NCBI GenBank assembly: GCA_963828255.1
Contig: CAWHDZ010000038.1
Location: forward strand, 1-64,000
DNA: 64,000 nt
Direction of reading: 5' to 3'
From: an uncultured delta proteobacterium
GTDB taxonomy: Bacteria; Myxococcota; Myxococcia; Myxococcales; Anaeromyxobacteraceae
Part shown: positions 1 through 64,000 of the stretch, one piece after another
Numbering within the stretch: the first letter of the stretch is position 1
Layout: every line of letters starts with the position of its first letter
Program-made: the position numbers and the translations under genes
The notes under the pieces: model-generated
Told to the model about the DNA's origin: nothing
Seen by the model: the letters and a program-made list of their open reading frames with translations, nothing else
The model's database searches: none

Positions 1-597
1 GAACTTTCCCGCATATGCGAGCTTCACGAAGCCGATCAACTGCGTTCCGAAATAGGCGCACAAGTACTCACTGCGATCGAGCAGTGGCAACTGGTCCCGC
101 TTGACCTCGGCAAGAGTCTTACCATAGTGCACGAAAGCTCTCCCCTGGCGCATTGGGGAGTCGTTATTCAGGTCACAGATGTCTCTCACGAGCTCGTCGT
201 GAAGCTGTCGCACTTCGACCGACACGCCCCGCTTTTCCGCTCTCCTCACGTTCTTCCGAGTTTCCTGAGGCAGGCTCTCCCACCAGGTCTTGAAGCTCGC
301 CGTCCGTGCGGCGGCGACGCTCTCGAGGTGCATCGGATAGGAGAACCTAGGTGGTGCGGCGGGCAGCTTCTGCGCGAAAGTAAAGACATCGGCACCGCGA
401 CATCCGAATCGATGCCCCTTCAACGCGTGCACATAGACTTCGGGGTTCAACAGCTCGTCTTCAAGAAAGTCTTCATCCTTGATAACGGCCAGCCTGAGCC
501 ATGTTCCTCTCAACGCAACAACGCGGCCGTCGATCTCCACCGCTGGCACGGTATGCCAACGTCCTCCGATGCTGATCTCGACGCTCCTACCATCCAT
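1..597 (-). CDS. FemAB/GNAT-like protein of EPS loci (3'-partial, runs off window; absent from ORF track)
   Basis: Manual translation from ATG at 597 gives 199 open codons: MDGRSVEISIGGRW...WWESLPQETRKNVRRAEKRGVSVEV...LIGFVKL. The RKNVRRAEKRGV motif is typical of FemAB-like GNAT folds. Confidence 0.65.
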   Translation of the reverse strand, partial: MDGRSVEISIGGRWHTVPAVEIDGRVVALRGTWLRLAVIKDEDFLEDELLNPEVYVHALKGHRFGCRGADVFTFAQKLPAAPPRFSYPMHLESVAAARTASFKTWWESLPQETRKNVRRAEKRGVSVEVRQLHDELVRDICDLNNDSPMRQGRAFVHYGKTLAEVKRDQLPLLDRSEYLCAYFGTQLIGFVKLAYAGKF

Positions 598-1318
598 AGC
601 TTCAGGCCCGACCCTCCGGCGGCTCAACAGCCCAACTGTAACAGACACTGGCGCAAGCTACTCGGCAGTCGCCCGCATCGTGTTCACGCCTGCGCCGCTC
701 CGGCCACAATAGGGGTGCGTCGTCGGGAATCATCTAGATGTCGGGCCGGACCTCGGCGCCCGTTCGGAGTCTCATCAAGCCGCTGCAACAAGTGAGCGCG
801 TTCGCCCGAGAGCCTTCGCCTGAACAGTGCCTCACCGGAGCTCCGTGACTATTCACCGATTCTGTTGCCTCTTGATCGAGAAACCTAATGAGCGTGTGAT
901 CAGGCGCATCAGGGACGAAACGAGAGTGGCGTTGACTTCCTCAGGTCAGTCCGCACAGGGATCGAACGCGAAGCAGGGAATCGCGGAAATAGAGGTTGAG
1001 CCACGCCCGTGGGGCGTGCATGCCTTCGAAGAGTATTCGTTCATGTGAGGATGGCACTCCGAGAAGTCGAGCGTGTTCTTGCGCACATCCCCCGACGGAG
1101 TGGCAGCCCATACCGGAATTCGCTTCGAGGTCTCAGAGATGTTGCCTTGAGTCCCGCCGAGGCGATCCTGGTCCTGCGGGTACCCTAGGACGACGTTGTC
1201 TGACCCGAAGTGGGTTCCCCGCGAGCGTGCTGGCAGATTCCGAGGCCACTTCTGAGGCAGCGACTGGCGTCGGCGGAAGACAGTCACAGACGCTATCCCT
1301 TACGCTCCAACCTCTTCT

Positions 1319-3207
1319 TCACTTGATGATCCTGGGGGCGCTCGCCGGGGCTGGTGCGCCTGACCGGAGCGGTCCATAGCAGGTTGTTGCATTGAACAAT
1401 CGCACATTGTTGCTCCCGTATGCGCTGTCGACGGTAGAGCTTTCGAAGCAGACGCGTGCGGGAATCTTGTTCGCGTGGCCGGCGTAGCCCGCGATATCGC
1501 CGCTCGTCACATCGGGACCAATCGGGGGCCAGGCTACGGTTCCGAACCAGCTGGGCTTGCTCGCGTAGGCAAACGAGGCCGGCAACGTCTGAGACGCGGG
1601 CACCGCGTTGGGATAGGTCGGAATCCCGCTCGGCACCTCACTCGCCGTGCAGGGCGCAGTCGCATCGACACACCAGCGTGGGGCGTTGGTCTTCGTATCC
1701 CAGTTCCCCCAGCGGAACAGGGTACGAAGGACGTCTGGGTCATTGCCAGGATCGGAACCCGAATTGTCGCCCTTCCATCCCAATTCATAGACAGAGGTTT
1801 CCCCGGAAGCGTAGACGGTCTGATACGTATTGATGTAGTCCGTATCGCCCAGCACGTTACCGACGATGTTCATGAACCGCGCCTTGCTCTCCAGCTGGAA
1901 CATGCTGTTGCGGTTGGCGTCGGGATTGTTCTTGTGTCCGTCGAGGTGATTGCGGAAGAACGTGGTGAAGAAGTGCGGCGCGTGGATGATGTCTTCACGC
2001 GCCCCGCTCATGTTGTTTCCCTCCACGAGATTCGTCATCGTCATTCCGTGCGCGATATAGCCCGGCCCCGTGTAGAAAGAATCCGTCACGAAGTTATAGG
2101 CGAAAACGGACGCCGTCATGGGACCATTGGGCACCATCGCAGAAATGGCGTGGTGAAAAATATTGTTTTGCGTGAGCACGCTGCCGGCGACCTGTATCCG
2201 CAACTGGTAGTTGTTTATCTGAGGCGGCCCTGACGGCCCCCAGAAGTAATTGGACTCCAGCGTGACGTGAAAGGCATTGATCAACTCCAAAAGGCTGACT
2301 TGGCCGACAGCGGATTTCGCATAGACAAAGCGAACGCCTCTGATCCAACAATTCGTGCAATTGACCATCTGAATCCCGCCGGAAATCGCGGTCAAGTCAA
2401 TGGTCATGTCCTCGATGCCGCTACGCTCCAGGTCACGCTGGATGCATTGCCCCACCACGCTCCTGGGGTTCGGGAGGATCGGAAGTTGGGGAGGTAAATG
2501 GGCGGGTCGATGATGACGTTGCTGCCGCTGATGCTGGACACCTTATGGACAGTCGTCTGGGCGCGCCCATCGCGCGCAAACTGATCGCCACCTCCCTGTG
2601 AGGAGCACCCATTGGCGCCCGTTGAGCAGACATAGAGATCACCAGCGGCAGGGTAGCCGTCAGAGGCATCATCGAGTTGGTCAAGGTAGATGGTGCCGCC
2701 GGCGGCCAGCCCTGTCGTGTTACTCAATGTAATGACCGTTGTGCCCTGCGAGTATCCCGCCGTCCAGGTCGCGGTATGGTCGGGGCTATCCAAGCCTATG
2801 TTGGATGCGGCCCCACAGATCTTAATCCCGGCGTTCATCCCGATGTGGCACCCACCGACATCGCCCTTGAACACGATCTTGGTGGAATCGGCGCCGCTCC
2901 CGCGAAGCGAAACCCCTTCATCGTCGAACAGGATGCCGCCCGTAAGGGTGAATGTTCCCGGGCCAAGCAGGACATACTTCCCACTCCCACACGCCGCCAG
3001 GGCGTTGGTGATCGTTGTCGCGGCCCCACTGTACGCGGTGATGGTGGCCCCGCATTGCGTCCGGGACGACGGGATCCCGCCCTCAACACCGGCCGTGCGC
3101 CAGTCCATGGCCCTCGACGTGCTCACGATACCAGCCCACGGCTGGGCATGCGCGACCGCCGGAAGAACGGCTGCCAGGAGGCTAACAATCACAACGAAAC
3201 GGCGCAT
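1319..3207 (-). CDS. Secreted right-handed beta-helix (pectin-lyase-like) protein, frameshifted near 2430
   Basis: ORFs 2404..3249 and 1319..2458 join. Signal peptide MRRFVVIVSLLAAVLPAVAHA follows a GAGGAG RBS. VLLGPGTFTL and VSLRGSGADST N-terminal motifs and Asn-ladder repeats are present. Confidence 0.7.
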
Positions 3208-3266
3208 CTCGCTCTCCTCTTCCACTGGGGTGGTAATGGCACAACACACCAGCCGGAAATGGACTT

Positions 3267-3283
3267 AGCAAAACTCAGGCCAG
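3267..3283 (-). promoter_or_regulatory. Putative sigma-54 promoter (-24/-12) for the beta-helix gene
   Basis: Minus strand CTGGCCTGAGTTTTGCT gives GG-N10-GC with TGGC...TTGC, 60 nt upstream of the ATG at 3207. Confidence 0.45.
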
Positions 3284-3844
3284 CCGCTTGTCGCCAGGAA
3301 GAACAGCGAGATGCCGTCCAACGCCGGGAACGGCCAATCCGGAGCCGACGACCCACGGGCCTGAGGAAGCAGCCCGCCTTGTGACGCCTCGACGCACTGA
3401 AGGGCGAGCGGGCGCGCCGTCCTGCCGGATGGCGTTCCGAACTGGACGGCGTAACAACTACACGAATCCGCTGCAAAGACGACACAGGCCAGGGCACCAC
3501 AGGCGAAACGGGTGAGGCGAAGGCGCGGCCGCCTACCGCTATCGTCGGAAGGTGGAGACGGGGTCCTGTCTAGAGGCTCCCAAGCTTGGCTGAACGCGAG
3601 CCCTGCCACGCGAGACTGCCCCTTGTCGCGGGGAGGGGCGGTGAGCAAGGACCTCTCTCCTGGCTCACGACGGTTGGACCGGCCAGAAGCGACGAGGATT
3701 CTGTTCGGGGCCGAACACTATTGTAATTGACGGCTTCCCCGCCGCCGGCCCCTCGCGCAAGTCAATCGCGCTCATGGTTCAGCGCTCAATCGTGTGCCGA
3801 CCGAGAGGCCGGCAGCGCTTCTCTTCAGCATCAGTTCGTGGGCT

Positions 3845-4951
3845 TCAGACCGTGAACGCGGTCTCGCTCTGGGCTGGCTGCCTGACCTGATGGAAGATCT
3901 GCTCCATGATGTATGCGGTGAGCACTATCTCACGGTAAGGGATCGGCAAAGGCGTTCCCTCCCTAATCGAAGCGTAGAAGGACTCGATCAAGCACTTCAA
4001 ACCCGCCTTTGGGTGGAAGTCGTTCGTGAGGAATCTCTTCGCGTTCGCCGCGACGTTGCCGAGATACTGCTTGGAAAGGACCAAGGGCGACACGGAATGC
4101 TCCGCATAGCTCTTGTACCTTTTCCCATTCAGGCGGACGAGCGTCTCGTTGTCCTGATCGAGCAACAGGCCGTTGCGATGTCCATAAATCCTGAACTGGT
4201 GGAGCGACGGTCGCATCTGGCTCGAGAAGGTGAAGTAGGCCGTTGTCGCATTTTCATCAGCGACGATGACTCGCAGTTCGTCCACGATCGACTTCTCGCC
4301 CATACGTGTCAGCATCGGACTCACGAAACCATGCGCGATAACCCTGGGGCTATCGCCCGATAGAAACTCGGCAATCCTCGCGATTCCGTGGCTGATGATG
4401 TTGTGCAATAGCTGGCCCGGCAACTTGCGCACCCAGTGGTTCTTGTCACCCAATAGCGCTCTGGCGTACGCACCCGTTTCCGCGAGCTCGTAGCAGTAGT
4501 AGCTTTCCATGTGCACGGGCGCTCCGCCCAGGTATCCGTCCTTCACCAAGTGCCGCAGGCGTCTCGCCACGTGGCGGAATTGATCGTCATGGCCGACCGT
4601 CAGCTTCACATTCCTGCTGCCGGCCAGACGCGTCAGTTGCCGTGCGTCCTCCGTGCACAACGTGAACGGCTTCTCGACGTAGACGTTGCAGCCTTCCTCC
4701 AGACATTGCGAGGCAATCTCGAAGTGACTTTCCGGCGGAGTCGTGATGTGAACGACGTCGGGGGAGGTCGAGTGCAACAGGGCGGTCAGGTCAGAATAGG
4801 TGTTCGATATGTTGAAGCGCTCCGCCAGCTGCCGCGCCATCAACTCCTCCTGGTCGCAGACGCCGACGATTTCGCATCCCCCGACTCTCCGAATCTGGGT
4901 GGCATGATCGTCCGCAATCTTGCCACAGCCGACTATCGCGACCTTAAGCAC
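3845..4951 (-). CDS. Gfo/Idh/MocA family oxidoreductase
   Basis: KVAIVGCGKIA Rossmann motif, TPPESH and VYVEKP motifs. Confidence 0.9.
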   Translation of the reverse strand: MLKVAIVGCGKIADDHATQIRRVGGCEIVGVCDQEELMARQLAERFNISNTYSDLTALLHSTSPDVVHITTPPESHFEIASQCLEEGCNVYVEKPFTLCTEDARQLTRLAGSRNVKLTVGHDDQFRHVARRLRHLVKDGYLGGAPVHMESYYCYELAETGAYARALLGDKNHWVRKLPGQLLHNIISHGIARIAEFLSGDSPRVIAHGFVSPMLTRMGEKSIVDELRVIVADENATTAYFTFSSQMRPSLHQFRIYGHRNGLLLDQDNETLVRLNGKRYKSYAEHSVSPLVLSKQYLGNVAANAKRFLTNDFHPKAGLKCLIESFYASIREGTPLPIPYREIVLTAYIMEQIFHQVRQPAQSETAFTV

Positions 4952-6007
4952 GATCCACCTGCTCTCGACACGCCGCGAAATACCGTGCCAGTCCCTCCTC
5001 GGTAGCCACGGTCTGTTTCCAGCCCAAACGCGCCTTCAGCTTGGCGTTCGAATAGTGCGTCCTCTTCCAGTACGCATGCCAACCGCGCCAGCTGAACCGG
5101 GGCGGCAACTGTCCCTCGGACCACTTCGAGTACTGTTCCCACAAGCAACACAAGGCGTAACTGGCAAGATGTGGCACGTAGATTGACCCGAAGCGGCGTA
5201 CGTTCTTTTTGTATCGCCGCAAGAATCGCCTGCTCGAAGGCAGATCGTCATCCACCACATTGAAGACCTCACCCTCGATTCCGGGGGTCAGGCCAGCCAG
5301 AACGATCGCCTCCGCGCAGTTGTCGACGTATGTCAGCGGAACGGCGTTCGAGCCGCCCAGGTGCATGAAGAAGCCGAAGGTGTCGATGCCGACTCGGTTG
5401 GAGATGGCTTCGCTACCCGGGCCATAGACCCAGCCCGGTCGGACGATCACGTGCGGGATGCCGTGCGTCACACCGGTACTCGGCAACGATTTCATCCTGC
5501 TTGGTCTTTCCGTCACATGTATGGATCGCCGCGCTCCCACGGTCGTGTCTCTATGGGACACGACTCGTCCAATAGGCGCCTTCGCGGTTTGTCTCTGTTT
5601 GAGTAGACGGAAAAAGAACTGACGTTGACGAATCTCCTGAGACATCCATGCTCGATGGCTGCTCGAAGCAGATTGCGCGTCGTGACAGCCGAGTTCATGA
5701 AGGCGTCGGCGAACATGTCACCTCTGCCGGCGGCCAGATGGTAGATCAGTACGGCGCCGTGTGTCGCACGAGCGCAATCCTGCGGCGAGGTGAGATTCCC
5801 ACCCAACAGTTCCACGTATTCTGCGGCCCCGTGGCCTCGCACCAGCTCCTCGAATGTGGTCGGAACCACGAGCGAGCGCACTATGCATCTCACGTGTCGG
5901 TGGCCACGCCGCAAGAGGTTGTCTAACACTCGCAGACCGATGAAGCCGGTAGCTCCTGTTAGAAGGACCAGGTCGTTGGGACCTGCGGTCGCTGGTTCGC
6001 TTTGCAT
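4944..6007 (-). CDS. NAD-dependent epimerase/dehydratase, frameshifted near 5470-5520
   Basis: LLTGATGFIG, HLAA, VSSFSVY in the 5' ORF; IVRPGWVYGPG, YVDNCAEA, GEVFNV in the 3' ORF. Confidence 0.8.
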
Positions 6008-6130
6008 GGCACGCTCACGAGTGACTTGGGTACTCAGCGCACGGGACCAACATACCTCAGTTCGGAAGTCACTACCCAGGCTCAAGCTTCGGCAGAACAG
6101 GCGGGCTAGGAGATCGGAGGCGGCGTATTT

Positions 6131-7594
6131 TCACGCTGCCGGGCTAGGCCTCTCAAGACAAGGAGATAGACGGGCTTCTGATTGAACCCGAAGAGCAGAA
6201 CCAGCCAGTACGGTACTGAAGAACAAGCCCGCCTCGGCAACCAGGCGCAGGTAGACCAAGTCAACCGACCTGAGCGGCCTGCCGGCCGTCACGACCGTGA
6301 TCGCCCCGGCAACGATCGCCAGCAGTGACGGGGTTACCGCTCTGACGAGGTCCTTTGTGCTTATCGGCGTGCCGTGGGTCGCCCACACAACCAGTGGCGC
6401 CAGCAGCAACACCATCGCTACTGAGAAACCGAGCGCCACTCCCTCAGGGCCGTGCCTCAGACCGAGCGCGTACCCCGCGACGACCGTCGGAGCTATCACC
6501 GCCGCCATCTGCAGGCTTCGCGACACCCGGCCCGTCGCGAAGAGTACCCAGCCGACCGGGGCAAATAGCGTGAGGTACAAGCGTCATCGGGACGAGCCGC
6601 CTGAAGACCGGCGCCGCCTCCATCCATCTGACGCCGAGAAAGACGCCAATGATGTCCTCGGCGAACAGGCCGCACGCGAGAATCACGGGCAGCGCCAACG
6701 CTGCGAACAGGCTGTAGGCCTGAAGGAAGTAGCTGCGTAAGCGTGCCGGTTCATTCTGCAACCGCGACAACGCGGGGAACGCCACCTGCGACACCGTTGC
6801 GGTGAGGCTCTCGTTCGGGAGGTTGATGGCTGGTACGCGCGCCCGTAGACGCCGAGCGCGTCTGCGCCCCAGTAGCGGCCCAGCAGGACCTTGTCAAGAT
6901 TGTACGCCACGTACACCACCAGCCCATTCAGCGTCACGGTGCCGCCGAACCAGAGCATCGATCGCACGCCGGAATGGCGCACCGGCCTGCCGGGAATCCA
7001 GCGCGTTGCGAGCCACATTCCTGCGGTACCGACGATCTGAGGGCACACGGTCAGCACGACCAGGGCCCAGGATCCGCCCCCTGACGCGGCCGTGCCAATG
7101 CCGGCCGCGACACCGATCACCAGCGCTACGGTGTCGATCACCCCAAGAGTACCGAAGCGCATGCCACGCTGCAGGATCGCCCGATGCTGAGCCCCGGCAC
7201 CCATGAAGACGAACCCCGCTCCGACCGCCATGGTCAAGCTCAAGAGACGGGGCTCTGCATAGAACCCAACCAGGAGGGGAGCCGCCAATACACACGCTGT
7301 CGCTAGCAGTGTGCCTACGCCTATGTTCACCCAGAAGAGCGTGGAAAGCTGATCGTTGCTCACGGAGGCACGAGTGACCGACGCTAGAGAGAGACCAAAA
7401 TCGCGAAAAAGGCTGAGAACGCCCGTAAAAGCAACGACCATCCCGAACAGTCCGAAGTCCCTCGGGAACAACAAGCGCGACATGGCGACCATGGACACTG
7501 TTCGGATCACGAACGCCGCGCCCTGGGCCATCCCGGAAGCGAGAGCTCCGCGGAGCGTCCTGCGTTTCAGGTCGCGAGCTTCGTGTTCCAGCAA
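6131..7594 (-). CDS. Polysaccharide flippase (WzxC/PST family), frameshifted near 6830 and 6580
   Basis: RLLFPRDFGLFGM, FRDFGL, LSTLFW, NLDKVLLGR...ALGVYGRAY and VAFPALSRLQ motifs across three consecutive ORFs; multiple TM helices. Confidence 0.8.
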
Positions 7595-7706
7595 CGGGGT
7601 CTCTTCTGGACGGAAGGCAGGGGGTGCCGTTCGGAAGGAACGTGCAACGTCAATGCAATCACTCTGGCGGCTGCGGCGACTCCAGTCCAGACTGAAGAAC
7701 GTCCAG

Positions 7707-8135
7707 TCACGCTTCCCGGATCGAACCCGCTCCTTCACTGCGAGAGGATCTCGGGTCCACTCTCTCCAGCCAGATTTCGCGCCAGTAAGGGTGAATGCTG
7801 CGCGGGCAGAACATGCGGCACCTGGCGTACTTGGCCTGGCACACGACTGAATCCAGGATGATGCACGGGTTCTTCATGTCCCGAATGGTCCCCGTCCTCT
7901 CGTCGATTATCTTGGACACTCGCTTGAGGACGGCGTAGGTACCGCCGCAATACGGGACCATTTCTGCGTCCCAACCCATGCCTCGATTCCTCCGGTCGAC
8001 GTTCAGCGTTCGGAGGATCTCTTTATGCGGCTTCACCCGTACCAATTCACCTGGTTGGAGGTCAAGCGTCTCGGTGGGTGTGGGTCGGCCTTCGGGGATG
8101 TCTCCGGTCTTGGTAGGGAAGTGCGTCCCGCCGAG
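7707..8135 (-). pseudogene. 3' fragment of a conserved Cys-rich hypothetical protein of EPS loci (5' end cut at junction)
   Basis: LQPGELVRVK..EILRTL...NRGM..DAEM.PYCG...CPRSIHPYWREIWLERV; abuts an unrelated N-terminus at ~8135. Confidence 0.55.
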
Positions 8136-8360
8136 CACGATCGCGTCCTGCTGCGGGTCGAAATTCTCGCCGCGCCCGAAAACCGAGGTGGCAATGCTGT
8201 AAGCCTTGATCCGGTCGTCGCGCCCCGCAAGCGTTTCTTCGACGACGTATTCAAGGAACCGGCGGTTCCTGTCCGACGCATCGAACTCGGGGCTGGACAG
8301 GATACGTTGCAGCTCCGACCGGATGGCCTGCGGTTCGCATCCAAAGTTCTTCTCGGCCAT
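8136..8360 (-). pseudogene. 5' fragment of an alphaproteobacterial adenylate-cyclase/TolB-TPR type regulator
   Basis: LQRILSSPEFDASDRNRRFLEYVVEETLAGR..RIKAYSIATSVFGR..NFDPQQDAIV, cut just before the expected R.EA.RLR continuation. Confidence 0.65.
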
Positions 8361-8570
8361 CTTGCACCTTACAAAGGACGGCAGAACCCGGACCAATCAG
8401 CCGGATTGCCTTCCCTTCGCCTATCAGGACAGGGCGCGACTTCGATTTGATCTATATCATGATATTGGCTTTCGTGCATCCCGACACAGACCGACAAGCC
8501 GCGGCGTCGGGCATCAGCGGCGCTGTAACGGTTACGTACTTCCAGATCGCGAAGCGCACGATCTACTCGG

Positions 8571-8867
8571 ATGCAACGGTGCGAGGGACCCCTTGGCGCA
8601 TCCAATTCGACCCAAACCGGACTTTCCCGCGTCATCGCCAGATACCCTGAGCAGACCGCGTTGATCCGACGTTTGCTCTTGCGCGGAGCCGTCGTTCCGG
8701 AGGTCTGCGAGGTTTTCCTGTTTCTGCTTGATACGCTGGCCGGGTTCGAAAGCCGCACTAATCCCCTCTCTGCCGCCGAGCAGGAGGACTACTCGCGATT
8801 GCGCACTGAACTTGAACTCGAGATCACCCGCCGACTTCTGTCCTCGGACGAAAGCCGTCGCTCATGA
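8571..8867 (+). CDS. Small helical hypothetical protein (start uncertain)
   Basis: GL.RVIARYP...IRRL...EVCE...L..FE...EDYSRL..ELELEI pattern; divergent from the regulator fragment. Confidence 0.4.
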   Translation: MQRCEGPLGASNSTQTGLSRVIARYPEQTALIRRLLLRGAVVPEVCEVFLFLLDTLAGFESRTNPLSAAEQEDYSRLRTELELEITRRLLSSDESRRS

Positions 8868-9065
8868 CCGCCGATCGCGCGCCAAGCGATGGCATGTGAA
8901 CCCGCGCAGGGTTTTTCCCTTAGCTGCGATTGGAGTTCCGTCCTACAAGGCGCGGACAATGGTGAGGGCCCGACTGAACAAGCGAGACAGGTTGGAACCG
9001 GCCGTCGAGACACCTTCAGCGGATTGGCCATCGGCCCAAAGGATCTTGCGACAGAAACGCCACGA

Positions 9066-10035
9066 TTACTGAATTTCGGGCCCCAGGACGGCATCGAAGG
9101 CGGCCTTGGCGCCGGGATGCAGCGGGGCGGTCAAGCCAGACCGTCTCATCGCTGCGGGTTCCAGATGTGCCAGGACAGGTGCCTTTCGGGCAAGAAGCGG
9201 AAGATTTTCCAGCGTGTCCCGCACCAAAGTCTCGACCAGCGCCGGATCGGTCGAGGCCTTGGTCACGAGGGTCGCGATCACTGCGACAGTTGGAATGTCA
9301 GTCGGCAAATCGCTATAAACGTCCGTCCGAATGATCGCCGGTTGCATGTCTGGGCTTCCAAGAATGATTGCGCCGCGCTCTTTTGGCGTCAGCGGCACAA
9401 GCTTCGCACCGCACTCGGATAGAGTACGCGCAACGCCGCCATTCGGGTGCCCGACGACGAGCAATGTCGCATCTATCGTTCCCTGGCAGATTGCGTCCAT
9501 TGCAACACCGGAGGGAAGCTCGGACACCGCCCCGAAGTCGGCAGGAACGAAACCGAGTGTCGACAGGACCCGATCGACCGTTCCCCGCCGACCGGAAGCG
9601 GGCGGCCCGATATCGACACGCTTGTCCTTCAAGTCGTTGAATGCGGTGATGCCGCTGTCACCGCGCGCGAGGATGGTCAGCGATTCACCATAGAGCGACA
9701 TGACGCTTCGTAGATCGTCCATCGGGCCAGTGGCTTCATATGGCCCTGTGCCCTCGAAAAGTTCGCGATGCCAGTCGGACTGTGCATAGGCAAAGTCGAG
9801 TCTCCCCCGACTGCAGGGCTTTCAGATTGTACATCGAGCCGGACGTCGGGTCGGGACTGCAGCGGAGGACGCCTTCTTCGGACCTGTTCACGATGTCACA
9901 GATGGCGGCGGCAGATGAATAGTAGTTACCCGCGACATCCCCGGAGCCAATCGTAAAGAGCGATAATTCCTGTGCCTCGGCACAGCCCGCAGATGCAAGC
10001 AGGGCGATGGCATAAAGGTCTAGACGCATCGGCAT
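9066..10035 (-). CDS. TAXI family TRAP transporter solute-binding protein, frameshifted near 9780
   Basis: Signal peptide, TIGSG...GNYY, TSGSMYNL, DLRSVMSLY.E, LKDKRV.IG...SG and PLHPGA motifs. Confidence 0.85.
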
Positions 10036-10201
10036 GGCTCCGAAAAGTGGGCACCGTCCGGTCGATGTTAGATCACCGGCAACCTCTCCAAGCAACGGGG
10101 TGCCCCGGACCCGCTTGAACAAATGTTCCCGATTGTCTGCTGCTGTCTTCGCGTCCATTGTCGCGTCGATACAGCGCCCCGTCCAACGCAGCAGGCGGCA
10201 G

Positions 10202-11002
10202 ATGCCCGATTTCATTTTCTCCACGCCGACCCAGACGCTGGCGATCTATTTTTCCCTCATTTCCGTCGCGGCGATGTTCTTCGGGATTATCTTCGTCAAG
10301 CCGATCTTGCGCTTGCTCATCGGCTCGGGGCCAGACTTCAACCAGAGCCTCAGCTACGCGACCTCCAGCTTCAGCTTGTTCTATGGCCTGCTCCTCGGAT
10401 TGCTGACGGTGGCAGCCTATCAGAACAACCAGCACGTCCAGGAGGGGGTCATGAACGAGGCGTCGGCCCTCGGTGCACTCTACTCTGACATGGGCTCCTA
10501 TCCTGAACCGCTCCGCGGCGAGATGAAGAGCATGATGCGCGACTATGTGCTCTTCACGATCTACAAGGATTGGCCCGCACATCGGGAGGGTGGCTTCCTC
10601 GACGGTGGGTTCAATCGCGCCGATGCGATGCGTCAGAAGCTCGCGAGTTTTGAACCGACTACGACCGGACAGGGGATCGTCCATGCGGAAGTGATCAATT
10701 CCTTCCAGCGATTCAGCGAGGCCCGACAGCAGCGGCTGTCCGGCGTCACCCTGCAGATCCCGAATGTGCTGTGGTACGCCGTCCTGGTGGGCGCGGTGAC
10801 AAGCGTTCTGCTGATCGTCCTGCTCAAGATGCGGGTGCTCCAACAGTTTGTTCTTGGCACGATCAGTGCGTTTTTCCTCGGCGTGATCCTGTTTGTGATC
10901 GTCGTGCTGGACCGACCGTTGAGGGGAGAAGCCGGGCTCGATCCCGAACCGCTGCAGCTCGTCTGGGAGCGGCAGATGGTCTGGGACGAACCGCTGAAGT
11001 AG
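10202..11002 (+). CDS. DUF4239/bestrophin-like membrane protein
   Basis: YGLLLGLL.VAAY, EASAL..LY, MRDY...DWP and LDRP..GE motifs; about 4 TM helices. Confidence 0.7.
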   Translation: MPDFIFSTPTQTLAIYFSLISVAAMFFGIIFVKPILRLLIGSGPDFNQSLSYATSSFSLFYGLLLGLLTVAAYQNNQHVQEGVMNEASALGALYSDMGSYPEPLRGEMKSMMRDYVLFTIYKDWPAHREGGFLDGGFNRADAMRQKLASFEPTTTGQGIVHAEVINSFQRFSEARQQRLSGVTLQIPNVLWYAVLVGAVTSVLLIVLLKMRVLQQFVLGTISAFFLGVILFVIVVLDRPLRGEAGLDPEPLQLVWERQMVWDEPLK

Positions 11003-11011
11003 GGGTGCTGG

Positions 11012-11538
11012 ATGGCCGAATTTTCGATCCGCGAAGTGGAAGGCATGCGACAGGTTCGCATGGACATCCGGGATGAGACTGTGCGCGCCCGCAAAGGCGC
11101 GATGTCGAACATGCGCGGTGAGATCAAGCTTATCCCGCGTCTTCCGGGCGCCCGCGACATCTTCCGGACCATGTTTACCAATGAGGGTTCGATCCGTCCT
11201 TACTACGTGGGGACCGGTTCGATACTGTTGCAGCCATCCCTCGGTGGTTATCACCTGCTGGATGTCGTCGAAGGCGAAACATGGATACTGGAACCTGGGG
11301 TGTTCTGGGCGTGTGAGGGCAACGTCAAACTCGGCATGACGCGAGATCCGTTCTGGTCAAGCTTCTGGGCAGGCGACGGTTTCTTCTCATGGAAAACGCT
11401 GCTCTCCGCGGTTCGAGGACGCGCGGCAATCAACGCGCCCGGTCCGGTAGAGACGGTTGAAATCAACGACGCCGAGATGCGTGTTCAAGGCAGACTTGTC
11501 CTTGGCCGAACGTCAGGGCTGCACTTCTCGTCGCAGCG
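11012..11538 (+). pseudogene. AIM24 family protein, 3' truncated at junction
   Basis: ETVRARKGAM..M.G, RPYY.GTG.I.L.P and GDGF motifs; similarity and codon style stop at ~11538. Confidence 0.7.
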
Positions 11539-11943
11539 GCGGGGACCGGGGACCCGCTCGTGGCCGAGGCCACCACGTCGCCTTCGACCACGGTCCAGGT
11601 CGCGGCGGTGGTGACTGCCGGCCTTCTCTCGTCGACGCCTGCCCCCGTGCCCGTCGACGCCACGTTCTCGATCACCCTGCTGCTCTCGAAGACCGGGGAG
11701 GCGCGGGCCACCGTGAACGCGGCATCGCTCACCGGGCCCGGGATCCGGTGCACCGATCCGCTCCTTCCCGTCACCGACATCCCGGGCAGCCTGGCGGTCA
11801 CCTGGACGGCCTGCGATGCGTTCCCGAACGCCCGCCAGGTGCCCATCCAGGCCACGGTCACCTGGGTGGACCAGAACGACCCGGGGCGAGAGTGGACGAC
11901 CGCCCCGGTGAACGGGATCATCGACGTCGCACCGCCCCCTTAG
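11539..11943 (+). pseudogene. 3' fragment of a beta-rich (Ig-like) secreted protein
   Basis: Thr/Val/Pro-rich beta-strand pattern with a Cys pair and GC-rich codons; no credible start. Confidence 0.4.
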
Positions 11944-12038
11944 ACGCTTGGAACCCCTCGGCGGCGCCGTTCCAGCCCCCAGGTTCCGCCCTCGGCGAGC
12001 ATTGCGCCGCCCGAAGGCGGCGCTGATAAGATGCACCC

Positions 12039-13181
12039 GTGCCCCGCCGCGCCCTGGGAAAGACCCGCCGCCTCGTCGTCAAGGTCGGCACCGGCACCCT
12101 CACCGACGCGGCCGGCAGGTTCGACCGCAAGAACTGCGAGCGGCTCGCCTCCGAGCTCGCCGAGCAGGCCCGAACCCGGAGCGTCGTCCTCGTCTCCTCC
12201 GGCGCCATCGCGCTGGGGGCCGACCGGCTGGGGCTGGTCCGCTCGCCGCGCAAGTCATGGGACATCGCCACCAAGCAGGCGGCCGCCGCCGTCGGGCAGC
12301 CCGACCTCATGGCCGAGTGGGGGCGCGCGCTGGGCGCCCACGGGCGGATCGTCGCGCAGGTGCTCCTCACCGCCGACGACCTGGCAAGCCGCAGGCGCTT
12401 CCTGAACGCCCGCCACACCTTCGAGGCCCTCATCGCCCGCGGCGTCGTCCCGGTCGTGAACGAGAACGACACCGTGGCGGTCGAGGAGATCAAGGTGGGC
12501 GACAACGACAGCCTGGCGGCGCTCGTCGCCACCTGCGTGGGGGCGGACCTCGTGGCCCTGCTCACCGACGTCGAGGGGCTCTACGACCGGGACCCGCGCC
12601 ACCCTGCCGCGAATCTCCTCTCCGACGTGGTCCGCGTCACCTCCGAGGTGGAGCGGATGGCGGGCGGGGCCGGCAGCGAGATCAGCGTCGGAGGCATGAC
12701 CACCAAGGTCGCCGCGGCGAAGCGGCTCGCGGCCCAGGGGGTGGGCACGGCGCTCCTCTCCGGGCGGCGTCCTGGGGCCCTGGCCGCGCTCCTGGCCGGG
12801 GAGCCGGTCGGGACCTACATCCGCCCGGGGTCGGAGCGGCGGGCCGGCCGGCGGGAGTGGCTCTCCCTGGCCGCCCGGGGCAAGGGCACCATCCTCGTGG
12901 ACGCAGGGGCCCGGAAGGCCCTCTCCGAGCAGGGCAAGAGCCTGCTCCCCTCCGGGATCCGCGGGGTGGAGGGCAGCTTCGGGATCGGCGACCCGGTGGA
13001 CATCGGGGTGGCCGGCGAGCCACCGTTCGCACGCGGCCTGGCGGGATACGGCGCCGACGAGGTGCGCCGGATCGCGGGCTTGAAGTCGAGCGAGATCGAG
13101 CGGACGTTGGGCTATAAGTACCTGGACGAGGTGGTCCACCGGAACGACATGGTCCTCACCGACCCCGAGGCGACGCGATGA
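12039..13181 (+). CDS. proB: Glutamate 5-kinase
   Basis: [33 protein letters not shown] motifs and a C-terminal PUA domain. Confidence 0.97.
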
Positions 13182-14461
13182 GCGGGCCGCACCCCGGCCT
13201 CGCCCTGCGCATGCGCAACCTGGCGGCCGGGTCGAGGCGGGCCTCCCGGGTCCTGGCCCGCGCCTCCACCGGGCAGAAGGACCAGGCGCTCCGCGCCGCC
13301 GCCGCGGCCCTCTCCGCGCACGCCCCCGCCATCCTGGAAGCCAACCGCGCCGACCTGGCCGCCGCCGGCGGGGCCGGGGCCACCGAGGCCTTCCTCGACC
13401 GGCTCCGCCTCGACGCGGGGCGGCTCGACGCCCTCGCCGCGGCCATCCTCGAGGTGGCCGCACTCCCCGATCCGGTGGGGCGCGTCACCGCGAGCTGGAG
13501 CCGCCCAAACGGACTCTCGGTGAAGAAGGTGCGCATCCCGCTGGGCGTGGTGCTCATGGTCTACGAGGCCCGGCCCAACGTCACCGCCGAGGCCGCTGCA
13601 CTCTGCGTGAAGAGCGGCAACGCCTGCATCCTGCGCCCCGGCTCCGACGCGCTGGCCACCTCGCTGGCGCTCGGCGCCGCCTTCGCCGACGGGCTCGAGG
13701 CGGCCGGCCTCCCCCCCGAGGCCGCCCAGGTGGTTCCGGTGGCCGACCGGGAGGCCACCTTCGAGTTGCTCGCCCTCGACGACCTCATCGACCTGGCCAT
13801 CCCGCGCGGCGGACCCGGGCTCATCCGGGCCGTGGCCGAGCGCTCCCGGGTGCCGGTGGTCAAGCACTACCAGGGGATCTGCCACCTCTTCCTCGACGAG
13901 ACGGCCAGCGAGGCCGACTCCGTGGCCATCGCGGTGAACGGCAAGGTGCAGCGCCCCGGCGTCTGCAATGCCACAGAGTGCCTCCTCGTCCACCGCGCCG
14001 CCGCCGAGCGGCTGCTCCCCGCGGTGGGGCGGGCGCTGGCCGCCGAGCAGGTCGAGCTGCGCTGCGACCCCACCGCGCTCGCCATCCTCTCCCGCGCCGG
14101 GGTGCCCTGCGTGGCGGCCTCCGAGGCCGACTTCGGCAAGGAGTTCCTCGACAAGATCCTGGCCGTCCGCGTGGTGGGCGACCTCGACGGCGCGCTGGCC
14201 CACATCGAGCGCCACGGCTCGCTCCACACCGAGGCCATCGTCACCAACGACCTGGCCGCCGCCCGCCGCTTCGAGCGGGAGGTGGAGGCGAGCGCCGTGA
14301 TCGTCAACGCATCCACGCGCTTCAACGACGGCGGCGAGCTCGGGCTCGGCGCCGAGATCGGCATCAGCACCACCAAGCTGCACGCGTTCGGCCCCATGGG
14401 GCTCGAGGAGCTCACCACGCAGAAGTACGTGGTCGAGGGGCGCGGAAACGTCCGCACGTGA
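13178..14461 (+). CDS. proA: Gamma-glutamyl phosphate reductase
   Basis: [27 protein letters not shown] and [18 protein letters not shown] motifs; overlaps the proB stop. Confidence 0.97.
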
Positions 14462-14477
14462 GGGAGGAATCGCAAGC

Positions 14478-15125
14478 ATGGCGAAGGCGACGAAGGGCAG
14501 GAAGCCGGCGAAGTCGAAGGGCGCACCCGCGAAGAAGGGATTCGCGAAGCGGGCCGGGGCGAAGGCCGGACCGGCAGGCAAGGGCAAGGGATCCGGGAAG
14601 AAGTTCTTCGTCGGAAAGGCGGCCAGGCCGGCGCTGGGGAGGAAGGTCGACCCGGCGGCCAAGGGCGGCCGCCCGGGCCTGAAGCGGGAGGCGCTGCGCC
14701 CCGGGGCGAAGGTCCCGCCGCGGAAGGCTCCCGCCCCGGCGGCGCCGGTCTCCGCGCCCGTCGTGGCCAGGAAGCTCCCGCCCGACGACGGGCAGCTGCG
14801 GGCCCTCGCCGCCGTGGCGGCCGGCGCCGACAAGAAGTCGGAGAACCCGGTGGTCCTCGACGTGCGCGGCCTCTCCGGCGTGGCCGACTACTTCGTGCTC
14901 CTCTCCGCGGACAGCGACCGCCAGGCCGCGGCCGTGGCCGACGAGGTGGACGACCGGCTCACCGGAATGGGTGCGCAGCGGCTCGGCGCCGAGGGGCGCA
15001 GCGGCGGCGGCTGGGTGCTCCTCGACTTCGGCGACGTGGTGGTCCACGTCATGTCGCCCGAGGCACGCGGCTTCTACGACCTGGAAGGTCTCTGGGCCGA
15101 CGCGCCGCGCGTGCCGGTCCCGTAG
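14478..15125 (+). CDS. rsfS: Ribosome silencing factor with ~95-aa Lys/Ala/Pro-rich N-terminal extension
   Basis: DKK.ENPVVLDV...ADYFV, WVLLDFGDVVVHVM and R.FYDLEGLW motifs; GGAGG RBS. Confidence 0.92.
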   Translation: MAKATKGRKPAKSKGAPAKKGFAKRAGAKAGPAGKGKGSGKKFFVGKAARPALGRKVDPAAKGGRPGLKREALRPGAKVPPRKAPAPAAPVSAPVVARKLPPDDGQLRALAAVAAGADKKSENPVVLDVRGLSGVADYFVLLSADSDRQAAAVADEVDDRLTGMGAQRLGAEGRSGGGWVLLDFGDVVVHVMSPEARGFYDLEGLWADAPRVPVP

Positions 15126-15143
15126 TCCCGGAAGGGAGGCCCC

Positions 15144-16808
15144 GTGCAAGCACTCATCGCCGGCCTCCTCCTCGCCGCGCTTCCTCCTGCCGACGTCATC
15201 TACACCGACGGTCCCATCCTCTCCATGGTGCAAGGGCAGCCCGCGCCCGGGGCGCTGGCGGTGCGCAACGGGCGCATCGCCGCGGTGGGGAAGAAGTCCG
15301 AGGTGATGAAGCTCAGCGGCCCGGGGACGAAGGTGGTCGTCCTGGGCAAGCGCGCGCTCCTCCCCGGCTTCATCGACCCCCACTCCCACTTCCTGGCCGC
15401 GGTCGTCGTCGCGGACTGGGCCAACGTCTCGCTCCCGCCGGTCGGTCCGGTGAGGTCCATCCCCGACATCCTGACCGCGCTCCGCAAGCAGGCGGCCCGC
15501 CAGAAGGCGAAGCCCGGGGACTGGGTCATCGGCTACGGCTACGACTCCATCGGTCTCGCCGAGAGGCGGGACATCACCCGGCGTGACATCGACGCGGCCT
15601 TCCCCGAGAACCCGGTCATGCTCCTGCACGTGTCCGGGCACGGCGCGGTCTTCGACTCGAAGGCGCTCGAGCTCCTGCAGGTCGGGCCCGACACGCCCAC
15701 CCCGCCCGGGGGGATCATCGTCCGCGAGCCGGGAGGCAACCAGCCGGCCGGGCTGGTGATGGAGACGGCCTTCCTCCCGCTCGAGCCCAAGCTTCCCATG
15801 CCGCCCCCGGCGGTCCTGGCCGAGTCGCTCGGGCCGGCGCAGCAGCGCTACTTCGCCCAGGGGTACACGGTGGCCACCGAGGGCGCCACGCCCATCGAGG
15901 CCATCGCCGCGCTGCGCACCGCCGCGCGCCGGGGGATGCTCATCCTCGACGTGATCGTGCTGCCGGAGATCCACTCGGCCCCGAAGATGGCGGGGAAGCC
16001 CGAGTTCGCCTTCGGCGTGAACGTGGACCACGTCAAGATCGGCGGGCTCAAGGCGATCGTGGACGGCTCTCCCCAGGGGGGAACCGGCTACTACACGAAG
16101 CCCTACCTCGTCCCCGGTCCGTCCGGACAGTCGCCCTGGCGCGGCCAGCCTTCGGTCACCGCCGAGGATCTCGCCACCGCATTGCGCGTGACCCAGGCCG
16201 GCGGGGGGCAACTCTTCACCCACGCCAACGGCGACGCCGCCATCGACATGGTCATCCAGGCCCAGGAGGGCGCCGGGCTCCTCGCCCGGGACGACGCGCG
16301 CACCGTGGTGGTCCACAGCCAGTTCGCCCGCCCCGACCAGCTCGACGCCTACGTCCGGCTGGGGATGGTGCCGTCCTTCTTCACCAACCACACGTTCTAC
16401 TGGGGCGACGACTACCCCGCGCTCCTCGGCCCGGAGCGGGGGCAGGCCATCAGCCCGGCCGCCTCCGCGGTGACGCGCGGGATCCGGTTCACCAACCACA
16501 CCGACTTCCTGGTGACCCCCCTCGACTCGATGTTCACGGTCTGGACGGCGGTGAACCGCCTGAGCAAGTCGGGCAAGGTGATCGGTCCCGAGGAGCGGAT
16601 CCCGGTGATGCGGGCGCTCCGGGCCATCACCGCCGACGCGGCCTACCAGTACCGCGAGGAGGGGGAGCGGGGGACGCTCGAGGTGGGCAAGGTCGCCGAC
16701 CTGGTCCTCCTCTCCGAGAACCCGCTCCGGATGGACCCCCAGCGGCTGCGCGAGGTGAAGGTCGTCGAGACGGTGAAGGGCGGGAAGACGGTCTTCCGCA
16801 GGCGGTGA
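15144..16808 (+). CDS. Amidohydrolase 3 (YtcJ-like), probably exported
   Basis: PGFIDPHSH, K...DGS, HANGD and G.LEVGKVADLV motifs. Confidence 0.88.
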   Translation: MQALIAGLLLAALPPADVIYTDGPILSMVQGQPAPGALAVRNGRIAAVGKKSEVMKLSGPGTKVVVLGKRALLPGFIDPHSHFLAAVVVADWANVSLPPVGPVRSIPDILTALRKQAARQKAKPGDWVIGYGYDSIGLAERRDITRRDIDAAFPENPVMLLHVSGHGAVFDSKALELLQVGPDTPTPPGGIIVREPGGNQPAGLVMETAFLPLEPKLPMPPPAVLAESLGPAQQRYFAQGYTVATEGATPIEAIAALRTAARRGMLILDVIVLPEIHSAPKMAGKPEFAFGVNVDHVKIGGLKAIVDGSPQGGTGYYTKPYLVPGPSGQSPWRGQPSVTAEDLATALRVTQAGGGQLFTHANGDAAIDMVIQAQEGAGLLARDDARTVVVHSQFARPDQLDAYVRLGMVPSFFTNHTFYWGDDYPALLGPERGQAISPAASAVTRGIRFTNHTDFLVTPLDSMFTVWTAVNRLSKSGKVIGPEERIPVMRALRAITADAAYQYREEGERGTLEVGKVADLVLLSENPLRMDPQRLREVKVVETVKGGKTVFRRR

Positions 16809-16821
16809 GCCCAGATTTCCC

Positions 16822-16835
16822 TTGACCCCCGTCAA
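16822..16835. promoter_or_regulatory. Crp/Fnr-type palindrome upstream of PFOR
   Basis: TTGAC-CCCC-GTCAA (FNR consensus is TTGAT-N4-ATCAA); a TAGAAT -10-like hexamer lies at 16903-16908. Confidence 0.5.
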
Positions 16836-16958
16836 CGACCGTTGGCGGCGCCGCCGCGACCGATTGCGTCTTCCTGAGGGGCACATCCCGCCGGGGCCGG
16901 GGTAGAATGGCCGCCCTTCAAGAACCACCCAACGCACGGTCCGAACGCCGGAGGACTC

Positions 16959-20579
<3,621 letters not shown>

Positions 20580-20581
20580 TC

Positions 20582-21331
20582 GTGGCCGGGCGCCCGCTCG
20601 TCGCCGCGGTCGTCCTGGCGCTGGCAGCCTTCTCCGGGAGCGCCCTGGCCCAGGACGCCTCCCTGCGAATGCCTCCGCCCGTGCCGGGCATGCCGCCGCC
20701 GCGCCCGCCCCGGACCATCGCGGTCTCCGGGGAGGGCAAGGTCTCGGTGGCGCCCGACTCGGCTTCGTTCAACGTGGGAGTGGAGTCCTCGGCCAAGACG
20801 GTGGGCGCCGCCACCGCCGAGGTGACGGCCCGGATGAAGGCGGTGCTCGACGCGGTGGCCCGCGCCGGCGTGGCCGCGAAGGACGTCCGGACCGTGCGCT
20901 ACGACGTCTCGATCGAGCGCCCCTGGAAGGACGGCAAGCAGCAGCCCATCTCGGGGTACCGGGTCTCCACCGCGGCCGACGTGACGGTGCGCGACCTGCC
21001 GAAGCTCGGGAAGATCCTCGACGCCGTGACCGCGGCCGGGTCGAACCAGCTCAATTCGCTGCGCATGGAGAAGCTCGATCCGAAGCCCCAGCAGCTGGAG
21101 GCGCTGGCGCTGGCCTACGCGGCGGCGCGGGAGAAGGCGAAGGCCATCGCCATCGCGGCGGGGACGGAGCTCGGCGAGTTCGTGATGGTTTCCGAGCAGG
21201 GGGTCTCTCCGCGCCCGATGATGGCGCCGATGATGGCCCGCTCCATGGCGGCGGACTCGGCCCCGGTCCCGGTGGCCGAGGGGGAGCTCGAGTTCAGCGC
21301 GCGGGTCGAGGTGGTCTTCGCGGTGAGGTAG
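20582..21331 (+). CDS. SIMPL/DUF541 domain periplasmic protein
   Basis: GTG at 20582, signal peptide, TIAVSGEGKVSVAPD, AREKAKAIA and V.VVF C-terminus. Confidence 0.88.
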   Translation: MAGRPLVAAVVLALAAFSGSALAQDASLRMPPPVPGMPPPRPPRTIAVSGEGKVSVAPDSASFNVGVESSAKTVGAATAEVTARMKAVLDAVARAGVAAKDVRTVRYDVSIERPWKDGKQQPISGYRVSTAADVTVRDLPKLGKILDAVTAAGSNQLNSLRMEKLDPKPQQLEALALAYAAAREKAKAIAIAAGTELGEFVMVSEQGVSPRPMMAPMMARSMAADSAPVPVAEGELEFSARVEVVFAVR

Positions 21332-21333
21332 GG

Positions 21334-22113
21334 CTACTCCAGCACGCTGACCTCCGTCACGGCGTGCCGGTCCCTCCGCTCCCCGGCCCCCGAGGAGCGG
21401 TTGTCGCTCTCGTGCCTCGCCACCACGAGGCGGTCGCCGCTCCGCACGAAGCGGAGGCTCTCCTTCTGCTCGATCTCGAAGGTGATGATGAGGAAGATGC
21501 GCCCCTTGAGGAGGACGCGTCTCTCCGTGGCCAGGGGCACGCCGTCGGGGGCGAGCCACACCCGGGCCGTCGCCTCGACGTCCTTCACGTACTTCCGGTC
21601 CCTGGCCGCGATGGGCGGCTTCACCTGGAGGAGCAGGACCCGGGTGGGCGCGCCCTCGAAGGGCTCCACCTTGTCCTCGAGGACCTGGGCGTCATGGAGC
21701 CATCGCAGCATCTCAGGAACGGCGTCGAGGGCGCGGGCGACCGCGAGCGTGCGCAGGTCGCCGACGGCGTCGCGGGTCGGGGTGAAGGCATCGGGGTTGA
21801 GGAGCCGCGCCCGCTCCTCGGACTCGGCCCGGGCGAGAAGGGCCGGGCCCCAGGTGATCCGGAGCCCCTCGGGTCCGGCCGAGGCGGTCGCCGTCGCAGC
21901 GCCAACCGGAGGAGCCTTCTCCTCGTCGCCCTGGGTGAACGTCACCCGGTGCTCGACCCGGGCGCGGACGGGGGACGTGGCGGGCAGCCGCGCCAGCGCC
22001 CCCACCAGCTGGACCAGCGGGTCGGGCGGCGCAGGTGCCGCCGACGGAGGCGGCGCGATGGTGTCGGGCGGGGCGGCGAGGGCCAGCAACAGGAGCGCTG
22101 CGGGGAAGTTCAT
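21334..22113 (-). CDS. Hypothetical secreted protein
   Basis: Signal peptide, host-like codon usage, fills the gap between neighbours. Confidence 0.65.
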   Translation of the reverse strand: MNFPAALLLLALAAPPDTIAPPPSAAPAPPDPLVQLVGALARLPATSPVRARVEHRVTFTQGDEEKAPPVGAATATASAGPEGLRITWGPALLARAESEERARLLNPDAFTPTRDAVGDLRTLAVARALDAVPEMLRWLHDAQVLEDKVEPFEGAPTRVLLLQVKPPIAARDRKYVKDVEATARVWLAPDGVPLATERRVLLKGRIFLIITFEIEQKESLRFVRSGDRLVVARHESDNRSSGAGERRDRHAVTEVSVLE

Positions 22114-22220
22114 CCCCGGGTCCTAGGGTGGAGGGATGTCTGTGGCAAGGTGGCCGGGCCCGCCCGGGGCGGCTAAGAGGGGAAGGCGCGCAACTGGAAG
22201 TACGAAAGGTGCTGACACGC

Positions 22221-22901
22221 ATGGGCCAGTTCATCCAGTTCGGCGAGCAGAAGGAGGGGTACGCGATCCCCGTCCTCAACGAGCGGGAGATCCGGGCAGC
22301 CGCCGGGATCCTCTTCGTGCTCATGTTCCTGGCGATCCTCCTGGTGATCCTCAAGGGCAACTTCCTGCTCCTCAAGTTCGCCGCCACCATCTTCCTCGTC
22401 GACATCGTCATCCGCGCCTTCGTGAACCCGCGGTTCTCGCCCACTCTCATCCTGGGGCGGCTGATCGTCCGGAACCAGGTGCCGGAGTACGTCGGCGCCC
22501 CGCAGAAGCGGTTCGCCTGGTTCATCGGCACGGGGCTCGCGACGGTGATGTTCGGCCTCCAGGTCGTGGCCAACACCTACGGCCCGATCACCGGGATCAT
22601 CTGCCTCGTCTGCCTGATCTTCCTCTTCTGCGAGTCGGCCTTCGGCATCTGCCTGGGGTGCAAGGTCTACCCCCTCTTCCACCGGGGGCCGGTGCAGCAC
22701 TGCCCCGGCGAGGTCTGCACCCCGGCCGAGCGGCAGGAGATCCAGCGGGTCTCCGCGCCCCAGATCCTCGTGCTGCTCGGGTTCGCGCTGCTGGTCGTGG
22801 TCGGCGTCCGCGTCCTCGCAGACACCTACCGCGAGCCGCCGCGGCCGCTCTTCGCGCCGCCGGCCGACCCGAACAGGTCCCGCCCGGCCTCGACGGGGTA
22901 G
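22221..22901 (+). CDS. DUF4395 family membrane protein
   Basis: NERE.RAAAG, PQKRFAW.IG and ESAFGICLGCKVY motifs. Confidence 0.85.
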   Translation: MGQFIQFGEQKEGYAIPVLNEREIRAAAGILFVLMFLAILLVILKGNFLLLKFAATIFLVDIVIRAFVNPRFSPTLILGRLIVRNQVPEYVGAPQKRFAWFIGTGLATVMFGLQVVANTYGPITGIICLVCLIFLFCESAFGICLGCKVYPLFHRGPVQHCPGEVCTPAERQEIQRVSAPQILVLLGFALLVVVGVRVLADTYREPPRPLFAPPADPNRSRPASTG

Positions 22902-23356
22902 AACTTCGCCTCGTCGCCGGCGTGCATCATCCGCAGCCCCAGGTCGGGGAAGTCGGCGATGCCGAAGTCCACCGCCTCGCCGCCGGAGAGGTAGACCAGG
23001 TCCCCCGCGCCGGTGTTCCGGAGATGGTGGGCGTGGGTGCGCGGCGGGAAGCCGGCGAAGTCGCCCGGCCCCACCGTGAAGCGCTCGTCGCCGATGCGCA
23101 GCTCCCCCTGGCCGGAGATGACGTACATCCACTCCTCGTCCACCAGGTGCACGTGGTGGACGAACGACTCCTTGCCCGGCGGGACCCGGAGGAGGTTCAC
23201 GCCCGACTTCACGAGCCCGGTGAGACGGGAGAGCGTCGTCCAGTGGATCTCGGACGCCGGGTTGAGGGGGTGACGGAACGACTCCTCCTGCGCGGCGGCG
23301 CGGTCGGCGCGGACGAGGAGGTCGCTGGGCTCGGGGTGCTTCGGGGTCGGGGCCAT
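22826..23356 (-). CDS. Cupin domain protein
   Basis: HVHLVDEEWMYVISGQG and GDFAGFP...AHHLRN cupin motifs. Confidence 0.88.
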   Translation of the reverse strand: MAPTPKHPEPSDLLVRADRAAAQEESFRHPLNPASEIHWTTLSRLTGLVKSGVNLLRVPPGKESFVHHVHLVDEEWMYVISGQGELRIGDERFTVGPGDFAGFPPRTHAHHLRNTGAGDLVYLSGGEAVDFGIADFPDLGLRMMHAGDEAKFYPVEAGRDLFGSAGGAKSGRGGSR

Positions 23357-23378
23357 GCCCGGATTGTAGGGCGGCGGG

Positions 23379-24140
23379 CTACCCGCGGGCCAGGTCCGCG
23401 CCCAGTTTCACCACGAGTACCAGGACCACGAGCAGCACCACCCAGCGCACCAGCCGGTCGCCGCCCCGCACCGCCAGGTGCGCCCCGGCGAGGCCACCGG
23501 CGAACTGCCCTGCCGCCATGGGGAGCGCCACGTTCCAGGCCACGAGGTCCCGGGACGCGAAGAGGGCCACCGCGGCCAGGTTGGAGGCGAAGTTCACCAC
23601 CTTGGCGTCGGCGGAGGCCTCGCGCATCCCGGCGCCGAAGAAGATCACGAACGCGAAGATGAGGAAGGTGCCGGTCCCGGGGCCGAAGAACCCGTCGTAC
23701 GCCCCGATGACGAGCGCGATGGAGGCGGCCACGGCGAGCGAGCGGTGCGCGCTGGCCCGGGGACCGGCGGGCGCGGCTGGCCGGAAGGTCAGCACGACCG
23801 CCACCACCACGAGCAGCCCCAGGACCACCGGGCGGAGCAGGGCAGGCGGCACGAGCAGCACCAGCGCCGCGCCCGCCAGCGACCCGAGCAGGCCGGCCGG
23901 GAAGGTGACCCGCGCCACGCGGCCGTCCACGAGCCCGGCCCGGGCGTACCGGAGCAGCGCCGCCCCGGAGCCGAAGACGCTCTGCCCCTTGTTGGTGCCG
24001 AGCGCCAGCGCCGGCGGCAGCCCGGCGGCGAGCAGGGCCGGCAGCGTGATGAGGCCGCCCCCGCCGGCGATGGCGTCCACCGTCCCGGCCACGAAGGAGG
24101 CGACGACGAGGAGCGCGAGCGCGGGGAGGGAGACGTCCAA
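23379..24140 (-). CDS. TSUP (TauE/SafE, YfcA-like) transporter
   Basis: DAIAGGGGLITLPALL, GTNK and YDGFFGPGTGTFL motifs. Confidence 0.92.
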   Translation of the reverse strand: MDVSLPALALLVVASFVAGTVDAIAGGGGLITLPALLAAGLPPALALGTNKGQSVFGSGAALLRYARAGLVDGRVARVTFPAGLLGSLAGAALVLLVPPALLRPVVLGLLVVVAVVLTFRPAAPAGPRASAHRSLAVAASIALVIGAYDGFFGPGTGTFLIFAFVIFFGAGMREASADAKVVNFASNLAAVALFASRDLVAWNVALPMAAGQFAGGLAGAHLAVRGGDRLVRWVVLLVVLVLVVKLGADLARG

Positions 24141-24188
24141 GCGCCGCGGAATCTATCAGCAGTGGATGGCCTGGATCGACCGGCTCCG

Positions 24189-24659
24189 TCAGCCCTCGGA
24201 CCTGGCCGCCGGCGCGGCCGCGGCGACGAGCGGCCCGCCGTAGGTCTCGGCCATGAGGTGCGAGGAGACGATGAAGTCGGCGGTGGCCCGGTTGCAGGCG
24301 GTGGGGATGTTGTAGAGCACCGCGATGCGGAGCAGGGCCTTCACGTCGGTGTCGTGGGGCTGCGGCTCGAGCGGGTCCCAGAAGAAGATGAGGACGTCGA
24401 GCTTGCCCTCGGCGATGAGCGCGCCCAGCTGCTGGTCGCCTCCCAGCGGTCCGGAGAGCAGCCGCTGGACGTCGAGCCCGAGCCGGCTGTGGATGAGCTT
24501 GCCGGTCGTCCCGGTCCCGAAGAGCTCATGACGGGAGAGCGTGCCCTGGTTGAAGCGGGCCCAGTCGAGCAGGTCCTCCTTCTTGTTGTCGTGGGCCACC
24601 AGCGCGACGCGCTTGCGGACCTCCATGGAGGGCACTGTGGTCTTCGGCGTCGGGGTCAT
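24189..24659 (-). CDS. mgsA: Methylglyoxal synthase
   Basis: [23 protein letters not shown] and [18 protein letters not shown] motifs. Confidence 0.96.
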
Positions 24660-24693
24660 GCGGGGGATCATGTCCGGGATTAGGCTCCCGTGC

Positions 24694-25308
24694 ATGGCGA
24701 TCCCGGTACGGATCTGGTCCGACTTCGTCTGACCCTTCTGCTTCGTCGCGGAGCAGGGCAGCCTGGTCAGGCTGCAGGCAGACTTCGACGTGGCCCTCGA
24801 CTGGCGCGGCTTCGAGCTGCACCCGGGGATCCCCGTGGGCGGCATGCCCCTCGAGGAGATGTTCGGCGCCGAGCGGGTGCGGAAGATGCGCCCGTATCTC
24901 GTCGACTTCGCCAGAGCGCAGGGGGTCCCCGGCATGGTGGTCCCCGCCCACAAGCCCAACACCCGCAAGGCGCTGGCCATCGCCGAGTGGGCGCGCGGGC
25001 AGGGCAGGCTCCACGAGGTCCGCACCGGGCTCATGGACGCCTACTGGCGCGAGGGGCTCGACCTCGAGGACGACGGCGTGCTTTCGCGCGTGGCGGTGGC
25101 GGCCGGGCTCGACGGCCCGGCGGCGCTGCGGGGCGGCCGCGAGCCGGGGATCCTGGAGCGGGTCGCCGACATGGGGCGCGAGGCCGCGCGCGCCGGCGTG
25201 ACCGGGATCCCCACCTTCGACATCGGCGGCGAGCGGGTGGTGGGCGCCCAGCCCTACGACGTGCTCGCCGCGGTCGCCCGGCGGGTCGCGGCGCGGCCGC
25301 CGCGCTAG
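24694..25308 (+). CDS. DsbA/FrnE-family thiol oxidoreductase, predicted selenoprotein (UGA codon 13)
   Basis: [18 protein letters not shown] continues in frame into WRGFELHP...PNTRKA...GVTGIPTF...VGAQPY; the TGA occupies the first C of CxxC. Confidence 0.88.
24758..24775 (+). promoter_or_regulatory. Putative bacterial SECIS hairpin
   Basis: GCAGCCT-GGTC-AGGCTGC perfect stem with a GGUC loop about 33 nt after the UGA; resembles the E. coli fdhF SECIS loop. Confidence 0.7.
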
Positions 25309-25317
25309 ACTGTCCCG

Positions 25318-25779
25318 GTGCGCATCCGCCTCCTCTCGGTCGGCAAGGACCGTTCCGGCCTCTACGCCCCGGCGGTGGAGGAGTATGCGAAGCGCATCTC
25401 CCGCTACGTGAAGTTCTCCGTCGAGGAGGTGCCGGAGGCACGCAAGGCCGCCGGGACGCCCCGGGCCCGGGACGAGGAGGGGGCCTCGCTCCTCGATCGC
25501 ATTCCCGAGGGGGAGCGCCTGGTCCTGCTCGACGAGCGGGGCAAGGAGCAGGACAGCCTCGCCTTCGCCCGTCGGGTCGGCGCCTGGGTGGAGGGAGCAC
25601 GGGACGTGACGCTCGTCATCGGCGGATCCGACGGCCACGGCGATGCGGTCCGGGCCCGTGCCGCAGAGACCCTCTGCCTCTCGCGCCTCACGCTGGCCCA
25701 CCGGCTGGCCCGGCTCGTGCTCGTCGAGCAGATCTACCGGGCCTTCACCATCCTGCGCGGGGAGCCATACCACAAGTGA
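25318..25779 (+). CDS. rlmH: 23S rRNA (pseudouridine1915-N3)-methyltransferase
   Basis: LDERGK, IGGSDG, LSRLTLAH and EQIYRAFTIL.GEPYHK motifs. Confidence 0.96.
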   Translation: MRIRLLSVGKDRSGLYAPAVEEYAKRISRYVKFSVEEVPEARKAAGTPRARDEEGASLLDRIPEGERLVLLDERGKEQDSLAFARRVGAWVEGARDVTLVIGGSDGHGDAVRARAAETLCLSRLTLAHRLARLVLVEQIYRAFTILRGEPYHK

Positions 25780-25827
25780 ATGTCGCGCCCCCGGGCGGCC
25801 GGTTGGCCCGGGTCTGGCAGGGTCCGG

Positions 25828-25851
25828 CAAGGGAACCCGCGAGTTCCCTTG
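25828..25851. other. Perfect 9-bp inverted repeat between rlmH and gpmI (hairpin or operator)
   Basis: CAAGGGAAC-ccgcga-GTTCCCTTG; no long U tract follows. Confidence 0.4.
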
Positions 25852-25922
25852 AAGCCCCGGCGACCGTCGCCTAGGCTCTTCCTTCCATTCCGGGCGCGCC
25901 CGCCGCGCCGAGCGAGGTTCAA

Positions 25923-27473
25923 TTGCCCAAGGTGAAGCCCGTCCTCCTCGTCGTCCTCGACGGCTGGGGAATCCGCGTCGAGCGCGAAGCCAACGCCATC
26001 GCCCTCGCCGGCACGCCGAACATGGACGCGCTGGTGAAGGAATACCCGTCGGCCGCGCTGCGGACCTCGGGTCTCGCCGTCGGACTGCCCGACGGGCAGA
26101 TGGGCAACTCCGAGGTCGGCCACACCAACCTGGGCGCCGGGCGGATCGTCTACCAGGACCTGGTGCGCATCAACCGGTCCATCGAGGACGGCTCCTTCTT
26201 CCAGATCCCGGCGCTGCTCGAGGCGGTTCGCAAGGCCAAGGCGGCGGGCGGCGCGGTCCACCTCATGGGGCTCGTCTCCGACGGAGGCGTGCACAGCCAG
26301 GAGGGGCACCTGCTGGCGCTCCTCGAGCTGGCCCGGCGCGAGGGGGTGGCGAAGACCTACGTGCACGCCTTCCTCGACGGCCGCGACACCCCGCCGAAGA
26401 GCGGGCTCGGCTACGTGCAGGTCCTCGAGAACCGCATGAAGGAGAGGGGATACGGCCGGGTCGCGACGGTCATGGGGCGCTTCTACGCCATGGACCGCGA
26501 CAAGCGCTGGGACCGGGTGAAGGAGGCCTTCGACGCCATGGTCCGCTCGCAGGGATTCAAGGCCACCTCCGGCGTGAATGCGGTGGAGCAGGCCTACGCC
26601 CGCGGCGAGACCGACGAGTTCGTGAAGCCCACCGTGGTGGTGAACGGGGGAGGGGAGCCGGTGGCGCGGGTGAAGGACGGCGACGCGCTCGTCTTCTTCA
26701 ACTTCCGCGCCGACCGGGCCCGCGAGATCACCCGCGCCTTCATGCAGGCCGACTTCAAGGACTTCGACGCCCCGGCCCGGCCGCGTCTCTCGGCCTTCGC
26801 AGGCATGGCCCAGTACGACGAGACCTTCGACCTGCCGTCCGCCTTCCCCCCCGAGCAGCCCACCGAGATCTTCCCGGAGATCGTCTCCCGGGCGGGCTTG
26901 AAGCAGCTCCGCTGCGCCGAGACCGAGAAGTACGCCCACGTCACCTTCTTCTTCAACGGCGGGAGGGAGACGGTCTTCCCCGGCGAGGACCGGATGCTCG
27001 TTCCCAGCCCGCGCGACGTGAAGACCTACGACGAGAAGCCGGAGATGAGCGCCCGCGAGGTCACCGACAAGGTGGTCGAGGCGGTCAAGTCCAGGCGCTA
27101 CGGCTTCATCCTCGTCAACTACGCCAACCCCGACATGGTGGGCCACACCGGAAGGCTCGATGCGGCGATCCAGGCGGTGAAGGTGGTGGACGGCTGCATC
27201 GGCCGGCTCTGGGCCGCGGCGAAGGAGGCCGGCATGGCGCTGCTCGTCACCGCCGACCACGGCAACTGCGAGATGATGGTGGACCCCGTCACCGGCGAGC
27301 CCCACACCGCGCACACGCTGGGTCCGGTGCCCTTCATCCTGGCCGATCCGGACCTGCGCGGCGCGAAGCTCAGGCAGGACGGGGTGCTGGCCGACGTGGC
27401 CCCCACGGCCCTCCAGATCCTCGGGCTCCCCCAGCCGAAGGAGATGAAGGGACTCGGACTCCTGGTGAAGTGA
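25923..27473 (+). CDS. gpmI: 2,3-bisphosphoglycerate-independent phosphoglycerate mutase
   Basis: LDGWG, GQMGNSEVGH, ETEKYAHVTFFFNGG, DMVGHTG and TADHGN motifs. Confidence 0.97.
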   Translation: MPKVKPVLLVVLDGWGIRVEREANAIALAGTPNMDALVKEYPSAALRTSGLAVGLPDGQMGNSEVGHTNLGAGRIVYQDLVRINRSIEDGSFFQIPALLEAVRKAKAAGGAVHLMGLVSDGGVHSQEGHLLALLELARREGVAKTYVHAFLDGRDTPPKSGLGYVQVLENRMKERGYGRVATVMGRFYAMDRDKRWDRVKEAFDAMVRSQGFKATSGVNAVEQAYARGETDEFVKPTVVVNGGGEPVARVKDGDALVFFNFRADRAREITRAFMQADFKDFDAPARPRLSAFAGMAQYDETFDLPSAFPPEQPTEIFPEIVSRAGLKQLRCAETEKYAHVTFFFNGGRETVFPGEDRMLVPSPRDVKTYDEKPEMSAREVTDKVVEAVKSRRYGFILVNYANPDMVGHTGRLDAAIQAVKVVDGCIGRLWAAAKEAGMALLVTADHGNCEMMVDPVTGEPHTAHTLGPVPFILADPDLRGAKLRQDGVLADVAPTALQILGLPQPKEMKGLGLLVK

Positions 27474-27474
27474 G

Positions 27475-28101
27475 ATGGGCGGGGCGCTTTCGGCCTTCGG
27501 CGGGGCGCTCCTCGATCTCGTCTTCCCTCCGCGTTGCCCGGCCTGCGGTGAGGACCCGCTTCCGCAGTCTCCGTTCTGCGCCACCTGCGACGGGGCCGTC
27601 AATCCCTGGCCGGAGGCGCCGGACGGGATCCAGGCCGGCGCGCTCTTCGGGGGGCCCATCGCCGACGCCGTCCACGCCCTCAAGTACGGCGGACGCCCCG
27701 AGGCAGCCGGCCCCCTGGGGCGCTGGCTCGCCAGCAGGGTCCAGGTTCCCGTGTGCGCAGCGGTGGTCTGGGTGCCCCTGGGGCGGCGCAGGCTCGTCGC
27801 GCGCACCTACGACCAGGCCATGCTGCTCGCCGCCGCCTTCGCCCGGGCGGCGGGCCGCCCCGTCCTCCGCGGCGCCCTTCACCGGGTGCGGGAGACACCG
27901 CCGCAGGTGGGGCGGGATCGCGCCACCCGGGCCCGCAACGTGGCCGGCGCCTTCGCCGCCTCGCGGGGCGTGACCGGGCGCGATCTGGTGCTCGTGGACG
28001 ACGTGGTCACCACCGGGGCCACCGTGGACGCGGCGTCGCTGGCGCTGCGGAGCGCGGGGGCCAGATCGGTGGCCGTCGTGGCGCTCGCCCGGGCGGAGTG
28101 A
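27475..28101 (+). CDS. comF: ComF family protein
   Basis: FPPRCPAC...CATC zinc ribbon, LKY and LVDDVVTTGAT PRTase motif. Confidence 0.85.
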   Translation: MGGALSAFGGALLDLVFPPRCPACGEDPLPQSPFCATCDGAVNPWPEAPDGIQAGALFGGPIADAVHALKYGGRPEAAGPLGRWLASRVQVPVCAAVVWVPLGRRRLVARTYDQAMLLAAAFARAAGRPVLRGALHRVRETPPQVGRDRATRARNVAGAFAASRGVTGRDLVLVDDVVTTGATVDAASLALRSAGARSVAVVALARAE

Positions 28102-28157
28102 CGGATCCGCCGGCGATCCGCGGAATTCCTCGGCCCTTCCGGAGGTAGACTCCACCC

Positions 28158-31100
28158 GTGCCGGCATTCGCCCTCCTCCTCCCCCTGGCGCTCCTCGCCG
28201 CCGGGTCGCCACTCCCCGTGGCCGTGCCCGACCCGCAACTGGCCGCTTTCGAGCAGGCCTCGGCCGAGCTTCGCCGCGCCACGCCGACCCCGCCGCCATC
28301 TCGCCGCTGCTCCGGCTCCGGGAACTCGAGCCGGTCCTCCCCGATCTCGGGAAGGCTGCTGCGGTCTACCGGTCCGTCGCCGACGACCCGCGCGCCCACG
28401 CCGAGGTGAGGTCGCTCGCCCGCTGGTACCTGGCCGGGGTCGAGGAGTCCCGCGGCAACCGGGATCGGGCGAGGGAGGAGCGGCGGCGGCTGGGACTCCT
28501 CCAGGGCTGGTGGATCGCCGGCCCGTTCGACAACGAGGGGCGGGCGGGCTTCGCGCGCGCCTTCCCGCCCGAGACATCCATCGACCTCGAGACCCGCTTC
28601 CCCGGGAAGGTGCGCGAGGTGGGGTGGCGGGCGCTCCCGCCCGAGCTCGAGTGGTCCGGCATCGCGAACCTCGGCACGGCGGTCCGACCCCAGCACGAGG
28701 CAGTGGTCTACGCGCTGGCGGTGCCGGAGGTGGCCCGGGAGCAGCGGGCCAGGCTCTGGATCGGCGCGAGCGGGGCGGTCCGGGTCTGGGTGAACGGCGT
28801 GAAGGTCCTGGAGGACGCTGCCTACCACCCGGCCAGGCTCGACCAGGCCGCGGTGGAGGTCACGCTCCGCAGGGGGCCGAACCGCATCCTCGTGAAGCTG
28901 GCCCAGGACAGGGGCGAGATGGCCATCGCGGTCCGGCTCACCGATCTCCGCGGCGCGCCCGTCGGCGTGGTTCCGGCGCGGATGCCCCCCTTGCCGCCGC
29001 TCCAGGCCGGCCCGGCGCCGCGTCCCGTCCCGGTCCCCTCGCTCGTCTCGGCGCTCTCGGCGCGAGCCGCGAAGGCGAAGGGAGCGGCCGAGGGGAGGGC
29101 CCGAATGGACCTCGCGGCCGCGCTCGGCGAGAAGCTTTCCGAGGACATGGCCGAGCACGCCGCCTCACGCGAGGCGCGCCGGGCGGCGGAGCTCCTGCCG
29201 GGCGACGCGGGAGCCCAGCTGCTGGCCGCGCGGCTGGAGGACCAGGACTTGAACCGGCGCCGGGAATTCCTCGAGGGCGCGCTCCGCGCCGAGCCGGGGA
29301 ACCCGGTGGCCCGCCTGGCGCTCGCCGAGGAGGAGCTGCGTCGGGGGAGGGCGCACGAGGCGGTCCGAAGGCTTGGGTCCATCGTCGAGGCCTGGCCGGC
29401 CTGGGTTGCCCCGCGGGCCACGCTGGCGCAGGCCTGGGAGCAGGTCGGGTACCAGTCGCGCGGGCAGGTGGAGCTCCTGCGGCTCGCCGAGGAGTTCCCC
29501 GCCCAGCCCGGCGCCGTCGAGCTCGCTGCCCGGACCGCAAGGCAGCTCGACCGGACCGAGGAGGCCATGGCCGGGTACCGGAAGCTGCTCTCGCTCCGGG
29601 CCGACGACGCCCAGGCGCGGTCGACGCTGGTGTCGCTGCACCTGCGGCGCGGCGAGCTCGACCAGGCCTTGTCCGTGCTCGACGCCGCCGTTGGCCTTTC
29701 CCCCGGCGATCCCTTCCTCCGCCTGCGGCGCGCCGACCTGCTCGCCGCCAACGGACGCTCCGAGGAGGCCGAGGCCGACTACCTGGCGGCGGCGCGGCTG
29801 TCGCCCGACGAGGCGGAGGTGCACGAGCGGCGCGGCCGGCAGCTCCTGCGCGACGGGCGGCGCAGCGAGGCCCTGTCCGTTCTCCAGCTCGCGCTCGACC
29901 TCCGGCCGCAGAGCACCCAGCTGAAGGACCTCGTCCGGCAGCTCGAGCCGGCGCAGGAGCGGTTCGAGACGCCCTACCTGGTGGACGCCGCCGCGCTCGC
30001 GAAGGCGCCGCCGCCCCGGCGGGGGGACGAGGACCTGGCCATCCTCTCCGAGACCAAGGTGACGCGGGTCCACCCCTCGGGGCTCTCCTCCACCTATCTC
30101 CAGCTCGTCGCCAGGGCCGACACGCCCCGCGGCGTCGAGGCGCTGCGCGCCCACCCCATCGGCTACGTTCCGGGGCGCCAGGACATCCGGGTGGAACGGG
30201 CCCGGGTCTGGAAGCCGGACGGGTCGGTGGTGGAGACCCACCAGGAGTCGGACCGCAGCACGAGCGAGCCCTGGTACCGGCTCTACTACGACACCCGGGT
30301 CCGGCAGGTGGTGGTGCCGGCGCTGGCGCCCGGCGACGTGCTCGAGCTCTCCTGGCGCGTGGACGACGTGGCCGGCGAGAACCTGCTCTCCGACTACTTC
30401 GGCGAGATGGTCTCGTTCACCGACACGGTCCGCAAGGAGAGGATGGACTACGTCCTGCTCGCCCCGGCCTCGCGCCCCATCCACGCCGGCGATCCGGTGC
30501 TCCCCCGCATGTCACGGACAGTGAAGGACCTCCCCGGAGGGATCCGCGAGTACCGCTGGACGGCCACCGACCTCCCCGGCCTCCTGCCCGAGCCGGGAAT
30601 GCCCGGGCCGGCCGAGTGGGCCGCCGCCGTCCACGTCTCGACCTACGCCTCCTGGGACGACGTGGCCCGGTTCTACGAGGGGCTGGTGCGCGAGCAGCTC
30701 CGCCCGGGGCCGGAAGTCCGCGCCGGGTCGGCCCGGATCGTGGCCGAGGTGCGGGCCAGGCCGGGGAACGCCGGACTGGGCGAGAAGGAGCTGCGCCGGG
30801 AGATCGTGAAGGCGGTCTACGACGAGGTGGTGACCGGGACCCGCTACGTCGGGCTCGAGTTCGGGATCCACGGCTTCAAGCCCTACCCGGTCGAGCAGGT
30901 CCTCACCCGGCGCTTCGGCGACTGCAAGGACAAGGCGAGCCTGATGCACGCCCTCCTCGAGGCGGCCGGCATCGACTCGCGCATCGTGCTGCTCCGCATG
31001 CGCCGGCTGGGGAACCTGCCGCCCGCGCCGGCCTCGCTGGCGGTCTTCAACCACGCCATCCTCCACGTGCCGGAGTTCGACCTCTGGCTCGACGGCACCG

Positions 31101-31861
31101 CCACCGGCTCCGGATCGCGGGAGCTGCCCGCCGAGGACCGCGGGGCCACCGTGCTCGTCATGAACCCCGGCGCCTCGCCGACCTTCCGGACCATCCCCGA
31201 GGCCGCGCCCGGCGACGACCGGGTCGCCACCGAGATCCGGGGCGTGCTCTCGGCCGACGGTTCGGCCACCGCCGACGGGTCCACCACGGTCACGGGGGTG
31301 CAGGCCCCCGACTTCCGGCGCGGATACCGGTCGGAGAGCGGCCGCCGGGCGGTGCTGGAGCGCGCCTTCGCCCGCACCTTCCCCGGGCTGCGGGTCGAGT
31401 CGGTGGAGACGAGCGACCTCTCCCGCATCGAGGACGACGTCACGGTCCGCTTCCGGCTCGCCGTGCCCAGGCTCGCCAGGCCCGACAACGGCGGCCTCTC
31501 CTTCGCCCCGTTCGGCCAGGGGCAGAGCTGGATGGAGAACTGGGCGCCCCTCTCGGAGCGACGGCACGACCTCGTCCTGCCGAGCGCCTTCGAGAACCAC
31601 TTCGTGCTGCGGTGGGAGTTGCCGGCAGGGATGGCCCCGGCCGGCCTGCCGGCTCCGGAGCGGCGCGAGAGCCCCTTCGGCTCCTGGACGGTCTCGCTCC
31701 GGTTGGAAGGCAACGTGCTGGTGGCCGACGGTTCACTCCGCGTCACGTCGAGGCGCATCTCCGCCGCCGACTACCCGGCCTTCCGGGAGTTCCTCTCCGG
31801 GGTGGACCGCGCGCTCCTGCGCACCGTCCGGCTGGTCGGCGCCGAGGGGAGGAAGCCGTGA
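28158..31861 (+). CDS. Large secreted PA14-like/TPR/DUF3857/transglutaminase-like protein, frameshifted near 28280
   Basis: Signal peptide at 28158, [12 protein letters not shown] repeats, [32 protein letters not shown] and WLDGT. Confidence 0.85.
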
Positions 31862-34800
31862 GCCTGGCCCGACGCACCGCCCCGGCGCTCCTCCTCCTCG
31901 CCCTGCTGGCCGGCGCGCCCGCGCGGGCGTGGTCCGCCGCGGACTCCTCCGGATTCGAGGCCTGGTTCACGCGCGGGGACCCGGACGGCGCCGCGGCCCG
32001 CTTCCGCGCCGACGCGGCGCGGGCCCCTTTCGACCCGTGGCCACTCCTCGGCGAGGCCATGCTGGCCGAGCGGTCGCTCGACGACGACGCCGAGGCCGCC
32101 GCGCTCCTGGCGCTGATCCAGGCGGCGCCTCGCCACCCGCTCGCGCTCGTGGCGTTGCGCCGTCTCGGAGAGCTCTCGCTCGGGTCGCCGCCCGTCGCCG
32201 ACCGGGTGGACGCAGCGCTCTCCGGGGCCCTCCAGGGCGGGCGGCTGCCCGGGATGGCCGCCTACCGGGCCCGGGTGGTCCGCGCCGCCATCGCCGAGAT
32301 GCGCGGCGCCTTCCCCGACGCGGCCCGCCTGCGCGGGGAGAACGGCGTGGCCGACGCCTGGACGCTGGCCGGCCCGTTCGGCGCCTTCCACGCACTCGAC
32401 CTCGACCGCCCCTTCCCGCCCGAGCAGGGCGCCTGGCCACCCGCCCTGGCCCGGCCGCTGCCGGCCCCCGACGGTGCGCTCTCGCTCGACGGCGAGTCCG
32501 GGCCCGGAGACGTCTGGTACGTGGCCGCAGACGCCTCCGTGGCGCGCGGCGGGCGCTACCTGCTCGCGGTCGGGACCACCGCGTCGGTGCGGGTCTTCCT
32601 GGACGGGCGCCCGGTGGCGGAGCGTCGCGCCTGGGCCGGCTGGCCGTCGGCGGTCCAGCTCGTGGAGGTCGAGCTCGTCCCGGGCGTCCACCGCTTCCTG
32701 GCCAAGCTCACCCGGGGCGGAGGACGGGCCAACCTGGCGGTCTCGCTGGCGCGCCACGACGGCGCCCCGGCCGACGTGACCTGGAGGGCGGCCACCGGGC
32801 CCGGACCAGCGGTGACGGCGGGCGCGCTCCCCGGACCGCTGCTGGGCGCGCGGGCGCTCTCCGATCTGCTCGAGCCGGAGGGAGGGGCTGCGGTGGCCCG
32901 GCTGGTGGCGGCGCGCGACCGGCTCGAGAACGACCGGCAGGCGGCGCTCGTCCTGCTCGACGAGGCCGCCGGGATCGCGCCGGCCGCCGCTCCCGTCCGG
33001 GCGGCACGGGGAGACGCACTCGCCGGCGATCCGACGCTGGCCGAGCGCACGGCGCGCGCCAGGGCGGAGGCCGAGTGGCGGGAGGCCTCCCGCATCGACC
33101 CGGGGGGCTCGGCCACCCGGCTCGTCCTCGCCGACGTCGCGCTGTCGGGGGGGCGGCTCGACGACGCCGAGGCGCTCCTGGCCGCGCTTCCGGAGAAGGC
33201 GGCGGCGCGGCCCAGGGCCCGGCTCACGCGTGCGCGCCTGCTCGCCGCGCGGAGCCACCCCGAGGCGGCGGAGAGCCTGGTGCTCGAGGCCTCGCGGGCG
33301 GGGAGCTGCGGCGCGGCGGCCGCCCTCGCCGAGATGGCGTCGCGGCGCGACGCGGTGGCGCTGGAGGAGGAGGCGGCCCTCGCGCTCGGGCGCTGCCCGG
33401 GCGGGGTGGAGCGGCTCGCCGAGCACCGCCGCATGCGGGGGGACCTCACCGGCGCGGCCGCGGCCTGGACCGCCATCGCCCGCGCCGGACCCGCCCGGAT
33501 CGACGCCCGCATTGCGCTTTCCCGCGTGCTCGTCGCCCAGGGGAACCCTGCGGCCGCGGTCGCCGAGATCGAGTCCCTGGCCCGGATCTGGCCCGGCGAC
33601 GCCCAGCTCCAGCGGCGCCTGGGGGAGCTGCTCGAGCTCTCCGGCCAGCCGGTCGCGGCCCGGGCGGCCCGGGAGCGCGCGCTTTCGATGGACGGATCGG
33701 ACCTCGGGCTGCGCCGCGCGCTCGCCCTCGAGGACGGGCGCGAGGTGCTGGCGGACCTCGCCGTGGACGGTCCGGCCACCATCCGCGCCTACGAGGAGGC
33801 GCGGGTCCCGGTCACCACGCCGGCCTCCCTGGTGCTCGACGCCGCCGCGGTGGAGGCCTGGCCCGACGGGTCCACCACCGAGCGGACCCACCAGGTGATC
33901 CACGTCCACGATGCACGGGGAGTGGAGAAGTGGGGCGAGGTGGAGCTCCCGGGCGGGGCCACCCTGCTCAAGCTCGAGACCCGCAAGCGCGACGGCCGGA
34001 TCCTCGAGCCGGAGGCCCACGGCGGCGACAAGCGCACCCTCTCGGCGGCCGGCCTCGAGCCGGGCGACTACCTGGAGGTGGAGTGGCTGCGCTCCCACCC
34101 GACCCGGCGGCCGGCCTCCCCGGGCTGGATCTCCGACCCGTTCTTCTTCCGCGGAGAGGACCTCCCGTTCTTCCTCTCCACCTACACGGTGGCCGCTCCG
34201 GCAGGGGCGCTGCAGGTGGACGCGAGGAACATGCCTCCGCCGCCGGTGGTCCGGGAGGGCAGCCGGGACGTCATGCGCGCCGAGGCGCGGCAGGCGGTGG
34301 CCCTCGTCCAGGAGCCGGGCTCGCCGGGCATCTCCGAGTTCGTGCCCATGGTGATGGTGGGCTCCGGGGAGGGGATCGACGGACTCGCGCTCTCCGCGGC
34401 CGACGCCTTCCTGGAGCGCATCCGCCCCGGGAGGGAGATCGAGGCCCTGGCCCGATCGCTCCGCTTCCCCGCCGGAGCGCCGCCGCGGACCGGCGAGGCG
34501 CTGCTGCGGGCCGCGCACCAGGCGGTGATGGAGAAGGTGGACGGGCACGGCCCGTTCACCGACCAGGCGAGCCACGTCCTGTCCCGCGGACGGGGAAACC
34601 GCACGCTGCTCCTGGTGGCGCTGCTCGACGCGCTCGCCATCCCGGCCCGGGTGGCGCTGGTGCGACCCTTCTACGTGGACCCGCAGCCCTGGCGCTTCCC
34701 GCGGCTCGACCTCTACTCGGTTCCGGTGGTGCGGGTCGAGGCTGATGGAAAGGTCTTCTGGATCGACCCGTCGGCCCGATGGGCGCCCTTCGGCGTCCTG

Positions 34801-35526
34801 CCGCCCGGCGCCCGCGACGCCGAGGCGCTCGTGCTGCCCCGCCCGGGAGAGACGCTGCGGCGCGAGCGGACGCCGGCGCTGCCGGCCCCCGACGGGAGCG
34901 CGGTGCTGCTCCGGATCCAGCTCGACGAGAAGGGCGACGCGGTCATCGAGGGGACCGAGACGTACGACGGGTTCGAGGGGGCGGGGGCCAAGGTGGCCAT
35001 CGAGCAGCTCGACCAGAACGGCCGGCGCCGCGCGGTCGAGCAGTCGCTCTCCCGGAGCTTCCGGTCGCTCCGGCTCGACGAGCTGCGCTTCGAGGGGGAG
35101 CGGGAGGTCGGGACGCCGTTCGTGATCCGGTACAGGGCCCGGGTGTCGGAGCTGGCGCGGACGTCGGGAGGGCGGCTGGTGGTGGAGGACGTGCCCTATC
35201 CGGCGCGGCTCGTGGCCCGCTTCGCGCCGCTCGCGGCCCGGGAGTCGCCGCTGCTCATCGGGGTCGGGGACCGGTCGGCGCTGCGCATCGAGGTGACGCC
35301 GCCGCCGGGGGAGACGCCGGTGGCCGGGGCGCCGGTGAAGGTGGAGGCGCCGCAGGGGAGCTTCGTGCGGGAGGAGCGGGTCGAGGGGGGGAGGCTGGTG
35401 CGGGAGGACCGGCTGGAATTGCGGCGGGCCAGGGTGGGGGTGGGGGAGTATCCGGGGTTCGCGAGGTGGGCGGCGGCGGTGGACGAGGCGCAGGCGTTGC
35501 CGATGGACGTGGGGGCGGGGAGGTAG
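31858..35526 (+). CDS. Paralogous large TPR/DUF3857/transglutaminase-like protein lacking the catalytic Cys
   Basis: GTG overlaps the upstream stop; signal peptide, WTLAGPF, TPRs, [18 protein letters not shown] replaces GDCKD. Confidence 0.8.
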
Positions 35527-35527
35527 G

Positions 35528-35772
35528 GGAGTCGGAGTCGGAGTCGGAGTCGGAGTCGGAGTCGGAGTCGGAGTCGGAGTCGGAGTCGGAGTCGGAGTCG
35601 GAGTCGGAGTCGGAGTCGGAGTCGGAGTCGGAGTCGGAGTCGGAGTCGGAGTCGGAGTCGGAGTCGGAGTCGGAGTCGGAGTCGGAGTCGGAGTCGGAGT
35701 CGGAGTCGGAGTCGGAGTCGGAGTCGGAGTCGGAGTCGGAGTCGGAGTCGGAGTCGGAGTCGGAGTCGGAGT
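35528..35772. repeat. Perfect hexanucleotide tandem array (GGAGTC)x40 plus GGAGT
   Basis: Counted directly; 245 bp, starting 2 nt after the TAG at 35524-35526. Confidence 0.97.
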
Positions 35773-35780
35773 TCGTGTTC

Positions 35781-35914
35781 CGGCTCCCTTTCGGGTGGGG
35801 CCTGCCTGGAGGCGCACGCCCCGCGCCAGCCCGCGGTCCTTCGCGTGTGGATCCCGCGTCGGGCTGTCACGGCGCCTGCGCCGGATGGGGCAAACCCCAC
35901 CCGCAAAGGAGCCG
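35781..35914 (+). ncRNA. Predicted rod-like structured leader occluding the RBS of the four-helix-bundle gene
   Basis: 35781-35800 pairs with 35895-35914 (18/20 identity to the reverse complement); nested GGCGCA/TGCGCC, CGCC/GGCG, CAGCCCG/CGGGCTG and TCC/GGA stems. Confidence 0.6.
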
Positions 35915-35917
35915 CAG

Positions 35918-36241
35918 ATGGCCTTCATCGCATTCGAAACCTCGCTCGAGCTCATCCGGTCGCTGGACGAACCGCTCACCATCCTCGACCGGCGCGACAC
36001 GGACCTCGCCAGGCAGCTGAGGCGCGCAGCGGCCTCGGTCTCCCTGAACCTCAGCGAAGGCAATCGGCGCAACGGCAAGGACCGCATCCACCTGTGGCGG
36101 GTGGCTGCCGGAAGCGCGGACGAGGTCGCCGCTGGCCTGCGCGTCGCGGAGGCCTTCGGCTACCTGCAGGCCACCGCCATCGCGAAGTCCCTCGCGCTCA
36201 CCGACCGCCTGCTGGCGATCATCTGGAGCCTGACGCATTGA
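35918..36241 (+). CDS. Four helix bundle protein (23S rRNA IVS-protein / bAvd-like family), 107 aa
   Basis: AAGGAG RBS; hallmark [19 protein letters not shown]...AAGSADE...AFGY motif. Confidence 0.9.
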
Positions 36242-36245
36242 CGGA

Positions 36246-36269
36246 CCGTCTCCGTCTCTGCCTCCGTCA
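36246..36269. repeat. Degenerate hexamer repeats (CCGTCT-like x4), inverted relative to the GGAGTC array
   Basis: CCGTCT CCGTCT CTGCCT CCGTCA, compared with CCGACT as the reverse complement of the array unit. Confidence 0.55.
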
Positions 36270-37409
36270 CCCCCCGAACAACCTCTCCGCCACCGCGCTG
36301 TGCACGTCCATGCCCGCCGCCGTCAGCCGGATACGCCCGCCCCGCACCACCGCGAGCCCCGCCCGCACCAGCCCTTCGACCTCTCCTCTCCTGTCGGGCG
36401 CGATCGCTCCCTCCTCCAGCCCCTCGGCCGTCCGCAACGACAGCATGATCCGCTCGTTCGCCATCTCCCGCGCCCCGAGTCGCTCCTCGTCCGCAGTGGG
36501 GAGTTCCCCCGCGTCCACCGCTGTGAGCCACGGCCCCACCTCGCGGTGGTTCGTCCAGCGCACGGCAGACTCCCCGGAACGAAGGCACCCCACCGCCCCC
36601 GCCCCCGCGCCCAGGTAGTCCTCCGACCTCCAGTAGAGGAGGTTGTGGCGGGACTCGAACCCGGGCCGGGCGAAGTTCGAGACCTCGTAGCGCCGGAACC
36701 CTGCCGCGCCGAGCACCTCGGTCATGGCTCGCCCCTGCGCGACCACCTCGTCGTCCCCCGGGAAGGAGAGCTTCCCCTGCCGCGCCAGCCGAGCGAAGGG
36801 CACGTCCTCGGCCAGCACCTCGGCGTCGAGGGTGAGGGCGTAGGAGGACACGTGCGTCACGGGGAGTGAAACAAGCCGCTCGGCGTCGGCCCGGGCCGAG
36901 CCCACCGAGGAGCGGCGCCCGCCGTGGATGAGGTCCACCGAGACGTTCCCGATCACCCCCGCCACCTCGCGGATGGCCCGCTCGGCGTCGGCCGGGTCGT
37001 GGCGCCTCCCCAGCTTGTGGAGCACCGCCGGGTCGAAGGACTGAACGCCGATGGACACCCGGGTCACCCCCGCGTCGCGCCAGGCCAGGGCCCGGGCCGA
37101 GTCGGCCGACTCCGGGTTGGCCTCGATCGTCACCTCGGCCGCCCGGTGGAGCCCGAGCGCGCGGGCCTCCTCGATCACCCGGGCGATGGCCGACGGCTCC
37201 CAGAGCGACGGCGTCCCGCCGCCCAGGAAGAGGGTGGCGCAGGGACGCCCCCCGAAGGCCGGGGCGCGCCGCCGGATCTCCTCGACCACGGCCGCCGCGT
37301 AGCGGGCCCCCGGGATGGGGCGGGAGGTGGTGACCGCGAAGTCGCAGTACGGGCAGCGGAAGCTGCACCACGGAAAGTGAACGTAGAGGCCGAACGGACG
37401 GGGGGGCAC
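36267..37409 (-). CDS. hemW: Radical SAM heme chaperone (HemN-like)
   Basis: LYVHFPWCSFRCPYCDF, GGGTPS, EANP, YEVSNFA...SRHNLLYW and YLG.GAGA motifs. Confidence 0.92.
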   Translation of the reverse strand: MPPRPFGLYVHFPWCSFRCPYCDFAVTTSRPIPGARYAAAVVEEIRRRAPAFGGRPCATLFLGGGTPSLWEPSAIARVIEEARALGLHRAAEVTIEANPESADSARALAWRDAGVTRVSIGVQSFDPAVLHKLGRRHDPADAERAIREVAGVIGNVSVDLIHGGRRSSVGSARADAERLVSLPVTHVSSYALTLDAEVLAEDVPFARLARQGKLSFPGDDEVVAQGRAMTEVLGAAGFRRYEVSNFARPGFESRHNLLYWRSEDYLGAGAGAVGCLRSGESAVRWTNHREVGPWLTAVDAGELPTADEERLGAREMANERIMLSLRTAEGLEEGAIAPDRRGEVEGLVRAGLAVVRGGRIRLTAAGMDVHSAVAERLFGG

Positions 37410-37440
37410 CGGGGCGGATGCTATGCTAGCTTCCCGCCGG

Positions 37441-38301
37441 ATGGCCACCTGGTCCCTCACCGCCGAGCTGCCCGCCGACGAGGCCGACGCCTCCACCGCG
37501 ATCCTCTTCGAGCGCGGCGCCGCAGGCGTCGAGGAGCGGGAGGGAAGCCTCGCCCCCATGCCCGGCGAGCGGCAGCCCGGCGCCGGCCGGGTCATCCTGA
37601 TCGGGTTCTTCGCCGACGAGGCCGCAGCCCGCGAGGCGGCCGCCGCGCTGGAGACCCCCGCCGACGTGGCCGAGATCCCCGACCGCGACTGGGGCGAGGA
37701 GTGGAAGAAGGGGCTGGGTCCCCTGTCGGTCGGTCGCCTGTTCCTGCGTCCGTCCTGGATCGACGCCGCGCCTCCCCCCGGCTCGGCCGAGGTGGTGCTC
37801 GACCCGGGCATGGCCTTCGGGACCGGCACCCACGCCACCACCTCGCTCTGCCTCGCGGCCATCGACGCCTTCCTGGCGCGCCGCCCGGGCGCATCGGTCC
37901 TCGACGTGGGCACCGGCTCCGGGCTGCTCGCCATCGCGGCGCGCAAGCTGGGCGCGGGACGGGTGGCCGCGAGCGACAACGACCCGGTGGCGGTGGCGGT
38001 GGCGGCGGAGAACGCGGAGCGGAACGGCGCCGCGCTGGAGCTGACCGGGAACCCGCCCTCCCTCATCCCCGGCTCCTTCGACCTGGTCGTGGCCAACATC
38101 CTCGCCAACGTCCTCGTGGAACTCGCTCCCGACCTGGCGCGGCGCGCCGCTCCGGGCGGCGAGGTGGTGCTGGCCGGCGTCCTCGTGCCCCAGGAGGAGG
38201 AGGTCGCCCAGGCCTTCCTGGCCTGCGGCCTCGAACCCCTCCCCGGCGAGAGGCGCGGGGAGTGGTCGCTCCTCCGCTTCCAGCGGCCGGAGGGGCGTTG
38301 A
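37441..38301 (+). CDS. prmA: Ribosomal protein L11 methyltransferase
   Basis: DW...WK, LDPGMAFGTGTHATT, VLDVGTGSGLLAI and VANILA motifs. Confidence 0.95.
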   Translation: MATWSLTAELPADEADASTAILFERGAAGVEEREGSLAPMPGERQPGAGRVILIGFFADEAAAREAAAALETPADVAEIPDRDWGEEWKKGLGPLSVGRLFLRPSWIDAAPPPGSAEVVLDPGMAFGTGTHATTSLCLAAIDAFLARRPGASVLDVGTGSGLLAIAARKLGAGRVAASDNDPVAVAVAAENAERNGAALELTGNPPSLIPGSFDLVVANILANVLVELAPDLARRAAPGGEVVLAGVLVPQEEEVAQAFLACGLEPLPGERRGEWSLLRFQRPEGR

Positions 38302-39014
38302 CCCGCCGCCGGCTCCACGTCCCCCCCGACCGGATCGAGGGGACGGTGGCCCGGCCCGATGTCGCGTCGCTCCACTACGTGGCCGACGTGCTGCGGCTGC
38401 CGCCCGGCGCCGTGCTGGAGGTCTTCGACGGGGCGGGAAGCGCCTGGGACGCAACGTTCACGGGTAGTGACTTTCACCTGGGGGAGCGGCGTCCGGCTCC
38501 CCTGCCCGGGGCCACGGTCTGGCTGGCCTTCGCACTCTCCCGGGGAGAGAAGGGGGACTGGATCGTCCAGAAGGCGACCGAACTCGGGGTCTCCCGCCTC
38601 GTGCCCTGGCAGGCGGAGCGGTCGGTGGTCCGGCTCGAGCCCGACCGTGCCGCGGAGCGGGCCCGGCGGTGGCGCCGCATCGCCGAGGAGGCGGCGCGCC
38701 AGTGCGGTCGGGCCGACGTGCCCGAGGTGGCCGTTCCCGGGACGCTGGCCGCCGCGCTGGAGGCGCCCCCGGGGTTCACCCGCATCGCCTTCCACGCCGG
38801 GGCCGGAGCCCCGCTCTCCGGGCTGGCGCGCCCCGGAACCCCCGGGATCCTTGCCGTCCTCGGCCCGGAGGGTGGGCTCACGGATCGTGAAGTGGAGGCC
38901 TGCCTCGCCTCCGGGTGCGGGCTGGCCACCCTGGGCCCCCGGGTGCTGCGGGCCGAGACGGCCGCCGTCGCCGCCGCGGCGCTCCTCCAGCACCTGGCCG
39001 GGGACCTGGGATAG
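38298..39014 (+). CDS. rsmE: 16S rRNA m3U1498 methyltransferase
   Basis: VLRL, QKATELGV, EAARQCGR, GPEGG and LGPRVLRAETA motifs; TTG overlaps the prmA stop. Confidence 0.93.
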   Translation: MTRRRLHVPPDRIEGTVARPDVASLHYVADVLRLPPGAVLEVFDGAGSAWDATFTGSDFHLGERRPAPLPGATVWLAFALSRGEKGDWIVQKATELGVSRLVPWQAERSVVRLEPDRAAERARRWRRIAEEAARQCGRADVPEVAVPGTLAAALEAPPGFTRIAFHAGAGAPLSGLARPGTPGILAVLGPEGGLTDREVEACLASGCGLATLGPRVLRAETAAVAAAALLQHLAGDLG

Positions 39015-39085
39015 CGGCAGATATCCTGGGGTCTCCCTCACCGGCGGCTTGACCGCGCCCGGGTGCGCCGGTACTTCTTCGAGGC

Positions 39086-39859
39086 GTGCAATGCCCCCGC
39101 TGCCGGACGGAGAACGGCGAGGCCGCCATCCGCTGCTCGGGGTGCGGCGCGCCCATCGCCCTCGGCGACGAGGTGACGGGCACCCGCGTCGATCTCTCCA
39201 TGCCCCTCGACCGGCGCTCCGGAAGCCGGGAACGCGCCACGCCCGCCTGGGAGTCGCTCGGCCCGGTCCCCCCGGACTGGGAGATGGCCCCTCCCGCCGA
39301 GGCGACCCCCGGGGTGGCCCGGGCGCCGGCGCGCCCCGCGCCCCGGCCGCGCCCCCGGGTCCCGGCGCCGCCCGCACCCGACTTCGAGGTCGAGATGCAC
39401 GTGGACGCCGTCGAGGTCCACCGGGTACGGGCGGAAGCCTGGCGCCGCCTGGCCGCATGGGCGGTCGACGGCGCCCTGCTCGGCGCGGTGCTCGCCGCCA
39501 TGCTCCTCCCGGTCCTCGGTCCCGCCCTGGGCCCGGGAGGAACCGCGGAGTTCCGCGACGTCGCCGTGCCCGCCGTCCTCGCCGTGGCCCTCGTCGCCTT
39601 CGCCTACCAGTGGCTGGGGATCGCGCTCACCGGCGCCACCCCGGGCATGCTGGCCGCCGGGTTGCGCGTGGTCGGGCCCGACGGGCGCCGCCCCTCGCCG
39701 GGAAGGGCGGCGGGGCGCAGCGGGCTGGCCCTCCTCTCGGCGGCGGTGCTCGGCATGGGGGTCCTCCTGGCATTGTTCACCAAGAGTGGAAGGGGCGCCC
39801 ACGACATCGGCGCCGATACCTGGGTGGTCCTCTCCGCCCGGAGGCAGGCGACGCCATGA
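39086..39859 (+). CDS. Zinc-ribbon plus RDD family protein
   Basis: CPRC...CSGCG, WRRLAAWAVD, GATPGM...GLRVV and HD..ADTWVV motifs. Confidence 0.85.
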   Translation: MQCPRCRTENGEAAIRCSGCGAPIALGDEVTGTRVDLSMPLDRRSGSRERATPAWESLGPVPPDWEMAPPAEATPGVARAPARPAPRPRPRVPAPPAPDFEVEMHVDAVEVHRVRAEAWRRLAAWAVDGALLGAVLAAMLLPVLGPALGPGGTAEFRDVAVPAVLAVALVAFAYQWLGIALTGATPGMLAAGLRVVGPDGRRPSPGRAAGRSGLALLSAAVLGMGVLLALFTKSGRGAHDIGADTWVVLSARRQATP

Positions 39860-42050
39860 GCGAGGCCCTCCTCTCCCGGCTGGTCGCCGACGGCGCCATC
39901 ACCCGCGAGGACGCCGACCGCGTCGCCGCGCGCCTGGCCCGGACCGGGGGCGCGGTGGACAGCGTCCTCCTCGAGCTGCACCTCGTGCCGGCGTCGCGCC
40001 TCCCGGAGATCCTGGCCCGGGTCAGCGGGCTTCCCACGGCGCCCGACACCGCCTTCACCGCCCCCGATCCGCGGGCGCGCCGCGTCTTCCCCGCCAAGGT
40101 CGCCGAGCGGCACGCCGTCGCCCCCTTCGCGCTGGACGGCCGCGAGCTCTCGGTGGTCACCACCTACCCACCCGACAAGAGCCTCCTCGAGGAGCTCGGC
40201 TTCCTGCTCTCGCTGCACCTGCGGGCCCACGTGGCGCCCGAATGGCGCGTCCGCGCGCTGGTGCAGCAGCTCTACGGGACGCCCCTTCCGGAGCGGCTGG
40301 TCGCGCTGGGGGCAGCGCCCGCGCCTGCCCCGTCCGCCGAGGCCCCTGACTTCGCCGAGACCCCGGTGGCCCGGGAGGAGCCGGAGCCGGCCGCGATCCG
40401 GGCGCCGGACTGGACGCCGGACCAGGCCCGCCAGGCCATGGCCGAGGCCGATGGACCCGACGAGGCCATCCGGGTGGCGCTGCGCGCCGCGCGCGACCGC
40501 TTCTCCTACGCCGCGGCCTTCTCGGCCCGGCGCGACACCATCGTGGGCCTGGACGCGCTGGGGCTCGACCCGCGCGCGCGGGAGGCCTGCCGGCGCGTCG
40601 CCGTGGACCTGGCCGAGCCCGGGCTCTTCGGCCCTCCGCTCGAGACCCGGGCGCCGTACCTCGGCCCCCCGCCCACCGACCCGGTGACCTCCTCGGTCCT
40701 CTCCGGCCTGGGAAGGGTGGGACCGAGAACGGTGCTCGTCGCCCCGGTGTCCATCGGGGATCGCGTGGCGTGCGTGATCTACGCCGACAACGACGACGAG
40801 CCGGTGTCGTCGGGTCACATCGGGGGGCTCTTCCCGCTGCTCGGTGCGCTCGCCGACTCGCTGGCCCGGATGATCCGCGAACGAAAGGGCGGCGGGGGGC
40901 ACAGGGAGAAGGAGGCGGGGCAGCGGCGACCGGAGGCGGAGCCGGAGCCGCAGCAGGAGCCGCCGCCAGGACCGGAACCCCGGCAGGAACCGGAGCCCGT
41001 GCCGCGGCCGCGCCCGCAGGCGCGCCCCACTCCCGCGCCCGTGTCGCCGCTCGACGCCCCGCAAGGCCGTCCACCGCCCGGCGAGGAGTGGAGCGTCGTC
41101 GAGCCGGCCCGCGCCGAGCCCCAGCCCCTGCGCTTCGCGGTCGACGTGGACCTCGGCGAGTACGAGGTGATCAGCGCCGGAGAGGCGCTCGCCAGCGGAC
41201 GGGCCGAGGATCTCCCGTCGCTCGTCGAGGCGCTGGCCGCGAGCCACCGCGACTCGGACGACCGCAGGGAGCTCGTCTCCCGGCTCGTCGCCGGCGGGCC
41301 CGAGGCGGCCGTGGCGCTGGTGGCCCGCCTCCCGGGTCCCGTCGAGTCGGGGGGCACGCTCGGTGAATCGGTCCCGGTCGAGGAATGGGCCCCATCTTCG
41401 CCGGCCTCGTTGCCGCCGGACGCGTCGCGGAGAGGCCGCTCCTCGACACCCTCGAGGACGCCGATCCGGAACGGAGGCGCGCGGCCGTCGCGCTGCTGTC
41501 GCGTCTCGGGACCCCCGGATCGATCCCGGGCGTGGCCGCGCTCGTCCAGGACGACGACGAATCGGTCGCCACCGAGGCCGCCCGCGCCCTCGCCGCCGCG
41601 CGCGGGACGCCGGCGCTCGGACCCATCGTCGCCGAGGTCCGGCGGGCGCTGGCATCGGGCCGCCCGGTCAAGGCGACGCGGGCCGCCCGGGCCCTCGCGC
41701 TGCTCGGCGACGCCGACTCGGTGCCCGTGCTCATCCAGCTCCTCGAAGGGGGAGGCGAGCTGGCCGCGGCCGCGTCCGAGGCGCTCTCCGCGATCACCCT
41801 GCAGCGCCTGGGGCCCGACTCCATGCGCTGGATCGCCTGGTGGCGGGAGTGGCGCGTCGCCCCGCGATCGAGCTGGCTCTTCCAGGCGCTCGGAAGTCCC
41901 GACCCCGGCCTGCGCAGGCGCGCCGCCGCCGAGCTCCGCCGCGCCGGCGAGCCGCCCGACCCCTACGATCCCGACGGCCCGGAGCCCGAGCGGCAGCGCT
42001 CCGCGCGCACCTGGGCCGCCTGGTGGCGCGAGGAGGGGCTCGCGCTCTAG
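39856..42050 (+). CDS. GspE/PilB-N (MshEN-like) + GAF-like + HEAT-repeat protein (FrgA-like), frameshifted near 41388
   Basis: AKVAERHAVAPF GspE-N signature, PVSIGDRVACVIYADN GAF-like strand, Pro/Glu linker; HEAT repeats in ORF 41385..42050. Confidence 0.65.
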
Positions 42051-42077
42051 GCCGGGCCTCGCTATCCTCCTCCCCTC

Positions 42078-43640
42078 ATGTCGAAGCCAGTCGATCCCGA
42101 CCCCCGTCGCGCGCTGCTCGACGCCATGAACGACGCCGCCGAGCGCGGCGGCGGCGAGGAGCGCATCGCCCGCCAGCACGAGGCCGGCAAGCTCACGGCT
42201 CGCGAGCGCATCGACCTCTTCCTCGACCCCGGGACCTTCGTCGAGGTGGACAAGTTCAAGACCCACCGCAGCGCAGACTTCGGGATGGAGAAGCAGAAGA
42301 TCCCCGGCGACGGCGTGGTCGTCGGCCACGGGCGTGTCGAGGGGCGCCAGGTCTTCGTCTTCGCACAGGACTTCACGGTCTTCGGCGGCTCGGTCTCCCG
42401 GGCCTACGCCGAGAAGATCTGCAAGGTGATGGACCTGGCGATCCAGGTGGGCTGCCCGGTGGTGGGGCTGCACGACTCGGGCGGCGCCCGGGTGCAGGAG
42501 GGGGTCGAGGCGCTGGCTGGATACGCCGACGTCTTCCTGCGCAACACGCTGGCCTCCGGGGTGATCCCGCAGATCTCGGTCATCATGGGCCCGTGCGCCG
42601 GCGGCGCGGTCTACGGCCCGGCCATCACCGACTTCGTCTTCATGGTGAAAGGCGCCTCCTCGATGTTCCTGAACGGCCCGGAGGTGATCCGGGCGGTGAC
42701 GCACGAGGAGGTCACCAAGGAGGAACTGGGCGGCGCACGCGCCCACGCCACCCGCTCGGGCGTGGCCCACTTCGCCTTCGACACCGAGGAGGCGACGCTC
42801 AAGGCGGTCCGGGAACTCCTCTCCTTCCTCCCCCCGAACGCGGCCGACGACCCTCCTGCCATTCCCTGCACCGACGACGCCGGGCGGATGGACGCGGTGC
42901 TGAAGACCATCGTCCCCGAGAATCCCAACCGTCCTTACGAGATCCGCGAGGTCATCCGGGCGGTGGTGGACGATCGCCACCTCTTCGAGGTGGCCCGCCG
43001 CTTCGCCGAGAACGTGGTCTGCGGCTTCGCGCGGCTGGGCGGACGCCCGGTGGGCGTGGTGGCGAACCAGCCGGCGGTGCTCGCCGGGGTGCTCGACTCC
43101 GATGCCTCGGTGAAGGCCGCCCGCTTCGTGCGGTTCTGCGACGCCTTCGAGATCCCGCTGCTCACCTTCGTGGACGTCCCCGGCTTCCTCCCCGGCGCCA
43201 CGCAGGAGTGGGGCGGCCTCATCCGTCACGGCGCCAAGCTCCTCTACGCCTACGCCGAGGCCACCGTGCCCAAGGTGACGGTCATCACCCGGCGGGCCTG
43301 GGGCGTGGCCTACGACGTCATGGCGTCGAAGCACCTGCGAGCCGACGTGAACCTGGCCTGGCCCACCGCCGAGATCGCGGTCACCAGCCCCGAGGGTGCG
43401 GTGAACGTCATCTACCGCAAGGAGATCTCCTCCTCGGAAGATCCGGCCGCCGAGCGGGCGCGGCTCACCGCCGAGTACCGGGAGCAGTTCGCCAACCCGT
43501 ACCGCGCCGCCGAGCTGGGATACGTGGACGAGGTGCTGAAGCCGGAGGAGACGCGACCGCGGGTCATCCGCGCCTTCGAGATGCTTCGCACGAAGCGGCA
43601 GGAGACCCCTCCCCGGAAGCACGGGAACGTCCCGCTCTGA
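42078..43640 (+). CDS. pccB: Acyl-CoA (propionyl-CoA) carboxylase carboxyltransferase beta subunit
   Basis: [45 protein letters not shown] and RKHGNVPL motifs. Confidence 0.9.
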
Positions 43641-43662
43641 TCCCTTCCGTGGGCCTCTTCCG

Positions 43663-44808
43663 ATGACCGGCGTCGCGCTCGTGCTCCTCTCCTTCGCCGG
43701 TGTGGGACTGGCCATGCTCGCGGTCGAGGGACGCGCGCTGCGGCGTCAGCTCTCCGGTTCCGCTCCGGTTCCGCGCGGCTCGGCGGGCATCTCGGTGTTG
43801 AAGCCGTTGCGCGGTGTCGACGACGATCTCGAGGCCAACCTGGCCTCCTTCGCCGACCAGGAGTGGCCGTGCGAGGTGCTGCTCGGGCTCCACGACGACG
43901 CCGACCCGGCCGCGCCGGTGGCCCACGCGGCCGCCCTGCGCTGGCCCGGGCGATTCCGGGTGGTGGTCCAGGGGCCCGACCTGGGGATGAACCCCAAGGT
44001 GAGCCAGCTCGCCGCGCTCGTGGCCGCGGCCCGCCACGAACTGCTCGTCATCTCCGATTCCAACGTGCGGGTCCAGCCCGGCTACCTCGCCGAGATCGCG
44101 GCCCGGCTCGAGGACCCGGAGGTCGGCCTCGTCACCCACCTCATCGCCGGGGTGGGGGAGCGGAGCGAGGGAGCGCTCCTCGAGAACCTTCACCTGTCGG
44201 GCGGGGTGGCCACCGGGATCGCCGCCGCCAAGGCCATCGCCGGCCGCGACGTGGTCATGGGCAAGTCCATGGCGCTCCGCCGCGCGGACCTCGACGCGAT
44301 GGGCGGGTTCGAGCCGGTCAAGGACCTGCTCGCCGAGGACTTCGTCATCGGGCAGATGGTCCCGAGGTTGCTCGGCAAGCGGGTGGAGCTGGCGTCCCGG
44401 CCGGTGCAGAACGTGGTCCAGGCCCGGACCGCGGTCCAGTTCTTCCACCGCGCCCGGCGCTGGGCCGTCCTCCAGCACGCACTCGTGGGGCCGTGGCTCT
44501 ACGCCGCGCAGGTCATCCACAATCCCCTCCTCTTCGCCACCCTGGCGCTGTTCGTCGCCCCGGGGTCGTGGACGGCGGCGGCCTGGCTCACGGTGGCCGG
44601 TGCCCGGGCGCTCCTCGATGGCGCCGCCGGAGAGGCCCTCCGCCCCACCGGGTTCCGCGCCTCCCAGCTCCTGCGCGTGCCGGTGAAGGACCTCCTCCTC
44701 GGCCTGGCCTGGGTGGAGGGCTTCTTCCGGCGCACGGTGAACTGGCGCGGCAACAGGCTCCGGGTGCTTCCCGGAACCCGGCTCGCGCCTCCGGGCGCCT
44801 CCCGTTAG
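43663..44808 (+). CDS. Ceramide-glucosyltransferase/HpnI-like glycosyltransferase
   Basis: ISVLKPLRG, NPKV, ISDSNV, GKSMA, LAEDF, RRW and V.WRG motifs. Confidence 0.85.
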   Translation: MTGVALVLLSFAGVGLAMLAVEGRALRRQLSGSAPVPRGSAGISVLKPLRGVDDDLEANLASFADQEWPCEVLLGLHDDADPAAPVAHAAALRWPGRFRVVVQGPDLGMNPKVSQLAALVAAARHELLVISDSNVRVQPGYLAEIAARLEDPEVGLVTHLIAGVGERSEGALLENLHLSGGVATGIAAAKAIAGRDVVMGKSMALRRADLDAMGGFEPVKDLLAEDFVIGQMVPRLLGKRVELASRPVQNVVQARTAVQFFHRARRWAVLQHALVGPWLYAAQVIHNPLLFATLALFVAPGSWTAAAWLTVAGARALLDGAAGEALRPTGFRASQLLRVPVKDLLLGLAWVEGFFRRTVNWRGNRLRVLPGTRLAPPGASR

Positions 44809-44824
44809 AGTCCGTCAGGACGCC

Positions 44825-46159
44825 ATGGACATTCCCACCGACCCGACGCCCGCCCTCCCTGGCGTGAAGCCGCTCGTGGTGGCCGTGGACATGGGCTACG
44901 GCCACCTGCGCGCCGCTCGCCCCATCGCCCGGGCGCTGGGTGTGGAGATCACCCACGTGGACCGTCCACCGCTCGTGGGCCCCGACGAGCTGAAGGTCTG
45001 GGACCGCGTGCGCTCCGCCTACGAGTGGACCAGCCGCGCCTCCCAGCTCCCCTACCTGGGGCGCCCGTTCCGCTGGGCGCTCGAGTCGGTCACCGACATC
45101 CCCCACCTGCACCCGTACCGGGACCTGTCGGCGCCCACCCGCGGCGTCGCCACGGTGGAACGGCTGGTGCGGAGCCGCGACCTGGGCAAGGGGCTGGTGG
45201 CCCGGATGAAGGAGACCGGCGAGCCGCTCGTCGCCACCTTCTACTCCCCGGCCATCGCCGCCGACGCGGCCGGCCTCCCCAACGTCTGGTGCGTCGTCAC
45301 CGACAGTGACATCAACCGGGTCTGGGCGCCGCGCGACACCGCCAGCAGCGGCATCCACTACCTCGTCCCCAGCCCGCGGGCCGGCCGGCGGCTCCAGAGC
45401 TACGGCGTGCCCGCTCACCGGATCTCCCTCACCGGCTTCCCGCTGCCCCACGAGCTCCTGGGGGGGCGCGACCTCTCCGCGCTGCGCCGCAACCTGGGGG
45501 CGCGGCTCGTCCGGCTCGACCCGGCCCGGACCTTCCGCGGCGATTACCGGGAGGAGCTCGCGCTCTTCCTCGGGCCGCTCCCCGAGGAGGAGGAGGGGCG
45601 GCCGCCCACGCTCACCTTCGCGGTGGGGGGCGCCGGAGCCCAGGCCGAGATGGCGCACCAGTTCCTGCCCGGGATGCGCGGCGCCCTCGAGGAGGGCAAG
45701 CTCCGCCTGGTTCTGGTGGCCGGGGTCCGGGGCGCCGTCGAGGCGCGCTTCCGCGAGGAGATCCAGCTGGCCGGCCTGGAGGGGGCGCTCGGCAAGGGGC
45801 TCGAGATCCTGCGCGCCGACTCGCTGGAGGAGTACTTCGACCGCTTCGACGCGGCCATGGCCCGGACCGACGCCCTCTGGACCAAGCCCTCCGAGCTCTC
45901 CTTCTACGCCGCGCTCGGCCTGCCGCTGGTCTTCGCCCCCCCGGTGGGCGTTCACGAGCGCTACAACCGGCGCTGGGTGCGCGAGAGCGGCGCCGGAGTG
46001 GTCCAGCGCAACCCGGCGGCGGCCTGGCAGTGGTTCTCCGACTGGCTGGAGGACGGCACGCTGGCGGGTGCGGCCTGGTCGGGCTTCACGCGGCTGCCCA
46101 AGCACGGGCTCTACCGGATCCTCGACCAGGTCGCGGCCGGCGCCGCAGGGGGAGGGTGA
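44825..46159 (+). CDS. GT-B fold protein resembling MGDG-synthase-like glycosyltransferases
   Basis: DMGYGHLRAA, VVTD, TGFP, TKPSEL and P.G.HE..N motifs. Confidence 0.6.
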   Translation: MDIPTDPTPALPGVKPLVVAVDMGYGHLRAARPIARALGVEITHVDRPPLVGPDELKVWDRVRSAYEWTSRASQLPYLGRPFRWALESVTDIPHLHPYRDLSAPTRGVATVERLVRSRDLGKGLVARMKETGEPLVATFYSPAIAADAAGLPNVWCVVTDSDINRVWAPRDTASSGIHYLVPSPRAGRRLQSYGVPAHRISLTGFPLPHELLGGRDLSALRRNLGARLVRLDPARTFRGDYREELALFLGPLPEEEEGRPPTLTFAVGGAGAQAEMAHQFLPGMRGALEEGKLRLVLVAGVRGAVEARFREEIQLAGLEGALGKGLEILRADSLEEYFDRFDAAMARTDALWTKPSELSFYAALGLPLVFAPPVGVHERYNRRWVRESGAGVVQRNPAAAWQWFSDWLEDGTLAGAAWSGFTRLPKHGLYRILDQVAAGAAGGG

Positions 46160-46183
46160 CTGGAAGCGGCGTTCTACGAGCCG

Positions 46184-46939
46184 ATGGGCGAGGGGCGCTT
46201 CCGCGCCACGGCCGCCACCATCGGCCCCTGGGCTCCCGGCCTCCAGCACGGCGGCCCGCCCTCGGCTCTGCTCGCCCACCTTCTGGAGCGGCTCTCCCCG
46301 CGCCCCGGCGCCCGCATCGCCCGGCTGTCGGTGGAGCTGCTCGGCCCCGTCGAGGTGGGGGAGATGAAGGTGTCGGCCGTGGTGGAGCGCCCCGGCAAGC
46401 GCGTCCAGCTGCTCTCGGCGCGGGCCGAGGTGAACGGACGGGAGACCTTGCGGGCGCTCGCCTGGCAGCTCTCGGCCGAGCCGGGTCGCAGCCCCGTCGT
46501 CGGTCCGCGCGAGCCGGCGCCTCCGCTCCCGGCGCCGCAGCTCCAGCAATTCTTCCCCGGCCTGCCGGCGTTCCCCTACGGCGAGGCGCTGGAGTGGAGA
46601 TTCACCGAAGGTGGATTCAACGAGCCGGGGCCCGCCACGGTCTGGAGCCGCTGCCGGATCCCGCTGGTGGCCGGCGAGCCGCTCACCGGGCTCACCCGGC
46701 TCGTGACCATGGTGGACTCGGCCAACGGCATCAGCTGGGAGCTTCCGCTGGGACGCTTCACCTTCGTGCCGGTGGACATGAACCTGGTGCTGCGCCGGCT
46801 GCCCGAGGGGGAGTGGGTGGGCATGGCGGCGAGGACCACGGTGGAGGGCGATGGCATCGGCATGGTCCGCACGCGCCTCTTCGACGCCAGCGGGATGCTG
46901 GGCGAGGGGCTGCACACGCTCTTCGTGGCGCCGCTCTGA
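46184..46939 (+). CDS. Thioesterase family (double hot-dog) protein; true start may be ~46156-46160
   Basis: GPW..GLQHGGPPSALL, RPGKRVQL and DSANGIS motifs. Confidence 0.85.
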   Translation: MGEGRFRATAATIGPWAPGLQHGGPPSALLAHLLERLSPRPGARIARLSVELLGPVEVGEMKVSAVVERPGKRVQLLSARAEVNGRETLRALAWQLSAEPGRSPVVGPREPAPPLPAPQLQQFFPGLPAFPYGEALEWRFTEGGFNEPGPATVWSRCRIPLVAGEPLTGLTRLVTMVDSANGISWELPLGRFTFVPVDMNLVLRRLPEGEWVGMAARTTVEGDGIGMVRTRLFDASGMLGEGLHTLFVAPL

Positions 46940-46993
46940 CCGGCGCGTCGGCGTGGCGGCGGCGAGGGGCGGCGGTTAGCTCCCCCGATCACG

Positions 46994-48772
46994 ATGACCA
47001 ACGACGTGACGCTCCAGATCGCGACCGCCAACGGTTCCGGGTCGCAGAGCTCCAATACCGTGCTCCTCCGGTCGCTGTTCCAGATGGGGATCCCGGTCTC
47101 GGGTAAGAATCTTTTTCCGTCGAACATCGCCGGCCTCCCCACCTGGTACACGATCCGTGCATCGCGGGACGGCTACGTGGCCCGCAAGAAGGAGGTGGAC
47201 CTCCTCGTGGCCATGAACCCGGAGACGGCCCGGGAGGACGTGGCCGGGCTCCCCCCCGGCGCGACCGTGGTCTACGACGCCCCGCTGGCGCTCGCGGGCT
47301 CGCGCGCCGACCTGATCTTCTACCCGGTGGCCTTCGACCAGGTGGTCGAGCCCGTCACCGGGGAGGCCCGGCTCCGCAAGCTGCTGCGCAACATGGCCTA
47401 CGTGGGGGTGGTGGCGCGCCTCCTCGACATCGAGATGGCCGAGGTCGAGGCCGCCATCGGCCGCGTCTTCGGCGAGAAGGCCAAGGCCCGCGCGCTCAAC
47501 GTGGCCGCGGCGCGGGCAGGCTTCGCGCAGGCCGGGGCGCTGGAGCGGCGCCATCCGCACCGGGTGGCCCGCATGGACGCGACCCGCGGCAAGATCGTCG
47601 TGGACGGAAACGCCGCCTGCGCGCTGGGCGCCATGTTCGCCGGCGTCACGGTCGTCAGCTGGTACCCCATCACGCCGTCGTCGTCGCTGGTCGAGACGCT
47701 CGCCGGCTACCTGGCCAGGTATCGGCACGGACCGGACGGGAAGGCCACCTACGCGGTGGTGCAGGCCGAGGACGAGCTCGCCGCCATGGGCATGGTGCTG
47801 GGAGCGGGCTGGGCCGGTGCGCGGGCCATGACCTCCACGAGCGGCCCGGGCGTCTCGCTCATGTCCGAGCTGGCCGGCCTGGGCTACTACGCCGAGATCC
47901 CCGGCGTGATCTTCGACGTCCAGCGGGTCGGGCCCTCCACCGGGCTGCCCACCCGCACCGCACAGGGCGACGTCATCTCGACGGCGCTCCTCTCCCACGG
48001 CGACACCCAGCAGATCCTGCTCCTGCCCGGCTCGGTGGAGGAGTGCTTCTCGCTCGCCGTGGAGGCCTTCGACGTGGCCGAACGCTACCAGACCCCGGTC
48101 TTCGTCCTCACCGACCTCGACCTGGGCATGAACAACTGGATGGCCGAACCGTTCGCGTACCCCGACCGGCCCATCGACCGCGGCAAGGTGCTCGACGAGA
48201 AGGACCTGGAGCGGCTGGGCGGCTTCGGCCGCTACCGGGACGTGGACGGGGACGCCATCGGGTGGCGGACGCTTCCAGGCACGAACCACCCCAGGGCGGC
48301 CTACTTCACCCGCGGTACGGGGCACGACGAGAACGCCGCCTACAGCGAGAAGTCGGACGTCTTCGCGGCCAACATGGACCGGCTCGCCCGGAAGTTCGCC
48401 CTGGCACGCGAGGCCCTGCCGCAGCCGGTCCTGCGGGGCGCAGGGAGCGCCCGGGTCGGCGTCATCGCCTACGGCTCCTCCAATCCGGCCATCCGGGAGA
48501 GCCAGGACCAGCTCCGGGCCGAGGCCGGCCTCGAGACCGACTACCTGCGGGTCCGGGCCTGGCCCTTCTCCCGGGCGGTCCGCGACTTCGTGGCCGCCCA
48601 CGACCGGACCTACGTGGTGGAGCAGAACCGCGACGGCCAGCTCGCCGCCCTGCTCAAGCTCGACCTCCCCCCGGAGCAGGTGACCCGGATCCGCGGGGTC
48701 GCCCACGTCACCGGGCTGCCGCTCGACGCACGCTCGGTCACCGACGAGATCCTCGCCAAGGAGAAGGTCTAG
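46994..48772 (+). CDS. korA: 2-oxoacid:ferredoxin oxidoreductase alpha subunit
   Basis: NGSGSQS, YPITPSSS, QAEDELAA, TSGPG and QRVGPSTGLPTRT motifs. Confidence 0.92.
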   Translation: MTNDVTLQIATANGSGSQSSNTVLLRSLFQMGIPVSGKNLFPSNIAGLPTWYTIRASRDGYVARKKEVDLLVAMNPETAREDVAGLPPGATVVYDAPLALAGSRADLIFYPVAFDQVVEPVTGEARLRKLLRNMAYVGVVARLLDIEMAEVEAAIGRVFGEKAKARALNVAAARAGFAQAGALERRHPHRVARMDATRGKIVVDGNAACALGAMFAGVTVVSWYPITPSSSLVETLAGYLARYRHGPDGKATYAVVQAEDELAAMGMVLGAGWAGARAMTSTSGPGVSLMSELAGLGYYAEIPGVIFDVQRVGPSTGLPTRTAQGDVISTALLSHGDTQQILLLPGSVEECFSLAVEAFDVAERYQTPVFVLTDLDLGMNNWMAEPFAYPDRPIDRGKVLDEKDLERLGGFGRYRDVDGDAIGWRTLPGTNHPRAAYFTRGTGHDENAAYSEKSDVFAANMDRLARKFALAREALPQPVLRGAGSARVGVIAYGSSNPAIRESQDQLRAEAGLETDYLRVRAWPFSRAVRDFVAAHDRTYVVEQNRDGQLAALLKLDLPPEQVTRIRGVAHVTGLPLDARSVTDEILAKEKV

Positions 48773-49819
48773 ATGGCCGCTCCCGCCACCACCGCCGCCG
48801 CGCCCCGCCAGAACCGCATCGGTCTCACCGTGCTGGACTACCGCGGCGGCAAGACCACCCTCTGCGCCGGCTGCGGCCACAACGCCATCTCCGAGCGGAT
48901 CCTCGAGGCCTGCTTCGACCTGGGCATCCCGCCCGAGCGGGTGGCCAAGTTCTCCGGGATCGGATGCAGCTCGAAGAGCCCCGCCTACTTCCTCTCCCGC
49001 AGCCACGCCTTCAACTCCGTGCACGGGCGCATGCCGTCGGTGGCCACCGGCGCGCTCCTCGCCAACAAGCACCTGCTCGCGCTGGGCGTGTCGGGCGACG
49101 GGGACACCGCGTCCATCGGCATCGGCCAGTTCGTGCACCTCGTGCGGCGCAACCTCCCCATGGTCTACGTGGTGGAGAACAACGGGGTCTACGGCCTCAC
49201 CAAGGGGCAGTTCTCGGCCACCGCCGACATGGGCTCGGTGCTCAAGGGGGGCGCGGTGAACGACCTGCCCCCCATCGACACCTGCGCGCTGGCCATCCAG
49301 CTCGGCGCCACCTTCGTGGGGCGCAGCTTCTCGGGCGACAAGAAGCAGCTCTCCGCCATGTTGAAGGCCGCGCTGGTCCACCGGGGCACGGCGTTCCTCG
49401 ACGTGCTCTCGCCCTGCGTCACCTTCAACGACCACGAGGGCTCGACCAAGAGCTACGCCTTCCTGAAGGAGCAGGTCGAGCCGCTGCAGGAGATCTCCTT
49501 CGTGCCCCACTTCGAGGACATCGCCGTGGAGTACGATCCCGGCACCACCGTCGCGGTGCGGATGCACGACGGGTCGAGCCTCCGGCTCAGGAAGCTCGAG
49601 GCCGACTACGATCCCGGGAGCCGCTCCCGCGCAGTGGCCCGGCTCATGGAGTCGGCCGGGGAGGAGACCGTGCTCACCGGGGTGCTCTTCGCCGATCCCG
49701 ACGCGCCCGACTTCCTCACCCGCCTCGGCACGGTGGACGCGCCGCTCGCGACCTTGCCGGAGGAGGCGGTGCGGCCGGGGCGGGGGGTGCTGGAGGAGAT
49801 CAACGACTCGCTGCGGTGA
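48773..49819 (+). CDS. korB: 2-oxoacid:ferredoxin oxidoreductase beta subunit
   Basis: LCAGCGH, SGIGCS, HGR, SGDGD, YGLTKGQFS and SPCVTFN motifs. Confidence 0.92.
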   Translation: MAAPATTAAAPRQNRIGLTVLDYRGGKTTLCAGCGHNAISERILEACFDLGIPPERVAKFSGIGCSSKSPAYFLSRSHAFNSVHGRMPSVATGALLANKHLLALGVSGDGDTASIGIGQFVHLVRRNLPMVYVVENNGVYGLTKGQFSATADMGSVLKGGAVNDLPPIDTCALAIQLGATFVGRSFSGDKKQLSAMLKAALVHRGTAFLDVLSPCVTFNDHEGSTKSYAFLKEQVEPLQEISFVPHFEDIAVEYDPGTTVAVRMHDGSSLRLRKLEADYDPGSRSRAVARLMESAGEETVLTGVLFADPDAPDFLTRLGTVDAPLATLPEEAVRPGRGVLEEINDSLR

Positions 49820-49826
49820 GGTGGCC

Positions 49827-50735
49827 ATGGGCCGACTGATTCTTGTCGCAGCCCTGACGTGTCTCGTCCTCTTCGCACTGCCGCCCGCGCGGTCCGTTGC
49901 CGATCCGGTCTCGCCCACGCCGGTCCGGCCGGTGGACCTCTCCCACGTCGTGGAGGGTTCTGGCCCGACACTGGTGATCGTCCACGGGGGATGGGGAGAC
50001 CAGCGAAGCTTCTCCCACGCCGCCCCCATCCTCGCCCAGAGGAGCACGGTCGTCCGCGTCAGCCTCCGGCTCCACTGGCCCAACCCGTGGCCCGCCTCGG
50101 AGCGGGAAGCGATCGCGTCCTACCGGGCGCAGGTGCACGTCGCCGACCTGGTCGCCCTCGTCGAAAGGCTCGGACGAGGCCCGGTCGATCTGCTGGGCCA
50201 TTCCTACGGAGGCGCCGTAGCCGCGCTGCTGGCGCAGTCACGGCCGGACCTGATCCGGAAGCTCATCCTCGTCGAGCCTTCGCTCTACTCGCTCTGGCCG
50301 TCGTGCCCGGGCGGCCAGGAGTACGTGCAGGACCTGGCTGAGTGGAGGGCGGAGATGCGGGCGAAGATCGATGCGGGGCAGGATCCGATCGCGATCGTCC
50401 GGGCCATGTACGACGACGATCGTCCGGGCACCTTCGACTCCTTCCCGGAGTGGCGCAGGCAGACCCTCATCGACAACGCGCGCACGACCGCGCCCCTCCT
50501 CGCGAACAGCCTCCTCTCGGAGCCGTTCGGGTGCGCGGAGGCGAAGCAGATGAAGATGCCCGTGCTCATCGTGGAGGGGGAGAAGACGAGCCCGGGAATG
50601 CGCGCGATCGACACGAAGCTCCTGGAGTGCATGCACGCCTCCCGCCGCGCCGTCCTGCCGGGCGTAGGCCACACCATCCAGTTCGGCGCACCCGAGGTGA
50701 TGGCGGTCGTCGTGGCCGAATTCCTGGCGAGGTAG
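49827..50735 (+). CDS. Secreted alpha/beta hydrolase
   Basis: Signal peptide, VHGG, GHSYGG nucleophile elbow, C-terminal GH. Confidence 0.88.
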   Translation: MGRLILVAALTCLVLFALPPARSVADPVSPTPVRPVDLSHVVEGSGPTLVIVHGGWGDQRSFSHAAPILAQRSTVVRVSLRLHWPNPWPASEREAIASYRAQVHVADLVALVERLGRGPVDLLGHSYGGAVAALLAQSRPDLIRKLILVEPSLYSLWPSCPGGQEYVQDLAEWRAEMRAKIDAGQDPIAIVRAMYDDDRPGTFDSFPEWRRQTLIDNARTTAPLLANSLLSEPFGCAEAKQMKMPVLIVEGEKTSPGMRAIDTKLLECMHASRRAVLPGVGHTIQFGAPEVMAVVVAEFLAR

Positions 50736-50797
50736 GAGCGTCCGCGCCGCGGACCATCGGCCAGATGGGGCGTGGGTGGAAAATGCGTCGAAAGTGC

Positions 50798-50989
50798 TTG
50801 ACACCTTTCCAGACGATTTCACGTTCCGCGAACGGGTCGCGCGCGGAAGGGGTCTGCCGCCGCCGCATCTCGCCGTGCGGCGACGCGCCGTCTCCGGCGG
50901 GGGTTCGGAGATTTCCGCTCCGGAAGGCTCACCAGCGGCCATCTCCGTGCGTTTGGCGAGGGCGGAATTTCCCGTGCGAAGGTGGATCC
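50798..50989 (+). promoter_or_regulatory. Sigma70-like -35 followed by a multi-hairpin leader of the HNH gene
   Basis: TTGACA at 50798-50803; stems 50824-30/50842-48, 50861-67/50876-82, 50891-96/50906-11 and 50913-20/50960-67. Confidence 0.45.
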
Positions 50990-52114
50990 ATGAACGCACG
51001 CGAATGGTCCCTCCGCATCGCCAATCTCGCCCGCCGCGAGCACTGCGCTCTCGTCGATCTCCTTCTCGCGCTCGCCGAGTTCGACCGGCTGGGCGTCCAC
51101 CGGCAGCTCGGGTTCCCGAATCTATTCGAGTACCTGCTCCGGGAGGTCGGACTGTCCCGGGGCTCGGCCTTCTACCGACAGGTCGCGACCCGCCTTCTGC
51201 GAGACTTTCCGGAGATCGCGGAGCCACTGCGAGACGGAAGGCTTTGCATCTCGAACGTCCCCCAGCTCGCCAAGGTGATGACCAAGGGGAACCGGGGCTC
51301 GGTGATGCAGAAGTTCTTCCACTGCTCGAAGCAGGAGGCGAAGCAGGTGGTGGCGGAGATGCTTCCGGCGGAGGTCGTGCCGAGGAGGACGGTCGTCACC
51401 GTGGGCCCGCTCCTGGCGCCAGCGAGCGTTCAACCGGTTGAACGCGATCTGACCTGCCCCAAGGGAGCAAGCCCCGTCCCCGAGGTGCGGCGGACCCTGG
51501 TCGAGCCGCTCACCCGGCACGAGACCCGGATGCACGTCACGGTGTCCCCGGCCTTCATGGCATTGCTGAAGAAGGCGAGGGCAGGCCAGTCGCACGTCAA
51601 GCCTGGCGCGACGGACGAGCAGGTGCTCACCGCGGCGCTGAACCTGCTCATCGAGGAGCAGGGGAAGCGGCGAGCCAGCGTTCCGCCCAAGGTGAAGAGG
51701 GAGGTCGTGAAGCGGGATCAGGGGAAGTGCCAATGGCCGGTGGTCTCGGGCGGGGTTTGTGGGTCGGAGGTGCGGCTGGAGGTGGACCACGTGGTGCCGC
51801 GGGGGAGGGGAGGACCGTCCACGGTGGAGAACTGCAGGATCCTTTGCAAGGCGCACAACCTGGAAGCGGCGCGGGGCGTTTACGGGGAGGAAGTGATGGA
51901 TCGGTACGCGAGGAACCCGGTCGTGCGGGAGGATTGCGCCGACTACTTCGTAGCCGGCGCCGCTACAGCTTCACCTCGTCCACGAACAGGATCTCGTCCT
52001 TGCGCGCGCGGATCCGCTCCAGCAGCTCGGGAGGCGGCGCATCGTCGAGGTCGATGGAGCAGGAGGCAGCCTGCGCCTCCTCGAACACGGTGTTCTGCAC
52101 CTCCTCCACGTTGA
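50990..52114 (+). CDS. HNH endonuclease with helical (DUF222-like) N-terminal region; 3' end uncertain
   Basis: LAEFDR...LGF.NLFEY, RDQGKCQW....CGS...LEVDHVVP..RGG.STVENCRILCKAHN; the last ~150 nt overlap the convergent gene. Confidence 0.85.
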   Translation: MNAREWSLRIANLARREHCALVDLLLALAEFDRLGVHRQLGFPNLFEYLLREVGLSRGSAFYRQVATRLLRDFPEIAEPLRDGRLCISNVPQLAKVMTKGNRGSVMQKFFHCSKQEAKQVVAEMLPAEVVPRRTVVTVGPLLAPASVQPVERDLTCPKGASPVPEVRRTLVEPLTRHETRMHVTVSPAFMALLKKARAGQSHVKPGATDEQVLTAALNLLIEEQGKRRASVPPKVKREVVKRDQGKCQWPVVSGGVCGSEVRLEVDHVVPRGRGGPSTVENCRILCKAHNLEAARGVYGEEVMDRYARNPVVREDCADYFVAGAATASPRPRTGSRPCARGSAPAAREAAHRRGRWSRRQPAPPRTRCSAPPPR

Positions 52115-53162
52115 TCCCCGCCTCGCGGACCAGCCCGAGCACGTTGGCCAGCACCCCCACCTTGTCGAAGTGGCGGATCACCAGGCGCGCCTTCGCCGGC
52201 GTCTTCCCTGCCACGTTCACGCAGTGGGGGACCCGCCCGGTCCGCAGGAACGACCCGACGATGCGCACGGCCTCCCGGGCGATGGCGTCCTGCGCCTGGG
52301 CGGTGGACGCGCCGATGTGGTGGGTGCCGTAGACGTTGGGGAGCTTGCCGAGCGGGCTGTCGAAGTCGGCCTGGCCCTTCTCCGGCTCGCCGGCGAAGAC
52401 GTCGGTCCCCACCCGGATCCGCCCGGCCCGCGCCAGCTCCAGCAGGGCGTCCTGGTCCACCACCTCGGCCCGGGCCGTGTTGATGAAGACGGCGCCGGGC
52501 CGGAGCGCCTCGAGCACCGCCCGGGAGACGATCCCCCGCGTCTCCTTCGAGAGCGGCAGGTGTACGGAGAGTGCGTCGCAGCGGGCCGCCAAGGACAGGA
52601 GGTCCCCGGCCCGCTCCACGCCCAGCGCCTTCGCCCCCGTGTCGTCGAGGTCCTTCGACCAGACCAGCACGTTCATGCCGAAGGCCCGGCCGCGCTTCAC
52701 GACCTCGCGTCCGATGGCCCCCGCGCCGGCCACGCCCAGGGTGCGACCGTAGAGCCCCTCGGCCTCGGAGAAGGACTTCTTGTCCCACTTGCCGGCGCGG
52801 AGCATCGCCACGTTGTCCGGGATGCGCCGGTCGAGCGCCACGAGCAGCCCCATGGCCAGCTCGGCCACGGCGATGGAGTTCTGCCCCGGGCAGTTGGCGA
52901 CGTACACCCCCCGCCGCGACGCCGCCCCCACGTCGATGGTGTTCACGCCCGCCCCGGCCCGGACCACCAGCGAGAGGGCAGGGGCCGCGCCGAAGACGTC
53001 GGCCGTCACCTTCTTGCCCCGGACGACGAGGATGCGGGCCGGCCGCGCGGCGGCGGGCAGGTCCGCGACGGAGACGGACGGCTGGTGGTCCACCGTGAGC
53101 CCCAGGGCCCGAAAATCGTCCAGCCGCTCCTTCGGGAACGCGTCGGCGACGAGGATGCGCAT
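51963..53162 (-). CDS. serA: D-3-phosphoglycerate dehydrogenase-like 2-hydroxyacid dehydrogenase with ACT domain
   Basis: RAGAGVNTID, GAGAIG, INTARAE, DVF..EP, HIGAST and C-terminal ACT motifs. Confidence 0.8.
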   Translation of the reverse strand: MRILVADAFPKERLDDFRALGLTVDHQPSVSVADLPAAARPARILVVRGKKVTADVFGAAPALSLVVRAGAGVNTIDVGAASRRGVYVANCPGQNSIAVAELAMGLLVALDRRIPDNVAMLRAGKWDKKSFSEAEGLYGRTLGVAGAGAIGREVVKRGRAFGMNVLVWSKDLDDTGAKALGVERAGDLLSLAARCDALSVHLPLSKETRGIVSRAVLEALRPGAVFINTARAEVVDQDALLELARAGRIRVGTDVFAGEPEKGQADFDSPLGKLPNVYGTHHIGASTAQAQDAIAREAVRIVGSFLRTGRVPHCVNVAGKTPAKARLVIRHFDKVGVLANVLGLVREAGINVEEVQNTVFEEAQAASCSIDLDDAPPPELLERIRARKDEILFVDEVKL

Positions 53163-53301
53163 GCCGCCCCGGTAACACGGCTCCAGGGAGCACGGAAGCG
53201 GCGAAGGGGGGCGTCGATGACGCGCGGCGTCGCGCCTTGCTCGTGGACCGCGCCAGCCCCGATCGGTATCCTGATCAACCCTCCTCCGTGCGCCGAACCC
53301 C

Positions 53302-54824
<1,523 letters not shown>

Positions 54825-54828
<4 letters not shown>

Positions 54829-55343
54829 CCGCCACCACCTACGTGGCCCTCCTCGACGGAGGGAAGCGCGAGGAGACCCTCCGGGTCGAGCGCGTGGCGC
54901 CCGGCGTCTACGAGGTGACCCTGCGCGGCGCAACCCACAGGGTGGATGCCTACCACCACGATCATGGGACCATCTCCCTGCTCGTGGACGCCGAGAGCTA
55001 CTCGGTGCAGCTCGACGAGCGGTGGAACGGGATGCGCGTGCACCTGCGCGACTCGGTCTTCCCCCTCGAGATCCTCGACGAGCGGCGGGCGCGCATGCGC
55101 CGGGCGCCGGGAAGGCTCACGGCCGACGGCCTCCTGGCCCTCACGTCGCGCCTGCCTGGCAAGGTGGTGGGCATCCTGCGCGGCCCGGGCGAGGCGGTCC
55201 GGGAGGGCGAGGGCGTGCTCGTGGTCGAGGCGATGGGGATGGAGAACGAGATCCGAAGCCCCAAGGATGGCAAGGTGGTGGAGATCGCCGTCGGAGCAGG
55301 GCAGTCGATCGAGGGCGGTACGGTGCTGGCGACGGTGGACTAA
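54825..55343 (+). CDS. Biotin carboxyl carrier-like protein with AMGM instead of AMKM
   Basis: PGKVV...[30 protein letters not shown] biotinyl fold; GTG overlaps the accC stop. Confidence 0.85.
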
Positions 55344-55384
55344 CAGCAAGGCGGACGACGTCCGCCGCGCAGGAGACGGAACCG

Positions 55385-57184
<1,800 letters not shown>

Positions 57185-57190
57185 CCACGG

Positions 57191-58837
57191 GTGAGCGGGG
57201 AAACGAAGAGTCCAGGGGCGAGCCACGGGCTCGAGACGCCGGAGGTGACGGTGGCCTCCGCCATCGCCGCCGGGCTGCCGGTCCAGGGTTACCTTCAGGA
57301 GAGGAGCGCGCTCCACCTGCACGGCCTGGCCGCGGCCACGCAGGCCTCGGGTCGCCTCGTGCTCGAGTCCGCCGGGATCTCCTGGGCGCTCATCTACCGG
57401 CGCGGCGTGGTCGAGCACGCCACCGGCAGCCGGGAGCAGGACGACCTGGCCTCCTTCCTGGTCCAGCGGGGCCTGGTCGCAGCGGAGGCGGCCGCCGACG
57501 CCCGGCAGATCGCGGCGGGTTTCGGCGGCGACGTGCTGGGGGCCCTCATCGACCTGCGGCTCCTCGATCCCGCAGCCCACTTCCAGGACCTGAAGGAGCA
57601 CGGGGCCGGGCTGGTGTACGGCGCGCTCGCCAGCAGCGAGGGCGCTTGGCGGTGGGAGCCGGGCGTGGCGCCGCCGCCCTACGGATTCCCCATCGGGAGC
57701 CGGTGGGGGCTGCTCGTCGATGCCGTGCGCCGGATCGATCCCTCGGCGGTGCGCAGCCGCCTCGGTGTGCGGGGGGCGCTCTCGGTGGCCCGGGTGGGCG
57801 GTCGCGTCGAGGTGGCCGACCTCATGCTGAACCCCCAGGAGGCGCGCGCCGTCGCCCGCATCGACGGGGTCCAGAGCGTCGACGAGCTTTGCGCCACCCA
57901 CCCCGCCGACGCCGAGCCGCTGCGCCGCGTGGCCCTCCTCCTCGCCGAGGCCGAGCTCGTGACCTTCGGCGCTCCGCGCATGGGGACCGCTCCCCGGGCT
58001 CCGGCCCCCGCGCGCCCTTCCCCGGCTCCCGGCCCGGCAGCCGCGCCGCCAGTTGCGCAGGCGACCCCGGCTGCCGCCGCAGTCGCGAAGCCGGCCCCGA
58101 AGCCAGCCACGAAGCCGGCCACGGCGTCAGGGCATCCGGCCCCAGCGACCGCCCGGCCGGCCGGTCCAACCCTCGAGGCGCTCCAGGCCGCCGCGGGGAA
58201 GCTCGAGGGGGCCGATCACTTCCAGGTCCTGGGAGTGGGGCGGGACGGCGACGCCTCGCGTCTCAAGGCCGCCTACTTCCACCTCGCCCGGACCTACCAC
58301 CCCGACGCCGCCCGCGACGGGGAGCCACCGGAGGCGCGGGCGCTGCGCGCCCAGATCTTCGCCCGGGTGGCGGCGGCCTGGGCCGCCCTCGAGACCGACG
58401 CCGGGCGGCAGGCCTACCTCGAGGAGCTCAAGGCCGGCGGTACCGCCCAGATCGACATCGGGCGCATCTACCAGGCGGAGCAGGCCTTCGAGAAGGTGGT
58501 GGGGCTCGCGGCCGGCAGGTCCTACCTCGAGGCGCTCGCCAAGGTGAACGACGCAATCGCCCTCTACGCGGACGAGCCCGAGTACCACGTCTGGAAGGCC
58601 TGGCTCGAGTTCCTGATCGCTCCCGAGCCGCAGCGCAAGGCGCAGCGCATCGGGGCGGAGAAGACCATCGAGGCGTCCCTGCAGAGGAGCCCCAAGTGCG
58701 TGGCGGGCTGGCTCTTCCTCGGCCGCATGGCCAAGATCACCGGTGACTTCGGCGCCGCCGAGCGCGCCTGGAAGCGCGGCCTGGACCAGGTGAAGGATAC
58801 CGAGCTGGAGCGCGAGCTCCGGTTCCTCAAGAGGTGA
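57191..58837 (+). CDS. DUF4388-like + J-domain + TPR protein
   Basis: DHFQVLGV...AYFHLARTYHPD J-domain, C-terminal TPRs, Pro/Ala linker. Confidence 0.8.
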   Translation: MSGETKSPGASHGLETPEVTVASAIAAGLPVQGYLQERSALHLHGLAAATQASGRLVLESAGISWALIYRRGVVEHATGSREQDDLASFLVQRGLVAAEAAADARQIAAGFGGDVLGALIDLRLLDPAAHFQDLKEHGAGLVYGALASSEGAWRWEPGVAPPPYGFPIGSRWGLLVDAVRRIDPSAVRSRLGVRGALSVARVGGRVEVADLMLNPQEARAVARIDGVQSVDELCATHPADAEPLRRVALLLAEAELVTFGAPRMGTAPRAPAPARPSPAPGPAAAPPVAQATPAAAAVAKPAPKPATKPATASGHPAPATARPAGPTLEALQAAAGKLEGADHFQVLGVGRDGDASRLKAAYFHLARTYHPDAARDGEPPEARALRAQIFARVAAAWAALETDAGRQAYLEELKAGGTAQIDIGRIYQAEQAFEKVVGLAAGRSYLEALAKVNDAIALYADEPEYHVWKAWLEFLIAPEPQRKAQRIGAEKTIEASLQRSPKCVAGWLFLGRMAKITGDFGAAERAWKRGLDQVKDTELERELRFLKR

Positions 58838-59553
58838 ACGTGTCCGATGCGACGAGTCCCAAGAAGCGATCCCTCATGCCGTCCTCACCGCTGCGCCGCA
58901 CCCTTCGCGCGGCCGGCCACCACCTCGCGCCGGTGGTCCAGGTCGGCAAGGAGGGGGTGACCGAGGCGCTGCTCCGCCAGCTCGACCGGGCACTCCTCGA
59001 TCACGAGCTCGTCAAGGTGAAGGCGGGGACAGAGACGCCGGAGGACCGGTTCGGGACCGCCGACGCACTCCTCGCCGGGGCGGCCGGCGCCCAGCTCGCC
59101 CAGATCCTCGGGCGGACGCTGCTCGTCTACCGGCGACACCCGGAGAAGCCTCGGTTCGAGCCACTCCCCGCCTCCCGGACGCCCCGTCCCGCCGCTCCCG
59201 CACGCAAGAAGGCCCGGCCCGAGCCGCCGGCGCGCAGCACCCGGGCCGAGCGAACCGGACGATTCGAACGCGCTGCGCGTCCGGAGAGGCGAGAGCGGTC
59301 CGGCCGTCCGGAACGCACGGGTCGTCCGGAACGCACCGGCCGTCCCGACCGCACCGGTCGGCCAGAACGCACGGGCCGCCCAGAACGCACGGGCCGCCCC
59401 GAACGCACCGGTCGGCCAGAACGCGGGAGCCGCACCGGCCGCCCGGAACGCCCCGGCCGTCCCGAACGCACCGGTCGCCCGGAACGCAGCAGCCGCACTG
59501 GTCGCCCCGACCGCGGCAGCCGCACCGGCCGGCCTCCTCCCCGCCGCCGGTAG
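58834..59553 (+). CDS. yhbY: YhbY (CRM domain) RNA-binding protein with repetitive basic tail
   Basis: LRAAGHHLAPVVQVGKEG, HELVKVK and QILGRTLLVYR motifs. Confidence 0.88.
   Translation: MNVSDATSPKKRSLMPSSPLRRTLRAAGHHLAPVVQVGKEGVTEALLRQLDRALLDHELVKVKAGTETPEDRFGTADALLAGAAGAQLAQILGRTLLVYRRHPEKPRFEPLPASRTPRPAAPARKKARPEPPARSTRAERTGRFERAARPERRERSGRPERTGRPERTGRPDRTGRPERTGRPERTGRPERTGRPERGSRTGRPERPGRPERTGRPERSSRTGRPDRGSRTGRPPPRRR
59240..59535 (+). repeat. Imperfect 18-nt coding repeat encoding PERTGR-like units
   Basis: Roughly a dozen units with synonymous variation (for example ccg gaa cgc acg ggt cgt). Confidence 0.85.
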
Positions 59554-59610
59554 GCGGCCTCCCCGTCACCAGGCGAAGCAGTCCGTCGCGGCCGGAATGC
59601 TTCGCCGTCG

Positions 59611-59928
59611 TCAGTGCAGGCTGCCGTCCCGGTCCCGGTCGTACCGCGGCGATGCGTTCTGCTCGAAGTACCGGCGCGCCTCCTCGAGGTCCTCCTCGTC
59701 GGCGACGCCCTTCTCGAGCAGCACGGTCTCGGCCGCGTCGATGCGCAGCGCGCTCCGCGTGGCCTCGGTCTCCACCACCTCGAGCCGCGCGGCCATGCCG
59801 CGCACCTGCTCGGCCATCCCCGCCGCCTCGGCGTCGCGCAGGCGAAAGGTGCGCAGCGCCACGACCGCCAGGGTCACCGGAACCGCGAAGAGGACGCCGA
59901 GCGCGAAGGGGAGCATGGAGAAGTTCAT
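59611..59928 (-). CDS. Small membrane-anchored coiled-coil hypothetical protein
   Basis: N-terminal TM helix, then an acidic amphipathic helix; host-like codon usage. Confidence 0.6.
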   Translation of the reverse strand: MNFSMLPFALGVLFAVPVTLAVVALRTFRLRDAEAAGMAEQVRGMAARLEVVETEATRSALRIDAAETVLLEKGVADEEDLEEARRYFEQNASPRYDRDRDGSLH

Positions 59929-60018
59929 CCTACGGCCATCCTCCCGGGCCCCACAAGCACCATGGAGGGAGGACGCGACGCCCTTGTCGGGACGGGCCCG
60001 GAGAGATATCGATGTCGG

Positions 60019-60650
60019 GTGGCCTCCCGCCCCCAGATGACACTCGCCGTGAAGCGGCTCATCCGGGACATGGTGGCGCGCCTGCCCGAGCTCGCCCACG
60101 TCAAGCCATCCCGGATCCTGGTGGTGGCCGGCGAGGCGCGCCGGGCCTCCCGTGCCACCATCCGGCCGGCCCATTTCCGGGAGACCCGCGCCCGCGGAGG
60201 CCGGGGCGGGCTGCGCAAGCCCCTCATCCGCATCGGCGGCCGGAAGATCCTCTACGTCATCACGCTGCGCCCCCTCTGGTTCCGGGCCTCCACGCCCGAG
60301 CAGCGGGTCGGCACGGTGCTGCACGAGCTCTGGCACGCCAGCGAGCGCTTCGACGGGACGCTCCACCGGGGACGGGTCCACGGCCGCCTCCCCCGCCCCC
60401 GCTTCGAGCGGCGCATCCGCGCGCTCCGCGACCGCTACCTCGCCGTGGCCGCGACGACGTCCTCGCGCCGTTCACCTACAGTGGAATCGCCCTGGCCCGC
60501 ATGTGGCTGGAGCGCCCGGCCGGGTTCTACCGGGTGGGGGAGTACGGCGGCCGGCGGACCTACACCGAGAAGCAGCTCTTCCTGGGGCTCCTGCGCATGA
60601 AGACCCCCACCACGGGCCGGCCGCTTGCCCGCGGCCCCTCGCGGCGGTAG
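60019..60650 (+). CDS. Putative zinc metallopeptidase-like protein, frameshifted near 60450
   Basis: LPELAHV...ILVV, YVITLRP.WF and TVLHELWH (HExxH) motifs. Confidence 0.6.
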
Positions 60651-60684
60651 AGGTCGGGGAGCACACCAGACGGAGGTCGTCCAC

Positions 60685-61710
60685 GTGAAGGTCGCCATCC
60701 TCACCGGGGGAGGAGATTGCCCTGGCCTCAACGCCGTCATCCGTGCCGTGGTCCGGCGCGGAGAGGAGCACGGGTTCGAGTTCACCGGCGTGCGCGACGG
60801 CTGGAAGGGGCTCCTCGAGGACGACCACTTCCGGATCACCCGCCAGAACACCTCCGGCATCCTGCAACTCGGGGGGACCATCCTCGGCACCTCCCGCACC
60901 AACCCCTTCAAGCGCCCCGACGGCCCGAAGGTCGTCATGGACACGCTGGCCCGCCACAACATCGGAGCGGTGGTGGCCATCGGCGGGGAGGACACCCTCG
61001 GCGTCGCCACCCGGTTCCACGAGATGGGGATGAACGTGGTGGGGGTGCCGAAGACCATCGACAACGACCTCTCCGGGACCGACTACACCTTCGGCTTCGA
61101 CACCGCGGTCACCATCGCCACCGAGGCCATCGACCGGCTCCACTCCACCGCCGAGGCCCACAGCCGCGTCATCGTCTGCGAGGTGATGGGGCGCCACGCC
61201 GGGCACATCGCGCTCCACTCCGGGATCGCGGGCGGCGCCGACGTGATCCTCGTCCCCGAGCGCCCCATCGACCTCACCGACGTGGTCCGCCACATCCGCG
61301 GACGGCACAAGCGGGGTCGCCGCTTCTCCATCGTGGTGGTGGCGGAGGGGGCCAAGATGATGCGCAGCAAGGAGGCCACCGTCTCCGACGTGCTCGACGA
61401 GTTCGGCCACGTGCGGCTGGGCGGCATCGGGGCCTACCTGGCCAAGGAGATCGAGCGGGAGACCGGCTTCGAGGCCCGGGTCACCGTCCTCGGCCACATC
61501 CAGCGGGGCGGAACGCCCACCGCCCGGGACCGGGTGCTCGCCACCCGCTACGGGGTCTTCGCCTGCGACCTGGTGAAGGAGGGCCGCTTCGGCCAGATGG
61601 CCGCCCTCCGCGGCGACGCGATCGTCGCCGTCCCGCTCCTCGAGGCCACCAAGGCGCTGCACCTCATCGACCCCGCCCTCTTCGAGATCGCCGAGGTCTT
61701 CTTCGGCTGA
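60685..61710 (+). CDS. pfkA: Phosphofructokinase, group III (GGED/PKTIDND)
   Basis: TGGGDCPGLN, GGTILGTSR, GGEDT, PKTIDND, EVMGR and LGHIQRGG motifs; GGAGG RBS. Confidence 0.93.
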   Translation: MKVAILTGGGDCPGLNAVIRAVVRRGEEHGFEFTGVRDGWKGLLEDDHFRITRQNTSGILQLGGTILGTSRTNPFKRPDGPKVVMDTLARHNIGAVVAIGGEDTLGVATRFHEMGMNVVGVPKTIDNDLSGTDYTFGFDTAVTIATEAIDRLHSTAEAHSRVIVCEVMGRHAGHIALHSGIAGGADVILVPERPIDLTDVVRHIRGRHKRGRRFSIVVVAEGAKMMRSKEATVSDVLDEFGHVRLGGIGAYLAKEIERETGFEARVTVLGHIQRGGTPTARDRVLATRYGVFACDLVKEGRFGQMAALRGDAIVAVPLLEATKALHLIDPALFEIAEVFFG

Positions 61711-62656
61711 TGGACCGGCCCAGGGTGATCCTGCACCACGTGCTCCTCCACGCGAGCGTCTCCGGGCGTCTCGACCGCGCCGTCGCCGACGCCGCCGAGG
61801 TGGGGCGTGCCGCGGTCAAGCGGGCCTTCCTCCAGGGGCGGGTGCGGATCGACGGCAGGCGCGCCCGGGCCAGCGACCCGGCCATCCCGGGCAGGTCGTG
61901 CTCATGGAGCTCGAGCCGCCGGCCGGGGCCCCCGTCCCGGACTCCGGCGATCCACTCCGCGTGCTGGCGGGCTCGGTGCTCTGGCTCGTCGCCGACAAGC
62001 CCGCCGGGATGCCCACCCACCCGCTCCGCGCCGACGAGCGGGGGACGCTGGCCAACGCCGTCGCCGCCGAGTACCCCGAGTGCGCGGATGCCTCGATCGA
62101 CCCGCGGGAGGGGGGCGCCGTCCACCGGCTCGACGCGGACACCAGCGGCTGCGTCATCTTCGCCCGGGGCCGCGAGGTCTGGGAGATGCTGCGGGCCCAG
62201 TTCGCCGCGCGCACGGTGGAGAAGGTCTACCTGGCGCTGGTGGCCGGAAAGGTCTCCTCGGGGGGTGTCTGCTCGGTGCCGCTCGCCCAGCGCGCCGGCC
62301 GGTCGGTGCCGGTGCCGGCGGAGAGGGGGGAGGGCAGGGCTCCGTCCCGCGCCGGGAGGCCGCGCCCCGGGGAGACGCGCTGGGTGGTCGCGCGCGCCTT
62401 CCCGCGCCACACGCTGCTCGAGGTGAGGATCCCCACCGGCGTCATGCACCAGATCCGGGCCCACATGGCCTACCTGGGACATCCGGTGGCGGGGGACCTC
62501 GACTACGGCGGGACGGCCGCTGCGCTGCCCGGGCTCGACCGCCACTTCCTCCACGCCTGGAAGGTCGAGTTCCTGCGTCCGGAGGGAGGGCGCGTCGAGG
62601 TGCAGAGCCCCTTGCCGCGCGAACTGGCGGAGACGCTCGAACGGCTGGGGCGGTAG
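61710..62656 (+). CDS. RluA/RluD family pseudouridine synthase with S4-like N-terminus, frameshifted near 61890
   Basis: GRLDRA...GRVRIDG, DKPAGM, HRLDADTSG and TG.MHQIRAH...GHPVAGD motifs. Confidence 0.85.
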
Positions 62657-62658
62657 CG

Positions 62659-63138
62659 CTACTGCGGGGCCGCGGGCGGGGCGTCGCCGGCCGGGGCGCC
62701 CTCGATGGCCTCCACCAGCATGGGCGGATCGGTCATCATGCCGATGGTGTTCACTCCGGCCTTGTGGGCCTCGTCGAGGACCGTCACGGCGAACTCGTAG
62801 CGTGTGCCGTCCTGGGCGTTGAAGAAGAGCACCTTGGAGAGGTGCCCCTCGTAGACCGGCTTCAGCTTCGCCATGGCGTCAGGGACCGTCATCTCCGTCT
62901 TGTTGAGGAGCACCCGGCCGTTCTTCAGTGCGGTGAGGACGATCTGGTCGGGCGGGACGGAGTCGGGTGGGACGACCTGGGTGTTGGGCGGCTCGAACTC
63001 CGGCACGCGCATGTACATCTGCTTCTCGGCCAGCGGGGTGAGCACCATGAAGATGATGAGCATCACCAGCACCACGTCGATGAGCGGCGTGACGTTGATG
63101 TCGGTCATCGGCGACTTGGTGCCGAGCGACATCGACAT
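62659..63138 (-). CDS. exbD: ExbD/TolR family protein
   Basis: DINVTPLIDVVLVMLIIFMV motif. Confidence 0.9.
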   Translation of the reverse strand: MSMSLGTKSPMTDINVTPLIDVVLVMLIIFMVLTPLAEKQMYMRVPEFEPPNTQVVPPDSVPPDQIVLTALKNGRVLLNKTEMTVPDAMAKLKPVYEGHLSKVLFFNAQDGTRYEFAVTVLDEAHKAGVNTIGMMTDPPMLVEAIEGAPAGDAPPAAPQ

Positions 63139-63140
63139 GG

Positions 63141-63575
63141 CTACTTCCCCCCCTTCACGTCGGAGGCGTCCTTGAGCTGGGTGGCCGCCAGCGACACGCC
63201 CATGACCCGGGTCTTCGTCACCTCGAGGATGGCCTCGCGGATCACCTTGTAGTCGGCGTCGCGGTCGCCCTTGAACATGATGGGCGCGCCCGGAAACTTC
63301 TGCATGGCCTGCTCGAGGGCCGTGGCGAGGTCGTCCTTCTTGACCTCCTCCTTCTCGATGTAGGTCTTCCCGTCACGCGTCACCGACAGGATGATGGGGT
63401 CGCCGCCGCTCTTCAGCTCGCTCACCAGCTTGGCGTCGGGCAGGGTCACCGCCTTGCCGCGCTGGAGCAGGGGCGTGATCACCATGAAGATGATGAGGAG
63501 CACCAGCACCACGTCGACGAGCGGCGTGACGTTGATGTCGCTCTTGACGCCCTTGCTGCCGATGTCCATCGACAT
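63141..63575 (-). CDS. exbD: ExbD/TolR family protein
   Basis: DINVTPLVDVVLVLLIIFMV and KGDRDADY motifs. Confidence 0.9.
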   Translation of the reverse strand: MSMDIGSKGVKSDINVTPLVDVVLVLLIIFMVITPLLQRGKAVTLPDAKLVSELKSGGDPIILSVTRDGKTYIEKEEVKKDDLATALEQAMQKFPGAPIMFKGDRDADYKVIREAILEVTKTRVMGVSLAATQLKDASDVKGGK

Positions 63576-63607
63576 GACGCGGGTCCTCGAGGCCAGGCCG
63601 GACCGGC

Positions 63608-64000
63608 CTAGCGCCCTTCCTTGATGAAGAAGTCCACGAGCTCGGTGGTGGAGTCGTTGATGTCGACCTGGATCTCCTCGACCCGGTTCGTGAAGTAGTT
63701 GAAGAACATCACGGCGGGGATGGCGACGAGCAGGCCGAAGGCGGTGGTCACGAGGGCCTCGGCGATGCCGGCCGAGACCGAGCCCAGGCCGCCCGAGCCG
63801 GTGGCGGCCATGGCCTGGAAGGCGGTGATGATGCCGGCCACGGTGCCGAGCAGGCCGACGAAGGGGGATGTGGAGCCGATGGTGGCGAGCGAGCCCAGCC
63901 CCCGGCGCATGTCGGTGACGGTGCGCATCGTGCTGCGGTCGATGGCGCGGTTCACCGCGGCGACGATGTCGAACTCGCCGATCTCGTGCTTTCCGCCGTG
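63608..64000 (-). CDS. exbB: MotA/TolQ/ExbB proton channel (5'-partial)
   Basis: LATIGSTSPFVGLLGTV and GIAEALVTTAFGL.VAIPA motifs. Confidence 0.9.
   Translation of the reverse strand, partial: HGGKHEIGEFDIVAAVNRAIDRSTMRTVTDMRRGLGSLATIGSTSPFVGLLGTVAGIITAFQAMAATGSGGLGSVSAGIAEALVTTAFGLLVAIPAVMFFNYFTNRVEEIQVDINDSTTELVDFFIKEGR

Follow-up and report, generated by a model that had tools for sequence, protein, structure and literature searches.

We identified a cassette of four parts, a tandem hexamer array, a leader hairpin, a PF05635 four-helix-bundle gene and a short inverted arm, that fills the convergent junction between a DUF3857/TPR gene and hemW in a 64,000-nt stretch of DNA (hereafter, the window) from an Anaeromyxobacteraceae genome (G000; 4.3 Mb, 99% complete). 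The cassette is real, is undescribed in the literature that we searched, and is a variant of the intervening-sequence (IVS) kind. With about even confidence, we read it as a non-autonomous, IVS-like selfish element that spreads by gene conversion and by capture in insertion sequences (IS), and that makes a protein which probably binds RNA from its own repeats or hairpin.

Several features go beyond what a first-pass annotation of the window had proposed, namely the reuse of sites with flips, gene conversion, IS capture, and a loss of C from the ends of host genes (the C-loss footprint). Neither PF05635 cassettes with repeat arms outside rRNA nor such a footprint were found described in the literature searched, most of it open access. 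PF05635, a widespread family with solved structures, has no known function, and no mode of spread is known for rRNA IVSs; a tractable cassette that offers a covarying RNA and variable arms, together with alleles that are empty or flipped and copies borne by IS, makes both questions testable.

Layout of the cassette

The first-pass annotation had described an array, a hairpin of approximately 135 nt, a 107-aa gene with the motif QLRRAAxSVxLNLSEG and four degenerate repeat units between two convergent host genes. All of these were recovered in place, and the flanks were identified as the DUF3857/TPR gene (3' end at 35224..35523, plus strand) and hemW (3' end at 36270..36569, minus strand), both of which lie outside the cassette and bear the same C-loss footprint. 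The cassette parts are all given on the plus strand. The 5' arm (35528..35772), of the type built from CGG plus three nucleotides, is a perfect (GGAGTC)x40.8 array that begins 2 nt past the host stop, and has the top TRF score in the window. It is followed by the conserved leader (35780..35914), defined by folding and covariation, with an outer stem (35780-35800/35895-35914) and an inner stem containing three conserved mismatches (35811-35832/35861-35882). The ribosome-binding site AAAGGAG (35905..35911) is predicted, from folding of the read-through transcript, to be paired within the outer stem, and precedes the four-helix-bundle gene (35918..36241), which was assigned to PF05635/TIGR02436 and the S23p/Avd fold by profile search and structure modelling. 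The short 3' arm (36246..36269) consists of four degenerate CCGTCT units, inverted relative to the 5' arm, and overlaps the hemW stop. No Rfam family matched the window at its gathering score, the only match being a chance one to mir-2518 (E 0.14). A further tandem repeat in the window, of 18 bp (59300-59530), lies in the coding tail of a small gene (RPER-type peptide repeats), and is an ordinary coding repeat.

The suggestion that the ends of the transcript could pair is borne out as a prediction. The 3' units match the reverse complement of the array unit at 5, 5, 4 and 4 of 6 positions, and the duplex between 3' arm and array has a predicted energy of -33.9 kcal/mol, versus -18.8 kcal/mol for shuffled sequences (1 of 1000 shuffles as low). 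Predicted pairing with the array involves 18 of 28 downstream nt in the window, 189 of 240 in G062 and 107 of 165 in G064, and in G058 the 3' arm at the same place comprises approximately 17 units. As in an IVS, an S23p-family ORF is therefore framed by termini that are predicted to be complementary. Against an IVS-like element, several other cassette copies have no 3' arm, the inner stem is missing in 4 of 52 leaders, and in paired elements the arms are not always inverted.

The array is perfect as assembled. Raw reads of the same strain were searched for and none were found; the best read-set matches share 0.37 of words, and are all contigs. A near-identical contig from an independent run covers 35049-35499 with one difference, and the best-matching contigs, whose cover stops outside the array region, contain no joints or inversions. 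The one RNA run that was aligned has reads over hemW and none over the cassette. In G058, an array of 39.5 units (GGAGTC/GGATTC) lies behind the same DUF3857 stop.

Association of gene, leader and array

Six copies of the four-helix-bundle gene were identified in G000, each between protein genes, and all six have the leader directly upstream as well as an array. The leader occurs nowhere else in this genome, and the six top-scoring short-period arrays of its 4.3 Mb are those of the six gene copies. We looked for arrays that occur independently of the gene, raised as an objection in the first-pass annotation, and found long arrays in the genome only at these six places. The array units in this genome are GGAGTC, CCGACT, GGGTTC, CCGCAA and a 13-mer; nearly all array units consist of CCG or CGG and three to four free bases. 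A second copy (C17:145409) has an array and leader identical to those in the window.

The association extends to other genomes. Among 122 four-helix-bundle genes whose flanks were complete, 67 have an array in the 400 nt upstream; for gene ends of G000 the figure is 4 of 2,107, two of the four being cassette sites. With relatives among the 122 loci sharing kinship, the proposed survey of gene flanks shows arrays to be enriched. A covariance model of the leader had matches in 20 of 92 family genomes, and these are exactly the genomes with the protein subfamily. As many of these carriers supplied training rows for the model, the informative figure is that no leader was found in the 72 non-carriers. 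Two leaders were seen without an intact gene. The idea that the parts form one unit is upheld by the six complete copies, by empty orthologous sites (below) and by the confinement of the leader to genomes with the subfamily.

We additionally identified, in many relatives, two diverged four-helix-bundle genes arranged tail to tail, each with its own leader and array, at several sites (e.g., in G031, G027 and G026), while at L043 and L149 paired genes lie back to back; a hetero-oligomer of the paired products is possible. Arrays also contain or adjoin further REP-like palindromes of various kinds (L023, L015, L028, L036, L144, L149), which suggests landing sites shared between repeat elements.

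The leader hairpin

The hairpin at 35780-35914 has a predicted energy of -86.6 kcal/mol (z -4.2), and none of 200 shuffled sequences was as stable. Across 37 aligned leaders, two-sided changes occur in 9 of the 28 pairs, a number that 0 of 500 shuffles reached; 93.8% of cells can pair, versus only 26-48% in slid controls, and 62 cells show two-sided change, versus 20.7 in shuffled alignments (0 of 500). G-U changes in the outer stem favour an RNA read from the plus strand. In the read-through transcript, the bases of AAAGGAG have predicted unpaired probabilities of 0.01-0.31, and in other four-helix-bundle subfamilies the ribosome-binding site is hidden by unrelated hairpins. A type I toxin-antitoxin locus combines a leader that occludes the ribosome-binding site, an antisense RNA and a small toxic protein; for the cassette, occlusion of the ribosome-binding site is predicted, a sigma54-like motif in the leader faces backwards, and PADLOC returned no match.

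Both arms of the inner stem (35811-35832 and 35861-35882) resemble sigma54 -24/-12 promoters; they face in opposite directions and each has a different conserved deviation. We counted TGTCACG-N4-NTGC 13 times, 6 of them in cassettes, and its versions at other spacings 0 and 4 times; rpoN is encoded in the genome. The sigma54-like reading of the inner stem is a lead.

The cassette protein

The 107-aa protein matched PF05635 at 51.8 bits (cut-off 33.8) and TIGR02436 at 55.1 bits (cut-off 24); PF05635 was the only domain detected, and no nuclease domain was found on it. A structure model based on an alignment (pLDDT 97.9) was used in place of a single-sequence AlphaFold model (pLDDT 54.8). It matched the solved structures 2RLD (Z 17.4), 2GSC (Z 16.5) and Avd (Z 14.2-14.5), with TM scores of 0.83-0.89 and an rmsd of 1.5-1.8 over 104-106 residues to 2GSC and 2RLD. 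By analogy with these relatives, the protein would form a homopentameric ring; RNA of the cassette's repeats or hairpin is its probable ligand. Avd grips a stem-loop via bases flipped out into crevices between protomers (10.1101/2023.10.23.563531), and binding of this type would, by analogy, fit the imperfect arms and the three conserved mismatches of the leader. Members of the PF05635 family also occur in cas loci, where repeats go unmentioned in the accessible part of the report (PMC3936711).

Judged from a median dN/dS of 0.18 over 322 pairs, the cassette genes are under purifying selection; nonetheless, copies broken by frameshifts and deletions occur in G063, G064, G054 and G059. The period of the repeats tracks the protein clade (3 changes of the heptamer label, versus 11.1 when shuffled; 0 of 500), and the clade of the window's protein (29 rows, including Myxococcota and Planctomycetota) is hexamer-based throughout. 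In 54 of 56 genes, residues 100-102 match the orientation of the neighbouring array, with 15 mixed rows left out; the residues AML were found in 29 of 31 genes with CCG arrays and in 0 of 25 with CGG arrays. These residues were the best of approximately 100 windows, picked after the fact, and among independent pairs, too few to be decisive, 3 of 3 went the same way (p 0.25). Co-inheritance alone can explain both links.

Presence, absence and spread

A non-autonomous mobile element had been proposed, with alignment of the DUF3857-hemW junction as a check. Among 12 congeners with both flanks, this junction was empty in 5, held the cassette in 5, and held other cargo in 2. The cassette is forward in G000, G064, G054 and G058 and reversed in G062; the gene of the G054 copy is internally deleted, and the G058 copy is split over two contigs. 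Junctions at smc, polA, dapF, nadA and agmatinase genes are likewise reused, and reversed copies were seen at smc, at polA and at one additional site. In the gene tree, starred clades unite copies from different sites of one genome (three in G062, three in G064, two in G059, and copies A and C of G000, which are 98.4% identical and have identical arrays and leaders), array type goes with gene clade, and site-wise clades are limited to the sister pair G000 and G058. Such a tree is what gene conversion or recurrent replacement would leave. The reversed copies fall in another clade, making inversion in place less likely.

Copies inside an IS support mobility as well. In G029, leader, gene and array lie within a 2,355-bp IS with CTAG ends and a DDE/DUF772 transposase (a pair that we take to be IS1182-like), present in three copies that are at least 99.9% identical. 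Elements with CTAG ends also contain four-helix-bundle units in G025, G136, G179 and G119, and other subfamilies occur in MITE- or IS-like elements in the last three of these. Against an IS-borne origin at the site studied, we found no target duplication when filled and empty DUF3857-hemW junctions were compared, and neither the ends nor the transposase of the G029 IS are present in G000, which has seven DDE_Tnp_1 matches. A phage search gave no match, and a plasmid search one distant match to Nostoc only.

In G029 (C2:1205500-1216500), two inverted copies of the cassette-bearing IS enclose two low-GC genes as a composite transposon. In G058 (C18:36766-40086), DUF3857 is joined via a cassette to smc, where G000 has the pairs DUF3857-hemW and smc-ftsY; the swap of flanks may reflect recombination between near-identical copies, or mis-assembly.

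The cassettes could instead be inert, old IS passengers with unstable microsatellites, the perfect 40-mer being partly an artefact of assembly. Such a view would accommodate the IS-borne copies, the lack of same-strain reads, and an identical 390-nt upstream region common to two copies in G000, but it is highly unlikely given the dN/dS of 0.18, the covarying leader, the array of the same length in G058, and the fact that comparable arrays occur nowhere else in the genome.

Comparison with known systems

The closest known kind is the ORF-bearing 23S rRNA IVS, a likeness already drawn in the first-pass annotation and strengthened by tandem repeats that precede the ORF in both. In Coxiella burnetii, according to one report (PMC4990558), the IVS in helix 45 of the 23S rRNA has an S23p ORF and terminal inverted repeats and is excised by RNase III; 2-3 heptamers, variable in number, precede the ORF, which is not translated without an added ribosome-binding site and whose protein is non-toxic in E. 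coli. The cassette shares an S23p-family ORF within complementary ends, tandem repeats before the ORF, and a patchy distribution. Poor translation is reported for the Coxiella IVS, and predicted for the cassette, via its occluded ribosome-binding site. The cassette differs in lying between protein genes, in its six copies, in hexamers of up to 42 units versus 2-3 heptamers, and in having a separate covarying leader, a strong but occluded ribosome-binding site, purifying selection, flips, conversion and IS capture. Because it lies outside rRNA, with protein-gene flanks at all six copies, it falls outside the 23S IVS class.

The cassette also resembles the Avd component of diversity-generating retroelements (DGRs), with the same fold at 10% identity and a small gene adjoining a structured RNA (10.1101/2023.10.23.563531, PMC10053308). 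Unlike a DGR, it has no reverse transcriptase (RT) in its genome, and no variable target gene was recognised; its protein belongs to PF05635 by sequence and is closer to 2GSC/2RLD than to Avd. The first-pass annotation had suggested that slippage or an enzyme acting in trans expands the repeats, and an RT working with the Avd-like protein, with the hairpin as template, might do so in a telomerase- or DGR-like manner. This would be in keeping with the fold match to Avd (Z 14.2-14.5) and with the conserved structured RNA adjoining the array, but we consider it very improbable. A profile search found no RVT_1 match in this 99%-complete genome, extending to the whole genome the absence of an RT noted for the window, and RVT_1 is likewise absent from G059, G062, G064 and G031 (carriers with 5-8 matches each). 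The suggested test of co-occurrence showed no enrichment: an RT is present in 9 of the 20 carriers, leaving 11 without one, and in 20 of the 72 non-carriers (Fisher p 0.18). The hairpin as template for the repeats was ruled out, as near-identical leaders accompany many units, in both orientations, and one conserved leader cannot be the template of many different units.

In REP/REPIN-RAYT systems, a nuclease gene is framed by inverted repeats at the gene ends, the repeats are dispersed by the hundred, and residence is long and vertical. The cassette gene is similarly framed by inverted repeats, has a long vertical residence, and nests with other REP-like palindromes; it differs in having no nuclease domain, in its tandem microsatellite arms, and in long arrays confined to six gene copies. 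Likeness to IS passengers and MITEs lies in the IS-borne units of relatives and their CTAG ends; unlike these, the copy in the window has no transposase, IS ends or target duplication, whereas the G029 copies qualify as IS.

C-poor host gene ends and the proposed explanation

Host genes that are transcribed into the cassette have lost C. At the DUF3857 end, C makes up 0.12 of four-fold sites over the final 300 nt, less than at any other of the 2,990 gene ends (crude gene calls; mean approximately 0.51), and falls in 150-nt steps through 0.46, 0.23, 0.16 and 0.07. The hemW end (0.20) ranks 5 of 2,990, and the host genes of four more copies rank 10, 12, 17 and 30; three convergent neighbours with no array or only a short one have normal C, and one flank was not recovered. 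Orthologue ends beside a cassette have 0.07-0.26 (n=16), versus 0.16-0.66 without one (n=25), with one overlap, the hemW end of G061 being dropped (partial match) and the decayed G054 copy (0.50, without skew) set aside; p is 1e-7, which overstates the case as kin are not independent. The footprint likewise switches within genomes, from 0.21 at the smc end with a cassette to 0.42-0.44 at three ends without in G059, and from 0.14 to 0.55 in G054. Synonymous changes against empty orthologues comprise 61 C>G and 7 G>C in polA (53:35 among empties), and 42 C>G and 2 G>C in smc (28:24 among empties). T is raised at two-fold sites (0.18 vs 0.075) in an automated screen; such screens are noisy, with crude ORF calls and paired cassette genes counted as hosts, and the orthologue tables are reliable.

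The gene ftsY, which is transcribed away from the array, is unchanged, ruling out an effect of the DNA strand facing the cassette regardless of transcription. G-rich ends as a general property of convergent genes were also ruled out (0.499 vs 0.518). Beside another repeat family in G000, 3 of 4 adjoining gene ends are C-poor too, ruling out a footprint specific to the cassette. The skew is present without a cassette at smc in G062, and 11 ends scored outside the family show little or none of it (noisy screen). Thus, a C-loss over approximately 250 nt, tied to transcription into a repeat element, is real. Its presence in the essential genes polA, smc and hemW indicates that an intergenic element can locally reshape codon usage, and, being strand-specific and graded with distance, it provides a sequence marker for lost copies.

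In our preferred explanation, the selfish IVS-like cassette, host transcription passes straight from the stop codon into the arm, as the layout shows. The leader is predicted to fold over the ribosome site, and the arms to pair into a long imperfect stem. Little protein would therefore be made from read-through RNA; given the dN/dS of 0.18, some is presumably supplied, by a weak internal promoter or by processing. The pentamer may, from the example of Avd, grip bases flipped out of imperfect stems. Copies appear, from their pattern, to overwrite one another at a few junctions in either orientation, probably as recombination between sites, with the arms as homology, copies the cassette. Slippage and unequal exchange, for which no RT would be needed, could lengthen the arms or alter their unit, and an IS can ferry the whole unit to new CTAG sites, to judge from G029. 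C is lost over approximately 250 nt of genes transcribed into the arm. The simplest causes would be exposure of the non-template strand when polymerase stalls at the arm, or selection against C-rich RNA there. Set against this explanation, the footprint is not cassette-specific, does not occur at the decayed copy in G054, and is at most weak outside the family.

A somewhat unlikely alternative is active drive without a nuclease or RT, in which the pentamer on nascent repeat RNA would cause polymerase stalling, an R-loop, damage to C, array expansion and copying recombination. At the same somewhat low confidence, an Avd-like ring would recognise the cassette's repeats as the host transcript emerges, residues 100-102 in helix 4 setting which strand of the repeat is used. 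The footprint fits in being limited to genes transcribed toward the arm, graded with distance, raised in T at two-fold sites, and switched with cassette presence within G059 and G054, as does the agreement of array orientation with residues 100-102. However, the same footprint beside an unrelated repeat means that a hairpin alone may suffice, and the residue link is post hoc and under-powered. If true, this would be a new category of selfish element, rRNA IVSs and bacterial hexamer or heptamer arrays would be special cases or relics of it, and C-poor gene ends would map former cassette sites.

It is unlikely that the cassette is a host-domesticated module, in which arms and leader, lying between convergent genes, would terminate or attenuate transcription or be cut by RNase III, the protein would be an RNA-binding helper retained because it benefits the host, and C loss would be selected to adjust Rho loading or folding. 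Its sites are stop-to-stop junctions of housekeeping genes with long residence across the genus, its genes are under purifying selection, rnc (RNase III) and rho are both encoded in G000, and synonymous C>G changes make up most of the footprint, all of which would suit such a module; yet 72 of 92 family genomes have no member of the subfamily, empty junctions are common, and copies decay (G063, G064, G054, G059) and ride in IS elements. Mechanisms other than passive conversion with IS capture, R-loop drive or a host module are, taken together, decidedly unlikely.

Besides the main rho, G000 has a second Rho-like gene (C15:34691-35770; 472 bits, below the cut-off). The slot-H 'scar' (C15:158833), a candidate cassette trace, probably belongs to another repeat. 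An HNH endonuclease gene (PF01844) in the window (50342-52114) holds an end repeat of a dispersed element at 51418-51460, found at 7 places in the genome, and host gene ends adjoining repeats of this type are C-poor. Finally, another C-poor gene end, near 20756 on contig C3 of G000, is followed by a gene with flanking repeats that, as recognised by eye, is presumably RAYT-like.
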